Positions 1 through 64,000 are shown, counted from the stretch's first letter. The stretch: 64,000 nt of DNA from an uncultured virus (IMG/VR IMGVR_UViG_3300020193_000012) (IMGVR_UViG_3300020193_000012); one strand, 5' to 3'. A program made the numbers and translations. Notes: generated by a model from the sequence alone, not told the origin.

Positions 1-34
1 GGACTTATGAGTATAATATCATCTGGATTTCCTA

Positions 35-220
35 TCATTTTTTATAAAACTCTATTTTAAGTTGAGTAATGAGTAAATCAACTTTATCTTCAATACGAGT
101 AAGTCGTTCCTCAATAGTATCTATACGTTACTCATCAATTGCTTCTTTCTTTACTGAATAGGGGTCAATCGTAGCCATATTTCCTTGTAGTGAATTGAGT
201 AGTGGTTCGTCAAATAACAT
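35..220 (-). pseudogene. Small coiled-coil ORF interrupted by an in-frame TAA at 128-130
   Basis: Manual translation MLFDEPLLNSLQGNMATIDPYSVKKEAIDE*RIDTIEERLTRIEDKVDLLITQLKIEFYKK*; the final TGA overlaps the next ATG (36-38). Confidence 0.5.
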
Positions 221-232
221 TTGTTCGTTCGA

Positions 233-418
233 TTATAGGTCATAAGGATGTTGAGGGTCTCGTGTCCATAGTTTAGTATACACTATCCATGCTTCTTGCT
301 TACTATCCATTTCAGCAGACCAGTGCATCCCATCATCTGAAACTGCGTCCAGATAGTGGATTTGTGTTCTGGGGCAAATAGTGCGGGTGACTGATACAAA
401 TTTAATTTTCTCAACCAT
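233..418 (-). CDS. Hypothetical phage protein (61 aa)
   Basis: ORF; start overlaps the upstream stop. Confidence 0.7.
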   Translation of the reverse strand: MVEKIKFVSVTRTICPRTQIHYLDAVSDDGMHWSAEMDSKQEAWIVYTKLWTRDPQHPYDL

Positions 419-600
419 TAGAGTTCCTCCAATTCATTAGCAATATCATGAATGACAGATGCTGGGTGTTGAAGTTCTCCCCAGTCAGTATAAAGTCGGT
501 CAGCAATATAACGGAGAGCAGCAACAACTCCATCTTTTGGAAAGTTGTAAGTATCCTCTGCTTCGTATGCCTTCATAACTTCTTGTGCTCTAATTGTCAT
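418..600 (-). CDS. Hypothetical phage protein (60 aa)
   Basis: ORF with ATGA coupling to the upstream gene. Confidence 0.7.
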   Translation of the reverse strand: MTIRAQEVMKAYEAEDTYNFPKDGVVAALRYIADRLYTDWGELQHPASVIHDIANELEEL

Positions 601-911
601 TCTTCACCCTCCCAGAAGTCCTTCCATTCTACCTTATCTTCATCGTTCATCCATTCAACTTGAAAACTACTTACATCAGATTGTTGAAGACCAAAATCAT
701 CAACAATCATATTTGCAACATCATTTGCCAAGTAATCCCCATAATCTTCTGGACTTGTCAAATCACTAAATGCAGGATTGAACTTTACACAGAAGGTGAT
801 TTTATAACCCTCAACACAATCCTTTGACTTACGCAATGTCTCTTTGCGTTCTTCAATTTGTTTTTCAAGTTGTTGGAGTTCTTTGTATGTAAGGTTAGAG
901 ATGTCAGTCAT
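597..911 (-). CDS. Hypothetical phage protein (104 aa)
   Basis: ORF, acidic, N-terminal coiled coil. Confidence 0.75.
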   Translation of the reverse strand: MTDISNLTYKELQQLEKQIEERKETLRKSKDCVEGYKITFCVKFNPAFSDLTSPEDYGDYLANDVANMIVDDFGLQQSDVSSFQVEWMNDEDKVEWKDFWEGEE

Positions 912-960
912 TTGTGTTCTTTATACCATTCAAGATTGCGTGGAGATGTATCAAAGAGTT

Positions 961-1236
961 TCATTCTTTTACTTCATTTGGTTGAACATAAAACAACTCA
1001 TCCCGCCAGTTGCGACCAGCAATATCAAAAGTAAATCCTACTCGTCCAATAGAAAATAGAACTGACAGTAACCTACCATAACCCATAGAGATTTGAAGAT
1101 AGGGAAACTCAATCCATTTCCCATACTCACCATAATCAAGTGCAACTTGAAGAAGTGAATAACGCTTTCCAGTACAAAGAGTCATATAATACTCTTTGCC
1201 ATAATCATCTCTTACACCAAACTGAATCAGTTTCAT
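961..1236 (-). CDS. Hypothetical phage protein (91 aa)
   Basis: ORF, ATGA overlap with the upstream gene. Confidence 0.75.
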   Translation of the reverse strand: MKLIQFGVRDDYGKEYYMTLCTGKRYSLLQVALDYGEYGKWIEFPYLQISMGYGRLLSVLFSIGRVGFTFDIAGRNWRDELFYVQPNEVKE

Positions 1237-1784
1237 TTTACTTTACCGTGAAGGGGACAATCACCATTTACCCATTTAAGACCATCAGGCATTTCTTCAT
1301 TATCCATTACAGGACACTTACAACCTTTTTCAACTGCTTCAGAAGAACCAGGAACAGCACCATTCCACTCTTGATATGTCATTGCATCCATTTCCTCATC
1401 AGTATATTGAGGATTATCAGGTTGCTGACAGCGTGACAGTTTTGCTTTCAGATCATAAATCTCATCTTCCAGTTTACGAAACTCTTTTGCATAATCCTCT
1501 GCAAGTTTCATATCATACTCTTCAGCAACCTTACGCATTTCCTCTTCATCTCGCATATCATTAAATGCAAGTGAACAAGCACCTTTCATAATACCGATTT
1601 CATTATGTCCCATTGTACGTGCCACAGTTCCAAAGAATCGGAACAATTGAGTGGTGTTAATGTCTTCACAAGGGATCTCGAAGGTATAATGCTCCTCAGG
1701 AAGAGTTTCATCATCAAAAGTACCATATCCAGTAGAGGTCCATTCGGTATCAAACTGTACTTTGAGTCGTGCTTTGTAGGTCAT
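1233..1784 (-). CDS. Hypothetical protein with a C-terminal Cys/His cluster (CKCP...CPLH)
   Basis: 183 aa ORF directly behind a promoter-like element. Confidence 0.8.
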   Translation of the reverse strand: MTYKARLKVQFDTEWTSTGYGTFDDETLPEEHYTFEIPCEDINTTQLFRFFGTVARTMGHNEIGIMKGACSLAFNDMRDEEEMRKVAEEYDMKLAEDYAKEFRKLEDEIYDLKAKLSRCQQPDNPQYTDEEMDAMTYQEWNGAVPGSSEAVEKGCKCPVMDNEEMPDGLKWVNGDCPLHGKVK

Positions 1785-1806
1785 TGATCTGGATTTGTGT
1801 ATTCAT

Positions 1807-1864
1807 ACTATAAGACCCCCCTGACCGAAAAATCAAGGGGTCTTGTGCCAGTTTAAAAGGTGTC
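1807..1864 (-). promoter_or_regulatory. Early-type promoter with upstream AAACTGGCACA box and inverted repeat
   Basis: TTGATT-N18-TATAGT; architecture shared with 6355-6412. Confidence 0.65.
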
Positions 1865-2398
1865 TTAGTTCATTTTTGTCTTCTTTAAGTCTTTCTCAAG
1901 TTCAATAATTTTTTGATTTATGAGTTCATATGCAGTCAACTTCTTTGGTTTCTTTAAAAATCTTGCCGCTGTCTTTTTGTTTCTATTTTGAAGTTTGATA
2001 GTTTTCTTTGGTTTATTTTCGTTCACGTAGTCAACAGAGAGTAACTTCTTAAAAGATGGAGTATCAGAAACATTCTTAAATGTCTTTGGATCTGTAAGTT
2101 TAATATTTCTCTTAATAGATTTTTGTAGTTTTTTAAATAGTTTTTGATTTTCTGGAAAATGAGTTTCAATATATTCATCAGATGCACTAAGCATTTGATC
2201 CATTTTATATCTAAGTTGAGAAAGTCTAGGATCTGACTTTGGATATCTTTCTTTCAGATAATCAATATATTCTGGATTTTGCTCAGCAATTTGATTTAAT
2301 CTTTCTACAATCTTTTCATATTCAAGTATTTCCTTTGCGGAAAGATTAACACCTTGCGTAAGATCCTTAAGAGTTAGTTTGGGATATTTGTTTTCCAT
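1865..2398 (-). CDS. Lys-rich hypothetical protein (177 aa)
   Basis: ORF following 2402-3502. Confidence 0.75.
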   Translation of the reverse strand: MENKYPKLTLKDLTQGVNLSAKEILEYEKIVERLNQIAEQNPEYIDYLKERYPKSDPRLSQLRYKMDQMLSASDEYIETHFPENQKLFKKLQKSIKRNIKLTDPKTFKNVSDTPSFKKLLSVDYVNENKPKKTIKLQNRNKKTAARFLKKPKKLTAYELINQKIIELEKDLKKTKMN

Positions 2399-2401
2399 TT
2401 T

Positions 2402-3502
2402 TTATACTCCTCTGACCCCTTTTGATATTCCGGGAGTTGGCCATAAAACAGGTCCTCCACTTCCGGGTTTGTTTATTGATGGCCAAGTAGAAGGATCATC
2501 AGTTGGATGAGGTCCAGGTTTTGGTCCAACTAGCGTCTCTATCTTTCTATTCCATGCGGCCCAGTGCTCGGCCGAGATTAACTGATTATAAGCTTCTTGA
2601 CTCAATCCCCATTTGTTTATTATTTGGGAAGGAATTGGACCTGGATAATAATTTGGATCTCCCAATCCATTTCTACTTATAACAATAGGTTTAGGTGGAC
2701 CCTCAGGAACTCCAGGAACAGCAGGAATTTCTGGAGAACCAGGATCTGTTACAAAACGATTTGGTAAAGGATTTCCACTGGCATCCGTTGGGATTAGTAG
2801 AGTATATGAATACAATGCACGATCTGCTTTTGGTGTACTTATATTGCTTAAGTTTGATGGATAATATTCAGATCCTCCGAAACAAGATCCAAAAAGACAA
2901 TCAAGAGAACCCCAAAGTTGAATTGTTTTTGTTGTGTAATACTGATAGATTCCACTTTCTCCCAAATTATTCCAAGTATTCAAATATGCTTGTTGAAGGT
3001 CTGTATATGGTCCTGGAGTTGTAAATACACCACTCTGAACAACACTATTAAAACCACCGTCACTCAAAAATCCAATAACTTGACTAGAAATTGCTCTACC
3101 ATGAAATGCAAGTGCAAGCGGAGTAACTCCTTCACCATGATTAACTTCTGGTGTTCTCAACGCCGCTACTTGTTCTCCGTTATAAGTTGTATATAAATTT
3201 GCAGGTATATTTATAGCAGCATCTGGATCACTTCCATCTCCCTGATCTCCCCAAACAAAATCATCAGGATTGGATATACCTCCGGTCACATTTTCATAAG
3301 TTGGAGGAACTGCTGGAATTGCAGGAATTTCTGGAATAGCTGGGTCTCCAGGTTCAAATCCCGTCACTGTATAAAGTCCACTTGTGCTGTTTGTTATTGC
3401 CTCACCAAGTGTCTTTTTTATTTTTTCATCAAGACTCTTTATCTTCTCATCAATTTCTGGAGAAGGTTTAGAGTATTTTTTTATTTTACTAAACGTTCCC
3501 AT
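2402..3502 (-). CDS. Late-expressed Pro/Gly-rich protein, possible internal virion protein (366 aa)
   Basis: TAAATA late promoter at 3522-3527; charged N-terminal leader ending LGE. Confidence 0.75.
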   Translation of the reverse strand: MGTFSKIKKYSKPSPEIDEKIKSLDEKIKKTLGEAITNSTSGLYTVTGFEPGDPAIPEIPAIPAVPPTYENVTGGISNPDDFVWGDQGDGSDPDAAINIPANLYTTYNGEQVAALRTPEVNHGEGVTPLALAFHGRAISSQVIGFLSDGGFNSVVQSGVFTTPGPYTDLQQAYLNTWNNLGESGIYQYYTTKTIQLWGSLDCLFGSCFGGSEYYPSNLSNISTPKADRALYSYTLLIPTDASGNPLPNRFVTDPGSPEIPAVPGVPEGPPKPIVISRNGLGDPNYYPGPIPSQIINKWGLSQEAYNQLISAEHWAAWNRKIETLVGPKPGPHPTDDPSTWPSINKPGSGGPVLWPTPGISKGVRGV

Positions 3503-3524
3503 TCAAAAAAAGTATTTTAGGTAT

Positions 3525-3764
3525 TTATTTCAATCTTTCATTCATTTCTTTCATCAACTCCTTCGCAAGTTGATTAGAACGTCTCCACATCATATATCGT
3601 GCCCATGGAGTTTGGGGATTATGAATTAACCACCACTTAAAAATCTCAAACTTATTTCTTACAATCTTTGAGATATAGAAAACTGCCTTTGCCACACTTT
3701 CATCTGTTGCGATGAAATATGCAGCAAAAGCAAATAATATAAACCAAATTGTATATGAATTCAT
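3525..3764 (-). CDS. Small predicted membrane protein (79 aa)
   Basis: Hydrophobic N-terminal helix. Confidence 0.75.
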   Translation of the reverse strand: MNSYTIWFILFAFAAYFIATDESVAKAVFYISKIVRNKFEIFKWWLIHNPQTPWARYMMWRRSNQLAKELMKEMNERLK

Positions 3765-3934
3765 TGTCTTAGAGTTTTGAGATAATTCAAAACTTGCTCA
3801 CGAACTGCCATAAGTTCGTTGTAACACTTTTGATTATGGGCACAATTACGAAGTTCAGAATCAGGTTTCAATACACTTTCTTCAAAAAGAGTTAATCCGC
3901 GATTCCACTTTTCAGTTTGTGTTTCTTCAGTCAT
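3761..3934 (-). CDS. Hypothetical protein (57 aa, MTEETQTEKW...)
   Basis: Start moved to the ATG overlapping the TGA of 3931-4095. Confidence 0.7.
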   Translation of the reverse strand: MTEETQTEKWNRGLTLFEESVLKPDSELRNCAHNQKCYNELMAVREQVLNYLKTLRQ

Positions 3935-4095
3935 TTGTTTACTACTTTGACAGGACAAGAAGGAATAACTTTGCGGATTTCTCTTATGATTTCAGTTTTT
4001 TGAATTTCAGATAGTCCAACAACGTTAGATACACGTTGAATAACATTCAGTGCATCACTGCAAGAAATAATGGTTGATGCAAGTAGAACAACCAT
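3931..4095 (-). CDS. Small hypothetical protein (54 aa), not in the ORF track
   Basis: MVVLLASTIISCSDA...SCPVKVVNK; AGGAG RBS and TAAATA at 4117-4122 upstream. Confidence 0.7.
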   Translation of the reverse strand: MVVLLASTIISCSDALNVIQRVSNVVGLSEIQKTEIIREIRKVIPSCPVKVVNK

Positions 4096-4146
4096 AGTTT
4101 TCTCCTATTCTGCTACTATTTAATGCAGTTTATAAAATTTTAATAT

Positions 4147-4518
4147 TCAGTCCCAACTTACATTTTGAACAAGGAACCCAGGCATTACATATGTCCAAGC
4201 ACCCAACTCTTGATTTCCACCAACCTTATATTCCCACTTATACTCAAACTTATTATGACTATCCCAAGTCATATACCCTTTCTCTTTATCAAATCGTCCC
4301 TTAATGGTTAGACGATGTTTATTAGAGAAAATATTACGAGTTCTCAGTGCTCCACCTTTCTCACGGGTTTCAACGATTACACATACATCAGGATAGGTTT
4401 GAATACCTTGTTCTAGAATACAAGGAGTTTCATAACGAAATGGTCGATATGTTTTATTCTCTTGTGCAAACACAGGAGAAGAGAACAAAAGTGAAGCAAG
4501 AACAATCAGTTTTTTCAT
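4147..4518 (-). CDS. Secreted/periplasmic hypothetical protein
   Basis: Signal peptide MKKLIVLASLLFSSPVFA; ATG overlaps the stop of the RlpA-like gene. Confidence 0.75.
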   Translation of the reverse strand: MKKLIVLASLLFSSPVFAQENKTYRPFRYETPCILEQGIQTYPDVCVIVETREKGGALRTRNIFSNKHRLTIKGRFDKEKGYMTWDSHNKFEYKWEYKVGGNQELGAWTYVMPGFLVQNVSWD

Positions 4519-4835
4519 CCAATAACCCTCCAACAAACAGTAGCGTTTCCTTTTTTTACAGATTGAATATGAGCAAAAGCAGCGTAAGACAAATCTAGAT
4601 CAGCATGTGAATATGGTCCTCTGTCATTTACTCTTACAATCACTTGTTTTCCATTATCTTGATTTGTCACCCGTATTTTTGTGCCCATAGGTAAATAAGG
4701 ACTAGCTGCAGTCCAACGATAAGCATCAAACCGCTCACCATTTGCCGTAGTTTGTCCATGAAATCCATCTCCTACTCCATAGTATGTACTCGTACCGCAG
4801 GTTAATCCAGCAATAAGAAGTGCTTCAAATACCAC
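4515..4835 (-). CDS. rlpA: RlpA-like double-psi beta-barrel protein (lytic transglycosylase-like)
   Basis: Motifs STYYG..FHGQTTANGERFD, LPMGTKIRVTN, VIVRVNDRGPY, DLSYAAF. Confidence 0.85.
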   Translation of the reverse strand: MVFEALLIAGLTCGTSTYYGVGDGFHGQTTANGERFDAYRWTAASPYLPMGTKIRVTNQDNGKQVIVRVNDRGPYSHADLDLSYAAFAHIQSVKKGNATVCWRVIG

Positions 4836-5400
4836 TCTTTTTTAGTCTCCCTCTTTTCCAATTGATACCAGGACATTCTACACTTCTAATTTCAGTTTGT
4901 CCATCATTCCAAAATAACATTCCTTTATAAGACTTATTTCTTTCTATAAGTTTGTCTCTTCTTATATCATTTTTATTTTCCCATCTTTTTTTCGCAACAG
5001 AAGAATATTTTTGTTTGCTTTCATCAGTCCTACTAAGACCTTTTACTCCTTTTGATATATTACTCTTGTGTTTATTTGTCAGTTTTTTACCGCTCTGCGA
5101 TTCGCTCATTCTTTTTCTAGTTTCATCTGTTATTACTCTATTACAACCATCACCACCATCAGTTCTATTAAGAAGAATACCAGTTCCTAAATTTTTTCTT
5201 CCAAAGATAGAAATCATATAAATTTCATGTTTAAAGGCATCAAATTCTAAATCAAAATATTTAAGAACTATTGTTCTTTTTTTATCTGTTGGTTTAAAGC
5301 ACGCTTTACCTCTATCATCGTACATTCTAGATCCAGATCCTTTTACAATATAATAAGGAGTTCCGTCTTCACGCAAATAAGCGTAAGTATAGTATTTCAT
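4825..5400 (-). mobile_element. Free-standing GIY-YIG-like homing endonuclease gene with NUMOD3-type repeats (YIG motif reads YIV)
   Basis: YTYAYLREDGTPYYIVKG...R, conserved Glu (KHEI), LLNRTDGGDG, ETRKRMSES. Confidence 0.8.
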
Positions 5401-5501
5401 CTGCTTCTAATTTTGGTTGGCATTATTATTTATAATAAAATAGGGCAGATTTCTCTGCCCTTCTCTAAAAAGCGCCAACCAATTAGAGCATTATTATTTA
5501 T
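5401..5501 (-). ncRNA. Putative regulatory module: late promoter, short antisense RNA, terminator, second late promoter
   Basis: TAAATA 5495-5500; arm 5474-5490 complementary to 5' UTR 5402-5421; hairpin 5443-5460; TATAAATA 5427-5434. Confidence 0.6.
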
Positions 5502-5517
5502 TCAGCAATCAACCCAA

Positions 5518-5736
5518 TCATTTCTCAATCTTCCAGTGTTCGTTACCAGACTTTTGTACCCAAAAGCAGTATTGACGATTTAAAGAAACAAGAAAGAGTT
5601 TATCATCGGTCTCCTGCTCTACTTCACAGGAGTGAAAAGAACCCATGATATTCACAAAGCGGTTTTTCGCTTTTGAACTCAGAGGAGTTACATTCACGAA
5701 TTTCTTCTTGGTCTTTGGAGCTTTCATAGTGATCAT
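5518..5736 (-). CDS. Hypothetical protein (about 72 aa)
   Basis: GGAGG RBS upstream of the ATG at 5736. Confidence 0.75.
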   Translation of the reverse strand: MITMKAPKTKKKFVNVTPLSSKAKNRFVNIMGSFHSCEVEQETDDKLFLVSLNRQYCFWVQKSGNEHWKIEK

Positions 5737-5761
5737 AGTTTTTTCAACCTCCACAAAGGTT

Positions 5762-5790
5762 ATTGTACAGAGTTCTTAGGGTTGTGTCAA
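5762..5790 (-). promoter_or_regulatory. Sigma70-type early promoter
   Basis: TTGACA-N17-TACAAT. Confidence 0.75.
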
Positions 5791-6228
5791 GCGATTAGGG
5801 AAATACACGAAGTCATTAAGTCCCAGGTATTCGTTGTAGAGTTGTTCTTCCATTAGTCTCGCCTCTACTTCCCATGGTTGGTCTTCATAGTCCGTCTCCG
5901 TGTAGTCTATGCCCCTCCAGAGGCGTTTACCGTGCTTGTCCTTAAGATTCCCTATAACGTGTTGATAAACGTGATAGAGTTCGTGGAAGAGTGTCTGAAG
6001 GTATAAGTCAGAGTTCATTTGATTGTGTAACTCAATCTCAAACTCACGAGGGCGATGATTACAATCGACCACAGAGCACCAACCATAAACTCCTTCTCTT
6101 GCAAGTCCACGATGATTGATAGTGATCTCTAGTTTGTGTCGTGGGAGATACTTTTGGATAAACCATTCCACAGCAGCAGTACAACGACGCTTGCTATAGT
6201 TGTACCCGCTGGTGTATAATGTAAGCAT
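5776..6228 (-). CDS. Zincin-fold (HExxH) metallopeptidase-like protein
   Basis: TLFHELYHVYQH followed by PWEVEA. Confidence 0.75.
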   Translation of the reverse strand: MLTLYTSGYNYSKRRCTAAVEWFIQKYLPRHKLEITINHRGLAREGVYGWCSVVDCNHRPREFEIELHNQMNSDLYLQTLFHELYHVYQHVIGNLKDKHGKRLWRGIDYTETDYEDQPWEVEARLMEEQLYNEYLGLNDFVYFPNRLTQP

Positions 6229-6332
6229 CAGAATAGTGCGTTGATTGCTACCTCAGATACTTTAACACCCCAGTGGGTCATCCAGACGAAGGATGTGACG
6301 AAAATCAATCTGTCTAGTGTGGAGTACCGCAT
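6228..6332 (-). CDS. Small hydrophobic protein (34 aa), not in the ORF track
   Basis: MRYSTLDRLIFVTSFVWMTHWGVKVSEVAINALF; stop overlaps the next ATG; promoter upstream. Confidence 0.55.
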   Translation of the reverse strand: MRYSTLDRLIFVTSFVWMTHWGVKVSEVAINALF

Positions 6333-6354
6333 CGGTCTTTGTGTGTCTCCACAT

Positions 6355-6412
6355 AGTATAAGACCTCCCAGGGTGGTTCTGGAAGGTCAGTGTGCCAGTT
6401 TTTGAAGTGGTC
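6355..6412 (-). promoter_or_regulatory. Early-type promoter with AAACTGGCACA box and inverted repeat
   Basis: -10 TATACT preceded by the GACCTTCCAG/CTGGGAGGTC inverted repeat; matches 1807-1864. Confidence 0.6.
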
Positions 6413-7878
6413 TAAACTATAATTAATTTTTTAATTTCGGGTAGATAAAGATATTTTAATTTGCTTTTTTTCATAGTATTGATTGCATCGGAAAAAGTTT
6501 CTACTAAAGGTTCTCCTGCTAAATTGAATGATGTATTCAACAACATGGGAACTTTTGTTTCCTTATGAAATGCTGATATTAAGTTGTAAAAATGTTTGTT
6601 CTGTTTTTTTGTGATTGTTTGAACTCTGCAAGTATTATCAACATGAATCATCGCAGGAATTCCATTCTTTTTAACTTTTACTGCATATTGCATGTATGAA
6701 CAATCTTCCAAACCTCTCAAATCAAACCATTCATGAGCATGTTCTTGTAATATTGTACCTGCAAATGGTCTAAAAGTCTCTCTTTTTTTAAGTGCATTTA
6801 TAATATCTCTACCATTTTCAACTCTTGGATCGAAAAGTAGTGAGCGATTTCCAAGTGCTCTTTGACCTGCTTCAGATCTTCCCTGAAAAATGGAAACTGC
6901 ATTACCTTCTGATAAAAGTTTTGCAACATCAGAATAAGAAACTTTTTTTGTATTCAATCCCCCTAAATCATAGTTTTGTTCTTTAAGACCAATATAAACA
7001 TTTTTTAGTGGTTGTATTGGAAAAAACTTTGAATATTGTTTGTAATAATAAAATGCTTGCCCGATTGATATCCCAGCATCAAAACAAACAGGATCAATAT
7101 AAAAATTATGTTCTGGGAAGTGTTTTAGAAATTCATAGTTTGCAACACAATTTAGTCCATATCCACCAGAAATAACAATATTTTTGGTTTCAACTTGATT
7201 GATGTGTTTTCTTATTATATCAATAACTTCATTTTGGGTTTCTTGTTGAACTTGATGACACTCTTCTACAAAAGAAACCCATTTCGGATCTAATTTATCT
7301 TCATATCTTTTATATTGTGCGAGACCCATTACTTTCCCTGCACCATACCAATCAAATCCCAATTTTTTGGAAAGTTTTTCAAATTTATATCCAACACTTT
7401 CTGGTTGATTTTCTCTTGTTTGAATAGTGTACTTTTTGGATAGTTCTTTTATCTCTTTTTTATTTGCATAATAAACACTTTCTATTTCAACATGAGATTC
7501 TTCATTTATAATTACCTCCGAACCATGACCATCCACAACAACACATAATGCATCTTCAAACCTTGAATTATAAAATCCACAATAAGCATGATAAATGTGA
7601 TGCTCATAGTTGAAGTTTATGTGCTTATATTGAAAATGCTCATCAAACAAATTTCTGAGTGGTTGCTCAAACTTTATATCTCCATGTCTATAAAGATTGA
7701 CAACTATTAAATCAAACTTAGTAATTTTTTCTTCAAAGAGATATTTTAAAACATTAACAATTCTATCGCAGTGTTTGTTTCTTGTAATTCTTTCAGATGC
7801 AAGATAAAAAACTACTTTGCCATTTTCAAGAATAGTTGCAGAGGCATCATGTGTTATTGATAATGATAAAATTCTCAC
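6412..7878 (-). CDS. Carbamoyltransferase, NodU/CmcH family
   Basis: HDASA, HHIYHAY, VVDGHG, SGGYGLNCVAN, GRSEAGQRALGNRS, RPFAG, LLNTSFN. Confidence 0.9.
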   Translation of the reverse strand: MRILSLSITHDASATILENGKVVFYLASERITRNKHCDRIVNVLKYLFEEKITKFDLIVVNLYRHGDIKFEQPLRNLFDEHFQYKHINFNYEHHIYHAYCGFYNSRFEDALCVVVDGHGSEVIINEESHVEIESVYYANKKEIKELSKKYTIQTRENQPESVGYKFEKLSKKLGFDWYGAGKVMGLAQYKRYEDKLDPKWVSFVEECHQVQQETQNEVIDIIRKHINQVETKNIVISGGYGLNCVANYEFLKHFPEHNFYIDPVCFDAGISIGQAFYYYKQYSKFFPIQPLKNVYIGLKEQNYDLGGLNTKKVSYSDVAKLLSEGNAVSIFQGRSEAGQRALGNRSLLFDPRVENGRDIINALKKRETFRPFAGTILQEHAHEWFDLRGLEDCSYMQYAVKVKKNGIPAMIHVDNTCRVQTITKKQNKHFYNLISAFHKETKVPMLLNTSFNLAGEPLVETFSDAINTMKKSKLKYLYLPEIKKLIIV

Positions 7879-7906
7879 TATAAATTAATGGCATATAATC
7901 GTTATT

Positions 7907-8929
7907 TTATACCAGATATCTGATAATTACAATACCAGGACCACCATTTCCCCCAGCTCCGTTTGGATTTCCTCTTCCTCCTCCACCACCACCTAAGTGA
8001 GTAGCTCCTGTGGCAGTAACACCTGGAGTGCCAGGATCTGTTCCACCTGAAGTTCCATAACCACCTCCACCAAATCCACCAGCTCTATTTACTCCTGGAG
8101 TTGCTCCAGACCCACCTCCGCCATAATAAGCGCCACTTGGTCCCATTCTAGGAACAACAGGAGATAAAGTGGGTATGAGTGGACCAGCAAATCCTGGGAA
8201 TTGATATCCAACGCCACCATTAGCAGTAGGTAGAGTAGATCCACCAGCCCCGCCAGCACCACCACCGCCGCCACCTACGACGCCACTATCGGCGCGACTT
8301 GCTCCCCCACCATTTCCATAAGCAGTATAACTTCCAGGAACTGGTTGTGGAGTTGCAGTCCCAGCACCTGGGTTCTCATAATGACTAGATCCACCAGCCG
8401 AACCTCCAGCACGACCACTATCATTACTTCCTGGTCCGGATCCACCACCACCACCACCAAGTGCAGTTACTGCACCAAACGCAGATGGTTGTCCATCACC
8501 ACTAAGGACTGTGGCACCAGAACTACCAGTTCCACCAAGACCAACTTTAATTGTATAGGTTCCTGAGGGTATAGTAACAGATGGTCCATATACAATTCCG
8601 CCAGCACCCGCACCACCAGTATAATATCCTCCTCCTCCGCCACCACCACCGGCAACGATAAGAACTTCTGCAGTTACATTAGTATTACTTACAACAAAAC
8701 TATCTGAATTTGGATATGTAAAGACATGATACTTGTATCCATTTCCTGGAGTATAAGTTGTTCCACCAGTAATTGAAATTATTGGTAATACTCCTGGACT
8801 ATTTGGCATATTTCCAGTTCTTTGGAAATAACCACTCGTAAAAATATCTAAAACACCACCACCACTCCCATCTGCTTGAGGAATACCTGTAGTTTGTGAT
8901 TTTCCTATTCTTCTTCCAATATATCCCAT
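7907..8929 (-). CDS. Gly/Pro-rich adhesin-like virion protein A (340 aa)
   Basis: GGTxxTPGNGYKYHVFT, polyglycine runs, C-terminal GGPGIVIIRY. Confidence 0.8.
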   Translation of the reverse strand: MGYIGRRIGKSQTTGIPQADGSGGGVLDIFTSGYFQRTGNMPNSPGVLPIISITGGTTYTPGNGYKYHVFTYPNSDSFVVSNTNVTAEVLIVAGGGGGGGGYYTGGAGAGGIVYGPSVTIPSGTYTIKVGLGGTGSSGATVLSGDGQPSAFGAVTALGGGGGGSGPGSNDSGRAGGSAGGSSHYENPGAGTATPQPVPGSYTAYGNGGGASRADSGVVGGGGGGAGGAGGSTLPTANGGVGYQFPGFAGPLIPTLSPVVPRMGPSGAYYGGGGSGATPGVNRAGGFGGGGYGTSGGTDPGTPGVTATGATHLGGGGGGRGNPNGAGGNGGPGIVIIRYLV

Positions 8930-8941
8930 TTTTTATTCCTC

Positions 8942-9349
8942 TTAGCTAATTTCTTCGTAAGAGCAAATGATGTCTATTCTTCCACCAGTATTTGATTGAG
9001 CAATACCAGTAAGAACTTTATTTTCTTCTAAGTAAATTGGATTATCTTTTCCGATTACGATTAGTGTTGAAAAAGTTGGAACAGATACTGTATGTGCAAT
9101 AGAGACTGTATTAACTCCAGTCGTTGCTACTGCACTATCATGATAGCGAATTGTAACTCCTGTCGTACTACCAATACAAGTTGCGGAGATATTATTAATC
9201 TTTAAAACTTTACCACTACCTGATGCATTAGAGACAATCGTAGAAAGTCCTGATCTAACTAAGTCTCCACCAACACCAGTAGCAATACCTGCAATATATG
9301 TGGTGACACCAGTAATTGTTGAGACGTTTACAATATTTGGAGCAGCCAT
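8942..9349 (-). CDS. Small beta-rich tail-fibre adaptor-like protein (135 aa)
   Basis: Own TAAATA promoter 9372-9377; lies between a fibre segment and a Gly-rich gene. Confidence 0.75.
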   Translation of the reverse strand: MAAPNIVNVSTITGVTTYIAGIATGVGGDLVRSGLSTIVSNASGSGKVLKINNISATCIGSTTGVTIRYHDSAVATTGVNTVSIAHTVSVPTFSTLIVIGKDNPIYLEENKVLTGIAQSNTGGRIDIICSYEEIS

Positions 9350-9381
9350 TTTCTACGATACCTCTTTTGTTTATTTATCAA

Positions 9382-9705
9382 TTAACTAAAAACCATTGCC
9401 ATCGCAATTGCCTTTCCTGTAGTGGCAACTGACTTTGTTCCAATTTTTATATCTGATGAAGCAGTAATAATACCAACTGCATCAATACCTCCAGCAAGAA
9501 CTTGAATACCTGTTCTTGCGGTTACGAGACCAATAGAGTCTACGTTAGTCACATCATCATATGATAGTGTTCCTGCGATAGAAACGTTTCCAGTAAATGT
9601 TGCAGAAACCGCTACGATTGTTCTTGCAGTTACTATGCCAACATTTAAATCTGTTGTTGATGTAATACTTGTGGTAAATCCAGCAAGATTAGATGCTCTC
9701 GTCAT
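9382..9705 (-). CDS. Short tail-fibre segment (107 aa)
   Basis: GIVTA repeats, VSIAGTLSYDDVTNVDS, C-terminal GKAIAMAMVFS; TAAATA 9725-9730. Confidence 0.75.
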   Translation of the reverse strand: MTRASNLAGFTTSITSTTDLNVGIVTARTIVAVSATFTGNVSIAGTLSYDDVTNVDSIGLVTARTGIQVLAGGIDAVGIITASSDIKIGTKSVATTGKAIAMAMVFS

Positions 9706-9738
9706 CTTATTGTTACTTTTTAGTTATTTATGTGTTAG

Positions 9739-10539
9739 CTAACTAACTAAATCTAATCTTTTTGGATTATAGCAAGAATACTTATCTATAATGTGTTGAG
9801 GTATATAGTCTATTGGTTTGTAATTTGTCTTTTGCACTTTTAAAGGTTTGACATTATGTAAATTTTTTCCGTAAATATCATCGCAATATTCTATTCCATT
9901 TGCCCTGAGTTGTGATAGGTTTTCGTAATAATGATTATGTCTTCTAATCTTTAGAAAGTCATATATTTTTTCAATAGATCGCTTTGCATCAAATACTAAA
10001 TCATCGTAGTTTAAAAACATTACGTATTTTTTATTTTCTTCTTTCATTAAGTTGTCAATAGAATATAACTGTTTAACGATTTGTCCTTGTGGATTCATTA
10101 AAAAGTCACATTTTTCTTCTACTGTCTTAAAATCATCTAAAAAATTATTTGGATTTTCTTGTGCCCATTTAATGAAAGATGCAAGAACTTCTGTGACTTC
10201 TCTTAATGGAACGATTATTTTAATTTCATTAGGACAATACTTTTTCAACATTTCCAGGTTATCTGGAGTTCCCCAACAAGATCTGTCAATAATATACTTT
10301 GATCTCCAATCAGAGTAGTATCGGTCCAAAACAGTTTTACTTACATTCTCAAAAGATTTTATATCTGGAAAGTTATAAACTCCAGGAACTTCGTACTTTA
10401 TTGTCTCTATTCTATACATTATTTCTACTACTGAACTATTTGCAGTTACAGAAATATTTTTATTTTGATTAAGGATAGATCCTAAGAGAGTATTCCCAGA
10501 CCTGGGTAACCCAGAAAGAAAATAATATTTTTTATTCAT
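9739..10539 (-). CDS. Sulfotransferase family protein 1
   Basis: PAPS-binding loop GLPRSGNTLL; R-x7-S motif; YDDLV. Confidence 0.85.
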   Translation of the reverse strand: MNKKYYFLSGLPRSGNTLLGSILNQNKNISVTANSSVVEIMYRIETIKYEVPGVYNFPDIKSFENVSKTVLDRYYSDWRSKYIIDRSCWGTPDNLEMLKKYCPNEIKIIVPLREVTEVLASFIKWAQENPNNFLDDFKTVEEKCDFLMNPQGQIVKQLYSIDNLMKEENKKYVMFLNYDDLVFDAKRSIEKIYDFLKIRRHNHYYENLSQLRANGIEYCDDIYGKNLHNVKPLKVQKTNYKPIDYIPQHIIDKYSCYNPKRLDLVS

Positions 10540-10563
10540 TATAATAATCTAATAATAGTTATT

Positions 10564-11532
10564 TTAAGCTGGATATCTAATAATTACAACACCAGATCCA
10601 CCAGCACTTCCAGCAGGTCCAGATGGGTGTTTTCCACCACCTCCACCGCCTGTGTTCGTAATACCTGCAGTTTGACCCCTTGGGCTTCCTGCTCCACTTC
10701 CTCCACCACCAGCGCCACCTAAACCTGCATATAAAGGTGGATTTACTGTACTATAAAGTGATGCTCCGCCGCCACCGCCGTAATGATTGTTTGATGGGGA
10801 ATTTGCGGTTGGAGTAACTGGTGATAGTGAAACGATTGGATATTCAAATCCAGAGAATGGTTGTCCAGCACCACCATTACCACCACCAGGGATGTTTCCA
10901 GGAATAGAAACACCAGCAGCACCAGCACCACCACCACCTGCAGGAGCATAACCTCCCGATGGGGCTGATGAACCTCCAGGATTTCCATAGTTTGTAACAA
11001 AGGGCATTCCTGGATTTTGAGATGGTTGAGTGCCCGAAATAGCGGCACCGGGAGGAGAACCGCCAGTTCCTCCTCCAGATCCACCAGGATTACCTAAAGC
11101 ACCAGGACCAGTATAGCTACCACCTCCTCCTCCACCACCTTTTGCAATAATATATGTTGGAGATGGTGCTGTTCCAAAGGCACTATCTGAACCAGGAGAA
11201 CCTTTAGCTGGACCTGTGGGAGCTCCGTTACCAGCTCCTCCAATAGAAATTGAATAAGGTCCGGGACTTATTGGCATGGCAGTTGCATAAGCAACACCGC
11301 CAGCACCACCACCAGAACCATAATATGATCCGCCGCCACCACCGCCAGCAACGACAAGAACATCCATAGAACCTGAACCAGAACTAATTGTAAATGTTCC
11401 TGATGAGGTAAATGTGTGATATTTGTAACCATTTCCTGGAGTTGCAGTAGTTCCTCCAGTAGCTGAAAATGGTCCACTAATAGAAGATCCCCTAAAAAAT
11501 CCTTTTGCAACTCCAGTAAAAAATGGTGCCAT
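10564..11532 (-). CDS. Gly/Pro-rich adhesin-like virion protein B (322 aa)
   Basis: TPGNGYKYHTFT; C-terminal GGSGVVIIRY. Confidence 0.8.
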   Translation of the reverse strand: MAPFFTGVAKGFFRGSSISGPFSATGGTTATPGNGYKYHTFTSSGTFTISSGSGSMDVLVVAGGGGGGSYYGSGGGAGGVAYATAMPISPGPYSISIGGAGNGAPTGPAKGSPGSDSAFGTAPSPTYIIAKGGGGGGGSYTGPGALGNPGGSGGGTGGSPPGAAISGTQPSQNPGMPFVTNYGNPGGSSAPSGGYAPAGGGGAGAAGVSIPGNIPGGGNGGAGQPFSGFEYPIVSLSPVTPTANSPSNNHYGGGGGASLYSTVNPPLYAGLGGAGGGGSGAGSPRGQTAGITNTGGGGGGKHPSGPAGSAGGSGVVIIRYPA

Positions 11533-11537
11533 ATCAA

Positions 11538-12629
11538 TTAAGGTCTAATTGAACCAAATCTAAATGAACTTGTGTCAGTCGCATAGACTGTATAATTTGT
11601 TGTTGTAGCTGCCCCAGCACCATTATAATGAACAGCAAAAGTTACAATATCAACGTCAAGACCAGTTGTTGGTAAGGTAATTGTACTTGCCGTTGAAACT
11701 CTTGCTGATGTTGTAAGTCCAGCAGTTGCTCCTGTTGGCAATAGACGAATATTAGTTCCAATACCAGTTACTGCTGTTGTATTTCCAGTTCCTGCTGAGT
11801 TTTGTGTGATAAAGATTGTAAAAGTGGTTACTGAATTTTTCGTTGCTGGAAAGTTTTTGAATGACACGATACCAATATTTCCTGCAGTTGGAACCGTATG
11901 AGTAAATACTGTTCCGCTCTGTGCATTACATTCAAGGAGATATTTGCCACCATTTAGATTATATGTTGATGCAACAGATACTGTTTCTACTGCACCTTGA
12001 ATATCTGTTGTCCCAACAACTGTTAGAGCATTTGATGGGTTTGTTGTTCCGATGCCAACTGATCCAATTCCAGTTATTATAAAAGTTGATGTTCCAGCTC
12101 CTACTTGAAACTTTCCTACTGGATTGTTAGTTCCTATACCCAATTCCCCCAGGTTATCAACAACTACTATTGTTGATCCAGTTCCAATTTGAAATGGTTG
12201 TGTTGGATTTGTGGTTCCTATGCCGACATTACCAGAAACATAAGCACCACCAGTAACTTGAAGTCTTTGTGATGCTGTTCCTGTTGATGTTCCAGATCCA
12301 ATTAAAACTGGACCACCAGTAAAAGTTGCTACTCCAACAACTTGAAGTCTAGTTACTGACGCAATTCCAGAAATAACTGATGTTGATACTCCAGCAGAGG
12401 TGGCAAAAGTAGCAATTCCTGCTGTTGTCGCATATTCAGCGTATGTTGCGTTTGCTATGGTTCCACCATATGATGTAGCAGTAAGAACACCAGAAACACT
12501 TACATCCCCAGCAACAGTTAATTTTGACGTAGCGTTTGTTGTACCAATTCCAACTTTATCGGTTGTTGGGTTGGAGAATATATTTGTATCTGATACTAAA
12601 TTAGCACTCTGCCTTGATTTATCTGCCAT
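11538..12629 (-). CDS. Tail fibre protein (363 aa)
   Basis: GIGTTNP repeats; C-terminal domain paralogous to 27778-28572. Confidence 0.8.
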   Translation of the reverse strand: MADKSRQSANLVSDTNIFSNPTTDKVGIGTTNATSKLTVAGDVSVSGVLTATSYGGTIANATYAEYATTAGIATFATSAGVSTSVISGIASVTRLQVVGVATFTGGPVLIGSGTSTGTASQRLQVTGGAYVSGNVGIGTTNPTQPFQIGTGSTIVVVDNLGELGIGTNNPVGKFQVGAGTSTFIITGIGSVGIGTTNPSNALTVVGTTDIQGAVETVSVASTYNLNGGKYLLECNAQSGTVFTHTVPTAGNIGIVSFKNFPATKNSVTTFTIFITQNSAGTGNTTAVTGIGTNIRLLPTGATAGLTTSARVSTASTITLPTTGLDVDIVTFAVHYNGAGAATTTNYTVYATDTSSFRFGSIRP

Positions 12630-13090
12630 TAACTTAACCTATCTTCTAGATTATTGACTTTTTCTGTGAGTTCTTTGATTAAAATATTTTGTTCCTTTAC
12701 TGCCTCAATTAGAGCACCAACCAATCCATTATAATTGACTGTCTTTCTACCATCAGAGTATTTTACTAACTCTGGGAATACCTCCTCAACGTCTTGTGCA
12801 ATTACACCCATAGAATTTTCTTGAGTTTCTTTCCACTTAAACCCAACTCCATTAATTTTAACAATTCTTTCTAATGGATCTTTAATTTGATGAATATTTC
12901 CCTTTAAATTAATGTCTGATGTTGAATTAAAGTCAGTTGCTGTTACAACTCCAGTTACGGATACATGAGTTGCACCAATACTTGTGGCTTTTACTAAACC
13001 ACTAGAAGATAAATCAAGATTATCAGATACCGACAATTCTTGAATTTGATTGGAACTTGTGTTGAATATTAAAGGAAATCTATCTGCCAT
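12629..13090 (-). CDS. Short fibre protein with C-terminal peptidase S74 intramolecular chaperone
   Basis: SDINLKGNI, GVIAQDVEEVFPELV, VNYNGLVGALIEAVKE. Confidence 0.85.
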   Translation of the reverse strand: MADRFPLIFNTSSNQIQELSVSDNLDLSSSGLVKATSIGATHVSVTGVVTATDFNSTSDINLKGNIHQIKDPLERIVKINGVGFKWKETQENSMGVIAQDVEEVFPELVKYSDGRKTVNYNGLVGALIEAVKEQNILIKELTEKVNNLEDRLS

Positions 13091-13108
13091 CTGTCTTTTT
13101 ACTAGTAT

Positions 13109-15151
13109 TTAGAAGGAAGCGGTGCCAACACCAGAACGAAGTGCGATGGTAATTCCAGCACCAACCGCATTTTGTGTATAGGCACCTGCTCTTGTGCCTA
13201 TTGTTAATGATTTAGTTGCTTCTGGTCCAGTTGCACCAGTAGCACCGATACCTGTTCTTAATTCAAGAACAGAAATTATATCTCCAGCAGCGGCACCTTC
13301 AGCAAGAATGACACTTGTGCCGTTATTTGCGACGTATTCAGTTCCTGTTAGTCTAACGCCATTTAAGTAAACATCAATATATCCAACTGTATAAGAAACT
13401 GAGAACGTTGTTTGACCTGCTGTTGCAGTAAAATTGGTATCAGTTCTTCCTGGTGTTAATGTTGATGCTTGTGGAATATTAAATGGAGCAGAGTCAACCC
13501 ACTGGGAAGAATCCCCATCATTATAATAAATGAAGGTTCTTCCAAGATTGGAGTTGTACCACATGTCTCCAGCAGTTGGAGATGATGGTGCAGTTGTTCC
13601 AATAGCAACAGATGCATTTGCATTAACGACTATTCCAGTTAAACTTGATCCATCGCCATAAAATTTGTATGCTGTTACGATACCAGCAGCAAGGACTGAT
13701 GTGTTTGCAGAACTTACGACAGCAGTTGGATTAGTGGTTCCAACTCCAACATTACCAAGTGTATGAATACCTGCAGAATTTTGTACAAAAAATCCTCCAC
13801 CACTTCCACTACCACCAGTTGCAGTGATGGTTACATTACCTGTAGATTGGTTGATTGAAATACCAGTTCCGGCAGTTAATGAAGTTACAATGCTTGTTAA
13901 TTGGGAACCAGATCCAACAAAATTAGTTGCTGTTATTACACCAGAAACATTAGCACCAGATGAAGTGATAATGCCACTAAAATTACCTGATGTTGCAGTG
14001 AGCACACCAACAGAAATACCATTTGTGGTGCTATTGCCTCTACCTGTTACTGAATTTAAAGTATCAGTTTCTGAATATGATGTTAAATATGTGCTTGTAT
14101 CAACCGAACCATCAGCCTTTAAAAACTGGCTTGAAGTTCCACCAGATTTAACAAAAGAAGTAGCAGTAACAACACCAACAACTATATTAGGTGTTCCTGT
14201 TAATCCTTGTGCAACAGTTGCAATACCAGCAGTTGATGCAAAACTTACATTAATATCATAAGTTCCAGATAATCTTGCAGAATTAATGGTCCCTGTAGTG
14301 ATATTTGCAGCATCTGCAAGATTAGTCGCAGTGGTTGCAGTTCCTGTAACATTACCAGTGAGAGCACCAACAAATGTAGTTGCAGTAACAACACCTGTCG
14401 CATTGATTCCACTACGAGCAGTGATTTGATAGGGAGTATCAATAAAATTAGCAGCATTAGATACTGCATTGCCCATATTAGCATGATTAGAGCACTGATA
14501 ATGTAGAACAATCGGTGTGGTATCTACAATAGTGATTTCAGTATATGCACCAGCACCACCAGCAGTTCCGTTTGTTGTTACATTAGTAGTGTATTGAGTT
14601 GTTCTATTTGCTTCCAGGTAAAAACGAAGTGGATGAGAACTATTACTACCGTCTGCTTGATCAAAGCGATAGGTTTTTCCTGGAAGTAGTGTTATGAAAG
14701 GAGATTCTACACCATCAATAAAGTATCCTTGAGAAGATCCAGATCCAAAGTAACGATGATTCGCTGTTTTATTTGCGACTGTGACCGTAAAAGTTTTTGT
14801 AGCAGAACTCGCCGTCCCTAAAAGTGTTTGATATCCATTAAAACTAGATGCAGTTACAACTCCACTAAAATGTCCATCACCGACAACAGAAAGTTTTGAT
14901 GTTGGATTTGTGGTTCCAATACCAACAGAACCAGCAGTGAAATTGATATTATATGCTTCGCTTCCTACACCAACATTCCAAGGATTGATAACAATAACTG
15001 TTGTACCTACACCAACAGCACCTTGGTCTTGCTCTATGTAAATCTTACCATCATAGGTGTTAATTGCTAACTCACCTAATGATAGTTGTGTTGTTGTTGG
15101 GATTTTGCCGGCAACAGCAGACCGACGTATCTGAATTATGGGACTAGCCAT
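13109..15151 (-). CDS. Tail fibre protein (680 aa) with Mtd_N-like N-terminus and a cupredoxin-like insert
   Basis: IQIRRS...GELAINTYDGKIY; HP...YQCSNHANMG; fibre repeats. Confidence 0.85.
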   Translation of the reverse strand: MASPIIQIRRSAVAGKIPTTTQLSLGELAINTYDGKIYIEQDQGAVGVGTTVIVINPWNVGVGSEAYNINFTAGSVGIGTTNPTSKLSVVGDGHFSGVVTASSFNGYQTLLGTASSATKTFTVTVANKTANHRYFGSGSSQGYFIDGVESPFITLLPGKTYRFDQADGSNSSHPLRFYLEANRTTQYTTNVTTNGTAGGAGAYTEITIVDTTPIVLHYQCSNHANMGNAVSNAANFIDTPYQITARSGINATGVVTATTFVGALTGNVTGTATTATNLADAANITTGTINSARLSGTYDINVSFASTAGIATVAQGLTGTPNIVVGVVTATSFVKSGGTSSQFLKADGSVDTSTYLTSYSETDTLNSVTGRGNSTTNGISVGVLTATSGNFSGIITSSGANVSGVITATNFVGSGSQLTSIVTSLTAGTGISINQSTGNVTITATGGSGSGGGFFVQNSAGIHTLGNVGVGTTNPTAVVSSANTSVLAAGIVTAYKFYGDGSSLTGIVVNANASVAIGTTAPSSPTAGDMWYNSNLGRTFIYYNDGDSSQWVDSAPFNIPQASTLTPGRTDTNFTATAGQTTFSVSYTVGYIDVYLNGVRLTGTEYVANNGTSVILAEGAAAGDIISVLELRTGIGATGATGPEATKSLTIGTRAGAYTQNAVGAGITIALRSGVGTASF

Positions 15152-15205
15152 TCAACTCCATATGTGGTATCAACCGTAGAACTCTTATATAAGAGTTTTT
15201 ATTAT

Positions 15206-15373
15206 TTATTGGAAGTCTTCTTCCTTAGTATTTCTCTTTGTTTTCTTTTGCAACTCTGCAATAGTTTTCGTCAGTTGCTCTACTTGAGTTTCCAGAACAA
15301 TATTTTGGTTGAATAATTCAAATGCTTTTTGTTGATATTTTGCAAGAACTGCTTTCAGGTCATCATCAGTCAT
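15206..15373 (-). CDS. Small coiled-coil protein (55 aa), possible fibre chaperone; not in the ORF track
   Basis: MTDDDLKAVLAKYQQKAFELFNQNIVLETQVEQL... Confidence 0.7.
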   Translation of the reverse strand: MTDDDLKAVLAKYQQKAFELFNQNIVLETQVEQLTKTIAELQKKTKRNTKEEDFQ

Positions 15374-15400
15374 AAAAAAAGGGAGATATGAACTCCCTCT
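15374..15400 (-). terminator. Rho-independent terminator-like hairpin
   Basis: GGGAG-loop-CTCCC followed by T7. Confidence 0.65.
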
Positions 15401-15421
15401 ATTTAGATTATGGGATTAGAC

Positions 15422-17521
15422 TCAGAAGGCTCCGCCGTCAATTGTAATGTTCTCTAGATTTCTTGTAGATCCTGTGCAAGAAATAACTTGTGATGAACCA
15501 GCACAGTCATTGACCCAGAGTGAACCAATTTCAAGTGCTGCAAAAGTTGAGAAAGTGATTTGAGGACTATCATTATTAGTTCCACCACCATCAGTGACTA
15601 CTGAACCTAACTTAAATCTTGCATCACCTTGCTCCCAGACGAGTGCTGATTTCTTTGCAGAACCATCGTAATAGTTGAACAGAACACCAAGGTCCCAGGT
15701 GGTTGTAGAAGATGGAGCAGAACCATCAACAACACCAAGTTCTATAGTTCTGTCTTCTACTGTAATTGCAGCAGTATTGACTTGAGTTGTGGAACCATTT
15801 ACAAAAAGGTTTCCAGTAATCGTCAGGTTCTGGGATGCAGTGATGTTACCTGAAGTATCAATTGTTGCAGCCTGTGTACCGTTTCTGTGCTGTAGAGTTG
15901 CAGTGAGAAGTGTAGGAGCACTTAATGCAGTTCCAACAATGACTGTATTTGGAAGTCCAACCGTAATTGTTTGACCTGATGCTGATGTTTCAATCTCTCC
16001 TGCAGTACCAGCAACAGTGAGTGATTGTGAGTCTAGGTTAATTGTTCCTGTACCACTATCACCAGCAATTCCAAGATCATCATCTACATCAATGGCATCA
16101 ATATATGCCTTAACTGCTGCTTGTGTTGGTAGATATGCATTGCTGTTTTCTGCAAGAGTTGTGCTTGTAGAGATACCAGTAATGCCAATACCAGGAGTTC
16201 CGTTAAGAACTAAAGTACCAGTAGTTGTGATACCAGAGATATTAAGACTTGAAGCACTTGCATTTCCCAAAACTGGAGTTACCAGAGTTGGTGAGGTTGC
16301 AAAGACTAATGCGCCGCTTCCAGTTTCGTCAGTCAGTGCAGATGCAAGGTTTGCTGATGAAGGAGTTGCGAGGAATGTTGCAATGTTAGCAGCAAGACCA
16401 GAAACACCAGTTGAGATTGGAAGACCAGTACAGTTTGTTAATGTGCCTGATGTGGGAGTTCCAAGAACAGGTGTTACCAGTGTTGGAGTATTAGCGAATA
16501 CAAGTGCTCCAGTTCCTGTTTCATCGCTAACTGCAGATGCAAGGTTTGCTGACGATGGAGTTGCAAGGAATGTAGAGACGTTTGCACCAAGACCAGTTAT
16601 ATTTGCAAGAGCAAGACCACCACTAAAAGTTGTTGCAGTAACGATACCAGAGAAACTACCATTTCTCCATCTCTGAGAACCATTACCAAAATCAAAAGTT
16701 GCATCAGTGTTTGGTGTGATATTTGAGTTTACATCTGCGGTGAAAACAACATTATCAGTCGTTGCATCACCAAGAGTAATTGTACCACCTTCAAATGTGA
16801 CTGCACCTACGAAGGTTGATACACCAGTTGCTTTGAAGTTTCTGGTTGTAATATCTTCACCAATCGCAGAACCACCTCCAGTAACCTGAAGTCCACCTAC
16901 AAAAAGTTGATTATTAATGAAGACATTACTTGTTGTGAAAGTTGCAACACCAACAACAGTAATAAGATCTGATCCCGAATCACCTAAAGTAGTATTTCCA
17001 CTAACAGTTAATGCACCACCAACAACTACATTATCAGGGAGACCGATCTGAACCTGATTATTTGTAACTGTTGTCTCAATTTCACTTGCAGTTCCAGCAA
17101 ATGTAAGAGTATCAGTGAGAAGAGAAACTGTATCTGTGCCAGTTCCGCCAGCGATGTTTAAGTTTGTAGATACATCAGCAAAAGAAAGAGTTCCCGATCC
17201 ATTTGTTTTCAAGAACTGATTAGCACTTCCATCAGCACCAGGAAGTGTAAAGGTTGTAATACCAGAAAGATTATCTGGTGACTTTAAGGTGATGTATTGA
17301 GTACCATTGGTTGTACCTTCAACAAAGTTTACACCACTACCTGTAGATGCAGTATTTTTCGTCCAATAACGATGTGAACCAAAGAACTTATTATTATTGG
17401 TACTACTATCAATACCAACATAGAGGTCGTAACTATCGGTTGTAAATCCAGGTTCACCAGCCCTTAAACCAGGGAGATTAGCAAGAAGACCTCTCTTTAT
17501 CTGTAATACAGGAGCAGCCAT
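15422..17521 (-). CDS. Tail fibre protein (699 aa), Mtd_N-like N-terminus, ends IDGGAF
   Basis: LQIKRG...GEPGFTTD..DLYVG; internal duplication of TFLATPSSANLASA..DETG.GALVFA. Confidence 0.85.
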   Translation of the reverse strand: MAAPVLQIKRGLLANLPGLRAGEPGFTTDSYDLYVGIDSSTNNNKFFGSHRYWTKNTASTGSGVNFVEGTTNGTQYITLKSPDNLSGITTFTLPGADGSANQFLKTNGSGTLSFADVSTNLNIAGGTGTDTVSLLTDTLTFAGTASEIETTVTNNQVQIGLPDNVVVGGALTVSGNTTLGDSGSDLITVVGVATFTTSNVFINNQLFVGGLQVTGGGSAIGEDITTRNFKATGVSTFVGAVTFEGGTITLGDATTDNVVFTADVNSNITPNTDATFDFGNGSQRWRNGSFSGIVTATTFSGGLALANITGLGANVSTFLATPSSANLASAVSDETGTGALVFANTPTLVTPVLGTPTSGTLTNCTGLPISTGVSGLAANIATFLATPSSANLASALTDETGSGALVFATSPTLVTPVLGNASASSLNISGITTTGTLVLNGTPGIGITGISTSTTLAENSNAYLPTQAAVKAYIDAIDVDDDLGIAGDSGTGTINLDSQSLTVAGTAGEIETSASGQTITVGLPNTVIVGTALSAPTLLTATLQHRNGTQAATIDTSGNITASQNLTITGNLFVNGSTTQVNTAAITVEDRTIELGVVDGSAPSSTTTWDLGVLFNYYDGSAKKSALVWEQGDARFKLGSVVTDGGGTNNDSPQITFSTFAALEIGSLWVNDCAGSSQVISCTGSTRNLENITIDGGAF

Positions 17522-17555
17522 CTTTTCTTACACTCTTTTTTTATTATTTATTGAT

Positions 17556-17873
17556 TTAGAAACCGCCCCCGTCCAAATCAATCTTATCGTCAAGTGCAAC
17601 ATCTAGTTCATTTATAATGGTGTTTGGTAATCCACCAGTAACTGCATTAGATAGAACGTTGTCTGGATCTACAGCTACAAATTGTTGTGTTGCTGCATTA
17701 TATGTCAGCACGTATCCATTTTGTATTCCAGAAACGTTTACGTCATCAAGATCTGATAGGTTTGCCACGTCTGATGCTCCTGTTCCAAGAATTGCTGATA
17801 CCTTAAAATTTCCAGAGGACTTTTGCTTGACACTAAAACTATTGGAAGATGAGAGAGAAACTTTGTAAGTCAT
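17556..17873 (-). CDS. Small fibre-attachment protein ending LDGGGF (105 aa)
   Basis: LSDLDDVN...NGYVLTYN motif typical of fibre connector segments. Confidence 0.75.
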   Translation of the reverse strand: MTYKVSLSSSNSFSVKQKSSGNFKVSAILGTGASDVANLSDLDDVNVSGIQNGYVLTYNAATQQFVAVDPDNVLSNAVTGGLPNTIINELDVALDDKIDLDGGGF

Positions 17874-18205
17874 ACGGATATTGTGTCGTTGACCATAGCC
17901 ATTCCTTCAAATATTTTTGTCACTTTTCCAGTTGTTGCATGAGTTAGAATTACATCATAATAATTTCTACCTGCGGTCAGTTCAGCAGTTACCGTAGAAC
18001 CCATAGAAATTTTAACTTCACCAGTCGCTACAGTAATTGTTGTAGTAAATGATTTTGATGAAGTTGCAGTGGGATGCTTACGAATTTTTGCAGTTGCTGA
18101 TTGGTTCGTTAATGAATAGACAGAATTATCAGCATTTGTAACATTATAAGTCGCTTCAAAACTGGTTCCCTTTTCAATTACAATATTAACTGCAGGTACT
18201 GTCAT
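17870..18205 (-). CDS. Small beta-sandwich baseplate/fibre adaptor (BppU-like, 111 aa)
   Basis: NIVIEKGTSF, AKIRK, TAELTAGRNYYDV, IFEG pattern. Confidence 0.7.
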   Translation of the reverse strand: MTVPAVNIVIEKGTSFEATYNVTNADNSVYSLTNQSATAKIRKHPTATSSKSFTTTITVATGEVKISMGSTVTAELTAGRNYYDVILTHATTGKVTKIFEGMAMVNDTISV

Positions 18206-18228
18206 CGGATTGAAGTAGTTTTAAATAT

Positions 18229-19032
18229 TTATTCTAAGTTCATTTTTTTCCAAAAATTAAATACTGAATATTTGTCTAAAACCTTTCTGGGTATATAATC
18301 TTCCGGAGAGTATTGAGTTTTTGTGATGCCATTCTCTTTCACTTTATGCAAATTATTACCATGAATACTATCATCATAAACAACATTATTTGCTTTGAAT
18401 TGTTCTACTCTGGTAAAATTATGTTTATATGGCTTTATTTTTAAAAACTTATATATTTTTTCAATAACTTCTGGTGTTTTGGATACTAAGTCATCATAAG
18501 TTAAGAAAAGAGCATATTTTCTATTCTCTTCTTTTAATAAATTATGAACAGACCCTAAAGAATGATGTATCATTCCGTGGGATTGTATTAAATAATCACA
18601 TTTTTCTTCTATGGTTGAGTAATCGTCAAGAAAATTTCCTGGATTTTCTTGAGACCATTTAATGAACGATGCTAAAACTTCTTCTATATCTCTTAATAGA
18701 ACAATTATTTTTATTTCATTTGGAGAATATTTCTTCAGTAGGTTTAAATTATCCAAAGTTCCCCAAGGAGATCTATCTATTATAACTTTAGATTTCCAAT
18801 TACTATAATAATTAGGAATTATATTCTTACAAACATTATAATGTGACTTTGGATCATAAAAATTTTTACTTCTATCCTCATTTTCGCACAAATCAACACG
18901 ATAAAGCATTTCAGAAACAATACTATTTGAAGATACTGAAATTTCTTTATTTTGGTTTAAAATAGAACCAAGAAGTGTATTTCCTGATCTGGGAATACCA
19001 GACAAGAAATAAAATTTTTTATCACGAAACAT
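18229..19032 (-). CDS. Sulfotransferase family protein 2
   Basis: GIPRSGNTLL; closely paralogous to 9739-10539. Confidence 0.85.
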   Translation of the reverse strand: MFRDKKFYFLSGIPRSGNTLLGSILNQNKEISVSSNSIVSEMLYRVDLCENEDRSKNFYDPKSHYNVCKNIIPNYYSNWKSKVIIDRSPWGTLDNLNLLKKYSPNEIKIIVLLRDIEEVLASFIKWSQENPGNFLDDYSTIEEKCDYLIQSHGMIHHSLGSVHNLLKEENRKYALFLTYDDLVSKTPEVIEKIYKFLKIKPYKHNFTRVEQFKANNVVYDDSIHGNNLHKVKENGITKTQYSPEDYIPRKVLDKYSVFNFWKKMNLE

Positions 19033-19039
19033 AGTTTAC

Positions 19040-19408
19040 CTATTCTGCAGTTACAACTTCCCAATCATTTGTATCAAAATTCCACTGAATAATTTGATTT
19101 GACTCTAAATTTAAATCTGGTTTCTCAATAGGAGGAATCCAATTTCCAATTTCATTTAATATCCAATTTGGTTGTGGTTTTGGTGGAAGAAATCTATTAT
19201 TCTTTTTATCATAAGTCCATCCAACCTCAACGTTTTCTATATTTTCTTCAATTTCAATCCAAGTCGTATCAATACCATACTTCTGTTTACAAATACATTC
19301 TACCATATTAGAAACTTTAAATCCATCTGGATCTATTATTTCTTTATCGTCAACAAAACAAATTTTGATAACTACATTATCTTGATCTAAGTAAACAGAT
19401 TTTGTCAT
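19040..19408 (-). CDS. Tail-associated protein, paralogue of 30555-30971 (122 aa)
   Basis: GWTYD..F.PPKP.PNW.L...W.PP..W....W pattern. Confidence 0.75.
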   Translation of the reverse strand: MTKSVYLDQDNVVIKICFVDDKEIIDPDGFKVSNMVECICKQKYGIDTTWIEIEENIENVEVGWTYDKKNNRFLPPKPQPNWILNEIGNWIPPIEKPDLNLESNQIIQWNFDTNDWEVVTAE

Positions 19409-19424
19409 GGTAATTCCTTTTAGT

Positions 19425-20813
19425 TTATGCTAAGTATCTGATAATAACTATACCAGGACCACCACTACCTGGATCTCCATAACTATATCCAGCACCTCCT
19501 CCTCCACCACCACTATACAAAACTGCATTAGTTCCATTAGTACTTGGAGAATCGTATCCTAATGGTGGATGATTAAATGATGATGGTGGGAAAGTTGTAC
19601 CAGGGCCAGGGGCTCCATTTGGTGCTCCAGCACCACCACCGCCATCACCTCCTCTACCACCACCATAGGTTCCTCCTTGAGTAGCGTTATAATTAGAACC
19701 TCCACCACCTCCAGCAAAGTATCCACCGAGGGGATCTAATGTTGACTTGACTGTGGAACCAGTTGGAGTTGATGGATCACAAAATAAGGGAGCAGTAAAT
19801 CCAGCAAAAGTTTTGCCGATACCACCATCTGCTCCTCTTGATGATGTTGATCCGGAAGTAGCTGGCGCACTTCCTATATCTTGACCCGCTCCTCCTGCAC
19901 CCCCACCACCAGCTCCTCCCTGGTCTAATGCTGGACCATAGCACATTCCACCATTATTTCCCCATCCACGAAGCCCCATATAATATGTTGTTGGGAATAA
20001 TCCCTGGTCATAATATGTTGGATGAACTCCTGGAGTTCCTGGAACAGGGGCATCTGAACCATAAGCGGTGGGTGATGCTGGTAATGGATTTGCTGGATGT
20101 GGCGTATATGGTGCAGGAGTTATTGGCGATGATGGATATCCTGAACCAACATATACTGATGGAGCGTCAGGTGACTTAGTAATTGTAGCACTAGTATATC
20201 CAGGATACCCTCCAGTTCCATACTGATTACCAGCTCCTCCTGAAGAACCACCGGCAGATCCTCCACCCATCCATGGTGCTGGAGCTGCAGCACTTGGATT
20301 ATTAGGCGTTCTATTATTACTTGCATATCCATTTCCACCACCACCACCATATGCTCTCGCAAAAGATGATGGATTTGGAAAACTTGTACCACTCAAATAA
20401 AAATCAGTTGGAGAACCCCCTAATCCAGCATTTGTATGTGGTCCTCCCCATCCACCTTTACCAACCGAGACTTGGTAATTGCCATCTCCAAGAGAAATTG
20501 ATCCTTGAAGAACGCCACCTGCTCCTCCACCACCAGCAATAGACTTGCCTCCGGCACCACCACCACCAACTATCAAAATTTCAACGGATTTTGAACCATA
20601 CCCGTATATTGTAAAAGTGCCAGGTTCTGTAAAAGTATGATACTTATATCCGTTTCCTGGAGTCAACCCATTAGCAACATTTCCTCCCGAAATATAAGGA
20701 AACCCGGTATTAGTACCACCACCACCACGCACAAAAGTATTACGGAAATACTCTAATAAGTGTCCTTCACTGCGATTATTTTGTGTTGTATTTTTAGAAC
20801 TTTTTGCACCCAT
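19425..20813 (-). CDS. Gly/Pro-rich adhesin-like virion protein C (462 aa)
   Basis: TPGNGYKYHTFT; long Pro/Tyr-rich insert; GGPGIVIIRY end. Confidence 0.8.
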   Translation of the reverse strand: MGAKSSKNTTQNNRSEGHLLEYFRNTFVRGGGGTNTGFPYISGGNVANGLTPGNGYKYHTFTEPGTFTIYGYGSKSVEILIVGGGGAGGKSIAGGGGAGGVLQGSISLGDGNYQVSVGKGGWGGPHTNAGLGGSPTDFYLSGTSFPNPSSFARAYGGGGGNGYASNNRTPNNPSAAAPAPWMGGGSAGGSSGGAGNQYGTGGYPGYTSATITKSPDAPSVYVGSGYPSSPITPAPYTPHPANPLPASPTAYGSDAPVPGTPGVHPTYYDQGLFPTTYYMGLRGWGNNGGMCYGPALDQGGAGGGGAGGAGQDIGSAPATSGSTSSRGADGGIGKTFAGFTAPLFCDPSTPTGSTVKSTLDPLGGYFAGGGGGSNYNATQGGTYGGGRGGDGGGGAGAPNGAPGPGTTFPPSSFNHPPLGYDSPSTNGTNAVLYSGGGGGGAGYSYGDPGSGGPGIVIIRYLA

Positions 20814-20828
20814 TTGAACTACCTCTTA

Positions 20829-21230
20829 TCAGATATCAGTATCACCAAGGATTTGATAGTTTACTACACTACCAATACCTGTCCCCCCTGATGCTGGTGC
20901 TGTGACTTCTACAACAATCTTTTCTTGGTTTGTAAGAACTAGTGGATAGTTCATTTCAAAGAAAAAGGTTTCGTTTTGTGCTAGATCTACTCTTGCAAGA
21001 CGATAAATTGTTACCCCAACACCACTAACTGCTTGACTACTTGGATAAACGTAGAGAGATGAAGTAGCAGTTGAAAGTCCGGTGTTGTGCATTACCACAC
21101 CACGAAGATAAGTGGTTGATGCGATACCAACACCACCTGCAGTTTGTGTAGTTCCAACAGTCAAAATACCAACTGTTGCGATACCTGTAACTGACCGAAT
21201 ACCTAATAATTTAGTTCTCTTGAGTGCCAT
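20829..21230 (-). CDS. Tail-fibre adaptor-like protein (133 aa), paralogue of 29570-29932
   Basis: Shared YL..V..HN, TFFFE..YP..L, LGD motifs. Confidence 0.75.
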   Translation of the reverse strand: MALKRTKLLGIRSVTGIATVGILTVGTTQTAGGVGIASTTYLRGVVMHNTGLSTATSSLYVYPSSQAVSGVGVTIYRLARVDLAQNETFFFEMNYPLVLTNQEKIVVEVTAPASGGTGIGSVVNYQILGDTDI

Positions 21231-21252
21231 TTTATTTTTCTTTTTAAGTTAT

Positions 21253-22281
21253 TTATCCAAACAAAGTTGCATCAAGTTCATTAAAATCTCCACCTCCACC
21301 ACCAGAAACTGGAAGGTTTGTCAGATTAGCTCCAGATCCAACAAAACTTGTTGCAGTTACAACACCAGTAACATTAACTCCTGTCGCTCTAATAGTAACT
21401 GCAGAACCCACAATTGCTGCAGTGGCAGTTACGACACCAGTAACATTAACTCCCGTTGCTCTAATAGTAACTGCAGAACCCACAATTGCTGCAGTGGCAG
21501 TAGCAACTCCAACTGTAATGTTTGGTGTTCCGGAAAGTCCAGTAGCAGTTCCTGTTACGTTACCAACAAAACTTGTGGCAGTTACAATACCAGTAGAATT
21601 GATATTTGATGCGTATGTTGCTCCAGAAAGTGTTGATATTCCTGAGACATTTAGATTGTCAAGTTGTCCTGCTGTCGTGACAAGTGATGCAACATTATAT
21701 CCGATTGACTCGATTTCATCATTTAAGTTTGCTGGATTTGTAAGAACAAATGTAGTTCCATTAGTAGCAGTAAAATCAGTTCCAGATGCTAGTCTAATAC
21801 CATTACGATAAACTTCTAGATAACCGACAGTGTAACTTCCAGTAACTGTAAAAGTAGTCTGTCCTGCTGTTGCAGTAAATGTTGTTCTGGTATAAACATT
21901 ACCATTATTTGCATAATCTATAGGAACTGCTGGTCCTAATGAAACTGCAGAGAATGAAAGTCCAAGAGCAGGTGCAGTCGTGAAAGTAATATTACTTCCA
22001 GAAACAGAATAATCATCTGATGGATCTTGAACGACACCACCAAGATTAACAATTAGAGATTGTGCAGTTGCTGGAGAAACCGCTACAGAATTAGAAGTTA
22101 ATGCAAAAGTTTGAGTGCTACCATTAAAACTAGCACTTATATCATCTATAATTTTAATATTAGCAGTACTTGCTGCAGCAAAACTCTTCCATACTGTTCC
22201 ATCCCACTCATAGGAAAACCCCGATGTGCTATCAGTATAAATCTGACCTACTGTGGGAGAATTAGGAAAATTAAGTGCCAC
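21253..22281 (-). CDS. Tail fibre segment (342 aa)
   Basis: MALNFPNSP..GQ..YEWDGTVW N-terminus; FTATAGQTTF domain; GVVTATSF. Confidence 0.8.
   Translation of the reverse strand: MALNFPNSPTVGQIYTDSTSGFSYEWDGTVWKSFAAASTANIKIIDDISASFNGSTQTFALTSNSVAVSPATAQSLIVNLGGVVQDPSDDYSVSGSNITFTTAPALGLSFSAVSLGPAVPIDYANNGNVYTRTTFTATAGQTTFTVTGSYTVGYLEVYRNGIRLASGTDFTATNGTTFVLTNPANLNDEIESIGYNVASLVTTAGQLDNLNVSGISTLSGATYASNINSTGIVTATSFVGNVTGTATGLSGTPNITVGVATATAAIVGSAVTIRATGVNVTGVVTATAAIVGSAVTIRATGVNVTGVVTATSFVGSGANLTNLPVSGGGGGDFNELDATLFG
21353..21496. repeat. 72-bp tandem duplication (24 aa) inside the fibre gene
   Basis: Near-identical units 21353-21424 and 21425-21496. Confidence 0.9.
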
Positions 22282-22307
22282 TTCTCTTTATTCGCTCTTT
22301 TGTTTAT

Positions 22308-22478
22308 TTATTCAGTTACAATAATGCCACCAAAAGATAACTCCTTGGTGGCATCTGCTTTTCTTGTATATTTTTTACGATCTTCAAAAACTGTTGTCCA
22401 ACGATTTTCGCTATGGTAATAAATGATATTTTCTTGACCTTGAATTTGTTGCGACTTCTCTATATGGTATTTTGCCAT
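22308..22478 (-). CDS. Small hypothetical protein (56 aa), not in the ORF track
   Basis: MAKYHIEKSQQIQGQENIIYY...GGIIVTE; AAGG RBS. Confidence 0.65.
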   Translation of the reverse strand: MAKYHIEKSQQIQGQENIIYYHSENRWTTVFEDRKKYTRKADATKELSFGGIIVTE

Positions 22479-22491
22479 GTTAATACCTTTT

Positions 22492-23046
22492 TTAAGTATT
22501 TATCGCTTGATGGTCTGGAAGTTTAGGAAGTAAATCAAAAGAGATGATTGTTCGTTGTTTTCTTGATTGATTGGGATGAACAAAGTGTAGTGTATAAGAA
22601 GGAACGATAAACAATGTACCCTCTTGTACGTTTTGAGGATATGCAAGAGTTGTTGTATCAGTTCTTGGGTCTTGCCAAGGTGCGACAAAACAAGTTGGAG
22701 TGTGATGTTTTGGGTCATACTCCACATAAAGAACACCAGAAAATCCCCAACTTTTATGGTTGTGAACTGTCTGATGGTCTCCTTGCTTATACCTTACTGC
22801 CCAACAATCAGTCATACTACAAGTAACTTCTGCTTCCTGACAAAACTCAAATAATTGAGGTTTGATGAGGTCTTGAAAGTAATGCAGATATGACTTTTTG
22901 TTAGTTTGTCTATCAGTCTCAAAAGTTTGCAGAGTGGTTCTTACAAACTTTTGAGAGTTGATACGATTTAAGATGCCCTTTTTCTTAAACGACCAATCAT
23001 CAACTTGATACTGATAAGAAGGGTATTCAAAGAGTGGTGCTTTCAT
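22492..23046 (-). CDS. 2OG-Fe(II) oxygenase-fold protein (HxH type)
   Basis: W..RY..GDHQTVHNH, SGVLY, EGTLFIVPS..LHFV, R.IISF. Confidence 0.8.
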   Translation of the reverse strand: MKAPLFEYPSYQYQVDDWSFKKKGILNRINSQKFVRTTLQTFETDRQTNKKSYLHYFQDLIKPQLFEFCQEAEVTCSMTDCWAVRYKQGDHQTVHNHKSWGFSGVLYVEYDPKHHTPTCFVAPWQDPRTDTTTLAYPQNVQEGTLFIVPSYTLHFVHPNQSRKQRTIISFDLLPKLPDHQAINT

Positions 23047-23656
23047 ATTTTTTTACCTGATAACCTTTATGTTGTTTCCAAATACCATTAGCAACTTCAC
23101 ACATATGTCTGTTATTGAGATTATTGATGCGACAATACTCTGCCATATTGTTGGTTGTTTCTATTATACCAGAGGGTGTTATTATTTCATACATCCATTT
23201 ATTACATCTGGTATTTCTTCGTCTGTCAATTTCATCTTTGGTCCAAACTTTTCCCTTCATTCTGATACTCATTTTTTTCTTCACTTCTTCACTTAACAAC
23301 CTTCCTTTACCAGCAACACTTAATTTTTTTCTAATTTCTGGTGTCATACCTTCCCGTGTCTTTTGTGATATTAATCTTCTTATCTCTTCTGTATGTTTGT
23401 GTCCAGACACTCCATCACCGCCATCAGTTCTATTCCAGAGTATTCCAGTCCCCAAATCTTTTCTTCCATATACAGAAATCATATAAATTTCGTGTTTAAA
23501 TGCGTCTTCTTCCGTGAGTTTATCTTTGAGGATAAGTATTCTATCTTTTGGTGGAACGCAAGTGTTGTAATGAGTTGAATATGCTCTGTTATCCTTCCCC
23601 TTTCCAATATAATAAGGAGTTCCGTCTTCACGTAGGTAAGCGTAAGTGTAATACAT
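23027..23656 (-). mobile_element. Free-standing GIY-YIG-like homing endonuclease gene with NUMOD3 repeats and C-terminal HTH-like domain
   Basis: YTYAYLREDGTPYYIGKG..RA, KHEI, LWNRTDGGDG, HTEEIRRLIS. Confidence 0.85.
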
Positions 23657-23752
23657 TTCTACTCTAACTTGGTCGCAAAAGTATTTATACTAAAAAGGAG
23701 GGACTTTCACCCTCCTCCTGAAAAGTGCGACCAAATCAGGTATTAGTATTTA
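23657..23752 (-). ncRNA. Putative regulatory module: late promoter, short antisense RNA, terminator, second late promoter
   Basis: TAAATA 23747-23752; arm 23726-23742 complementary to 5' UTR 23660-23677; hairpin plus T5 at 23692-23718; TATAAATA 23682-23689. Confidence 0.65.
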
Positions 23753-24475
23753 TCTAGCACGGTCCCAAGCACAGTGAGCTCTCTGTCCGTCTTGCAAGCA
23801 ATAATGAAAAAAGATTTGATGGTAGTACAACTGTTCCTGATTTTTACCAAACAGTTTCTTACCCTTCTTCATACCAGGCATCGGGTCACGCCAGTGTGGT
23901 CTTTCACAACCTTTATAAATCATTCCATCACCAGGTTTTAGGATTACAGAACGGTTTTCGCCAGGAACGAGAATTTGGGTTTTCTTCTTATCTGCGTAAG
24001 TATCTGGGGTCTTAATCCAGATAGCCCAATTAGCATCCTCACCAGTCAGATTGGTGCTGACGTGAACGGTCACAGAAATCTCACAAGCATCACGGTCTGC
24101 GTGTTTTGTTAGTGCCTGCCCTGGAAAATAGTAGCGATCATAATAATAAGTATTATAAAGTTTACGACCTAGTGCCTCTTCTAGTTTTGTACGAATACCA
24201 CAGTGAATCTGACGGTATTGTGGGTGCCAATAACGAGCAAGTGAACCTTCAACCTGCTGTTCTACTGGTGTATGAGTAAACTGGTCCATCTTTTTACCCC
24301 ACCAGTTCATCTGTCCACGCTCTTCTGGAAGTGGGTGGTAGAGTTCTTCCGGATCCCATAAGTCTTTAATGACCAGGTATCCATTCTTTTCAAAGGATTC
24401 GTTGTGAGTCCAGGCAGTACCAGTGTTCTGCCGCTCTTGCATCATCAGTTGCAGTTCTGTCATTTGTTCTGCCAT
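23750..24475 (-). CDS. 2OG-Fe(II) oxygenase
   Basis: KHADRDACEISVT, PGDGMIYKG..RPHWR, QIFFHY. Confidence 0.85.
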   Translation of the reverse strand: MAEQMTELQLMMQERQNTGTAWTHNESFEKNGYLVIKDLWDPEELYHPLPEERGQMNWWGKKMDQFTHTPVEQQVEGSLARYWHPQYRQIHCGIRTKLEEALGRKLYNTYYYDRYYFPGQALTKHADRDACEISVTVHVSTNLTGEDANWAIWIKTPDTYADKKKTQILVPGENRSVILKPGDGMIYKGCERPHWRDPMPGMKKGKKLFGKNQEQLYYHQIFFHYCLQDGQRAHCAWDRAR

Positions 24476-24485
24476 AATCTATGCC

Positions 24486-25112
24486 TCACTTCCAGCGTGG
24501 GCCAACAACCCAAGATACTAATGAGCGTCGTGTTCCTTTAGTTACCTTAAGAACTCTATGTTGTGCTCTGGAGTCAAATACAATTACTGTTCCACGCTTT
24601 CTAGGAACAATATAACTATTATTTGCTTCATCTAATATCTGTAGGTTCCCGCCTTCATAATCATCGGGGTCTGAAAGTTGCACGACTACACTCAATTTTC
24701 GGATCAATTCACAGTTTTCATTAATAAAGTCCTGTGCAATCTCTTGACCATTACCACGATTACCGACTGATACTGGTTTATAATGAGTTGCTAAACCTGC
24801 ATCATTATGCCAGGAATAAAACTGTCCTTCTGTGTATTTTGTAAATTGAATACTTTCTCCATCAATATTACGAATATCATAAAGAAAGTTTTCACGATTT
24901 GCTCTTTCAATATAATGCCAAAGAAAACCACCAATCCAGTGTGTGGTGGGAATCCAAGCATTTTGTGAGTTTCTTTTATCACGATTGAGTGCGTCGCCGT
25001 GTAAACGACTGTCCGCCATTTGCTCATCAAAATGTTCTACTGCGTCTCTTTCTAGAATATCTACGATGTCTTCAGGAATTTGTGCATAATACCATACAGA
25101 TTGTAGCGCCAA
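24486..25112 (-). CDS. 2OG-Fe(II) oxygenase, prolyl-4-hydroxylase-like (TTG start)
   Basis: YSWHND, RKLSVVVQLS, YEGGNL, FDSRAQHRV, RRSLVSW; AAGGAG RBS at 25121-25126. Confidence 0.9.
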   Translation of the reverse strand: MALQSVWYYAQIPEDIVDILERDAVEHFDEQMADSRLHGDALNRDKRNSQNAWIPTTHWIGGFLWHYIERANRENFLYDIRNIDGESIQFTKYTEGQFYSWHNDAGLATHYKPVSVGNRGNGQEIAQDFINENCELIRKLSVVVQLSDPDDYEGGNLQILDEANNSYIVPRKRGTVIVFDSRAQHRVLKVTKGTRRSLVSWVVGPRWK

Positions 25113-25143
25113 AGGTCAATCTCCTTATAATGTGCTCAACGAT

Positions 25144-25172
25144 ATTATATAGAAACTTTTTAGGAATGTCAA
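25144..25172 (-). promoter_or_regulatory. Consensus sigma70 promoter overlapping the endonuclease stop codon
   Basis: TTGACA-N17-TATAAT. Confidence 0.85.
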
Positions 25173-25867
25173 TTTACAAGTTCTACTTTTACGATATCTT
25201 TATGAGGAATACCCTTGTTTTTAACACGATAAACGCAACTATCAGAGTATGGATTATTTCTACACCACTCCATAATGCTATTAACAATTAACTCTCTTCC
25301 ATCATCAAAAATGATTTTATGAGGTTTTGCTTTTTTCATATGCCCCATACTCATTTTTTGTTTTGCTTCTTCAGTATGCTTAAATCCCTTCTTTGCTTCA
25401 CTTACCTTTCTTTTATGTTCTTCAGTGCAAGTTCTGCCCTTTCTAGCAGCACTTTGTTTTGCTCTGGTTTCATCACTTGCTTTTTTACCTCTATTACTTG
25501 CAGCAATCTTATCATAAACCCATTGAGGTCTCTGCTTACCAAGATTTGCTTGACGAAGTTTTTCCCTTGTTTCTGCACTTCTTATTGCACCCGAAGCACC
25601 ATCACCACCATCACTTCTATTTCTTAAAATACCAGCACCTGAATCAATTCTACCAAACATTAAAATATAAAGTTTCTCTAACAGGAATGCTTCATCTTCT
25701 GTTAAATCTGCTTTGAGTATTCTAATTCTTGATTTATCTCTTGGTGGTTTAACTTCTTTTGGTCCCTTGTTATATGCTCTTTTACCAGAACCCTTTCCAA
25801 TATAATAAGGACTATGATTTTCACGGAGGTAAGAATAGATGTAGTATTGGTTCTTACCGGAAGCCAT
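25169..25867 (-). mobile_element. Free-standing GIY-YIG-like homing endonuclease gene with several NUMOD3 repeats
   Basis: YIYSYLRENHSPYYIGKGSGKRA, LRNRSDGGDG, repeats ETREKL/ETRAKQS/EHKRKVS/EAKQKMS. Confidence 0.85.
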
Positions 25868-25890
25868 ATGTGAATAATGTATTCGGTGTT

Positions 25891-25919
25891 ATTATATATG
25901 ATGTTGCGAATATTGTCAA
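25891..25919 (-). promoter_or_regulatory. Consensus sigma70 promoter
   Basis: TTGACA-N17-TATAAT. Confidence 0.85.
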
Positions 25920-25932
25920 CTTTTGATAGAAT
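25904..25932 (+). promoter_or_regulatory. Divergent sigma70-like promoter for the plus-strand sulfotransferase
   Basis: TTGCGA-N17-TAGAAT, 21 nt before the ATG at 25954. Confidence 0.55.
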
Positions 25933-25953
25933 AAAGTATCATCAAAAAATAAT

Positions 25954-26775
25954 ATGAAAAAATATTTTTTTCTTGCGGGATTACCTCGCTCTGGAAACAC
26001 TTTGTTATCAACGATTTTGAATCAGAATCCCGATATTAAAGTTTCTGCTAATAGTTTTTTGTGCGACTATATGTATCAAACTGCTATGTTTTTTCATAGC
26101 GAAAAGTATTGTAATTTTCCGGATAAAAAATCTTTATCAAATCTTATCACATCTTCTTTCGATTCTTATTATAAAGAATGGGACGCAAAATATATTATTG
26201 ATAGAGGTCCATGGGGAACTTTTATTAATTTAAATCTTTTAAAAAACTATTTGAATAATGAAATTAAAATAATTTGTACTGTAAGAGATATTGTTGAAAT
26301 TATTGCTTCTTTTATAAAAATATGTCCAAATAAATTAAAAAATCAATTAAATTATGAAATACAATCTGGAGTAAGATTTTTTGAAACTTATAAAGAAGAA
26401 GTAGAACTATTTTGCGAAGTAATAACAAACCCAAATGGACAGCTAGAAGAATCTTTATTTTCCTTACAAAATTTATTAAAAAAAGATAACAGAAAATATT
26501 TATATCTCATAGAATATAAAGATCTCATAAAAAATCCAGAAAAAACTATTGATGAAGTATATGACTTTTTAAACATAAAAAAATACAATCATAATTTTCA
26601 AAATATAAATCAATTCTGTGAAAATAAAGTATACTATGATGATTCAATTTTTGGTGGAGATTTGCACAAAATTGATAAAATAATAAAATTTCCAGATTAT
26701 AGCGTGAAAGATGTTTTACCCGATTATCTTATTGAAAGATATTCAAACAGAGAGTTTTGGAGACACTTTTTATGA
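25954..26775 (+). CDS. Sulfotransferase family protein 3 (only credible plus-strand gene)
   Basis: GLPRSGNTLL, IIDRGPWGT, RDIVEIIAS. Confidence 0.85.
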   Translation: MKKYFFLAGLPRSGNTLLSTILNQNPDIKVSANSFLCDYMYQTAMFFHSEKYCNFPDKKSLSNLITSSFDSYYKEWDAKYIIDRGPWGTFINLNLLKNYLNNEIKIICTVRDIVEIIASFIKICPNKLKNQLNYEIQSGVRFFETYKEEVELFCEVITNPNGQLEESLFSLQNLLKKDNRKYLYLIEYKDLIKNPEKTIDEVYDFLNIKKYNHNFQNINQFCENKVYYDDSIFGGDLHKIDKIIKFPDYSVKDVLPDYLIERYSNREFWRHFL

Positions 26776-27771
26776 GACAGCATAACGAACAATTACAATC
26801 CCACTTCCTCCTGTACCACCAGGTCCAGGAGATCCTCCACCACCGGCCCCACCACCAGTATTTGTTGCTCCATTTGAACCTGCACCATCATCTCCACCTG
26901 CACCGCCACCACCAGGGCCTCCTGTGGTAACTGAACCTGCATGTTGTCCACCGCCGCCGCCACCTGCATATAATCCAGTTGGGCCAACTGTACTTACCCA
27001 AGGAGCTGGCATCACTGCAGAGAATAATGGACCAGCATATGCGGGGAATGGAGCACCTGCACCACCAGGACCGCTTCCTGCTGCAGGAACAGCGCCACCA
27101 CCGTTAGTACCAACAGCACCAGCACCGCCACCACCACCTGCTGCCCTCGGGGTGCCGGCGGTGTCGACTCCTAGACCACCATCATAACCTTGAGTGATTG
27201 AATATGGTGAAGGTAAGGCAGGAACAGCAGCTGCTAAAATTGGAGCAGGGGTTCCTGGATTATATCCAAAACCTTGTAGTGGTGCTGCTCCAGCATATGC
27301 AGATCCACCACCAGATCCACCATGTCCTCCTGGATGTTGTCCTGTAGTTCCACCACCACCACGGCCTCCACCGTGAGCAACTATTGAGTTATAAGTAGAA
27401 TTTTCTCCGTTTGTGGAATTAACATTTGGAGAATATTGACCTCCATCACCACCGCCTCCAACAACAATTGGATAAGTTCCAGCACTAATTGAACCACTTC
27501 CAGTTCTTACGCCACCACCACCACCGCCACCACCACCGGCAGATCCACCATAACTTCCTCCTCCACCACCGCCACCCGCAACGATTAGATATTCTACGGA
27601 TGCAGTGCCACTAGAGACAACAAAATCTTGGGTGGATGTAAAAATATGATATTTATATCCATTTCCTGGAGTAGAAATTGTTCCACCAGTTGCAGAAAAA
27701 GAACCAGCAGCCTCAGCAGCCTCAGCACTTCTACCAAATCCAAACTTACTTCCAGTAAAAATAGGTGCCAT
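26770..27771 (-). CDS. Gly/Pro-rich adhesin-like virion protein D (333 aa)
   Basis: TPGNGYKYHIFT; GGSGIVIVRY. Confidence 0.8.
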   Translation of the reverse strand: MAPIFTGSKFGFGRSAEAAEAAGSFSATGGTISTPGNGYKYHIFTSTQDFVVSSGTASVEYLIVAGGGGGGGSYGGSAGGGGGGGGGVRTGSGSISAGTYPIVVGGGGDGGQYSPNVNSTNGENSTYNSIVAHGGGRGGGGTTGQHPGGHGGSGGGSAYAGAAPLQGFGYNPGTPAPILAAAVPALPSPYSITQGYDGGLGVDTAGTPRAAGGGGGAGAVGTNGGGAVPAAGSGPGGAGAPFPAYAGPLFSAVMPAPWVSTVGPTGLYAGGGGGGQHAGSVTTGGPGGGGAGGDDGAGSNGATNTGGGAGGGGSPGPGGTGGSGIVIVRYAVS

Positions 27772-27777
27772 AATCTA

Positions 27778-28572
27778 TCAAACTCCTACGCTACCTTGTC
27801 TAAATCCCCCGTTCTTGGTGGCATAAACTTTGTAGCTCGCAGCATCGGTATTTGTACCACCATTATAGTGAACAAAGAAGGATACAAAGTCTACATCACT
27901 AGCAGTATTAGAAAGTGTTACAGTTGTTGCTGAACCAACTAATGCTCTTGTTGAAATACCAGCAACTGTTGCTCCGTCTTCAAATCCAACAACGGTACAG
28001 TTAGTTCCAATACCAGTTCCTGCTGTGGTATTTCCAGTTCCTGTAGCGTTTTGAGTGAAGATAACTGTTAATGTTGTTCCGTTCTGAACTCCTGTATCGG
28101 CAGGCATGTTCTTAAACGAAACGATACCAACATTGCCATTTGCTAGGTTATGAGTATATGTCGTTGCATTTCTGACATCTAACTCAAGAACAACTTTACC
28201 ACCACCTAAATTATAAGTTGAACCAACTGCTACGGTTTCTACAACACCTTTGAACTTATTTGGTTGATTATATTCAAAGCATCCAGTATCTCTTTCCCAT
28301 GTCCAAGTTTTATTTGTAGCTCCATATATCGTAATCCCTGCTCCATCAGCCGTGGTATCTGATGGAGAAGTTACTGAAGCGATACCAATATTAGCATCTT
28401 CTACATTTAAGATATCAGTATTAATAATGGTTTGAGTTCCATTAACTGTAAAGTTTCCAGTTACGGTTAAAGCACCACCAACCGTCGCATCATTAGTTAC
28501 TGAGAGTGCTTGTAGAGTAGGTCCACCCGTTCCTGCTCTATTTTTTATAGTGTCAACGTTTAGCTGCGACAT
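27778..28572 (-). CDS. Tail fibre segment (264 aa)
   Basis: VTGNFTVNGTQT..N..L.VED motif; C-terminal domain paralogous to 11538-12629. Confidence 0.8.
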   Translation of the reverse strand: MSQLNVDTIKNRAGTGGPTLQALSVTNDATVGGALTVTGNFTVNGTQTIINTDILNVEDANIGIASVTSPSDTTADGAGITIYGATNKTWTWERDTGCFEYNQPNKFKGVVETVAVGSTYNLGGGKVVLELDVRNATTYTHNLANGNVGIVSFKNMPADTGVQNGTTLTVIFTQNATGTGNTTAGTGIGTNCTVVGFEDGATVAGISTRALVGSATTVTLSNTASDVDFVSFFVHYNGGTNTDAASYKVYATKNGGFRQGSVGV

Positions 28573-28608
28573 CTCTATACTTCTTTTCTAGTTATTTATG
28601 AGTAATCT

Positions 28609-29568
28609 TTATGCCAAATATTTGATTATCACAATTCCAGACCCTCCGGTACGACCAGCACCAGTAGGCCAACGAGCTCCTCCACCACCTCCAGTATTTG
28701 CTGTTCCATTTGATCCGGGACCTCCTCCACCACCTGCTCCTCCAGATCCTCCATCTCCAGCTCCACCACCAGCAAACCATCTTCCCGGAGTTGGTCCAGG
28801 TGTTCCGTATGATGGTGGAATTCCACTATCTCCAGAGAAAGCAGCTTTGCCGTCGCCACCAGTTTGTGATGGTGTAGTAACTGGACCACCAAATCCTGCG
28901 CCACCGCCACCGCCACTTAGAGCTCCAGGACCGCCAAGAGTTGCATAAGTAAATCCAGGAAATCCTTGTGGAGGAGAACTTCCTGTTGAAGTTGGTGTAC
29001 CTGTTTGCCTATCTCCGGTTCCTGCTGTTGCGTTGAGAGTTGCGCCACCACCAGAACCTCCAGGAGTTCCAATCCACTGAGTTGGTGGAGATGGCGATCC
29101 AGTGCCACCAGCTCCACCCCCCCATGCTGTTATAGTAGTACCGGGGTCAGCAATAGTTGATGGATTTCCATTTCCAGCTGGAGAAGATGCACTACCTATA
29201 GTGATGGATAGTGGAAATGATCCAAATACAGTTAAGGTGCCCTCAACATATCCTCCTGCACCACCGCCTGCACCTGCATATGCATCTACAGATCCGCCTC
29301 CTCCTCCACCACCACCAACAATCAAGTAAGTAATATCATTACCATCTCCTGGAGGAGTTATTGAAAAAGTTCCGGAACTAGTAAATACATGATACTTATA
29401 TCCATTACCAGGAGTTAGTAAAGTTCCTCCAGTTCCACTAATTGGAGCAAGCGCCGCTAAACGCACACCAGCAACTCTTCTTCCAGAATATCCTTTATCT
29501 TTACCAGAAAGAAATTCTGTTATATTTGAATTTCTTCCAAAAATGTTTCTAACACGTTTAAAGGACAT
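28609..29568 (-). CDS. Gly/Pro-rich adhesin-like virion protein E (319 aa)
   Basis: TPGNGYKYHVFT; GGSGIVIIKY. Confidence 0.8.
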   Translation of the reverse strand: MSFKRVRNIFGRNSNITEFLSGKDKGYSGRRVAGVRLAALAPISGTGGTLLTPGNGYKYHVFTSSGTFSITPPGDGNDITYLIVGGGGGGGGSVDAYAGAGGGAGGYVEGTLTVFGSFPLSITIGSASSPAGNGNPSTIADPGTTITAWGGGAGGTGSPSPPTQWIGTPGGSGGGATLNATAGTGDRQTGTPTSTGSSPPQGFPGFTYATLGGPGALSGGGGGAGFGGPVTTPSQTGGDGKAAFSGDSGIPPSYGTPGPTPGRWFAGGGAGDGGSGGAGGGGGPGSNGTANTGGGGGARWPTGAGRTGGSGIVIIKYLA

Positions 29569-29569
29569 A

Positions 29570-29932
29570 TTAAACCTCTTTATCGCCTAGTACTAAAACA
29601 TTAATAGAGTTTGAAACATTTCCTTCGTTATATACTTGTAAAGTATCTCCATTATTTCTTATTGTAATTGGATATGCTGGTTCAAAGAAAAATGTATCAT
29701 CAGTGCCAATACCAACTCTAGCAATTCTTGTTGTAGAACTTGCAGTTCCTGCGCTTCCACCACTATTTGGAACTACATGAAGAACAACGTTTTGGACCGA
29801 TGTTGAACTTAAATTGTGAAACAAAACACTTTTAATATAAGCAGTTTGAGCAGAACCCACCGTATAAACTGCAGCGGTGACTCCTGCTCCAATCTGTGTT
29901 GTAAACCCTAAGTTACCTCTATTAAGTGCCAT
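29570..29932 (-). CDS. Tail-fibre adaptor-like protein (120 aa)
   Basis: Paralogue of 20829-21230. Confidence 0.75.
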   Translation of the reverse strand: MALNRGNLGFTTQIGAGVTAAVYTVGSAQTAYIKSVLFHNLSSTSVQNVVLHVVPNSGGSAGTASSTTRIARVGIGTDDTFFFEPAYPITIRNNGDTLQVYNEGNVSNSINVLVLGDKEV

Positions 29933-29954
29933 CTTATTTTTGTTTTATATCTAT

Positions 29955-30149
29955 TTAGAAGAGTGAACTGTCGCGCCAATCAAACGATGCTGGAATACTT
30001 AATCCAGTTATACCAGAACCGTTTCCAGTAATTGTAGTTGCATTCAAAGTAGTAACTGTAGTAATGCCACTGATAACCGCACCATCAGGTAAAGTTGGAG
30101 CACTTCCTTCTGTTCTGCCTTTTAAATTAGTAACTCTTAAATCTGACAT
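29955..30149 (-). CDS. Very short fibre segment (64 aa)
   Basis: MSDLRVTNLKGR..G.AP; GNGSGITGL. Confidence 0.7.
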   Translation of the reverse strand: MSDLRVTNLKGRTEGSAPTLPDGAVISGITTVTTLNATTITGNGSGITGLSIPASFDWRDSSLF

Positions 30150-30496
30150 CAGAGACCTCCGAGGTTGAGAACATCAATAACCATCGTTTTACCAAGTCCA
30201 ACGGTAACTCCAACACCAGACGCAACAGTAATTGTTGGAACAACAGAAACTACATACGATTGATAATTTCCTGCGTTTGTCGTATCAAACGTAATACTTT
30301 GAGTAATTGTTGATGCTAATGCAACATAATTAAAAAGTCCATCAGTATCACCAGTTGGTTGTCCTACACCACCACCAACTCCCGTTAGGTTTGACCCGTC
30401 ACCTGAAAATGATGATGCAGTAACGATGCCAGTAAAACTTGCACCACCAGATACATTTCCTACAATATTACTGACTAATTGTACCTTTGTAGTCAT
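30149..30496 (-). CDS. Short fibre segment (115 aa)
   Basis: GIVTASSFSGDGSNLTGV; ITVASGVGVTVG. Confidence 0.75.
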   Translation of the reverse strand: MTTKVQLVSNIVGNVSGGASFTGIVTASSFSGDGSNLTGVGGGVGQPTGDTDGLFNYVALASTITQSITFDTTNAGNYQSYVVSVVPTITVASGVGVTVGLGKTMVIDVLNLGGL

Positions 30497-30525
30497 CTTA
30501 TTAGTTTTTAGTTATTTATGACAAT

Positions 30526-30549
30526 AAAAAAGAGGGGCGGAACCCCTCT
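30526..30549 (-). terminator. Rho-independent terminator
   Basis: AGAGGGG-TTCCG-CCCCTCT followed by a T run. Confidence 0.8.
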
Positions 30550-30554
30550 GAGTA

Positions 30555-30971
30555 TCATTCCCCTTCGGGTGCTGGTAGTTCTGGGGTTTCTAGAACCCAT
30601 TCACCTGCTTCTTCATCCCAGCGATAGAATGAACGTGCCTCAATCTCCTCTTCTGTGAGTGTAGGTGCAGGACCAACGGGTGATTCCCAATCTGCGGTTT
30701 CCTCATTCAGAACCCAAGACTCAAAAGTCTTGGGAGGTACAAAAGCGTCAAGTTCCTCGTTATAAGAGTAACCGATACCTGCATATCTCACACGGAAGTT
30801 ATTATTATATGAGGTCTGCTTCCAGTTAGTATCAGCACCTAGGAGTTTCTTACAGAAAGCAACTCCGATTTCTTCTACTTCGTTTCCGTTTACATCCGAA
30901 GTATCTTCGTTACTCACAACGATAACTTGAGTAACAACGTTGTTTTCATCTAGTTGTGCAAAATGTGCCAT
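30555..30971 (-). CDS. Conserved tail-associated phage protein (MAHFAQLD family, 138 aa)
   Basis: WKQTSYN..FR..YAGIGYSY...DAF.PP...SW.LNE.T..W. Confidence 0.8.
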   Translation of the reverse strand: MAHFAQLDENNVVTQVIVVSNEDTSDVNGNEVEEIGVAFCKKLLGADTNWKQTSYNNNFRVRYAGIGYSYNEELDAFVPPKTFESWVLNEETADWESPVGPAPTLTEEEIEARSFYRWDEEAGEWVLETPELPAPEGE

Positions 30972-30987
30972 ATTATTTTTAAAACTA

Positions 30988-31371
30988 TTATAGAAGGTGT
31001 AAAGCAGAGACTGCCTCTTGATATTTAGCGTCTGCTTGAGCGTTCTTCTCTGCTTTTAAGGTCTCGTCGGTTTCCAAACGTGCTTCTTCACGAAGAGCAT
31101 GTGAAGCAAGAAGAGGTGTATTAACGCTATCAAACTTTGTTTTAGTTAGTTTTTGAACTGCTTTTTTACCACTTGCATCAGTAATATCAGATACAGTTAC
31201 TTCTGTAGGTACGGTTGATAAACATACATCAATTCCATCTGGATCATGCATCCAAATCTTTACATCAAGTCCAAGAAATTCTGCTTCAGGATGTCTTTTT
31301 TCTACAGGATTTTCTGTGCAGGCATATGAACCTGTATTTACATTAATCCAATAATGCTTTAGGTATTGCAT
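30988..31371 (-). CDS. Hypothetical protein (127 aa)
   Basis: ORF behind TATAAATA at 31393-31400. Confidence 0.75.
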   Translation of the reverse strand: MQYLKHYWINVNTGSYACTENPVEKRHPEAEFLGLDVKIWMHDPDGIDVCLSTVPTEVTVSDITDASGKKAVQKLTKTKFDSVNTPLLASHALREEARLETDETLKAEKNAQADAKYQEAVSALHLL

Positions 31372-31395
31372 TTATCTATTAGCGTTTAGAGATAT

Positions 31396-32058
31396 TTATA
31401 TTACAGGAACTCCATACTGACGTGATAACTCTTCATTAATCTGCTGCATGGAAGGAAATCCTTTTACTGTTGCCCAAGTTACAATAGAATATCTTTTTCC
31501 TTTAGTGACTGGTTCAACACCATGTAAGTAATGATGGTTTGATGGAAAACAAACCATCATTCCTGGTTCTGGACGAACTCTAACTTTAAGTTCTGGAAAA
31601 ATAAAATCACCACCTTCAAATTCATCATTCAAAAATAAAACGATTGACAAATCCCTATCAGTTGACTTTTTCCAAATTTTTTCTTGAGTTGGTGTTACCC
31701 ATATACTTTCACCATCAACATGAGGTAGATAATGACCACCAGCACCATATGAAAGTATTTGAGGAATTTCGCTTGAAGATACTTCTATTTGATAAAATGG
31801 ATTGATTACTTCACGAACAGCATTTCTTAAAAGATTTTCAATCTTTGGAAATAATGGTCCCGCAGGAACAATCTGCGTATCTCTTATCTTTTTATCAACA
31901 ATCCAAGAAGTTTCTCCAGTTTTATTTGTTTTCTGTGCATCAAAAACAGATAAATCTTCTGCTGAAGATCTCTTAATGTGTTCTAAGAGTTCTTGAAGTC
32001 CTTGTTGATTGATGATATTTGGTTTAATCAAGATGTATGTTAAAGGATTGTCAATCAT
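31396..32058 (-). CDS. 2OG-Fe(II) oxygenase, prolyl-4-hydroxylase-like
   Basis: HYLPHVD, FLNDEFEGG, FPSNHHYLHGVEPV.KGKRYSIVTW; start moved to the ATG at 32058. Confidence 0.9.
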   Translation of the reverse strand: MIDNPLTYILIKPNIINQQGLQELLEHIKRSSAEDLSVFDAQKTNKTGETSWIVDKKIRDTQIVPAGPLFPKIENLLRNAVREVINPFYQIEVSSSEIPQILSYGAGGHYLPHVDGESIWVTPTQEKIWKKSTDRDLSIVLFLNDEFEGGDFIFPELKVRVRPEPGMMVCFPSNHHYLHGVEPVTKGKRYSIVTWATVKGFPSMQQINEELSRQYGVPVI

Positions 32059-32080
32059 AATGTAATTTAATTTTGAATAT

Positions 32081-33988
32081 TTATTGTGGTAGTGCGTTTT
32101 CTGCTGCCGATGCTGCTGATGCTCCATATACAACACCACTCAGTGCCCCTCTTGGAGATGCTGTTGCGGTGTCATTTGCATAATCAATACGATCAATAGT
32201 GGATACAATTGATGGATATCCACCACCAAAGTATCCATAAGAGGTGTTTCCTGTTGCTGCAGTGTATCCCTTAGAAGCACTTAATGGACCTCTGGTTGAT
32301 GCTGTTGTTGTGTCATTTGAGTAATCAACTCTATCTACTCTGGAATAATATCCAATAGCAGCATCTCTTCCGCCACTAAACCAAGCATAATTAGCGTTAC
32401 CAGTTGATGCTAAAGTAAATCTAGCAAGACTTAAAGGACCTCTAGGAGATGCTGTTGCGGTATCATTTGAATAATCAATACGATCAACTGTTGATAATGA
32501 CCCAGGAAGCGGGCTTCCTCCACCAAACCATCCATAAGATGAGTTGCCACTTGCAGATAGCCAATATCTAGCAACAGTTAGAACTCCTCTTGCCGATGAT
32601 GTAACATTATCATTTGCAAAATCTACTCTATCCACACTTGATCTCTGATAAGGTGTTCCACTTGGAGAATATCCACCACCAAACCAAGCATAAGAAGAAT
32701 TTGAAACTCCAGATAAAAATCCTTTAACTGTATTTAATGGACCTCTTACAGTTGCGGTAGCAGTCTCATTTGAAAAATCTAATCGATCTATACTTGATGT
32801 ATATGGACTAGCTCCTCCAGCAAAATAAGCATGATTTGAACTAGCAGTAGATCCATTATAAGTTCTACTCATACTTAGAGGACCTTTGGTAGATGCGGTT
32901 GCAGTATCATTAGTGAAGTTTATTCTTTCTATTTTTGAACTTTGCGCCGGACTTGTCGCTGGTGTAAATCCTCCACCAAAATAACCAAATCTTGTCACTA
33001 TAAATTCTTCAGGAATAGGACTTGGTGTGGTTGTTGATTGCGGAAATCCATTTTCTCCTGCAGAATTTCCAACAGCAAAATACCTTGCAGTAGTTAAGAG
33101 ACCTTTTGGGCTAGTGGTGACAGTATCATTGCTATAAGTAACTCTTTGAATTGTTGAGTTAACACCACTTATACCGGGATTATATCCTCCAGCTAAATAT
33201 CCATAAGCACTATTTCCAGAAGCTCCGAGCCCCTGTCCAGCTCTTTCTAATGGTCCTCTTGGCGATGCTGTGACAGTATCATTATTAAAATCAATCCGTT
33301 CTACTACTGTAGTTGTGCCACCACCAGCCCACCAACCATAATTAGAATTTCCAGTTGCTCGTTTGAATGCATCAGAGGTTGACATATTCCCTCTTGGAGA
33401 TGCTGTAGTAGTATCATTGGAATAATTAATCCTAGAAACCAGTGATTTTGCATTCCCACCTCCAAGCCAACCATAAGTAGAATTTCCAGTTCCATCAAAA
33501 TAACCGTTACCTGCTGGTACATTACCTTTTTCTAAGGCTGTTGCCGTATCACTACTATAGTCAATACGATCTATAGTAGTTGCAAGTGAAGGAAATCCAC
33601 TAGCATAATATCCATAATTTAAATTACCAACAGATCCTCTTCCATATCTATTACCTGCTAAAGAACCTCTAGTTGATGCGGTTGCCGTGTCATTCGCATA
33701 ATCAATACGACTGACTGTTGTATAGTGTGATGGATAAAATGAAGCAAAATATCCATGCGTTTGGTTAGTTGTTGAAGAACCATAATTTCCTGATGCTGTT
33801 AATGGTCCTCTCGGTGATGCTGTGGCAGTATCATTATTAAAATCCATTCGATCCACTGTTGATGCTGGACCAGAAAAATATGCATAAGAAATAGTAGGTG
33901 CCGTCGTTAGAGTTGGCCAATAACCAGTATTTTGACGAGATCTGACATCAAAAAGTGAAAATATTCCTCTAGTATTTGTAAGTGCCAT
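32081..33988 (-). CDS. Double beta-propeller (Kelch-like) repeat protein 3 (635 aa)
   Basis: 12 repeats of about 47 aa (YGWFGGG...VDRIDYSNDTATASPRGPL), arranged 6+6. Confidence 0.85.
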   Translation of the reverse strand: MALTNTRGIFSLFDVRSRQNTGYWPTLTTAPTISYAYFSGPASTVDRMDFNNDTATASPRGPLTASGNYGSSTTNQTHGYFASFYPSHYTTVSRIDYANDTATASTRGSLAGNRYGRGSVGNLNYGYYASGFPSLATTIDRIDYSSDTATALEKGNVPAGNGYFDGTGNSTYGWLGGGNAKSLVSRINYSNDTTTASPRGNMSTSDAFKRATGNSNYGWWAGGGTTTVVERIDFNNDTVTASPRGPLERAGQGLGASGNSAYGYLAGGYNPGISGVNSTIQRVTYSNDTVTTSPKGLLTTARYFAVGNSAGENGFPQSTTTPSPIPEEFIVTRFGYFGGGFTPATSPAQSSKIERINFTNDTATASTKGPLSMSRTYNGSTASSNHAYFAGGASPYTSSIDRLDFSNETATATVRGPLNTVKGFLSGVSNSSYAWFGGGYSPSGTPYQRSSVDRVDFANDNVTSSARGVLTVARYWLSASGNSSYGWFGGGSPLPGSLSTVDRIDYSNDTATASPRGPLSLARFTLASTGNANYAWFSGGRDAAIGYYSRVDRVDYSNDTTTASTRGPLSASKGYTAATGNTSYGYFGGGYPSIVSTIDRIDYANDTATASPRGALSGVVYGASAASAAENALPQ

Positions 33989-34813
33989 CTAACCCAAATA
34001 TCTATGGTCGGAATATTTCCAATATTCCTGTTTACTATACTTATTTAGAATGAAATCACTCAAGACATCTTGTGGTTTTTTAGACGTTTTCTTCAATTCT
34101 TTTCTCACATGATGCATATCCTTTAGGGCATAAACTTCGTTATCAAGTTCTCTATGGTGATTGTAAATGTTATTAAAATTGTGAGAATATTTTTCAACTT
34201 CCAAAAAGTCATATATTTTATCCATAGTTGCATTCGGATTAGATGTTAAATCCTCATACTCAACAAACAACATATGTTTTGTATCATTCTTTACAAATGC
34301 TTGATATTGAGCCCATAAAGATTGACCAACAATGCCAATATCTGACATTAAAAAATCACAACGATTATCATTATTAATTTCTTTTCCCAATTCTAATAGG
34401 TGAGTGTCTATAAATGATTGTTGGTCACTGTTTCTCTCTATCATTGTAATAAAAGATGTGAGAATTTCAAGAACATCTCTTACTGGACAAATGATTTTGG
34501 GATTTGGTGTTACATATGTTTTAATTCTTTGAATATTATTTGACCAAGCACGGCAATGATCAATAATAACAGGTTGTTCTACATCAAAGTAAAAATTATC
34601 TAACATTCCAGAAATAATTCTGTATGCACTTTTTGGTTTTGGGTATGCTTCATATTGCTCACTTCTTTTAAAGTAATCTTCATTCCAATACATAAGTTCC
34701 ATCACTGGACTAATGGGACTTGCAAACAAGTTTGGGTTTTGATTTAAGATTGATTTTAACAAAGTACTCCCAGAACGAGGAAGACCTGCCATAAAGTGAT
34801 ACGTCTTATTCAT
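33989..34813 (-). CDS. Sulfotransferase family protein 4
   Basis: GLPRSGSTLL, RDVLEILTS, EYEDL; ATGA overlap at 34810-34813. Confidence 0.85.
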   Translation of the reverse strand: MNKTYHFMAGLPRSGSTLLKSILNQNPNLFASPISPVMELMYWNEDYFKRSEQYEAYPKPKSAYRIISGMLDNFYFDVEQPVIIDHCRAWSNNIQRIKTYVTPNPKIICPVRDVLEILTSFITMIERNSDQQSFIDTHLLELGKEINNDNRCDFLMSDIGIVGQSLWAQYQAFVKNDTKHMLFVEYEDLTSNPNATMDKIYDFLEVEKYSHNFNNIYNHHRELDNEVYALKDMHHVRKELKKTSKKPQDVLSDFILNKYSKQEYWKYSDHRYLG

Positions 34814-35295
34814 ATACAATTCAAGAGTTTGTTCAGTGTTTCTTCAGACACTTTGAAAGTTTCCCGCATTTGTTTTTCATTTGGGTTTTGATTATTCCAC
34901 CATGCTTTTCCATCTTGTTCTAAGATACATGATTGTGGTTCTAAAAGAAAATAAGATCTTAATTGCTTTTCATCTTTAACTTCAACAACATTCTCACCAA
35001 ACCAATCAAAATATTGTGTGGTAGAAACTACTGCAGGAACATGTGTACAACCTTTTAAATACGTAAGTGCGTATAATCTTTGCACTCCTGCTGGTCCTGC
35101 TTGTATGTCTCTTTCTGAATGTATTACTATTCTAACAGGATCAATATGTTTTGTATTTTCAATATGTTCTAATATTGCTTGAAGAAATCCACACTGATGC
35201 CTTGGATGATTTGGATCATTAATCCATAAGTCTCTCCCATCATCAGTAAGTTTGTTTACTGGAAATTTAGGAACATAATATGCTGTATAAGTCAT
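34810..35295 (-). CDS. Hypothetical protein, weak ParB/sulfiredoxin-like pattern
   Basis: IDPVRIV...GVQRLYAL...G..HVPAVV. Confidence 0.6.
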   Translation of the reverse strand: MTYTAYYVPKFPVNKLTDDGRDLWINDPNHPRHQCGFLQAILEHIENTKHIDPVRIVIHSERDIQAGPAGVQRLYALTYLKGCTHVPAVVSTTQYFDWFGENVVEVKDEKQLRSYFLLEPQSCILEQDGKAWWNNQNPNEKQMRETFKVSEETLNKLLNCI

Positions 35296-35900
35296 GCTTC
35301 TCTGAAAAAGAATAATTGAACTAGACGACCATTATCTAGATTGGTTCCAAAATTATAGTTATGGGAGTGCCAAAGATAAGTGCGAAACAATACCATTCTA
35401 TTATACCTCATTGGGCACAAAAAGTAACGTGTCCACTTTGAACGATCTTGCCCATCACCATAAACATTTGTCCACCATGCCTCTTTATAAGATGGATAAC
35501 CATAAAACTGTGCTTCTTCATCAGTTTTAGGGCACATCTCCATTTTTAAAGTATTGTGTCTCCAAAATGATGTTCCACCTTCATCAATACAATCTTCTGG
35601 TTTTGATAGATAAATGACAGCACCCCACTCCCAAGATGGATCGACATGAACATCTTGTTTATGAGTATCATTTTCTAAAGATAACCGAAAGTATCCGTTC
35701 TTATCAGCTGGATTTAATTTTTGGTTGATAAGATATTCAAACTTTTGATGTATTTCTTGGTTATAATAAGCTCCTTTTGAGTTTCTACCTGGATAAGTAT
35801 ATTCTTTTTCTGGTTTTGGATATTCTTGTGCTAGTGCATTATTTCTTACTTCATCAGGATTAGTATAAAAGTCATCAACAACAATAATATTTTGTTTCAT
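35292..35900 (-). CDS. 2OG-Fe(II) oxygenase-fold protein (DUF6445-like)
   Basis: IIVVDDFY.NPD.VR, YPG.R, HVD..WGAVIYLS, GGTSFW, YNRMVLF...WHS, RLVQLFF. Confidence 0.8.
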   Translation of the reverse strand: MKQNIIVVDDFYTNPDEVRNNALAQEYPKPEKEYTYPGRNSKGAYYNQEIHQKFEYLINQKLNPADKNGYFRLSLENDTHKQDVHVDPSWEWGAVIYLSKPEDCIDEGGTSFWRHNTLKMEMCPKTDEEAQFYGYPSYKEAWWTNVYGDGQDRSKWTRYFLCPMRYNRMVLFRTYLWHSHNYNFGTNLDNGRLVQLFFFREA

Positions 35901-35906
35901 AGAGTT

Positions 35907-37802
35907 TTATTGCGGTAAACCATTTTCTGCTGCGGAAGTTGCCGCCAGATAACCTCTAGCACTTGATAAAGGACCTCTAACTGATGCTGTTGCAGTATCA
36001 TTAGCATAATCTACACGATCTACTGTTGATAATCCACCATTACCAGCACCACTAAACCAACCAAAAGAACTGTTACCTGTTGCTGCCAAGTACCTTCTAC
36101 CAACACTTAATGGTCCTCTAGGAGATGCTGTTACAGTGTCATTAGAGTAATCTATACGGTCTACTCTTGATACAAGTCCACTACCACCACCAAACCAACC
36201 AAAAGAACTGTTACCAGTTGCCCCCAAACCATATCTAGCAGCACTCAATGGACCTCTAGGAGATGCTGTTGCGGTATCATTAGCATAATCAATACGATCT
36301 ACTGTTGATAATATACTAGGAGCATATCCACCACCAAACCATCCATATGATGAATTACCGGTAGCGGCTACTAATGTTCTAGAGACAGCTAAAGGACCTC
36401 TAATTGATGCTGTAGCAGTATCGTTAGAGTAATTAATACGATCTACTATTGATAATCCAGGAAATCCACCACCAAACCATCCATATTGAGTATTTCCAAC
36501 CGCAGATTCTTGTAAATATAACCTTGCAGTTGATAAAGGACCTCTAACCGATGCTGTAGCAGTATCATTAGCATAATCAATACGATCTACTGTTGACACT
36601 GTACTAGGAGTGGAACCACCACCAAACCAACCATAAGAACTGTTACTGGTTGCTGATAGAAAATATCTAGCAGAACTTAATGGACCTCTAGTTGATGCTG
36701 TTGCCGTATCGTTAGAATAATTAATACGATTTACTGTTGAAACTAGAGTTCCACCACCACCGGCCGGTTGTGGTGCACCACCACCGATGTAACCATAACC
36801 TGTTGATGGAAAAGTTTGTTCTGGAGTGGGGACTCCAATATAATATGGTTGAGGTAATCCATATTCTCCTGCGGAGAAACCATTTAGCAAATCACCAGTT
36901 GCTGATAATGCGCCTCTAGGAGATGCTGTTGCGGTATCATTAGCGTAATCAATACGATCTACTGTTGATGCTGGTGTTCCAGAGGTATAACCTCCACCAA
37001 ACCATCCATATGAATTATTACCAGCAGATCCCATACCTCTCGCTGAACGTGTTATATTACCTCTTGGTGATGCTGTAGTAGTATCATTAGAGTAATCTAT
37101 ACGATCCACTGCTGATGTTACTGATGGAGTGCTTCCTCCCACATTCCACCCATAATTTGAATTTCCAGTGCATCCAAACCATTGTCTACCAACAGACATA
37201 TTACCTTTTGGTGATGCTGTTGCGGTATCATTAGAGTAATCTATACGACTAACGGTGGAAACTGCACCATTATGTCCAGTATGCCAACCAAAATTTGAGT
37301 TTCCAGTAGCATTATGATATCCTCTATTAACATTCAAATTTCCTCTTGGTGAGGCTGTCACATTGTCATTAGAGTAATCTATACGATCTACAATCGTTTG
37401 TCCGGCGGGAAATCCTCCAGCAAACCATCCATAATTCACATTTCCAGCAGCGGAGGATCCGTATCTAGCAGAAGCTAATGGTCCTCTTGTAGTTGCTGCT
37501 ACATTATCATTTGAATAATCAACACGATCTATTCTTGTCGTTGCTGGAATAGCAGTGCCGATATAAGCATAAAGACTATTCCCCGTACTAGATTTATACG
37601 ATCCACCAAATGTAGTTCCTCTACTAATCGCAGTTGCCGTGTCATTTGAAAAATCATTGCGGGAAATCGCTCCACTAGGATAGTTAAAGTATCCATAATT
37701 GGTAATAAGTGTGGCAACGTTTTCCGCTATCCAATTACTACTCAACTGCTCTTCATATACTTGCTTAAGTCTAAATACACCTCTTAAATTATCTCTAGGC
37801 AT
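35907..37802 (-). CDS. Double beta-propeller (Kelch-like) repeat protein 2 (631 aa)
   Basis: 12 repeats; each half ends in an xGLPQ motif. Confidence 0.85.
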   Translation of the reverse strand: MPRDNLRGVFRLKQVYEEQLSSNWIAENVATLITNYGYFNYPSGAISRNDFSNDTATAISRGTTFGGSYKSSTGNSLYAYIGTAIPATTRIDRVDYSNDNVAATTRGPLASARYGSSAAGNVNYGWFAGGFPAGQTIVDRIDYSNDNVTASPRGNLNVNRGYHNATGNSNFGWHTGHNGAVSTVSRIDYSNDTATASPKGNMSVGRQWFGCTGNSNYGWNVGGSTPSVTSAVDRIDYSNDTTTASPRGNITRSARGMGSAGNNSYGWFGGGYTSGTPASTVDRIDYANDTATASPRGALSATGDLLNGFSAGEYGLPQPYYIGVPTPEQTFPSTGYGYIGGGAPQPAGGGGTLVSTVNRINYSNDTATASTRGPLSSARYFLSATSNSSYGWFGGGSTPSTVSTVDRIDYANDTATASVRGPLSTARLYLQESAVGNTQYGWFGGGFPGLSIVDRINYSNDTATASIRGPLAVSRTLVAATGNSSYGWFGGGYAPSILSTVDRIDYANDTATASPRGPLSAARYGLGATGNSSFGWFGGGSGLVSRVDRIDYSNDTVTASPRGPLSVGRRYLAATGNSSFGWFSGAGNGGLSTVDRVDYANDTATASVRGPLSSARGYLAATSAAENGLPQ

Positions 37803-38307
37803 TTTGCAACAGCAACTTTTGATAGATTATTGAGTTATTTATCTGACCATACGAATGCCACAGATCTGCACGGAATAAAACTATGCGATTGTATTTTACA
37901 AATACATTTATGTATTCTTTCCAGTCATTTTGATTTTGAGCGTCAAATGTTGCATTTATGTCTTCAATTGTTTGAAATCCAAAAAGACTTCTTACATACT
38001 CATTCGGAAAAGCATCCAATTCTGTTTTTTTATGAATATAAAAACTCATTCCTTGAGTAAAGACACATTCTGCTGGCATTGTTAAGTAAATTACCGCAAC
38101 CCAATCATAAATTGTATTTGCGGTAATATTGTTTGGTTTATCTAAAACTTCATTAGATGCTAGTTCAACTTTTACTTTTCTTTGAAGTAGTTCAGAAATT
38201 TTAAGTACCGTTTCTTCAGTAATTAAACATTGATCTTCAAAAAAACTTTTATGATACCGATGGGCAATATCATAAAAGTCGTCAGCAATAATAACTTTTT
38301 GGTTCAT
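37795..38307 (-). CDS. DUF6445-like oxygenase-fold paralogue lacking the HxD motif
   Basis: IIADDFY, WVAVIYL, YNRIVLF..LWHS; no HxD. Confidence 0.7.
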   Translation of the reverse strand: MNQKVIIADDFYDIAHRYHKSFFEDQCLITEETVLKISELLQRKVKVELASNEVLDKPNNITANTIYDWVAVIYLTMPAECVFTQGMSFYIHKKTELDAFPNEYVRSLFGFQTIEDINATFDAQNQNDWKEYINVFVKYNRIVLFRADLWHSYGQINNSIIYQKLLLQNA

Positions 38308-40061
38308 CAGTTACCTTCTAGTTTTCTCTGCTCTTGTTGAGAACCTGAAATCAATCCTAGATTTTGTCCACTCACTTCTTGAATACCCTCAAGAACTTTT
38401 CTTTGCAAATCGTTCAAGAATTCCATCTTACCTTGTGGTCCTTCAAGAACTTTATTGATACCAAGATAACCTTCTGGAAGAGTATTTCTATTATCAACAA
38501 TAGCAGGAGCAGAAGCACGACGCATACTGTGAATGTTTCCAATTGAAATACCAGTCTGAGCAGCAATCATTTCATCCATTGCCTGATCAGCAAAACGACG
38601 CTCCCAATACAGACCATCATTTTCCAAGAACTGCTCTCTACTTACAGGTTGACCTCCATTTTGCTCAACAAGTTTTTCTAGAATTTTATCTAGATGTTCC
38701 ATCTGATGGAGACGGTCACGAATTTCAAGTTCAGATGATTTCAAATAATTAGTAAGTTGAAGTTCATCTAAATCAAACCAACAAAGTTTTTTACTACCTC
38801 CTCCAGGACCAGATTGCTCCCAGAAAATTGGTTGTGACTTATCTTTATCATTCCACTTATATTCAAATTCACGAACTTTTTCTTTCATCTCAATAAGCTT
38901 CTGCATATAACCCTCTGCCATCTGACGGCGGGATTTGAGAGTTGCTTCAAAAGCAGCAGGAAGAGTATGTCCTTCAAGTAGAGCAAATTTCTCTAACTGA
39001 AAATTAGTTCTACCTTGAGCAAGTTCTTTGTCACTCTCTTCCCACCTCAAAACATTATCAAATGCCTTACGAAGATATTCTTCATCAGTTACTGCTTGCT
39101 GTGCTGAAATTGGTTGATAAGACAATGCAGTATTTTCAGTAGTCATAGGTTCTCCACTTGTAATTTGTTTAACTAATTTTTCCCACTGTTTTGCGACCTT
39201 TTTCCAGTCACACTTTTGTGATATATGATTTGAAAGTGATTTTGAGATTTGATTATAATAAGATCTGTCTCCGTCAAAATAATCTAGAGCAGTGCAACAA
39301 ACCTCTGCAAATCTATTTATGAAGTCTGGTGTTACTTGATATCCTTTTGGTGTTCTCTTACCTTCAATAGGAACTACAGAAGCAAAGTTTTCCCCTGCCA
39401 CCTCAGGGATAGCACCAATATCTGTAATAATTGGATAACATCCACACTTCATCGCTTCTGCCATGGATACGCAGAATGTTTCCTCCCAAATGTTAGGATG
39501 AATAAAAAAAGAAGATTCTTGATATGCCGATACAAGTTCTTCTTGGTCAACAGCAGCAGAATATTCTACATTTGGTAAAGCTTTCAATTCTTCATATAGT
39601 TCAATATATGGATCATTAGATGGTCCATAAAGAGACATTGACGAAAAGATTTTAAACTTTGCGTCTGGATGTTTTTGATGAATGATTTGAATTAAAATGG
39701 GAAGTAACTCTAATCCTTTATATGGGATTGAAGTATGGATAAATGTTTTAGTTTTATTTTCAGAGTAAGTAAAGATATCACTTACCCCAGTCGGAATGAC
39801 AGTAATCTTATCTTTGGGTACGTTGTGATATTGAATAAGTTTCTCTTTAGCCCAATGTGAAGGAGAAACAATATGTGTAATTTTATTATGATCAAAGTTT
39901 ACATAAAATGGTTGATCATAAGCATGTTGTCCCCAAAGAATTTTATATTTCTTATTAGATTTTAAAAGAACTTCTGGAAGGTGAGACACCTCCACATCTT
40001 CAGGAATTTGATAGTGTTGTGAAAGGTAATGATAAGAACTTTCAGATGCGCCCGACTTCAT
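38307..40061 (-). CDS. GT-B (GT4-like) glycosyltransferase fused to a C-terminal coiled-coil domain (584 aa)
   Basis: SIPYKGLE, HPNIWEETFCVSMAEAMKCGC.PI.TDIGAIPE. Confidence 0.85.
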   Translation of the reverse strand: MKSGASESSYHYLSQHYQIPEDVEVSHLPEVLLKSNKKYKILWGQHAYDQPFYVNFDHNKITHIVSPSHWAKEKLIQYHNVPKDKITVIPTGVSDIFTYSENKTKTFIHTSIPYKGLELLPILIQIIHQKHPDAKFKIFSSMSLYGPSNDPYIELYEELKALPNVEYSAAVDQEELVSAYQESSFFIHPNIWEETFCVSMAEAMKCGCYPIITDIGAIPEVAGENFASVVPIEGKRTPKGYQVTPDFINRFAEVCCTALDYFDGDRSYYNQISKSLSNHISQKCDWKKVAKQWEKLVKQITSGEPMTTENTALSYQPISAQQAVTDEEYLRKAFDNVLRWEESDKELAQGRTNFQLEKFALLEGHTLPAAFEATLKSRRQMAEGYMQKLIEMKEKVREFEYKWNDKDKSQPIFWEQSGPGGGSKKLCWFDLDELQLTNYLKSSELEIRDRLHQMEHLDKILEKLVEQNGGQPVSREQFLENDGLYWERRFADQAMDEMIAAQTGISIGNIHSMRRASAPAIVDNRNTLPEGYLGINKVLEGPQGKMEFLNDLQRKVLEGIQEVSGQNLGLISGSQQEQRKLEGN

Positions 40062-40064
40062 AAA

Positions 40065-40718
40065 TCACTCCGTAAAAATATGCGACCCAACGTGTTGTAG
40101 TTTAATGCTTGTATCTAGCCATACATCATATCCTAGCATTCTAGCACGAAAAAAGAAACTTTTGTCTTCTGACAGAAATGATTGTCCTTCTTTATGCTCC
40201 ATAAAGTAATGATATGAATTATGTATCTCTGCTTCAGTTACTGGATAATTACTATCGTTAGTTGGAGGTGAGTATTTTAATTCTGGAAAATGTTGAGACA
40301 TGTTCAAGAATACATTACGATGAACTAAAACAAATCCCATTCCATTCCCACCAATTTTAACCAAATCACCATTTCTTTGTTCTGGTTGAAGAATATCAAT
40401 ACAATAGCGAATTGGTATTGTTTTCATCGGATATGCCCCAGAGACAATATCAATATTATAAGACAGCATTTTTAATACGTCTTCTGGATTAAATCCAATA
40501 TCACTATCCAAGAATAAAAGATATTCGTGTTCTGTGTTATTGATGAAAAAGTTGGCAATTTTAGATCTTCCTTGAGTGATCAAGGAAGAATTTGCTTGGG
40601 TGAGAAGTCCGTGGGGAATATTATTTCTTGCCAAAAGTTTGCCAAGATTAAATAAACTCATCGTGGTCTTTTCACTCACAATTCCTCCGTGACACGGAAG
40701 AGCAATCATTAAACTCAT
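40065..40718 (-). CDS. GT-A fold glycosyltransferase-like protein (217 aa)
   Basis: LLFLDSDI (DxD), SEDKSF..RA...G..VWLD...L.HVG. Confidence 0.75.
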   Translation of the reverse strand: MSLMIALPCHGGIVSEKTTMSLFNLGKLLARNNIPHGLLTQANSSLITQGRSKIANFFINNTEHEYLLFLDSDIGFNPEDVLKMLSYNIDIVSGAYPMKTIPIRYCIDILQPEQRNGDLVKIGGNGMGFVLVHRNVFLNMSQHFPELKYSPPTNDSNYPVTEAEIHNSYHYFMEHKEGQSFLSEDKSFFFRARMLGYDVWLDTSIKLQHVGSHIFTE

Positions 40719-40748
40719 AAGTTTTTTATCAATTATACTACAAAAAGT

Positions 40749-42614
40749 TTATTGTGGCAATCCATTTGCTGCTGCAGATACTGAACCATTACCAGCGTAT
40801 CTACTAGCACTTAATGGACCTTTTGGAGAAGCAGTTGCGGTATCATTTGCATAATCTACACGATCTACTACTGATGTTTTGGGACTAATGCCACCGGCAA
40901 AATAACCATAAGAACTATTACCAGTTGCAGATAAATTTCTTCTACCAACACTTAGACTGCCTCTTGGCGATGCATTTACAGTATCATTAGAATAGTCCAT
41001 ACGTTCAACATTAGTAATATTTACATATCCACCACCCCACCAACCATAATTAGCATTTCCTGTAGCTGAACTAAAGTATGTACAATTTACCAACCTACCT
41101 CTAGGAGAAGCAGTTGCCGTATCACTTGCATAATCAATACGATCTACTATCGTCCTAGATCCTGTACCTGGCGTAAAACCACCACCAAACCAACCATAAG
41201 AAGTATTACCAGTTGCCCTTAATTGATATCTGCCAGCAGAGAGAGGACCTTTTGTTGATGCTGTTGCAGTGTCATTTGCATAATCAACACGATCAACTGT
41301 ATCCACTACCCCACCCGCGCCTGGGGCACCTCCACCAAAGTATCCATAAGAATTATTACCTGTTGCTGTGAGTGCATAACGTGTTCCACTTAGTGGTCCT
41401 TTTGGAGATGCTGCAGCAGTATCATTAGCATAATCTACACGGTCTACTGTCGATAATCCACCAGCACCACCACCAAAATATCCATAAGAACTACTACCTG
41501 TTCCCGCGTTGTAATACCTAGCAACACTCAGAGTTCCTTTTGGAGATGCAGTTGCTGTATCATTGTTATAATTAATACGATCTATTGTTGATTTTGAAGG
41601 AATATCTCCAGCAAAGTATCCATAATAAGTTGCTCCATAATATTGCTCTGGAGCAATTGCTGTAGTTTCTAGAAATTGTGGAAGTCCATCTGCTGCTGCT
41701 GAAGTTGCACCATAAAGCCTTCTTGTAGCATTTAATGAACCTCTTACAGATGCTGTTGCAGTGTCATTAGAATAATCTATACGATTAGTTATTGTTACTG
41801 TTGGGGAATACCCCCCAGCGACATATCCATAAACATTATTTCCCGTTGCTGCTCCATGATAGTTAGAATAAGATAATGGACCTCTTACAGATGCTGTCGC
41901 AGTATCATTAGAATAATCTACACGATCTACTGTTGATAGTGAAGAAGCATTATATCCCATAGCCCAATAACCATAATTAACATTCCCTGTTGATGCTGTA
42001 CCATATCTAGCAACACTTAATGGACCTCTAGGAGATGCTGTTGCTGTATCATTAGAATAATCTATACGATCAACTGTTGAGAATGGACCAGAATATCCTG
42101 CCCCAAACCATCCATAAGATGGATTACCTGTTGCGGAGTAATAAAGTCTACCAAGAGTTAATTTTCCTCGTGGTGACGCTGTTGCCGTATCACTAGAATA
42201 ATCTATACGATCTACATTTGTTCCACCGTTCGCGCCAGCACCAAACCATCCATAAGAACTATTAGAGGTTGCTGCCATTGAATATTTTGCTGCAGTTAAT
42301 GAACCTCGGGTTAATGCTGTTGCACCATCATTCGAATAATCTATACGCTCTACTAATGATAATGCTGGATAATTGCCGGCATAATATCCATATGATTTAT
42401 TTCCTGTCGCTGTATGATAAGCTCTTGAAACACTAAAAGTTCCTCTTAAGAATGACGCTGTATCATTAGTATATTCAATTCTATCTATTGTTGTAGTATA
42501 TCCACCACCAAAATAACCATACCTTTCAGAAGAATTAAATAACGGCCAATCCCCAGTGATTTGAAATCTATAAACTTGTTCTAAAGAAAAAACGTCAGTT
42601 CTAAGAGAAGCCAT
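40749..42614 (-). CDS. Double beta-propeller (Kelch-like) repeat protein 1 (621 aa)
   Basis: 12 repeats; N-terminal DVFSL.....GDWP peptide. Confidence 0.85.
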   Translation of the reverse strand: MASLRTDVFSLEQVYRFQITGDWPLFNSSERYGYFGGGYTTTIDRIEYTNDTASFLRGTFSVSRAYHTATGNKSYGYYAGNYPALSLVERIDYSNDGATALTRGSLTAAKYSMAATSNSSYGWFGAGANGGTNVDRIDYSSDTATASPRGKLTLGRLYYSATGNPSYGWFGAGYSGPFSTVDRIDYSNDTATASPRGPLSVARYGTASTGNVNYGYWAMGYNASSLSTVDRVDYSNDTATASVRGPLSYSNYHGAATGNNVYGYVAGGYSPTVTITNRIDYSNDTATASVRGSLNATRRLYGATSAAADGLPQFLETTAIAPEQYYGATYYGYFAGDIPSKSTIDRINYNNDTATASPKGTLSVARYYNAGTGSSSYGYFGGGAGGLSTVDRVDYANDTAAASPKGPLSGTRYALTATGNNSYGYFGGGAPGAGGVVDTVDRVDYANDTATASTKGPLSAGRYQLRATGNTSYGWFGGGFTPGTGSRTIVDRIDYASDTATASPRGRLVNCTYFSSATGNANYGWWGGGYVNITNVERMDYSNDTVNASPRGSLSVGRRNLSATGNSSYGYFAGGISPKTSVVDRVDYANDTATASPKGPLSASRYAGNGSVSAAANGLPQ

Positions 42615-42619
42615 TTACA

Positions 42620-43642
42620 TTATCCTGTGATTTTTTTACCAGAAATCGAAACATCTATAGGACTACCGCCGGCAGTCGTACTTCCAACAGATATTCTTAC
42701 TATATCATTAGTTTCAATTCTTTTTGGTCTGTCACAAAGTTCTACTGTGGAATAACGCGGGATTACTAAATCTTTTGCCAAATATGTTGTATTTGCTCCA
42801 CTTGTAACTAGAACAGAAATTGCATAGTCACCATCATCGGTTCTATTTGCTAAATGAATTGATTGAATTACTGATGGATATGTTGTTGATGTAAAGATAC
42901 CAGTTATTGCTGTTGTACCTATACCTGCAGTAGAAACTCCAACACCAAAATAATCAGTGCTATTGGTCTCAGTGTATGTCATGTAAATTTCTATAGCATT
43001 ACTTACACCAACATAACTATAATTATTTGCCCACATCGTGATAAAATCAGATGGGTTTGCAATATGTGGCTGCTTAAGTAGTTCTGCCGAAGCTCCAGGC
43101 ACTAAAGGTACGTTATACGCAAAATGAACTTTTCTACTATTATTGTTATAATTTAATGCTCCAATTAAATGAACTTCAGTGCTTGCAGAAGAAACATTTG
43201 TTGCTTGAATACTTTCAATAATATATCTTTTTCCTGATGTAGAAGGAAAACTAAAAACCGTAGTTTCATATCCAAGTGGTTTAATATGAGTTGAACTCGT
43301 AATTCCAGTGTTAAACTCACCTGATCCTCCACCAGCAGCAATGGTGATTGTAGAGATACCATTAGATGCTGTAGTTAGAGTTGCTCCAGAAGCAAAATTA
43401 ACTTGAGTAATCCCAGTTCCAACAGAACTTCCTGCTTGCTTAAGTTCTAGTCCAGCGGAAATACCAGTTAAATTTGCCCCAGATCCAACAAAACTTGTAG
43501 CAGTAACAACGCCAGTAACATTAATACCTGTGGCATTAACAGTAACACCAGATCCTACAATCGCTGATGTTGCTGTTAAAATGCCAGTATTGGTATTTCT
43601 ACTATTATCAATAACAGTAGTTCCTGAAACTTTGATTGCCAT
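42620..43642 (-). CDS. Tail fibre segment with two adaptor-like C-terminal domains (340 aa)
   Basis: MAIKVSGTTVID, GVVTATSFVGSGANLTG; tandem IESIQATN/IQSIHLAN domains. Confidence 0.8.
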   Translation of the reverse strand: MAIKVSGTTVIDNSRNTNTGILTATSAIVGSGVTVNATGINVTGVVTATSFVGSGANLTGISAGLELKQAGSSVGTGITQVNFASGATLTTASNGISTITIAAGGGSGEFNTGITSSTHIKPLGYETTVFSFPSTSGKRYIIESIQATNVSSASTEVHLIGALNYNNNSRKVHFAYNVPLVPGASAELLKQPHIANPSDFITMWANNYSYVGVSNAIEIYMTYTETNSTDYFGVGVSTAGIGTTAITGIFTSTTYPSVIQSIHLANRTDDGDYAISVLVTSGANTTYLAKDLVIPRYSTVELCDRPKRIETNDIVRISVGSTTAGGSPIDVSISGKKITG

Positions 43643-43669
43643 CTTCGTGTTCCCACTCGGCGTTTCTTA

Positions 43670-45523
43670 TTATTTAGCGTTCTTAAGTTCTTCTACCTCT
43701 GCTTTCAATTCCTTGATTGCTTCAATCAGAACGCCAATAATACCATTATAATTAACCGTTTTGGGGTTGTTTCCATGAACAAGTTCTGGTAAAACCTCTT
43801 CAAGTTCTTGTGCAATTACGCCATATGAAGGAATGCCACTTTCTTTCCAATCAAATTTTACACCACGAAGTTGATCAACTTTAAGTAGTGCATTATTAAC
43901 AGTATTGATGTTTTCTTTATAATTAACATCCGAAAGAGCATCAAAATCAGTAGCAGTAACAACACCAGAAGAGTTGATGTTACCGGTAGAAACTGATGTT
44001 GAGGTGACAATACCAGTTACTCTGATACCAGCAGGATTAATATTTAAGATTGAAGAACCAACAGATACAAATGTCTGTTGCCCTGCAGTTGGTGAGAACA
44101 CGCCAGTCGTTGAGCTATTATCAAAATACCAACTTGGTGCAATCGCAGTACCATTAGCAAAAGAAAGACTTCCGACAGCAGTGATGATACCAACGTTAAA
44201 TGGTGCAGCATCAACCCACTGAGCACTATCAGTATCTTGATAATAAATGAATAGTCTACCAATATTTGTGTTGTACCAGAGATTTCCAGCGGTTACAATA
44301 CCAACAAAAGCATCTCCTGGCGTCGATCCAATACCAATTGATGCACTTCCTCCACCACCACCTTCAAAGTAAATTGTAGCAATACCAACAGAAGAATTAT
44401 AATATGCTGATGATACTCCAGCACCTCTTAAGTCAATAAAGGAGACACCATATCCAACAACACCACCAGAAGTTCCAATACCAATTGTTGCTGTTAGATT
44501 TCTTGCATTACCAGTAAGATATGAACCATCACCATAATAAGTGACAATACCAGAAGTTGCAGTAATAATTCCAGATACTGCTACCCCAATACTTGTTGTT
44601 TCAAACTTTTTATTGTTGTTATGATAAATCTCTACTGAACTATCTTGATTTGCAACAATTGCATTTTCAGATGTGTTCGTGCGAATATTAACACTACCAC
44701 CATTACTTTGAATGTAAAGGTTTCCTGCACCTTGCTCTTGAATATAACTATTTGATCCATCATGATAGATGTTTAAGTCAGACCCATTTCCAAAGTACAG
44801 ACTTGCATTATCAATAAATTGACCATAGTTGTTGAAGGTAGAAATTCCACCAACATTCAGATTGCTTGAAATATCAACAGCATTATTGATATCAACAAAT
44901 CCACCGATTGTTGCTGCACCACTAACATTAACATCATTTGATATATCAACACTATCATTAATGTCAACAAAACCACTAATTGTTGTTAATCCAACAACGT
45001 TTAAATTGGTTGAGATATCAACACTATTATTAATATCAGTATATCCATCAAATGTGGATATACCTGTTACATATAAAGTTGCTCCACCATTTAGTTGTGC
45101 TGCTTGACTTACAAAAAGTCTGTTAAGATCTGCTTGGTCAAGCGTAATGTCATCAGTACTAAGGTCTCCAGTTACCTTAAGATCGCCATAAACATAAAGT
45201 GCGGTCTGACCTGTTGAGACTGGAGAGCGAACGTCTAATAGATATGCTGGATATGCAGTACCGACACCAACGGATTGCCCAGCACCTGCAGGTCCAGCGA
45301 TAACACTAAAAACTTGTCCGTTTGTTCCAACTCTCAGTTCATTACTGATTGTTGATACGCCAGTAACAAAGGAATGAGTAGCACCAATTCCACCTATAAC
45401 GTGAAATTGATACTGCGGAATTGTTGTACCAATACCAACCTTATCGGTAGTAGCATCTGCAACGATGAGATTAGTATTAACCTCAAATCCGTTCTTAACT
45501 ACAAAATTCTTATTGACTGCCAT
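43670..45523 (-). CDS. Tail fibre protein with peptidase S74 chaperone (617 aa)
   Basis: NKNFVVKNG N-terminus, G.VDIN.SVDIS repeats, SDVNYKENI...GVIAQELE. Confidence 0.85.
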   Translation of the reverse strand: MAVNKNFVVKNGFEVNTNLIVADATTDKVGIGTTIPQYQFHVIGGIGATHSFVTGVSTISNELRVGTNGQVFSVIAGPAGAGQSVGVGTAYPAYLLDVRSPVSTGQTALYVYGDLKVTGDLSTDDITLDQADLNRLFVSQAAQLNGGATLYVTGISTFDGYTDINNSVDISTNLNVVGLTTISGFVDINDSVDISNDVNVSGAATIGGFVDINNAVDISSNLNVGGISTFNNYGQFIDNASLYFGNGSDLNIYHDGSNSYIQEQGAGNLYIQSNGGSVNIRTNTSENAIVANQDSSVEIYHNNNKKFETTSIGVAVSGIITATSGIVTYYGDGSYLTGNARNLTATIGIGTSGGVVGYGVSFIDLRGAGVSSAYYNSSVGIATIYFEGGGGGSASIGIGSTPGDAFVGIVTAGNLWYNTNIGRLFIYYQDTDSAQWVDAAPFNVGIITAVGSLSFANGTAIAPSWYFDNSSTTGVFSPTAGQQTFVSVGSSILNINPAGIRVTGIVTSTSVSTGNINSSGVVTATDFDALSDVNYKENINTVNNALLKVDQLRGVKFDWKESGIPSYGVIAQELEEVLPELVHGNNPKTVNYNGIIGVLIEAIKELKAEVEELKNAK

Positions 45524-45561
45524 TTGGGTTCACTCTCCCCCAATTAGATTTTAATTATTTA

Positions 45562-48500
45562 TCAGGGGAAATCTGGAACTCCTGGTGGCAGTATCCAATA
45601 GTTTGCTGTTGTGGTTCCATAGATACCACCTCTAGTACCAGATCCACCACTATTATCAAAGAATGAATTGCTAGATTCGCCATAATATCCAAAGTAATAA
45701 GTTCCAGGAGCATGTGAGAAGATTGAATAATCAACACCATATCCCCTAGCTCCAGAAATATTAGTTTCGTCCCAAGCTAAAGCAAGAAGAAGATATGCAT
45801 AATTTGTATTTTCCCAATCAGTTAAACTCCTCTTCAGTGGAATGCTATTTGCGTTTATCATTCTTCTAATATTAAATGGTTGCGCTTTTGTAGTAGGTCC
45901 CCCACCATCAGTAGTTGCAGTAATACGATAATCTTGTGTTAGTGCCAAATCAAGGAAGTTTTGCCACCTCGCATCATCAATACAAGTATCAGTTCCAGGC
46001 AAAACTCTACCAGTTGTTTTAGTTAAAGTTCTTGGATCTTTTCCTGGAGTTGCACAAGAAAGTATTAAAATTCTACCGACAGAATCTCTATAAAAATCAC
46101 CAACAGTTTCAAACAATCTCATAATTAATTTTGTTTCTGCTACATTATGTCCACCAAGAGTAGTATCAACAACAGTAACAGATCCATCAGTATATCCAGA
46201 TCCACCACCTCCACCACCATCGTTAATACCACCAGATCCACCAGTAGCACCATTTCCACCATTACCCCCACCATTACTTCCAAGACCAGAAGTTTGATTT
46301 ATAGCATATCCGTCTTTAAATCCCCTACTAATTGAAACACTATTAGTTACTTCTGTACCATCAGATAATCTAAATTTTGAAACTCCAAGATCAGAACAGG
46401 CAGTTTTTCCTTGTTCTCTCCAATAAACACCCTTAGTGCAAGATATTGTTCTTCCACCGTCTCTATCAGAAGATTTTGAGTCCTCAGAATAAATTTTTGA
46501 AGTTCCAGATGATGAACCAAAAATACCATTACCAGACAATTGCCCTGATAGAATTGCTTGTCCTCCTACACCAGACAACTTACCAAATCCATTCTCACCA
46601 GCAACATTAACTCCACCTCCTCTTCCACCTTGCCCATAAGCACCTGCGCTTCCACCTTGTCCAACACATGCAATTAACTGAGCCTTTCTATACAGATATA
46701 ATGCCGTTTTTGATTTTATACCTCTCAAGATATATTCCTCACCTTTTTTCATGGTAAATCTAATTTTAGAATATCCGCCTTCACCACTATAATTTACTTT
46801 TGTAGAATAAGCGCCCCTAGCCCCAAACATTTCAAATTCAACTGTCACGTCCCTATCTTTTGCATAAAAACAAATAGTATCAGAATCAAAAACTCTTGAA
46901 GTAATTGTATAATCTAGATTGGTTAAATCAAACTCACGAAGAACAGCAGTCGTTGAATTTGGATCATATGCTTCAACCTCAATAACGGCACGACTTGTTG
47001 GAGGAACAACATCAAGTTGACAAGTATTAGTATAAACTGGAGAATTGCAAGCAGTTGGGTGTGTTACCTTTGCTCTTAATAAGTTTTTGGATACGTTTGG
47101 TAAGGCAATTGATAAATTTGGAGTCTGAGCACCAGAAACTGTAGTGGAAACTTCAACACTCTGTGATAGTCCACTCACAATTGATGTTTGGTCTGGTGTA
47201 AAATTAGTTGTGTACTTAGCAAGACCTTTAAAAATTTTTATATCTTGCATGTAACAAAATGGGAAGTAATATCCCTGATCATGAAATGTTGCGTGTTCTA
47301 ATGCAATATATCCAATGTTGTTGCCGCCATAAGCAGCACTGTCAACTCTTTGCCCAACGTACTGCCCATCAACGTAAAATCTAACATTAGTTCCTTCCTT
47401 AGAAACTGCAAGATGTCTCCAAGTTTCTAACTTTAAGTCATTTACAATTCCAATTGAGGCATATCCACTAACGTTAGCAATATAGAAAGTTGCTCCGCCC
47501 GTATCATTTCTTATGAAAGCAAACCAAGTTCCACCATCACTATAATATCCTCCACCAACATTTATAAGAACTTCCCAAGGACCGGTTGGATATGGATTGC
47601 TACCAGATTGGAAATTAACCCAACACTCAATAGTAAAATCTCCTGTTCCAAAATTAAAGTCTGGACTTCCTGCAACGTTTAGATAAGATCTTCCATCAAA
47701 AAATGCTGCGCCACCATAAAACTTACCACTTCCAGTCTTCCAAGAAGGAGATCTTCCCCAAGTTGCACCTGGAGTTATTGATTTTGTATTACTTGATAAA
47801 TCTGTTAATGATAATTCTCCCGTCTTATTATCCCACAATGGTAAAGACAACACTAATCTCCTATCAACAATAGCAACAGTTGATGGAGTAAAGTTTGCAG
47901 TATACTTAGACCCAGCATATATTTGGAAGTCTTGAATTCTTCCAATCATATTATATGTGTTTCCAGGAGTTCTTCCTATTTTAACATCAGTGGCTCTTAT
48001 ATTTTCATTAAAAACTGCACTTGCTACTTGAATACCATCTATAAAAAGTCTTAAAGTAGAATCACGTTTTATTTGTGTTAATGGAGTTGTTCTTGTTACA
48101 GCAACGTGATGCCAAGTATTTAAACTAAACTGTCCACCAGAAGCAATAATAGTTCCGTTATAATAAACTTCAAGTTGTTCTGAACCTGGAGATCCTACCA
48201 ACTGAGAGTCTTTATTTTTTCTGATGGTTAGTTGATTTTGACCATAATTTCCTGTTGAAAAAATATCATTCCACCCAGTTTGGGTAAAATATACCCAGGT
48301 CTCTACAGTAAAGTCTCCTGTGCCAAAATTAAAGTCTGATAATGGAGAAAGAGTGATGGAAGAATCACTATTAAAACTGGCATACCCATTATAAAATTTT
48401 CCTCCACCAGAAACCCATGATACGTTTGTATTTGTAGCAGTGTTAGCAACGTTAGTTAAATCTTCTAACACCAGTGAACCAGAGTTTTTGTCCCATAGAG

Positions 48501-49167
48501 GAAGTCTTAAAAGAGCATCTGAAGAATAGTCTGCATTATTTTTTGGTATTGATATAGTATTTTCTCCATCAATTAAATCAACCTCATTTAACTGCCACTG
48601 GTAAGAAACATCGCTTTGTAATATATCAGAAGTAGATGCTTCTACACTGAAAGATGCCGTTGATCCTTGTGATGTCGTAGAAATATTTGGACTTGGTTGA
48701 AAAGTTACAATAATATTAGGAAAGACTGTTAATAATGCAGTTTCAGAGTCTTTCGGATCATTAATCGCATTACCAGTAGACCTTGCCGTCCCCGCTGTTA
48801 CATCAGAACCAGATACACTATAAGCAGATGGAATATAGTCAGCTCTTAAGAAATACTCAGAATTATTAAAAAGAATAGCACTAGAAATTCCAGAAAGAGT
48901 TAATGTTGTTGTTGCTGAACCAGCAATTGTTGTGCCATTTAAATCACCATCGGATAATTCACCATACCCAACTTGATGCCAACGATAAGAAATATATCCA
49001 GTATTTGTCGCTGGGTTCGGTGGATCTTGTGTTGGAAATGTTGCTGTTGCAATACCAATAAAGGTAGCAATACCACTTGTACAAGCAGAAACAGATGATG
49101 GATGAGTTGTAAACGATAGAATAGGACCATTAAGGTCAAGAGTAGTTTGATTGTTAAAACTAGGCAT
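45562..49167 (-). CDS. Large virion protein with Ig-like and two LamG/ConA-like lectin domains (1201 aa)
   Basis: SYQWQ Ig-like motifs; FNFGTGDFT.E.WV...W.H.AV......R.FIDG twice; Gly-rich C-terminal region. Confidence 0.85.
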   Translation of the reverse strand: MPSFNNQTTLDLNGPILSFTTHPSSVSACTSGIATFIGIATATFPTQDPPNPATNTGYISYRWHQVGYGELSDGDLNGTTIAGSATTTLTLSGISSAILFNNSEYFLRADYIPSAYSVSGSDVTAGTARSTGNAINDPKDSETALLTVFPNIIVTFQPSPNISTTSQGSTASFSVEASTSDILQSDVSYQWQLNEVDLIDGENTISIPKNNADYSSDALLRLPLWDKNSGSLVLEDLTNVANTATNTNVSWVSGGGKFYNGYASFNSDSSITLSPLSDFNFGTGDFTVETWVYFTQTGWNDIFSTGNYGQNQLTIRKNKDSQLVGSPGSEQLEVYYNGTIIASGGQFSLNTWHHVAVTRTTPLTQIKRDSTLRLFIDGIQVASAVFNENIRATDVKIGRTPGNTYNMIGRIQDFQIYAGSKYTANFTPSTVAIVDRRLVLSLPLWDNKTGELSLTDLSSNTKSITPGATWGRSPSWKTGSGKFYGGAAFFDGRSYLNVAGSPDFNFGTGDFTIECWVNFQSGSNPYPTGPWEVLINVGGGYYSDGGTWFAFIRNDTGGATFYIANVSGYASIGIVNDLKLETWRHLAVSKEGTNVRFYVDGQYVGQRVDSAAYGGNNIGYIALEHATFHDQGYYFPFCYMQDIKIFKGLAKYTTNFTPDQTSIVSGLSQSVEVSTTVSGAQTPNLSIALPNVSKNLLRAKVTHPTACNSPVYTNTCQLDVVPPTSRAVIEVEAYDPNSTTAVLREFDLTNLDYTITSRVFDSDTICFYAKDRDVTVEFEMFGARGAYSTKVNYSGEGGYSKIRFTMKKGEEYILRGIKSKTALYLYRKAQLIACVGQGGSAGAYGQGGRGGGVNVAGENGFGKLSGVGGQAILSGQLSGNGIFGSSSGTSKIYSEDSKSSDRDGGRTISCTKGVYWREQGKTACSDLGVSKFRLSDGTEVTNSVSISRGFKDGYAINQTSGLGSNGGGNGGNGATGGSGGINDGGGGGGSGYTDGSVTVVDTTLGGHNVAETKLIMRLFETVGDFYRDSVGRILILSCATPGKDPRTLTKTTGRVLPGTDTCIDDARWQNFLDLALTQDYRITATTDGGGPTTKAQPFNIRRMINANSIPLKRSLTDWENTNYAYLLLALAWDETNISGARGYGVDYSIFSHAPGTYYFGYYGESSNSFFDNSGGSGTRGGIYGTTTANYWILPPGVPDFP

Positions 49168-49178
49168 AATTTTTTACC

Positions 49179-52100
49179 TCAATCGGCAAAGTTTTGACCA
49201 ACAACAACGCCATATATTCCATTATCTGACGAATAACTTGTTAGAGTGTTTCCATTGAATATTCTGAATGAGTAAATGTCCGTCCTGTTTGCAGTTGTAG
49301 TAACTCCAGGTAGAACTCCACCACCAGGCCATCTCACCGGAATTGTGTTCAATCCAACATTCCTAAAGTCATTAAGATCTACTGTTCGTCCACCAATAGA
49401 ATCTTGAGTGAATTTGAGAGTAAACTGAGTAGAGTCTGCTGGTGCGTTTAATAGTATGAAATAATCAATATTATCAAATAAAGTTACAGTAAAGTTTTGA
49501 GCGACTGAAAGATCGATTGTTGCCACATTAGATGTTATTGTTAAAATTCCAACTGCTTCAGAGTAAGTCTTAAATCTAGCAGATCCTTCAATATCTATTT
49601 TTGTTCTTGGAACTGTTGTTCCAATACCAATATTTACTCCCGTTGTCATTAATGTAGTTGATCCAGATCCAACATTAATGTTGGATGCAGTTATAATACC
49701 AGCAGTAATTTCACCAGAGCTACTGGTTAGATTAAAACCTTTAGCAGTAATAATACCACTTACGTGAACTTGATTTGCAGTTACAAGTCCAACAAACTGA
49801 GCAACATTATGAACGTACATATCGGTGTTGCCTGTTCCTGGCGATCCAACTTCTAAGTTGAATGAAGGCACTGATGTTCCAATACCAATCTTCGCAAATC
49901 CAGTATTGTAATATCCACCAGAAGTTTGAGCCCATCCAGTTGCTGCAGCGTTAATTGAAGTAAGTCCTGCACCACTGCCGACAAAGTTAGTGGCATAGCA
50001 AGTTCCGCCAATATTAGTACTGCCTTCTACGTTTAGGAAATACTGATTTGCAGTTGTTCCAATACCAACACCCTTACTATCAACACATAAAGTCTTACCA
50101 CCATCAGTTCCAAGTCCAGTAATTTTAAGTTTGCAGTCACCAGGAGATGTCGTTCCTATACCAATTTGATCAAAGATTGCAACGTTTTCATTCTTAGAAA
50201 TACCAACAGATCCAAAACGGAACCAGTCATTTTCCGTAGTATAAATCCAACCAACAAATCCACTTCTAGATGGGTTTTCATAATAAACAATGTCACCTGG
50301 ATTACCTGCAGTCGTTGGTGTTGAAATACCTACCGTATATTTTCTAGATACTGTCGCATCACCTTGTAAATAAAGAGAATTCGCTTCAATACCTTTTGTT
50401 GATGTAGATGTTATTTTATTGGTAAAAATGACTGGTCCATTAAATCTTGAAGTTGCTTTGTTGCCAGATCCACCCTCAACCCGAATAGAACGTTCGAAGT
50501 TACCTTCTAGAGCACTTATGACGTTAATATTTGGTTGACCGCTAACATCTTCACCAGTTACAGTCACAATAGGAGTATCAAAAATCTCCTCTTGTCCAGT
50601 AACCGTACTTAACTTCTTATTACCAGAGTATGAAATGCCCTTGTCATTCATACCAGTATAGAAGTTAATTCCACCTTCTCTTCTGGTTGATTGTGCTAGA
50701 AGTTCTTCAGCAGCTGAGATTTGTCTTGTCTGCTTGTCAGGTAAAGCAGTTGAGTAGTTACCAGGACCAAATCCAACATATTCAAACGTATGACCAGAAG
50801 CACGAGAGATGGAGTGTCTTCTTAATTCAATTGGGAATGGTTTAATTCTTCTGACAACAGATCCATTTGCATGGTTCGTTGCCTTTGTTCCAAGAACTCC
50901 ACGGAAAACAGTAATTGATGTTCCAGCAGTAATGCTATTTGGAATTGTTGTCTTAACTCTTACAATTTCATCGTTAATTGCAAGGTAATCTCCAATCTTG
51001 AGGTCAAGATTTTCAATTCCCTGAATTGTTATCGTCTCTGTCGCCGCATCAGCGATAAGTGCAAATAATGTTGTCGTAATTCCAGCATAAGTTGGAACCA
51101 TTCTACCATTCAAATTCTCATTATCAATGGTTACAACACCATCATTCGAAGTAAATCCTTCACGGTGAACATATAGAGATCCAGATGCTGCTGGAGCAAA
51201 TGTGCTAATTCCAATTTTTACTTTGAATGTAGTTAGACCAACATTTTCAGCAACTACAAAATCTCCATTATAAACACTTTGGTTAGCACCACTAATTCTT
51301 ACTTTTGCATCAACCTTAAGTCCATGACGATTTAGTGTTGTAACAGTTGCAATACCAATATCTTTATTATATGCAAGAGAACTGACCTTAAGAGCCTCAC
51401 CAGTCAAATAAACAAAAGCATTTTGAGTAATTGTTTCACCAATTCCTGGATTTGAACTCCAGGTAGATATTCCTGTAGTAGATTCAGATCTAAAGCTATT
51501 AGCAGCTCCAACAGGAACTTCTGTAATTCTATAAAGATTATTGAAGGTTGAATATACCTCCGAACTTACACCAGAAATTCTAACAGTGTCTCCAACGTTA
51601 TCATAGATTTTGGTAACTTGAACTACTGCTTGAGAATATCCAGTAGTTGTTGCAACACCAACGACTGCCAAAGTATTTCCAATACCATAGGCAGATCCAC
51701 CATCCATGATGATAACATCTGTTAGATTACCTAGAGCATTAACAGAAACTTTTGCCGTTGCGTGTTGTCCAGTTGTTGAAGAACCAATACTGACTAAACG
51801 AGCATTATATAAATCTCCAGCAGACCCTCCACCATATCCAGCACCGCTGCTGGCGATGGATACTTTCATAATTCTATTCAGTCCATGATCAATAGACGTA
51901 TAAACAGAGTGAATTGTAGAACTCGTAGAAACAATATTTGTAATACCTACTCCAGGATTGATATCCAAGAGAGTTTTGTTAATCGTTTCTTTTGTAACAC
52001 TCTTACGGAGATCATCAATCAATACCTCACCGATTAGAGAAGATTGTGCAAAAGATTTTGCTTCATCGGGATCAGAAACAGGAGTATCTCTGTCTATTTG

Positions 52101-55052
52101 TGGATATAAATCTTTTACTGGTTGAGAGAACTTTTCTCCAGAGAAATAATTAACACTCGGAGCATTTGAAGCATTAACTATTGTTAGATAGTATACACCA
52201 TCTTGCTCATTTGAAATATATCTTTGAATTTCTTCATTTCTATAAATGTAGTATACATTTTCATATTTCTTTCTCTTGAAATATGGTAAAGATGTATTTC
52301 TTGCAGTCGTATCGTTTGTGAAAGTTCCTGGATTTGTAGATAATCCAACACTAAATTGTTTAGCACTACCGATACCAGAAACAACGAACGTTCCATTAAA
52401 TCCTGAGTTATCTGCAGCCGAAGTATTGCTGGAACTAACAACTTTTAAAATTTGAACTTGAGATCCAACGGAGAGATTGTGTGGAAGTTCAGTATCAATC
52501 TTGGCGTTTGAACCATCCCATGATGCTCCAGCAATAAATCTAAAGTTTCTTTGTTGATTTACATTTCCTATAGATCCACTACCAAAATAAGACTGAATTT
52601 CCGAATTAGTAGATCCAATTGAAGTATTTGACTCTTGGAGAATAAATCCATCACTTGGAGGTCTTGCTACGGTTGAACCAGTTTCTTTTGGAATTACATA
52701 TCTTACACGATAAATTCTATCATTAGTATTTCTATTATCTTGTCTACGCTTAATATAAGATCTAGGTGTTGCTTGACCTAAAGTAGTTACTCCGATTGAA
52801 ACAATAGCATTGTAAATGTTGTTCTCAGTGCTTGCTGATGCAACCTTTATATACCATTGACCAACATTCGAATCATATTGAACTGGATGTCCAATATCAC
52901 CAGCATTTTTGTCAGATACTCTGCTTACAACTTTTAAGTTCCCACCTTTCGTATTAAACTGAATATTTTTTGCATTTGTTGAGGAATGCGTAAGAGCATC
53001 GTTTAAAGTCTTAGCAACTTTGAGTTGTGTTGTTCCAATACCAACATCAGTAGTACTAGTGATTGCATAGTAAACTTGATTGTTGATTAAACCATCTGGA
53101 ATTTTTCCAATGTCACTGAAGAATCTAATTGTTTCTCCAGTTAGGAATGTATGTCCTGTCCCATCAAAGGTCAGAATATTTGTTCCCGTATTTGATAATA
53201 CGTTAAATGATTTTTCAGAACTGGATTGAGATCCAGGCATTACAATTCTTGAAGAATACTCAGTAACACTTCCAGCTAAAGATACAAGAACATTTAAAGT
53301 ATCATTAACTTTTGCACCAACTCGATATCCTTCAATAACAGTCTCTGGTAAAACGTCTCTATTTGTTTGATTATAAAGATACAAATGACCAGTCGAACCA
53401 TAACCAACTACATTATTTACATCAATTGCATTAAATTCAACTGTAGTCTCTTCAATTGGAATTTCTTTTGGTGGAATAATATGAGTGATGTATCCAAAGT
53501 CATCTTGTGGGAAAGCATTTCTTCTAAAACCAGATGCTACTAATGCCTTTGCACCGAAGTTAGAGTTTGAGTTGGTGATGGACATGTCTCCACCACTTTC
53601 TGTCACAAACTGTTCAGCATATCCAATCGCAAAGATTGATACGTTTTGAATGAACGAGTCATTTACTGCTTTAATGTGGAAGTTCTTCCAATCCGGTTTA
53701 AATACTGCTCTGATATTATTACTTAATGTCTCATTACCAGCAACATTACTATCTTCATATACTCCAGTATCTTCATTAAACAGAACAAACGCTCTATCAT
53801 CTTTCTGAAGACCGATTCCAGTAAATTGAGCAACAACTACTGACTTAAATCCAGATGCTTTATCTCCATCAGCCAATAATCCACACATTCCATATACAGA
53901 ACGTAGAGAAACGTTAAAAATGTATGGAGACGCTGAGGTTACAGTATCAGATTGGAGTGAGAGAGATGCGCCAGAAGTTGACGGTAACGCAAGTGTCGGA
54001 GATTCTTGAACTTGATATTTGATTTGTAAATCGGATACTTTTTCAGTAACAACGTATTGTCCATTGTAACCGTCAGCAGTAATCCCCTCTACTCTAAATG
54101 GAGTATCAACATCAAGACCAGGAACTTCACCATTTAAGGTGACCGTGATAGTTGTACTTGATGTTACACCATCTCCAGATTTAATGCTCGAAATTCCTAC
54201 AGTTTGACCAGTAGATCCAACAATACGATATTCATCAATCTTAGGTTGAATATCAAGTCCAGATGATGGATAATCTGGTTCAATAGGACGACCAGAAGAT
54301 TGCCCATAAGCGAGACCTACTTTCTCATAATACATATCCAGATCAGTTCTTGTTGTAGAATATGTCTGGAATGTATCATTAATGTCTACTCCATTTACAC
54401 CATCAGCATACTCAAAACAAGATAACTTGTGGTGAGAAAAATTGGGAACAGACAGATTTGTTGTATAGTTTGTGAAGCATTGTCCATTTGGATTTGCATC
54501 AAAAACAGAAAACTGCCAAAGGTAGCATCCACCAGTAATTCTAAAAATTGCGGTTCTCTTAATATCATCATTGAGAGGGTCTGGAACATATCTTGGAATA
54601 ATTTTTGTCTTTCTTAAATCAAGACCAACGATGGAGGTTCCTCTTGGAATAATAACTCCACCATGAATACTGTTTAACTTATAAAGTTGATTGTTGTCTG
54701 TGGTTAAATCAAAGTTTGAAGTTAAGTCAAAAGCAGCAAAATCATTTGAAACTACACCACTTCTAAGTCTAAAATTATTTACACCGTCAGGTATCCATCC
54801 AGGACGATTATCAACTATATGATCGCCAGGATAAACAAGAATTGTTGTCTTACTAAATCTATCGTTATCTAAACCTCTTTGATATGAAAATCTTGATGCC
54901 TCAATAAGTGCTCTTTGAATCGTCTTAAATGGACGAGTCAGAGAGTTACCCTGATTTTCAATACTATCCGTTGCATCTAAGTCATTTGGATTAACGTAGA
55001 GAATTGTTCCTCTTGCTGACTTCAGAAAATTATCTAATCTGGAGAGACCCAT
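49179..55052 (-). CDS. Very large T4-like cyanophage virion structural protein (1957 aa)
   Basis: MGLSRLDNFLK...PFKTIQRAL beta-helix-type N-terminus, repeated HGL..G..V.I.G domains, GIGT fibre repeats. Confidence 0.85.
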   Translation of the reverse strand: MGLSRLDNFLKSARGTILYVNPNDLDATDSIENQGNSLTRPFKTIQRALIEASRFSYQRGLDNDRFSKTTILVYPGDHIVDNRPGWIPDGVNNFRLRSGVVSNDFAAFDLTSNFDLTTDNNQLYKLNSIHGGVIIPRGTSIVGLDLRKTKIIPRYVPDPLNDDIKRTAIFRITGGCYLWQFSVFDANPNGQCFTNYTTNLSVPNFSHHKLSCFEYADGVNGVDINDTFQTYSTTRTDLDMYYEKVGLAYGQSSGRPIEPDYPSSGLDIQPKIDEYRIVGSTGQTVGISSIKSGDGVTSSTTITVTLNGEVPGLDVDTPFRVEGITADGYNGQYVVTEKVSDLQIKYQVQESPTLALPSTSGASLSLQSDTVTSASPYIFNVSLRSVYGMCGLLADGDKASGFKSVVVAQFTGIGLQKDDRAFVLFNEDTGVYEDSNVAGNETLSNNIRAVFKPDWKNFHIKAVNDSFIQNVSIFAIGYAEQFVTESGGDMSITNSNSNFGAKALVASGFRRNAFPQDDFGYITHIIPPKEIPIEETTVEFNAIDVNNVVGYGSTGHLYLYNQTNRDVLPETVIEGYRVGAKVNDTLNVLVSLAGSVTEYSSRIVMPGSQSSSEKSFNVLSNTGTNILTFDGTGHTFLTGETIRFFSDIGKIPDGLINNQVYYAITSTTDVGIGTTQLKVAKTLNDALTHSSTNAKNIQFNTKGGNLKVVSRVSDKNAGDIGHPVQYDSNVGQWYIKVASASTENNIYNAIVSIGVTTLGQATPRSYIKRRQDNRNTNDRIYRVRYVIPKETGSTVARPPSDGFILQESNTSIGSTNSEIQSYFGSGSIGNVNQQRNFRFIAGASWDGSNAKIDTELPHNLSVGSQVQILKVVSSSNTSAADNSGFNGTFVVSGIGSAKQFSVGLSTNPGTFTNDTTARNTSLPYFKRKKYENVYYIYRNEEIQRYISNEQDGVYYLTIVNASNAPSVNYFSGEKFSQPVKDLYPQIDRDTPVSDPDEAKSFAQSSLIGEVLIDDLRKSVTKETINKTLLDINPGVGITNIVSTSSTIHSVYTSIDHGLNRIMKVSIASSGAGYGGGSAGDLYNARLVSIGSSTTGQHATAKVSVNALGNLTDVIIMDGGSAYGIGNTLAVVGVATTTGYSQAVVQVTKIYDNVGDTVRISGVSSEVYSTFNNLYRITEVPVGAANSFRSESTTGISTWSSNPGIGETITQNAFVYLTGEALKVSSLAYNKDIGIATVTTLNRHGLKVDAKVRISGANQSVYNGDFVVAENVGLTTFKVKIGISTFAPAASGSLYVHREGFTSNDGVVTIDNENLNGRMVPTYAGITTTLFALIADAATETITIQGIENLDLKIGDYLAINDEIVRVKTTIPNSITAGTSITVFRGVLGTKATNHANGSVVRRIKPFPIELRRHSISRASGHTFEYVGFGPGNYSTALPDKQTRQISAAEELLAQSTRREGGINFYTGMNDKGISYSGNKKLSTVTGQEEIFDTPIVTVTGEDVSGQPNINVISALEGNFERSIRVEGGSGNKATSRFNGPVIFTNKITSTSTKGIEANSLYLQGDATVSRKYTVGISTPTTAGNPGDIVYYENPSRSGFVGWIYTTENDWFRFGSVGISKNENVAIFDQIGIGTTSPGDCKLKITGLGTDGGKTLCVDSKGVGIGTTANQYFLNVEGSTNIGGTCYATNFVGSGAGLTSINAAATGWAQTSGGYYNTGFAKIGIGTSVPSFNLEVGSPGTGNTDMYVHNVAQFVGLVTANQVHVSGIITAKGFNLTSSSGEITAGIITASNINVGSGSTTLMTTGVNIGIGTTVPRTKIDIEGSARFKTYSEAVGILTITSNVATIDLSVAQNFTVTLFDNIDYFILLNAPADSTQFTLKFTQDSIGGRTVDLNDFRNVGLNTIPVRWPGGGVLPGVTTTANRTDIYSFRIFNGNTLTSYSSDNGIYGVVVGQNFAD

Positions 55053-55096
55053 CTTATTAATGCTTATAGTTTCCGTTATGGATTATTTATCATAAG

Positions 55097-55131
55097 AAAA
55101 AAGGGACCTGGATTACTCCAAGTCCCTTTTT
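55097..55131. terminator. Bidirectional terminator
   Basis: A6-GGGACCTGGA-TTAC-TCCAAGTCCC-T5. Confidence 0.75.
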
Positions 55132-55155
55132 GCACTTCCTTCACACCTTGTTATT

Positions 55156-55764
55156 TTACCACGACTGCTCTTCCCACGTCAACCTTTTCTGCAACTCTTT
55201 ATCAAACACCATCAAGTATCTATGCTTTCTACTTCTGTCTTTCCATTCACCCTCTTCACCCTTTATTTTTCCACGAGAGTGTTTAGTTCCGTCTGAGTAG
55301 TGAAAATCTTTTTTTCTATCTGTGAGACCGTAATACTTAAAGTTACAAGCACGATAAATGATGCCAGAGTGATAATCATTATCGGCATAAGAGAGAATTG
55401 CTTTGACCTTAGTGTCCTTTCTAAACTGTTTGATTGCTCTTGAGGTGAACCACGAAGTAATATTGTGCTCTTTTAGTTGTGTATCAGGATGAATGCAAAG
55501 TCGTGAAAGTTCATAAAGTCCCTCTTGTTCGTTTCGCTCTAATCCAAATGCTCCTTGTGCGATTTCAGGCACAGGAAGTCCAGTAAAGATACAAACTCCC
55601 AGTAATCCACCAATTTTGAGTGGGCAGAAGTCATTTTTTAGAAACAAACCATAATTATAACCACTCTTAAAAGACTTAGAGATGTCTTTTAGGTAGTGGT
55701 ATTGGAGTAAAAGTTCCTCTGCTTCCCTTTTACTAACTTTATCAATATAAAACTCACTTTTCAT
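55156..55764 (-). CDS. Mom-like GNAT-fold DNA modification enzyme
   Basis: QYHYL, GVCIFT, YELSRLC, ILSYAD...HSGIIYRACNF.YYG, KHRY. Confidence 0.7.
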   Translation of the reverse strand: MKSEFYIDKVSKREAEELLLQYHYLKDISKSFKSGYNYGLFLKNDFCPLKIGGLLGVCIFTGLPVPEIAQGAFGLERNEQEGLYELSRLCIHPDTQLKEHNITSWFTSRAIKQFRKDTKVKAILSYADNDYHSGIIYRACNFKYYGLTDRKKDFHYSDGTKHSRGKIKGEEGEWKDRSRKHRYLMVFDKELQKRLTWEEQSW

Positions 55765-55786
55765 TCATTTTTCTTTATTTCTATAA

Positions 55787-56185
55787 TTATAACATTTTTT
55801 CCAAAGAGTTTCTAATATCTTTACCAGAAAAATATTGTTTTAATTGATAAACTTGCTCTTTAAATTTTTTTTCTGGGCAGGTTTGTCTACCAAGATTAAA
55901 TAAACGAAGAGCAATTACAACATTATCAGGAACATATCCTTTTGTCTCATCTAATCTTTCTAGACTTGGTGAAAGTGGATTGTGACTCTCAAAAATACCT
56001 TGAGGATTTATTGGAAATCCTGTCCAGTAGCATTGCCCATTTTGTTTTAAAAATTGTTTTGCTAGATAAAACTCATCAATAGTTACATCTAATGGTTCAA
56101 TTCTCTTGATTCCGTTTTTCTTTTCTTGTCCAGGACGAGCAGCAGTTTTTGCTTTGGCGATAAGTGCTTTCCAAGGATTTTTCAT
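55787..56185 (-). CDS. HNH-like (beta-beta-alpha-Me) endonuclease family protein
   Basis: QNGQCYWTG...SPSLERLD..KGYVPDNVV.....N. Confidence 0.65.
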   Translation of the reverse strand: MKNPWKALIAKAKTAARPGQEKKNGIKRIEPLDVTIDEFYLAKQFLKQNGQCYWTGFPINPQGIFESHNPLSPSLERLDETKGYVPDNVVIALRLFNLGRQTCPEKKFKEQVYQLKQYFSGKDIRNSLEKML

Positions 56186-56195
56186 AATAAAAAAA

Positions 56196-56369
56196 TTAGT
56201 CACTTTGTTTACAGTCTAGCATACATTCTACTGTATTTGCGACATCATTCATCGCATCTCTTAAGTTTGTTTGTTGCCCTGATTCTTGTTTGATAATCGG
56301 GCGGTGGTCATCAGTAAGAACCCAACGCCACTGCTTCATATCCTTACAATACCAGAGATTAATTTTCAT
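56196..56369 (-). CDS. Small hypothetical protein (57 aa, MKINLWYC...)
   Basis: Start moved; the upstream part of the track ORF overlaps another gene. Confidence 0.7.
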   Translation of the reverse strand: MKINLWYCKDMKQWRWVLTDDHRPIIKQESGQQTNLRDAMNDVANTVECMLDCKQSD

Positions 56370-56517
56370 TCTTGAAATATTCCAGTCTAATCCAGTTGAT
56401 AAGTGCGTTGACTTCCATTCGGTCTTCTTCCGACCATTCGAGAGCATCTTTAACTCTAGCATAACAGGTAAGTGCATCAATTGCAAGTTGTCTATCTCTT
56501 TGTGAAATTAGTGACAT
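56359..56517 (-). CDS. Small hypothetical protein (52 aa), not in the ORF track
   Basis: MSLISQRDRQLAIDAL...LINWIRLEYFKNEN. Confidence 0.65.
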   Translation of the reverse strand: MSLISQRDRQLAIDALTCYARVKDALEWSEEDRMEVNALINWIRLEYFKNEN

Positions 56518-56535
56518 TGGAGTTTATAGAACTCA

Positions 56536-56608
56536 AGCCCCCAGACGGAATTGAACCGTCCTCTCCGCTTTACAAGAGCGGTACATCGCCACTTAATGCT
56601 TTAGAGGC
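56536..56608 (-). tRNA. trnT: tRNA-Thr (anticodon TGT)
   Basis: Cloverleaf; anticodon arm CCGCT-CTTGTAA-AGCGG; T arm GACGG-TTCAATT-CCGTC; CCA not encoded. Confidence 0.9.
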
Positions 56609-56611
56609 AAA

Positions 56612-56881
56612 TTAATCAGCAGGTAACATTTCTGGATTTTCCAGTTCAACTTCAAACATCAGAGGATGACACTGCTCATCAATCAAATAGAATGACGTTC
56701 TGTATAAATCTTCTGGTTCGTATCGTCTTTCGTTGTCTGCTGCTTCCAGAATTTCAGGATCATAGATGTAACTGTCTGGAAGTTCATCAAAAGTAAATGG
56801 AACGTGATTTATGAAATACATTAAGACAATCATCGTGCCTTTATTGTACCAGCAATAAGCTGTATCAATACGGTATTTCAT
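56612..56881 (-). CDS. Hypothetical cyanophage-type protein (89 aa)
   Basis: ORF between the tRNAs with AGGAG RBS and TAAATA at 56903-56908. Confidence 0.8.
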   Translation of the reverse strand: MKYRIDTAYCWYNKGTMIVLMYFINHVPFTFDELPDSYIYDPEILEAADNERRYEPEDLYRTSFYLIDEQCHPLMFEVELENPEMLPAD

Positions 56882-56929
56882 AGGACTTCTCCTACTTTTG
56901 TCTATTTAGAGGTTAATTTAAACCCCTAA

Positions 56930-57004
56930 TAGGCGGAGCGGGATTCGAACCCGCACTGTACAAATTTTAAGTTTGGTGTCTCCTGCCAGTTGGACTACCC
57001 GCCC
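56930..57004 (-). tRNA. trnL: tRNA-Leu (anticodon TAA), short variable loop
   Basis: Anticodon loop CTTAAAA; T arm GCGGG-TTCGAAT-CCCGC; discriminator A. Confidence 0.85.
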
Positions 57005-57013
57005 ATAAAAAAC

Positions 57014-57217
57014 TTACGCTTCGTAAGTAGTAGGATTATACTTGATAAACTCCCAGAATGTCAACTTCATTTCTTTTTGTGACATTCCACAGTGCTTTGC
57101 TGCTTTGGGGAGATTCCACTTTGCCGAAAAGAGTGCTTCATTTGCCTCTTTTACATTTTCTGGAGTGGTTTTGACTGGTTCTTCTTTAAGGTCTTTATAT
57201 GAAATTTTATAAACCAT
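57014..57217 (-). CDS. Small HTH-like hypothetical protein
   Basis: WNLPKAAKHCGMSQKEM pattern. Confidence 0.7.
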   Translation of the reverse strand: MVYKISYKDLKEEPVKTTPENVKEANEALFSAKWNLPKAAKHCGMSQKEMKLTFWEFIKYNPTTYEA

Positions 57218-57279
57218 ACTTTTCAAAAAAGTAATAGGGGTAAATTTTTGCCGGGATTTTTTTCCCCGAAAAATGGAAC

Positions 57280-57462
57280 TTAAAGTGGATTTGCGTATGA
57301 GAGTGTCTCTTCATCCACTGTAGCACGAACGAACTCTAGAACGTTCATAAACTCATCAACAGTATCACAAGTCACTTGCTTCTCTGAACCTTCACTAGAG
57401 TACAGGTACACTGTACGCTTGATAGGGTCCACCACGCAACGTGAGAGGTACTCGTCTTGCAT
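57280..57462 (-). CDS. Hypothetical protein (60 aa)
   Basis: ORF behind a sigma70 promoter. Confidence 0.75.
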   Translation of the reverse strand: MQDEYLSRCVVDPIKRTVYLYSSEGSEKQVTCDTVDEFMNVLEFVRATVDEETLSYANPL

Positions 57463-57487
57463 TCGGTCGTCCGTTGATTACCCATGT

Positions 57488-57516
57488 ATCATAGCACGGT
57501 CAGGGGCGGGTGTCAA
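57488..57516 (-). promoter_or_regulatory. Sigma70-type promoter for the tRNA region
   Basis: TTGACA-N17-TATGAT. Confidence 0.8.
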
Positions 57517-58187
57517 GTGTTAATATTGTACTCTTTATTGTCCCCTGGGTAGTCATATGTAGATTGTCCTTCATATTCAACAATTAATTTTTCGCCATCA
57601 AGTCTTTCACCATGAACCAAATAGTAACAATCAATTGCAGCAGCACCCCCAGACTTAATAATAATTCCTGTTCCCCACTCCACCTTATCAACAATCAAGT
57701 CTTGCGATGAACCAATTTGAGTAAGAGTTACTGTAATTGTTTCTGGATCTACAAAACCAACCCAGTACTCTGGTAAGTAAATTATATTACTATTTTTTAA
57801 TCTACCCCTAAAATAAACGGCATTTTCTGGTCCTTCCAAACAAGTGTGGCGAAGTCTCCATCCAGATTTATTTGGATGTGATATATCAAAGTTCTTTTTA
57901 CTGGATAACCTATGACCAGCACCACTGACATCTCCACTAATATTAATCTGACCAGATCCAATAATATCTTGATTTACTCGTAATGAATCTATTTGTGCTG
58001 TTTGGTGATAATAAGGTGGGCAAGCATCTTCAGGGTATGTTTCTTCATCAGCATTATTTTTAAAAATATAAGAGTAAAGAGTTGACGGAACTCCCCATGC
58101 TTGTCTGTCGGTACAGTCAGGTTCTCCCGTTGACGGAATAAACTCTCCTGGAAATTCTACATCTTCCGGTTGTCCTGGTGCTGGCAT
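57513..58187 (-). CDS. Baseplate-region protein, paralogue of 58886-59653
   Basis: KNFDISHP.K.GWRLRHTCLEGPE..VYFRGR...DYPGDN. Confidence 0.8.
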   Translation of the reverse strand: MPAPGQPEDVEFPGEFIPSTGEPDCTDRQAWGVPSTLYSYIFKNNADEETYPEDACPPYYHQTAQIDSLRVNQDIIGSGQINISGDVSGAGHRLSSKKNFDISHPNKSGWRLRHTCLEGPENAVYFRGRLKNSNIIYLPEYWVGFVDPETITVTLTQIGSSQDLIVDKVEWGTGIIIKSGGAAAIDCYYLVHGERLDGEKLIVEYEGQSTYDYPGDNKEYNINT

Positions 58188-58202
58188 TTATTTAATCTCC
58201 TA

Positions 58203-58886
58203 TTAAAAACTCAACCAAAGATCTGGATGCGGTAAAGATTGATGATATAAGTTATACCCTGGTTTGAGGCACAACTTGATATCTCCAGCAATCACATACC
58301 TATCTCCATTATTTTCTTTCTTTAGTGTGGAGTGTTGAAGTCTACTTGGAAAAAGAACAACAGTTCCTTCTTGTGGCGTAATTGTATAAACATTACAATT
58401 ATATCTATTATACTTTTTAATCATATTAAAATTTTTACCAGTCTCAAAAAGAGCACCAGCAACTTCATTCATGTTATCGAGTGTATGAACACAAAATTTG
58501 TCTGATGTTTCATCAGAAGAAATATAATAACAGAATGAAATGTCAGCACCATTATGTGAGTGCATATTCAACTGAGGAATATTTTTATTATGATACCCAA
58601 TCCACGCTTTAGTAAAATTGATGTTCAGTTTCTCATGATCAACTTCAAGCAAATCCAAATATTTAATTACGCTTTGCTTAATTGAATTAAAAATTGAAAA
58701 ATATTTTTCATTTAGGTGTAAGGAACACTTTCCAGAATTTTCTGGAGTTTCGTGTATCCACTCTCCTTTTTGGTTTGTTTTATACCAAAGATTTTTCAAT
58801 TCATCAAGATTATTTTTTTTAAATTCTTCATGAATTTCAACTTCATCTTGTACTACTACGGTTGGAAAAACCTCATGTACTTTCAT
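58203..58886 (-). CDS. 2OG-Fe(II) oxygenase-fold protein (HxH type)
   Basis: AW...MHSH...ISFCYY, PQEGTVVLFPSRLQH, RYVIAG. Confidence 0.8.
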   Translation of the reverse strand: MKVHEVFPTVVVQDEVEIHEEFKKNNLDELKNLWYKTNQKGEWIHETPENSGKCSLHLNEKYFSIFNSIKQSVIKYLDLLEVDHEKLNINFTKAWIGYHNKNIPQLNMHSHNGADISFCYYISSDETSDKFCVHTLDNMNEVAGALFETGKNFNMIKKYNRYNCNVYTITPQEGTVVLFPSRLQHSTLKKENNGDRYVIAGDIKLCLKPGYNLYHQSLPHPDLWLSF

Positions 58887-59653
58887 TATAAACCATTAAT
58901 ATTATATTCCCTATTATCTCCTGGATAGTCATCAGGTGTCAAGCCCTCATACTCTGGGATTAATCTGTCTCCATCTGCTCTTGTTCCATAAATGTGGAAG
59001 AAGCAGTCAATTGGCATTCCCCCATGGGATTGAAGATGGACTTTTTCTTCATCAATTCTTTTTACAATTACATTTTGATGAGATCCAACAGGTGTTAAAT
59101 TGACAGTAATTGTCGTCCAATCAACTAATTTTTTCCAGTATGTTGGAAGAATAATCTCTTTCCTATTCGTAACTCTTCCTCTATAATAAACGTCGTTTGA
59201 TGGACCTTCTGGGCAGGTATGGCGTAGTCTCCACCCTTCTTTTGTTGGGTGAGGAATATCAAAATTCTTTTTAGCAGAAAGAATGTGTGTATTGCAGAGA
59301 GAACGAACATCTCCACCAGCAATAATATCTCCACCTGCTTGGACTCTAAAATTAACGTCAAGATTTCCCATCACAGCAGCATTATCTGAAACACATAATG
59401 CGTATGGATTGCTCACTGGCAAACACAATGCTCCAGGAACAAATGGTGGAACAACATCTGGATCACTATTTGCTAGCGGTCCAATCATGACAGTAGCATA
59501 TGCAGTTGGAAAATGTGTAGGGGATCCAAAAACTACTGGACCCTCAGCACACATCGATCCATTAATTTTTTTGTCTCCCTCTCCTATAGAGGGGGCAATT
59601 GCCGTACCAACCTTAAGTTGTCCGCCAATATTCATATCTGGAAAATCAGCCAT
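58886..59653 (-). CDS. Baseplate-region protein (255 aa)
   Basis: KNFDIPHPTKEGWRLRHTCPEGP domain. Confidence 0.8.
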   Translation of the reverse strand: MADFPDMNIGGQLKVGTAIAPSIGEGDKKINGSMCAEGPVVFGSPTHFPTAYATVMIGPLANSDPDVVPPFVPGALCLPVSNPYALCVSDNAAVMGNLDVNFRVQAGGDIIAGGDVRSLCNTHILSAKKNFDIPHPTKEGWRLRHTCPEGPSNDVYYRGRVTNRKEIILPTYWKKLVDWTTITVNLTPVGSHQNVIVKRIDEEKVHLQSHGGMPIDCFFHIYGTRADGDRLIPEYEGLTPDDYPGDNREYNINGL

Positions 59654-59664
59654 TTTTCAGTCCT

Positions 59665-60420
59665 CTATACTTGATTGTTCTTTTCAACATCGCGTTTTCC
59701 TCCATTCTTAGCATCTTTCACTGCACACGAATCATCAACTCCTTTAAAAATAGAACCATACATTTTTAAAATACTGTTCGCAATCACTTCTCCCGTCCCC
59801 GCACTTACTATTTTATAAGTAACCTTGGTATCGACAAGAAATTTCTTAGAATCAACAGTAACATTTTCAGTTGCTGTCATTCTAATATTTCCTTTGCTTC
59901 CACCTTCCCCAGTAGCAATGAGTTCAATATCTTTTGCTTCTAGTCTAATTTTACCATTTGAAGCTACAATAAGTATATTACCATTTTTTGTGTTTATCAT
60001 CAAGCTGTCTTGAGCTTCTTTGTTATCAGACCCAGCTTCCATCTGGATATTTCCAGGTGCTGTTATGGTCGTCCAACCTTTTCTTTGCCCATCTTTATCC
60101 ATAAAGAAAGAATGTCTTGCATCAGAAGACTGAAGCATGACTGCAGAAGTTACATCACCTTGTTGATGAATACCACCAAGAGTTAGTGATCCATGGTCAT
60201 TTCCATACCTAATAGCAGTATAATTCTGCTTAGCAGTATCTGTAGGAAGTCTTGAGGAAGCAAAGTCAGAAGCAGCAGCAACAATATTTCCTGCTGAATC
60301 AATAACATTTCCAGCAGCATCTAAAACATTACCAGTATTTTCTAATAGTCCAGCAATGTCATCTGTTGAAAGGGCACCCTCTTTTACTCTATCGTTATTA
60401 CAATTACTTGATACTGCCAT
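59665..60420 (-). CDS. Baseplate hub/spike-like beta-helix protein (gp5 C-terminal-like, 251 aa)
   Basis: Repeated short beta strands (GNILIVASNGKIRLEAKDIELIA); late promoter 60444-60449. Confidence 0.65.
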   Translation of the reverse strand: MAVSSNCNNDRVKEGALSTDDIAGLLENTGNVLDAAGNVIDSAGNIVAAASDFASSRLPTDTAKQNYTAIRYGNDHGSLTLGGIHQQGDVTSAVMLQSSDARHSFFMDKDGQRKGWTTITAPGNIQMEAGSDNKEAQDSLMINTKNGNILIVASNGKIRLEAKDIELIATGEGGSKGNIRMTATENVTVDSKKFLVDTKVTYKIVSAGTGEVIANSILKMYGSIFKGVDDSCAVKDAKNGGKRDVEKNNQV

Positions 60421-60455
60421 GAGTATGAATTATTTTATATTACTATTTAATAAAA

Positions 60456-63400
60456 CTAGATAAGGTTCTCTGGAGTTCCTGGAATATTAAGTCTTGGATT
60501 GTTACTATTAGTGTCAGTACCCTGGCGTAGGATAGCAGAAGGTCTAGTAACAACCTGAGCATCAATACTCTCCTGCAGAGTGTCATATACTTGCACAAGT
60601 TCTCCAGGAGTTTCATAAAATCCAGCATAACGAATTCCATCTTTATAGAACACAGCGCCAAAATATGCTCTACCGTCAACATATCCAGTCTGTTTTAAAC
60701 CGACTAAATCTGTAACTTGAATAAGTTTTGCTGTGTCTTCCACGATTGGGTCTCTAACAACTTCAAACTGAGGTCTAAACTTGGCATTAACACCAGTATC
60801 AGTAACCATTGTTATATCTGGATAAGATGTAAAACCAAGACCAGGATTTAGAACATTTACGGATCTAATTCTACCAAAACTATCACAATCATAACTTAAG
60901 ACCGCTCCGTTACTTGGAGTAATTTGTATTTCATCTACTCCACAATTATGATTTATTCCAGGATTTTCCACAATAACTGACTTTAATCTCAGTGTAACTG
61001 GATATGTGGAAACAGTTGCTGGAGGAACGTTATTTGGGAGTGATGGATTTCCATTTCCTGGGTCGTCAACAATAACCTCAGTAATTACACCCTTACCGCG
61101 TACTATTTTGGGACAAGGGGGAGGAATAAGAATTGCAGATATTCCAATTGGATTTTCTAACCAGGATCTCGATGTTCCAGATGCTTTATTAACAGGAACC
61201 GTTATTGATGCGGCAAAGACAATAGGGTTGGTTTCAAAAGTGCTCTCATTATTTCCTGGAATATTATAAATTTCCATTTCAATCTGCCTTTTGCCTTTGG
61301 TAGTATTAAAATTAAAAGTTCTTACTCCTTGAAATACTTCTGCTTTACCAATTTCAATACCATCAAGTCTAACAATAACATAATCATCAGCCTCTGCTTT
61401 TAAAGTATATTGTCCATCAACTGGAAAATCGACATTATCCCACCGTAAAGTCCATGTTTTATCCATATTATTAGCACGATAATCTTTATCGTCAGTAAAA
61501 GCAGGAGTTAAAAAGGGTCCTAAAGTACCATTTCTATAAGATGCAAGTGTTGGACCAGTATAAGAAACACCACCTTTCTTAGTACCACTAGATAATCCAC
61601 CACCTGTTGTTTGTGATGTTATTTGTGCGTTCCCAATATTTGAAATCGTGATTTTAATATTTTCATCATCACCATCATCATCACGGATACCTAATCTATT
61701 ACTAGAATTTATGATAGGACCTCTTGTTCCAGCACTTGCGCCGATTATTTCTATTGGACCATACAATTTACCGGCAGTAAATTTACCGGTTCCTTTTGCA
61801 CTATCTTCTTGTTTCGTCACATCTCTCTTTAATGAAATTGATTTATCATCAGTTGGTATTAAAACTTCTTTTGCAGCCATACCAAAAAGATATGGATTAT
61901 CGTTAACATCCATAATAAAGGTTATTTCTGCTGATCCATTTCCTGTTACATCCAAATAAAATCCTGATCCGTTTTTAACAAATTTTGCTTTTACATCTGA
62001 TGCGGTCGTAGCAGCAGATGATGTTTGCGAAACAACCCAATCTTTAGTATCAAAAACTTTTTGTTCAATCTTAGTAAAAAGTTGTGTTTTTTCATTTTCA
62101 ATTTCAACTTCTATAGAATGCATTCCTTTAGTTAAAAATATTTTATTTGTCTTAGGATTTTCTGTGGAAAATCCATCAAGTCCAACATTACTACCAGCAA
62201 CTCTTCTAAAAGAAAGTCCCCCACCTCTAGCAACCTCTCGCCCGTCAATAAGAATTCTTCCACCATTATCAACAGTTCCTTTTAAGGCATAAAATCCATC
62301 ATAAGGAATGTCTAATTTCCAAGAGTTTCGATAGATAATTCCACCACCATCAGAGTCTACTTGGGATAGTGGGAGAATTGGAGATATTGCATAACGATTC
62401 ATAAACTGGCTCCAGCGAGTGGGATCAAATCTCACCGGTATCCATTTATTAGCAGATCCAGGAAATCTGGTAGTCCAGATTGGATTGTTTGGACATCTAC
62501 CTTCTTGTTGCACAATCGGTTCTTGTGGAACTGGAGGTAATGGAGCATCAATAACAAGTGCAGTTCCCATTGGATTTTCGTTCCATGATTTTGGTGAGAT
62601 AACCTCTTCCACTACACCAGAAGATTCTATATTAATGGCAAGTGCCATTGGATTTGATCCTTTAATTCCGGAAAATGCAAACACTCCACCAGGAATTTGT
62701 TCCAGATCAGCAATTATTTTATACTTCCCTCTAGTAAATGCTCTAGTTTCTAAAGACTTTCCAGTTGATTGACCAGAATTATTAAATCCATTCTTTTCAA
62801 TTACAATTTCTCCACCAGAACCCTGAAAAGTAAGAACTACACTATCATCTACCTCTATTTCAATATTGTAATTTCCATCAACGGGAAAATCTACATTGTC
62901 CCAGACTATTCTGTGCGTACCTGCATATGGATTATCTTTTAGTTCAACAGTTGTATCAAAAGGAGATATTCCATACTCATTTATAAATCCACCTCTACCA
63001 TAAACATTACATCTCCACAATTGTCTATCAGCTTTTTGAATATAATCAACGGTATTAAAGACCCTAGATACTTTTTGAGACTCTGTAGAAGAAGATGTAA
63101 TATTTGACGATTCATCTAATAGGAATGTCAAATCATAAGTGCTTCTACCACTATTCGCGGTTCTTTTATTTTTAGATTCAAAAGTTCCAGAACTTGATGT
63201 AATTTGCATATCATTATTATCATTTGCTGATGCAATATAATCAGCAAATATTTTATTTGAAGTTCCTACACCACCCTCTTTATTTTTCTTACCATTCTTA
63301 ACAATACCCTGTTCAACATCACCTCCAGTGGCTATTGCGGTAACTTTATATTTTACATTTGGTTTTACCTTAATAGTTTCATTTCTACTTTCTTTACTTT

Positions 63401-64000
63401 TTTTATTTCCTTTTAGTAAAAAGGAATGAGATCCATCCTCAGAAATAAAAGAAAATTTTAAAGTTTCGGTACGTTTACCCTGACCGAAAACATTAAAGTT
63501 AACATCAACTAATCCATTAGGTTCTTGAATTATAGCTTTTTCAGTAATTGGAATGTTATATAAGTCAACTCTAATTCTATGAACTCCTTCAGTAATGGTT
63601 TTTTTCAACTTATCTGGTGGATGATCTTTTCTAAATTCGGAAGTTGAAAACAAAAGTTGATTATCAAGATAAATTTTCGCCAGATTATCTGCCATACCTC
63701 GGAAAGTATATTCACCATCATATGGAAATTCTTTTTCCCATTCCATCGTAAAGGTGATTCCAGCAAAATCAGTTCCCGAAACATCTGAAGGAGGAACTGG
63801 AGAAATGGCATGACGGTTCATAAAACTATCAGCAATATCATCAAAGTTCCACTCTCCTGGAGTATTTTGCCCCCATCCAGGATGCTTTACGTCATGCTTA
63901 ACTCTTGTGGTTCTAGTGAGAGAAGTCACAGATAAAGGAACTTCTGTTCTAGTGGTCCACCATCTTTTGATGGTATTATCGGAAGAATTAACTCTTGCTC
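60456..64000 (-). CDS. Large baseplate-region virion protein with repeated PA14-like domains, 5'-partial
   Basis: Four W..V.FP.DG.Y......D.......DG...G.H.I.V..N-type modules; frame stays open from 63929 to the window edge. Confidence 0.8.
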   Translation of the reverse strand, partial: ARVNSSDNTIKRWWTTRTEVPLSVTSLTRTTRVKHDVKHPGWGQNTPGEWNFDDIADSFMNRHAISPVPPSDVSGTDFAGITFTMEWEKEFPYDGEYTFRGMADNLAKIYLDNQLLFSTSEFRKDHPPDKLKKTITEGVHRIRVDLYNIPITEKAIIQEPNGLVDVNFNVFGQGKRTETLKFSFISEDGSHSFLLKGNKKSKESRNETIKVKPNVKYKVTAIATGGDVEQGIVKNGKKNKEGGVGTSNKIFADYIASANDNNDMQITSSSGTFESKNKRTANSGRSTYDLTFLLDESSNITSSSTESQKVSRVFNTVDYIQKADRQLWRCNVYGRGGFINEYGISPFDTTVELKDNPYAGTHRIVWDNVDFPVDGNYNIEIEVDDSVVLTFQGSGGEIVIEKNGFNNSGQSTGKSLETRAFTRGKYKIIADLEQIPGGVFAFSGIKGSNPMALAINIESSGVVEEVISPKSWNENPMGTALVIDAPLPPVPQEPIVQQEGRCPNNPIWTTRFPGSANKWIPVRFDPTRWSQFMNRYAISPILPLSQVDSDGGGIIYRNSWKLDIPYDGFYALKGTVDNGGRILIDGREVARGGGLSFRRVAGSNVGLDGFSTENPKTNKIFLTKGMHSIEVEIENEKTQLFTKIEQKVFDTKDWVVSQTSSAATTASDVKAKFVKNGSGFYLDVTGNGSAEITFIMDVNDNPYLFGMAAKEVLIPTDDKSISLKRDVTKQEDSAKGTGKFTAGKLYGPIEIIGASAGTRGPIINSSNRLGIRDDDGDDENIKITISNIGNAQITSQTTGGGLSSGTKKGGVSYTGPTLASYRNGTLGPFLTPAFTDDKDYRANNMDKTWTLRWDNVDFPVDGQYTLKAEADDYVIVRLDGIEIGKAEVFQGVRTFNFNTTKGKRQIEMEIYNIPGNNESTFETNPIVFAASITVPVNKASGTSRSWLENPIGISAILIPPPCPKIVRGKGVITEVIVDDPGNGNPSLPNNVPPATVSTYPVTLRLKSVIVENPGINHNCGVDEIQITPSNGAVLSYDCDSFGRIRSVNVLNPGLGFTSYPDITMVTDTGVNAKFRPQFEVVRDPIVEDTAKLIQVTDLVGLKQTGYVDGRAYFGAVFYKDGIRYAGFYETPGELVQVYDTLQESIDAQVVTRPSAILRQGTDTNSNNPRLNIPGTPENLI

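Follow-up and report, generated by a model that had tools for sequence, protein, structure and literature searches.

Homing endonucleases are selfish nucleases, which a phage must hold almost silent. In type I toxin-antitoxin systems such as IstR-1/tisB, OhsC/shoB and OrzO/zorO, a harmful gene has for a neighbor a short RNA gene equipped with a promoter and a terminator of its own; the RNA pairs over about 17-20 nt with the 5' untranslated region of the toxin mRNA and prevents its translation.

For the T-even phages, section 12 of Edgell, Gibb and Belfort 2010 (PMC2988022) describes hairpins that sequester the ribosome-binding site (RBS) and enclose a nested late promoter at I-TevI, I-TevII, I-TevIII, segB and Aeh1 mobE, and the same review places such hairpins at the T4 genes soc, e, 39, 25 and 26. 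In cyanophage-like metagenomic DNA, Dassa et al. 2009 (PMC2677866) described free-standing endonucleases lying in 'fractured genes'; according to section 14 of that paper, hairpins with two complementary motifs stand ahead of the endonuclease start codon in 15 of the 16 5' regions, ten of them with TATAAATA. According to these sections, the core mechanism, a mask over the ribosome site with a nested late promoter, is already known, and it was noted for cyanophage-like endonucleases in 2009. A different kind of RNA, CfrI of cyanophage S-PM2, is an antisense RNA of about 225 nt that lies on the opposite strand and overlaps an endonuclease gene and psbA (Millard et al. 2010, PMC2984593 section 14).

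We analyzed a 64,000-nucleotide stretch of DNA from an uncultured virus (IMG/VR IMGVR_UViG_3300020193_000012), referred to below as the window. By protein similarity its nearest isolates are the T4-like Synechococcus phages S-SM2 and Bellamy; a megablast search of the phage collection returned no near-identical DNA for positions 22000-26000. The window has a G+C content of 35-40%, carries nearly all of its genes on the minus strand, and encodes tail-fibre and baseplate proteins, several 2OG-Fe(II) oxygenases and one carbamoyltransferase. Two tRNA genes on the minus strand (56536-56608 and 56930-57004; RF00005, 46 and 51.7 bits) are the only matches to Rfam release 15 at gathering score in the whole window.

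The late-promoter core shows an extreme strand bias in this DNA. All 24 copies of ATAAATA lie on the minus strand, for a total equal to the chance expectation, and TAAATA has 45 copies there versus 19 on the plus strand. The minus-strand copies of TAAATA mostly lie 15-33 nt upstream of structural-gene start codons, in the form N[A/C]TAAATA. The cyanomyovirus late-promoter consensus given in section 10 of PMC2984593 is NATAAATA, and the putative late promoters of structural genes in the window agree with it. Several structural genes are also preceded by a CTAAATA variant (29957, 13111 and 43676 are examples), which the consensus as published in that section does not cover.

Three endonuclease genes are of concern here:

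4825-5400, minus strand: endonuclease gene 1, 191 aa, family of gene 2
23027-23656, minus strand: endonuclease gene 2, 209 aa, putatively of the Seg-like GIY-YIG type, carrying a NUMOD3 motif (PHROG 314, 1.6e-17; phrog_15526, 2.6e-30; Pfam NUMOD3)
25169-25867, minus strand: endonuclease gene 3, 232 aa, family of gene 2, without the module described below

The three are paralogues, 41% identical. PHROG 314, 'homing endonuclease', matches them all (5.4e-13 and 4e-20 besides the value listed for gene 2), and Pfam NUMOD3 matches gene 3 as well as gene 2. At E <= 0.001, none of the three window endonucleases matches the Pfam GIY-YIG domain; the relative L093 matches PF01541.

Upstream of gene 2, and entirely on its strand, lies a compact set of elements that we call module 2 (23754-23654):

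23754-23747, minus strand: late-promoter box P1, GATAAATA, overlapping the TAA stop codon (23752-23750) of the upstream gene 23750-24475
23742-23726, minus strand: 5' arm (anti-leader), UACCUGAUUUGGUCGCA, 17 nt, pairing with 23677-23660 in the minimum free energy (MFE) fold
23740-23717, minus strand: hairpin SL1, CCUGA (23740-23736) paired with UCAGG (23721-23717) in the fold of the P1-to-terminator RNA
23716-23692, minus strand: intrinsic-terminator-like hairpin GGAGGG/CCCUCC followed by U5, with a 7-bp G+C-rich stem and a 7-nt loop
23689-23682, minus strand: late promoter P2, assigned by sequence, TATAAATA, between the arms
23677-23660, minus strand: 3' arm, which is the leader, UGCGACCAAGUUAGAGUA, 18 nt, covering the AGAG ribosome-site region and stopping 3 nt short of the AUG
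23656-23654, minus strand: ATG of endonuclease gene 2, assigned by sequence

Every element that the original prediction had listed for 23657..23752 is found in place on the minus strand. RNAfold, applied to 23765-23645, also reproduces the pairing claimed for the arms: the long-range stem has 17 pairs, nine of them contiguous Watson-Crick, with two G-U pairs and one bulged A; it encloses the terminator hairpin and spans UUAGAGUA, so that 3 nt are left before the AUG. The fold is predicted at -39.9 kcal/mol (z = -5.18) and none of 200 shuffles is as stable. When the P1-to-terminator RNA is folded by itself, the loop of SL1 displays the core of the anti-leader.

A second set of elements precedes gene 1 (module 1, 5502-5398):

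5502-5495, minus strand: P1, assigned by sequence, AATAAATA
5489-5474, minus strand: 5' arm
5460-5434, minus strand: terminator
5434-5427, minus strand: P2, assigned by sequence, TATAAATA
5421-5403, minus strand: 3' arm, covering the ribosome-site/start region
5400-5398, minus strand: ATG of endonuclease gene 1

The two modules are alike in order and spacing (P1 and P2 are 68 nt apart in module 1 and 65 nt apart in module 2) and unlike in their arm, leader and hairpin sequences, as expected of the diverged copies that they had been taken for. Module 1 folds like module 2 (z = -4.60, 0/200 shuffles), and in both cases the long-range stem is the MFE structure of the read-through RNA. The predicted probability that the region from -12 to +3 is unpaired is 0.89 in the late mRNA versus 0.39 in the read-through RNA for module 1, and 0.55 versus 0.40 for module 2, for which the predicted gain in accessibility is modest. 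The arm of module 1 (5474-5489) and the leader of module 2 (23660-23677), its ribosome-site region included, form a predicted duplex of -18.6 kcal/mol, as compared with -24.6 kcal/mol for the cognate pair; the reverse combination is predicted at -11.1 kcal/mol. If small RNAs exist, cross-talk between the two modules would thus be one-way.

A covariance model (R1), built from 41 modules with both window copies in its seed, finds modules 1 and 2 and nothing else in the 64-kb window at E <= 1. No module lies upstream of gene 3, in line with the earlier claim that the third endonuclease lacks one. An Rfam search of 23600-23800 at E <= 10 gave chance-level matches only, the best at 16.6 bits against a gathering score of 90, and no existing Rfam family matches module 2. 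Gene 3 has different surroundings: its upstream neighbor (25954-26775) is divergent, on the opposite strand, and a 12/12 TTGACA-17-TATAAT box of the sigma-70 type lies upstream at 25919-25891. The complement of its leader is found nowhere else in the window, allowing up to 3 mismatches in 22 nt. A second perfect TTGACA-17-TATAAT box is present at 25172-25144 on the minus strand, so that the two boxes flank gene 3; both have a common CACATTAT some 10 nt on. Apparently the 2OG-Fe(II) oxygenase gene downstream acquired, along with the insertion of gene 3, an early promoter that is either a duplicate or a replacement.

We collected homologues in two ways. Scanning IMG/VR with the endonuclease alignment yielded 80 loci of 604 relatives; together with the three window genes these make 83 upstream regions, 66 of them unique, which fall into 41 class A modules (including the two window copies), 15 class B modules and 10 regions with none. 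Many endonucleases of the same family, namely those behind the last 10 of the 66 regions plus gene 3, are thus without any module. A second scan, independent of both the endonuclease and P1, used a 16-nt terminator tail plus P2 as probe and gave 109 unique sites, at 60 of which the arm:leader duplex is strong (-18 kcal/mol or lower). The ORFs behind these 60 modules have several N-terminal types, comprising sub-types of PHROG 314, with a Pfam GIY-YIG match for one of them, as well as the HNH-type PHROG 655, and identical arm types stand before different endonuclease families. By these matches, the module precedes at least two families, GIY-YIG-type and HNH-type. This variety of N-terminal types, together with the occurrence of one arm sequence before different types, indicates that the module is portable and is no appendage of a single enzyme.

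Model R1 finds modules in 15 of the 20 records searched. Cultured phages are among the carriers, with six modules in S-SRM01, two in B23, one in S-B68 and a weak one in S-N03; complete metagenomic genomes have 3-5 copies each. On one IMG/VR contig with four modules, P1 is lost from L100, whose arm:leader duplex is weakened to -14.8 kcal/mol, and the other three (L101-L103) are intact. This is a single case of joint decay of P1 and pairing.

The class B modules (L002, L012, L014, L020, L024, L025, L040, L048, L051-L054, L072, L075 and L076) sit about 110 nt upstream of the endonuclease ATG. They consist of a conserved nested hairpin with an outer stem of the GGGC...GCCC kind, an inner CAAC/GUUG stem, a conserved GUAAGU bulge and a U run at the end. 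Complementarity of the 5' inner strand and the apical loop to the leader extends as far as the AUG; pairing in cis would form a pseudoknot. Cognate duplexes average -24.7 kcal/mol versus -16.6 kcal/mol for non-cognate ones. A TAAATA box is found at the place of P1 in 4 of the 15, and an own promoter is therefore not universal.

Several lines of comparison show that the arm:leader pairing is under strong selection. The 41 class A modules were aligned by plain MAFFT (A4), with no fitting to any structure, and RNAalifold recovers from this alignment, unaided, the long-range core helix and the terminator. Paired cells amount to 93.9% versus 72.6% in shuffled alignments, and the covariation score is 0.703 versus 0.298 (0/500 shuffles as high), with slid controls at 0.12-0.17. 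The core helix of 7 bp is 98.6% paired and all seven of its pairs change on both sides; the terminator stem (helix 3) also covaries, being 88.6% paired in A4 and 94.6% in A7. A7, a model-fitted alignment of 103 matches from 100 sources, which leans to the structure by construction, gives 96.5% versus 69.7% paired cells and a covariation of 0.780 versus 0.261. Free of any alignment, the 94 pooled unique modules have a mean arm:leader energy of -22.4 kcal/mol for cognate combinations (sd 1.8) versus -11.1 kcal/mol for non-cognate ones (sd 4.3), and none of 2000 permutations is as low. The compensatory changes between the two window copies had been read in the original prediction as a sign of selected RNA pairing; these large homologue sets bear that argument out, and complementarity is retained at the homologous loci.

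The duplex is 14-22 bp long across modules and takes in about the first 18 nt of the endonuclease leader; its cover of the ribosome-site region, conserved in 94 modules, stops a few bases short of the AUG. The registers of its strands are narrow: the 5' arm begins at the fifth nucleotide past P1 in 66 of the 94 modules, and the 3' arm at the fourth to sixth nucleotide past P2 in 79. Since these start registers are fixed, complementarity is limited to what P1 and P2 would transcribe.

It had further been suggested that each RNA is specific to its own nuclease. This stands in part: the 41 class A modules form 18 specificity groups, but the module 1 arm is predicted to pair well with the module 2 leader (above) and the same arm types serve different families. 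As identical arms precede different endonuclease families, specificity is a property of the leader, not of the enzyme. Modules residing together are not detectably more distinct than random pairs: among 90 ordered pairs, drawn from 37 modules in 13 records only, one reaches -18 kcal/mol or lower versus 3.1 expected (P = 0.23), and that single pair is the window's own.

The box that we call P1 is as regular as the arms. TAAATA lies 63-76 nt upstream of P2 in all 60 strong-arm modules, which were chosen without reference to P1, versus 1 of 47 sites without arms, and the bases on either side of the box vary among modules. Its most frequent forms are GATAAATA (32 modules), ACTAAATA (20) and CATAAATA (14), besides others; P2 is TATAAATA in 90 of 94. 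An 8-mer of the P1 type precedes five structural genes of the window. Matching both these late promoters and the consensus NATAAATA as published, P1 is a candidate promoter, and the succession of promoter, arm, terminator and promoter proposed originally appears a reasonable reading of the module. A role of P1 as a mere stop codon was considered and rejected: the ORF upstream of module 1 stops 15 nt earlier, and cassettes inserted backward among their neighbors (below) keep P1.

The 3' strand of SL1 is out of register in both the MAFFT and the model alignments; we therefore compared cognate with non-cognate strands instead of counting columns. Over the 94 modules the SL1 strands pair at -6.7 kcal/mol when cognate versus -3.7 kcal/mol when not (0/2000 permutations as low), with a mean z of -2.0 relative to shuffles. 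The RNAs predicted to run from P1 to the terminator measure 50 nt in module 2 and 53 nt in module 1, with two hairpins each, and their predicted net cofold gain with the late mRNA, after opening of SL1, is -15.1 and -14.8 kcal/mol, respectively. Because P1, SL1 and terminator together look like a small RNA gene, an anti-leader RNA of about 50 nt is likely.

The boundaries of the cassette can be drawn from related phages. The gene upstream of module 2 is 74.5% similar in protein to its S-SM2 counterpart and 73.5% to that of Bellamy. In both phages the homologues of the module 2 flanking genes share an ATGA overlap, and neither an endonuclease nor TAAATA is present there. Similarity of the window to these phages ends at the 'GAT' of GATAAATA and picks up again at the ATG of the downstream gene. 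Because the genes overlap there without TAAATA, P1 is the first element of the insert and came with the cassette; the same comparison rules out, for module 2, that P1 was a promoter already present at the insertion site. At the other end, the last 20 nt of gene 2 (23027-23046) run into the 5' end of the 2OG-Fe(II) oxygenase gene that follows (22492-23046), and the 3' end of gene 1 overlaps its downstream gene (4515-4835) by 11 nt (4825-4835). The insert has swapped the ATGA translational coupling of the module 2 flanks for coupling to the endonuclease frame. The genes flanking module 1 are not adjacent in S-SM2 or Bellamy. The module travels with the cassette and gives the interrupted upstream gene a stop codon and a terminator back.

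The orientation of upstream genes bears on the source of incoming transcription. With 300-nt flanks it was unclear for 56 of 104 modules, and the analysis was redone with long flanks (at least 700 nt). A co-oriented gene precedes both window modules and 23 of the 37 modules with such flanks. Six modules were scored as 'opposite'. For L050, L069 (counted twice) and L010 this score depends on ORFs that lack annotation and are probably shadow ORFs, and a 307-aa ORF at L050 is co-oriented. The solid opposite-strand cases from this call are L043 and L074 only. L043 (identical to L046), L074 and L047, the last at the same site, carry a full module although the genes on both sides are encoded on the opposite strand. 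Relative to L043/L074, L047 has four pair changes, each of them compensated, and the closest relative of the group is module 2 of the window. In these backward cassettes, antisense transcription from further upstream may be a source of the arm.

The following mechanism would account for these elements. The arm:leader duplex would block translation initiation at the ribosome-site region, and we consider it very likely that pairing masks translation. Any RNA with both arms, whether read-through or a P1 transcript passing the terminator, would be masked in cis, like T4 I-TevI, segB and Aeh1 mobE; such a cis mask is likely to operate. The internal terminator would halt most incoming transcription. 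P2 transcription would start at the first bases of the 3' arm, for which reason the late mRNA would lack the mask and be translatable. P1, for its part, is placed for transcription from the first bases of the 5' arm, and P1, SL1 and terminator together would most likely release an RNA of 50-55 nt, a step less certain than those in cis; that the small RNA is made we hold to be rather probable. Once released, it could re-mask P2 mRNA in trans, so that less nuclease would be made late, and for regulation in trans we put the chances slightly short of even. The complete proposal, that P1, SL1 and terminator constitute a genuine late gene whose product is a 50-55-nt RNA and that the cassettes thus carry an antitoxin-like trans repressor of their own mRNA, is a tentative one, to which we give a little less credence still.

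A T4-type cis mask shares this anatomy, and the sequence alone would fit a cis mask as well as a trans antisense RNA. Our leading reading is dual, with a cis mask and a P1-derived small RNA in a mobile homing-endonuclease cassette of a T4-like cyanophage, and we see it as evenly poised between right and wrong. We favor it because P1, SL1, the fixed register, the cassette boundary and the backward cassettes are not needed for a cis mask. The most serious rival is a T4-type mask working in cis only, where the terminator is an extra insulator and the RNA from P1 a by-product, or P1 itself a supply of stop codons or a relic of the cassette. This is a substantial possibility, if a minority one: I-TevI and Aeh1 mobE have been shown to use such a mask, segB and I-TevII/III are proposed to do so (PMC2988022 section 12), and one was proposed earlier for cyanophage-like metagenomic endonucleases (PMC2677866 section 14). 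It agrees with the co-oriented genes ahead of both window modules and 23 of the 37 modules with enough flank, with the absence of a co-oriented upstream gene at the module-less gene 3, with class B being mostly devoid of P1, and with the lack of any sign of selection for orthogonality. However, it leaves unexplained why TAAATA, at a constant spacing from the arm, does not vary (60/60 versus 1/47) amid variable flanking bases, why the P1 of module 1 stands 15 nt past the upstream stop codon, why SL1 covaries, and why complete modules with compensated arms persist in opposite-strand surroundings. The trans part of the dual reading is itself weakened by the absence of excess orthogonality, which a trans system might call for, among co-resident modules (P = 0.23), by the window's own pair being the strongest cross-pairing within a record (-18.6 kcal/mol), by the scarcity of P1 in class B, by the absence of any module from some family members, and by the small accessibility gain predicted for module 2. 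If P1 and P2 fire simultaneously, repressor and target would be made at once, to no evident purpose, which also speaks against the dual reading.

At the other extreme, the P1 RNA could be the sole regulator, one RNA per nuclease, with cis pairing made irrelevant by an efficient terminator. The resemblance of P1, SL1 and terminator to a small RNA gene, the backward cassettes with no other visible source of the arm, and the 18 specificity groups among 41 modules all point that way. We nevertheless judge it improbable, as read-through RNA necessarily has both arms and folds into the long-range stem as its MFE structure, the module 1 arm is predicted to bind the module 2 leader, the same arm types serve different endonuclease families, and class B usually lacks P1. 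More improbable still is that the duplex, whether formed in cis or in trans, serves chiefly to direct RNA processing or decay, with a double-strand-specific RNase removing the endonuclease mRNA or splitting it off from the upstream messages. For such RNases, 17 bp with a bulge is short. The narrow range of the duplex (14-22 bp; -22.4 kcal/mol, sd 1.8) would suit a substrate of this kind, and section 11 of PMC2988022 describes RNase processing of seg/mob transcripts in T4-type phages; however, the duplex always covers the ribosome-site region just before the AUG, as a translational mask needs.

The element is real, strongly selected and widespread, with its small RNA as a candidate. It indicates that cyanophages of marine and fresh waters have a more elaborate form of the T4-type mask, one that is self-contained and portable. 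If the small RNA is made, it would represent a new class of phage regulatory RNA and the first RNA regulator dedicated to homing endonucleases. The modules would then amount to a natural collection of about twenty or more arm/leader pairs, distinct from one another, that move as a unit between unrelated nuclease genes, and such short, distinct repressor/leader pairs would be potential orthogonal translational switches. The module is testable now, since cultured phages (S-SRM01, B23, S-B68) carry it. In the full-text literature searched, with subscription journals mostly outside, no description of a P1-driven anti-leader RNA turned up, and the sole cyanophage endonuclease-linked RNA found was CfrI.

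Like CfrI, as presented in section 14 of PMC2984593, the candidate RNA is tied to a homing-endonuclease gene of a T4-like cyanophage; unlike it, it lies upstream on the same strand and pairs through an inverted repeat. Compared with the type I antitoxins, the target here is a site-specific nuclease instead of a small membrane toxin, the candidate RNA gene is in tandem on the same strand, and the setting is a lytic phage with late promoters, the RNA being predicted from sequence. Judging from section 14 of Dassa et al., their element and ours are very probably identical or sisters: its endonucleases overlap the downstream gene by their 3' ends, as do ours by 20 and 11 nt. That section reads the hairpin as a translational one in cis only, with no upstream promoter box, internal terminator or small RNA mentioned there. 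With the T-even mask, as described in section 12 of PMC2988022, the module shares an upstream arm that pairs with the endonuclease ribosome site, a late promoter between the arms, late transcripts without the inhibitory arm, and the nature of the controlled genes, which are selfish nucleases within polycistronic units. The invariant P1, SL1 and the internal terminator, features that the passages of that section do not mention, go beyond this known cis mask: here a whole intrinsic terminator occupies the loop of the long-range stem, a late-promoter box stands at a fixed spacing before a 5' arm that forms its own hairpin, and the whole is a self-contained unit common to several endonuclease families.
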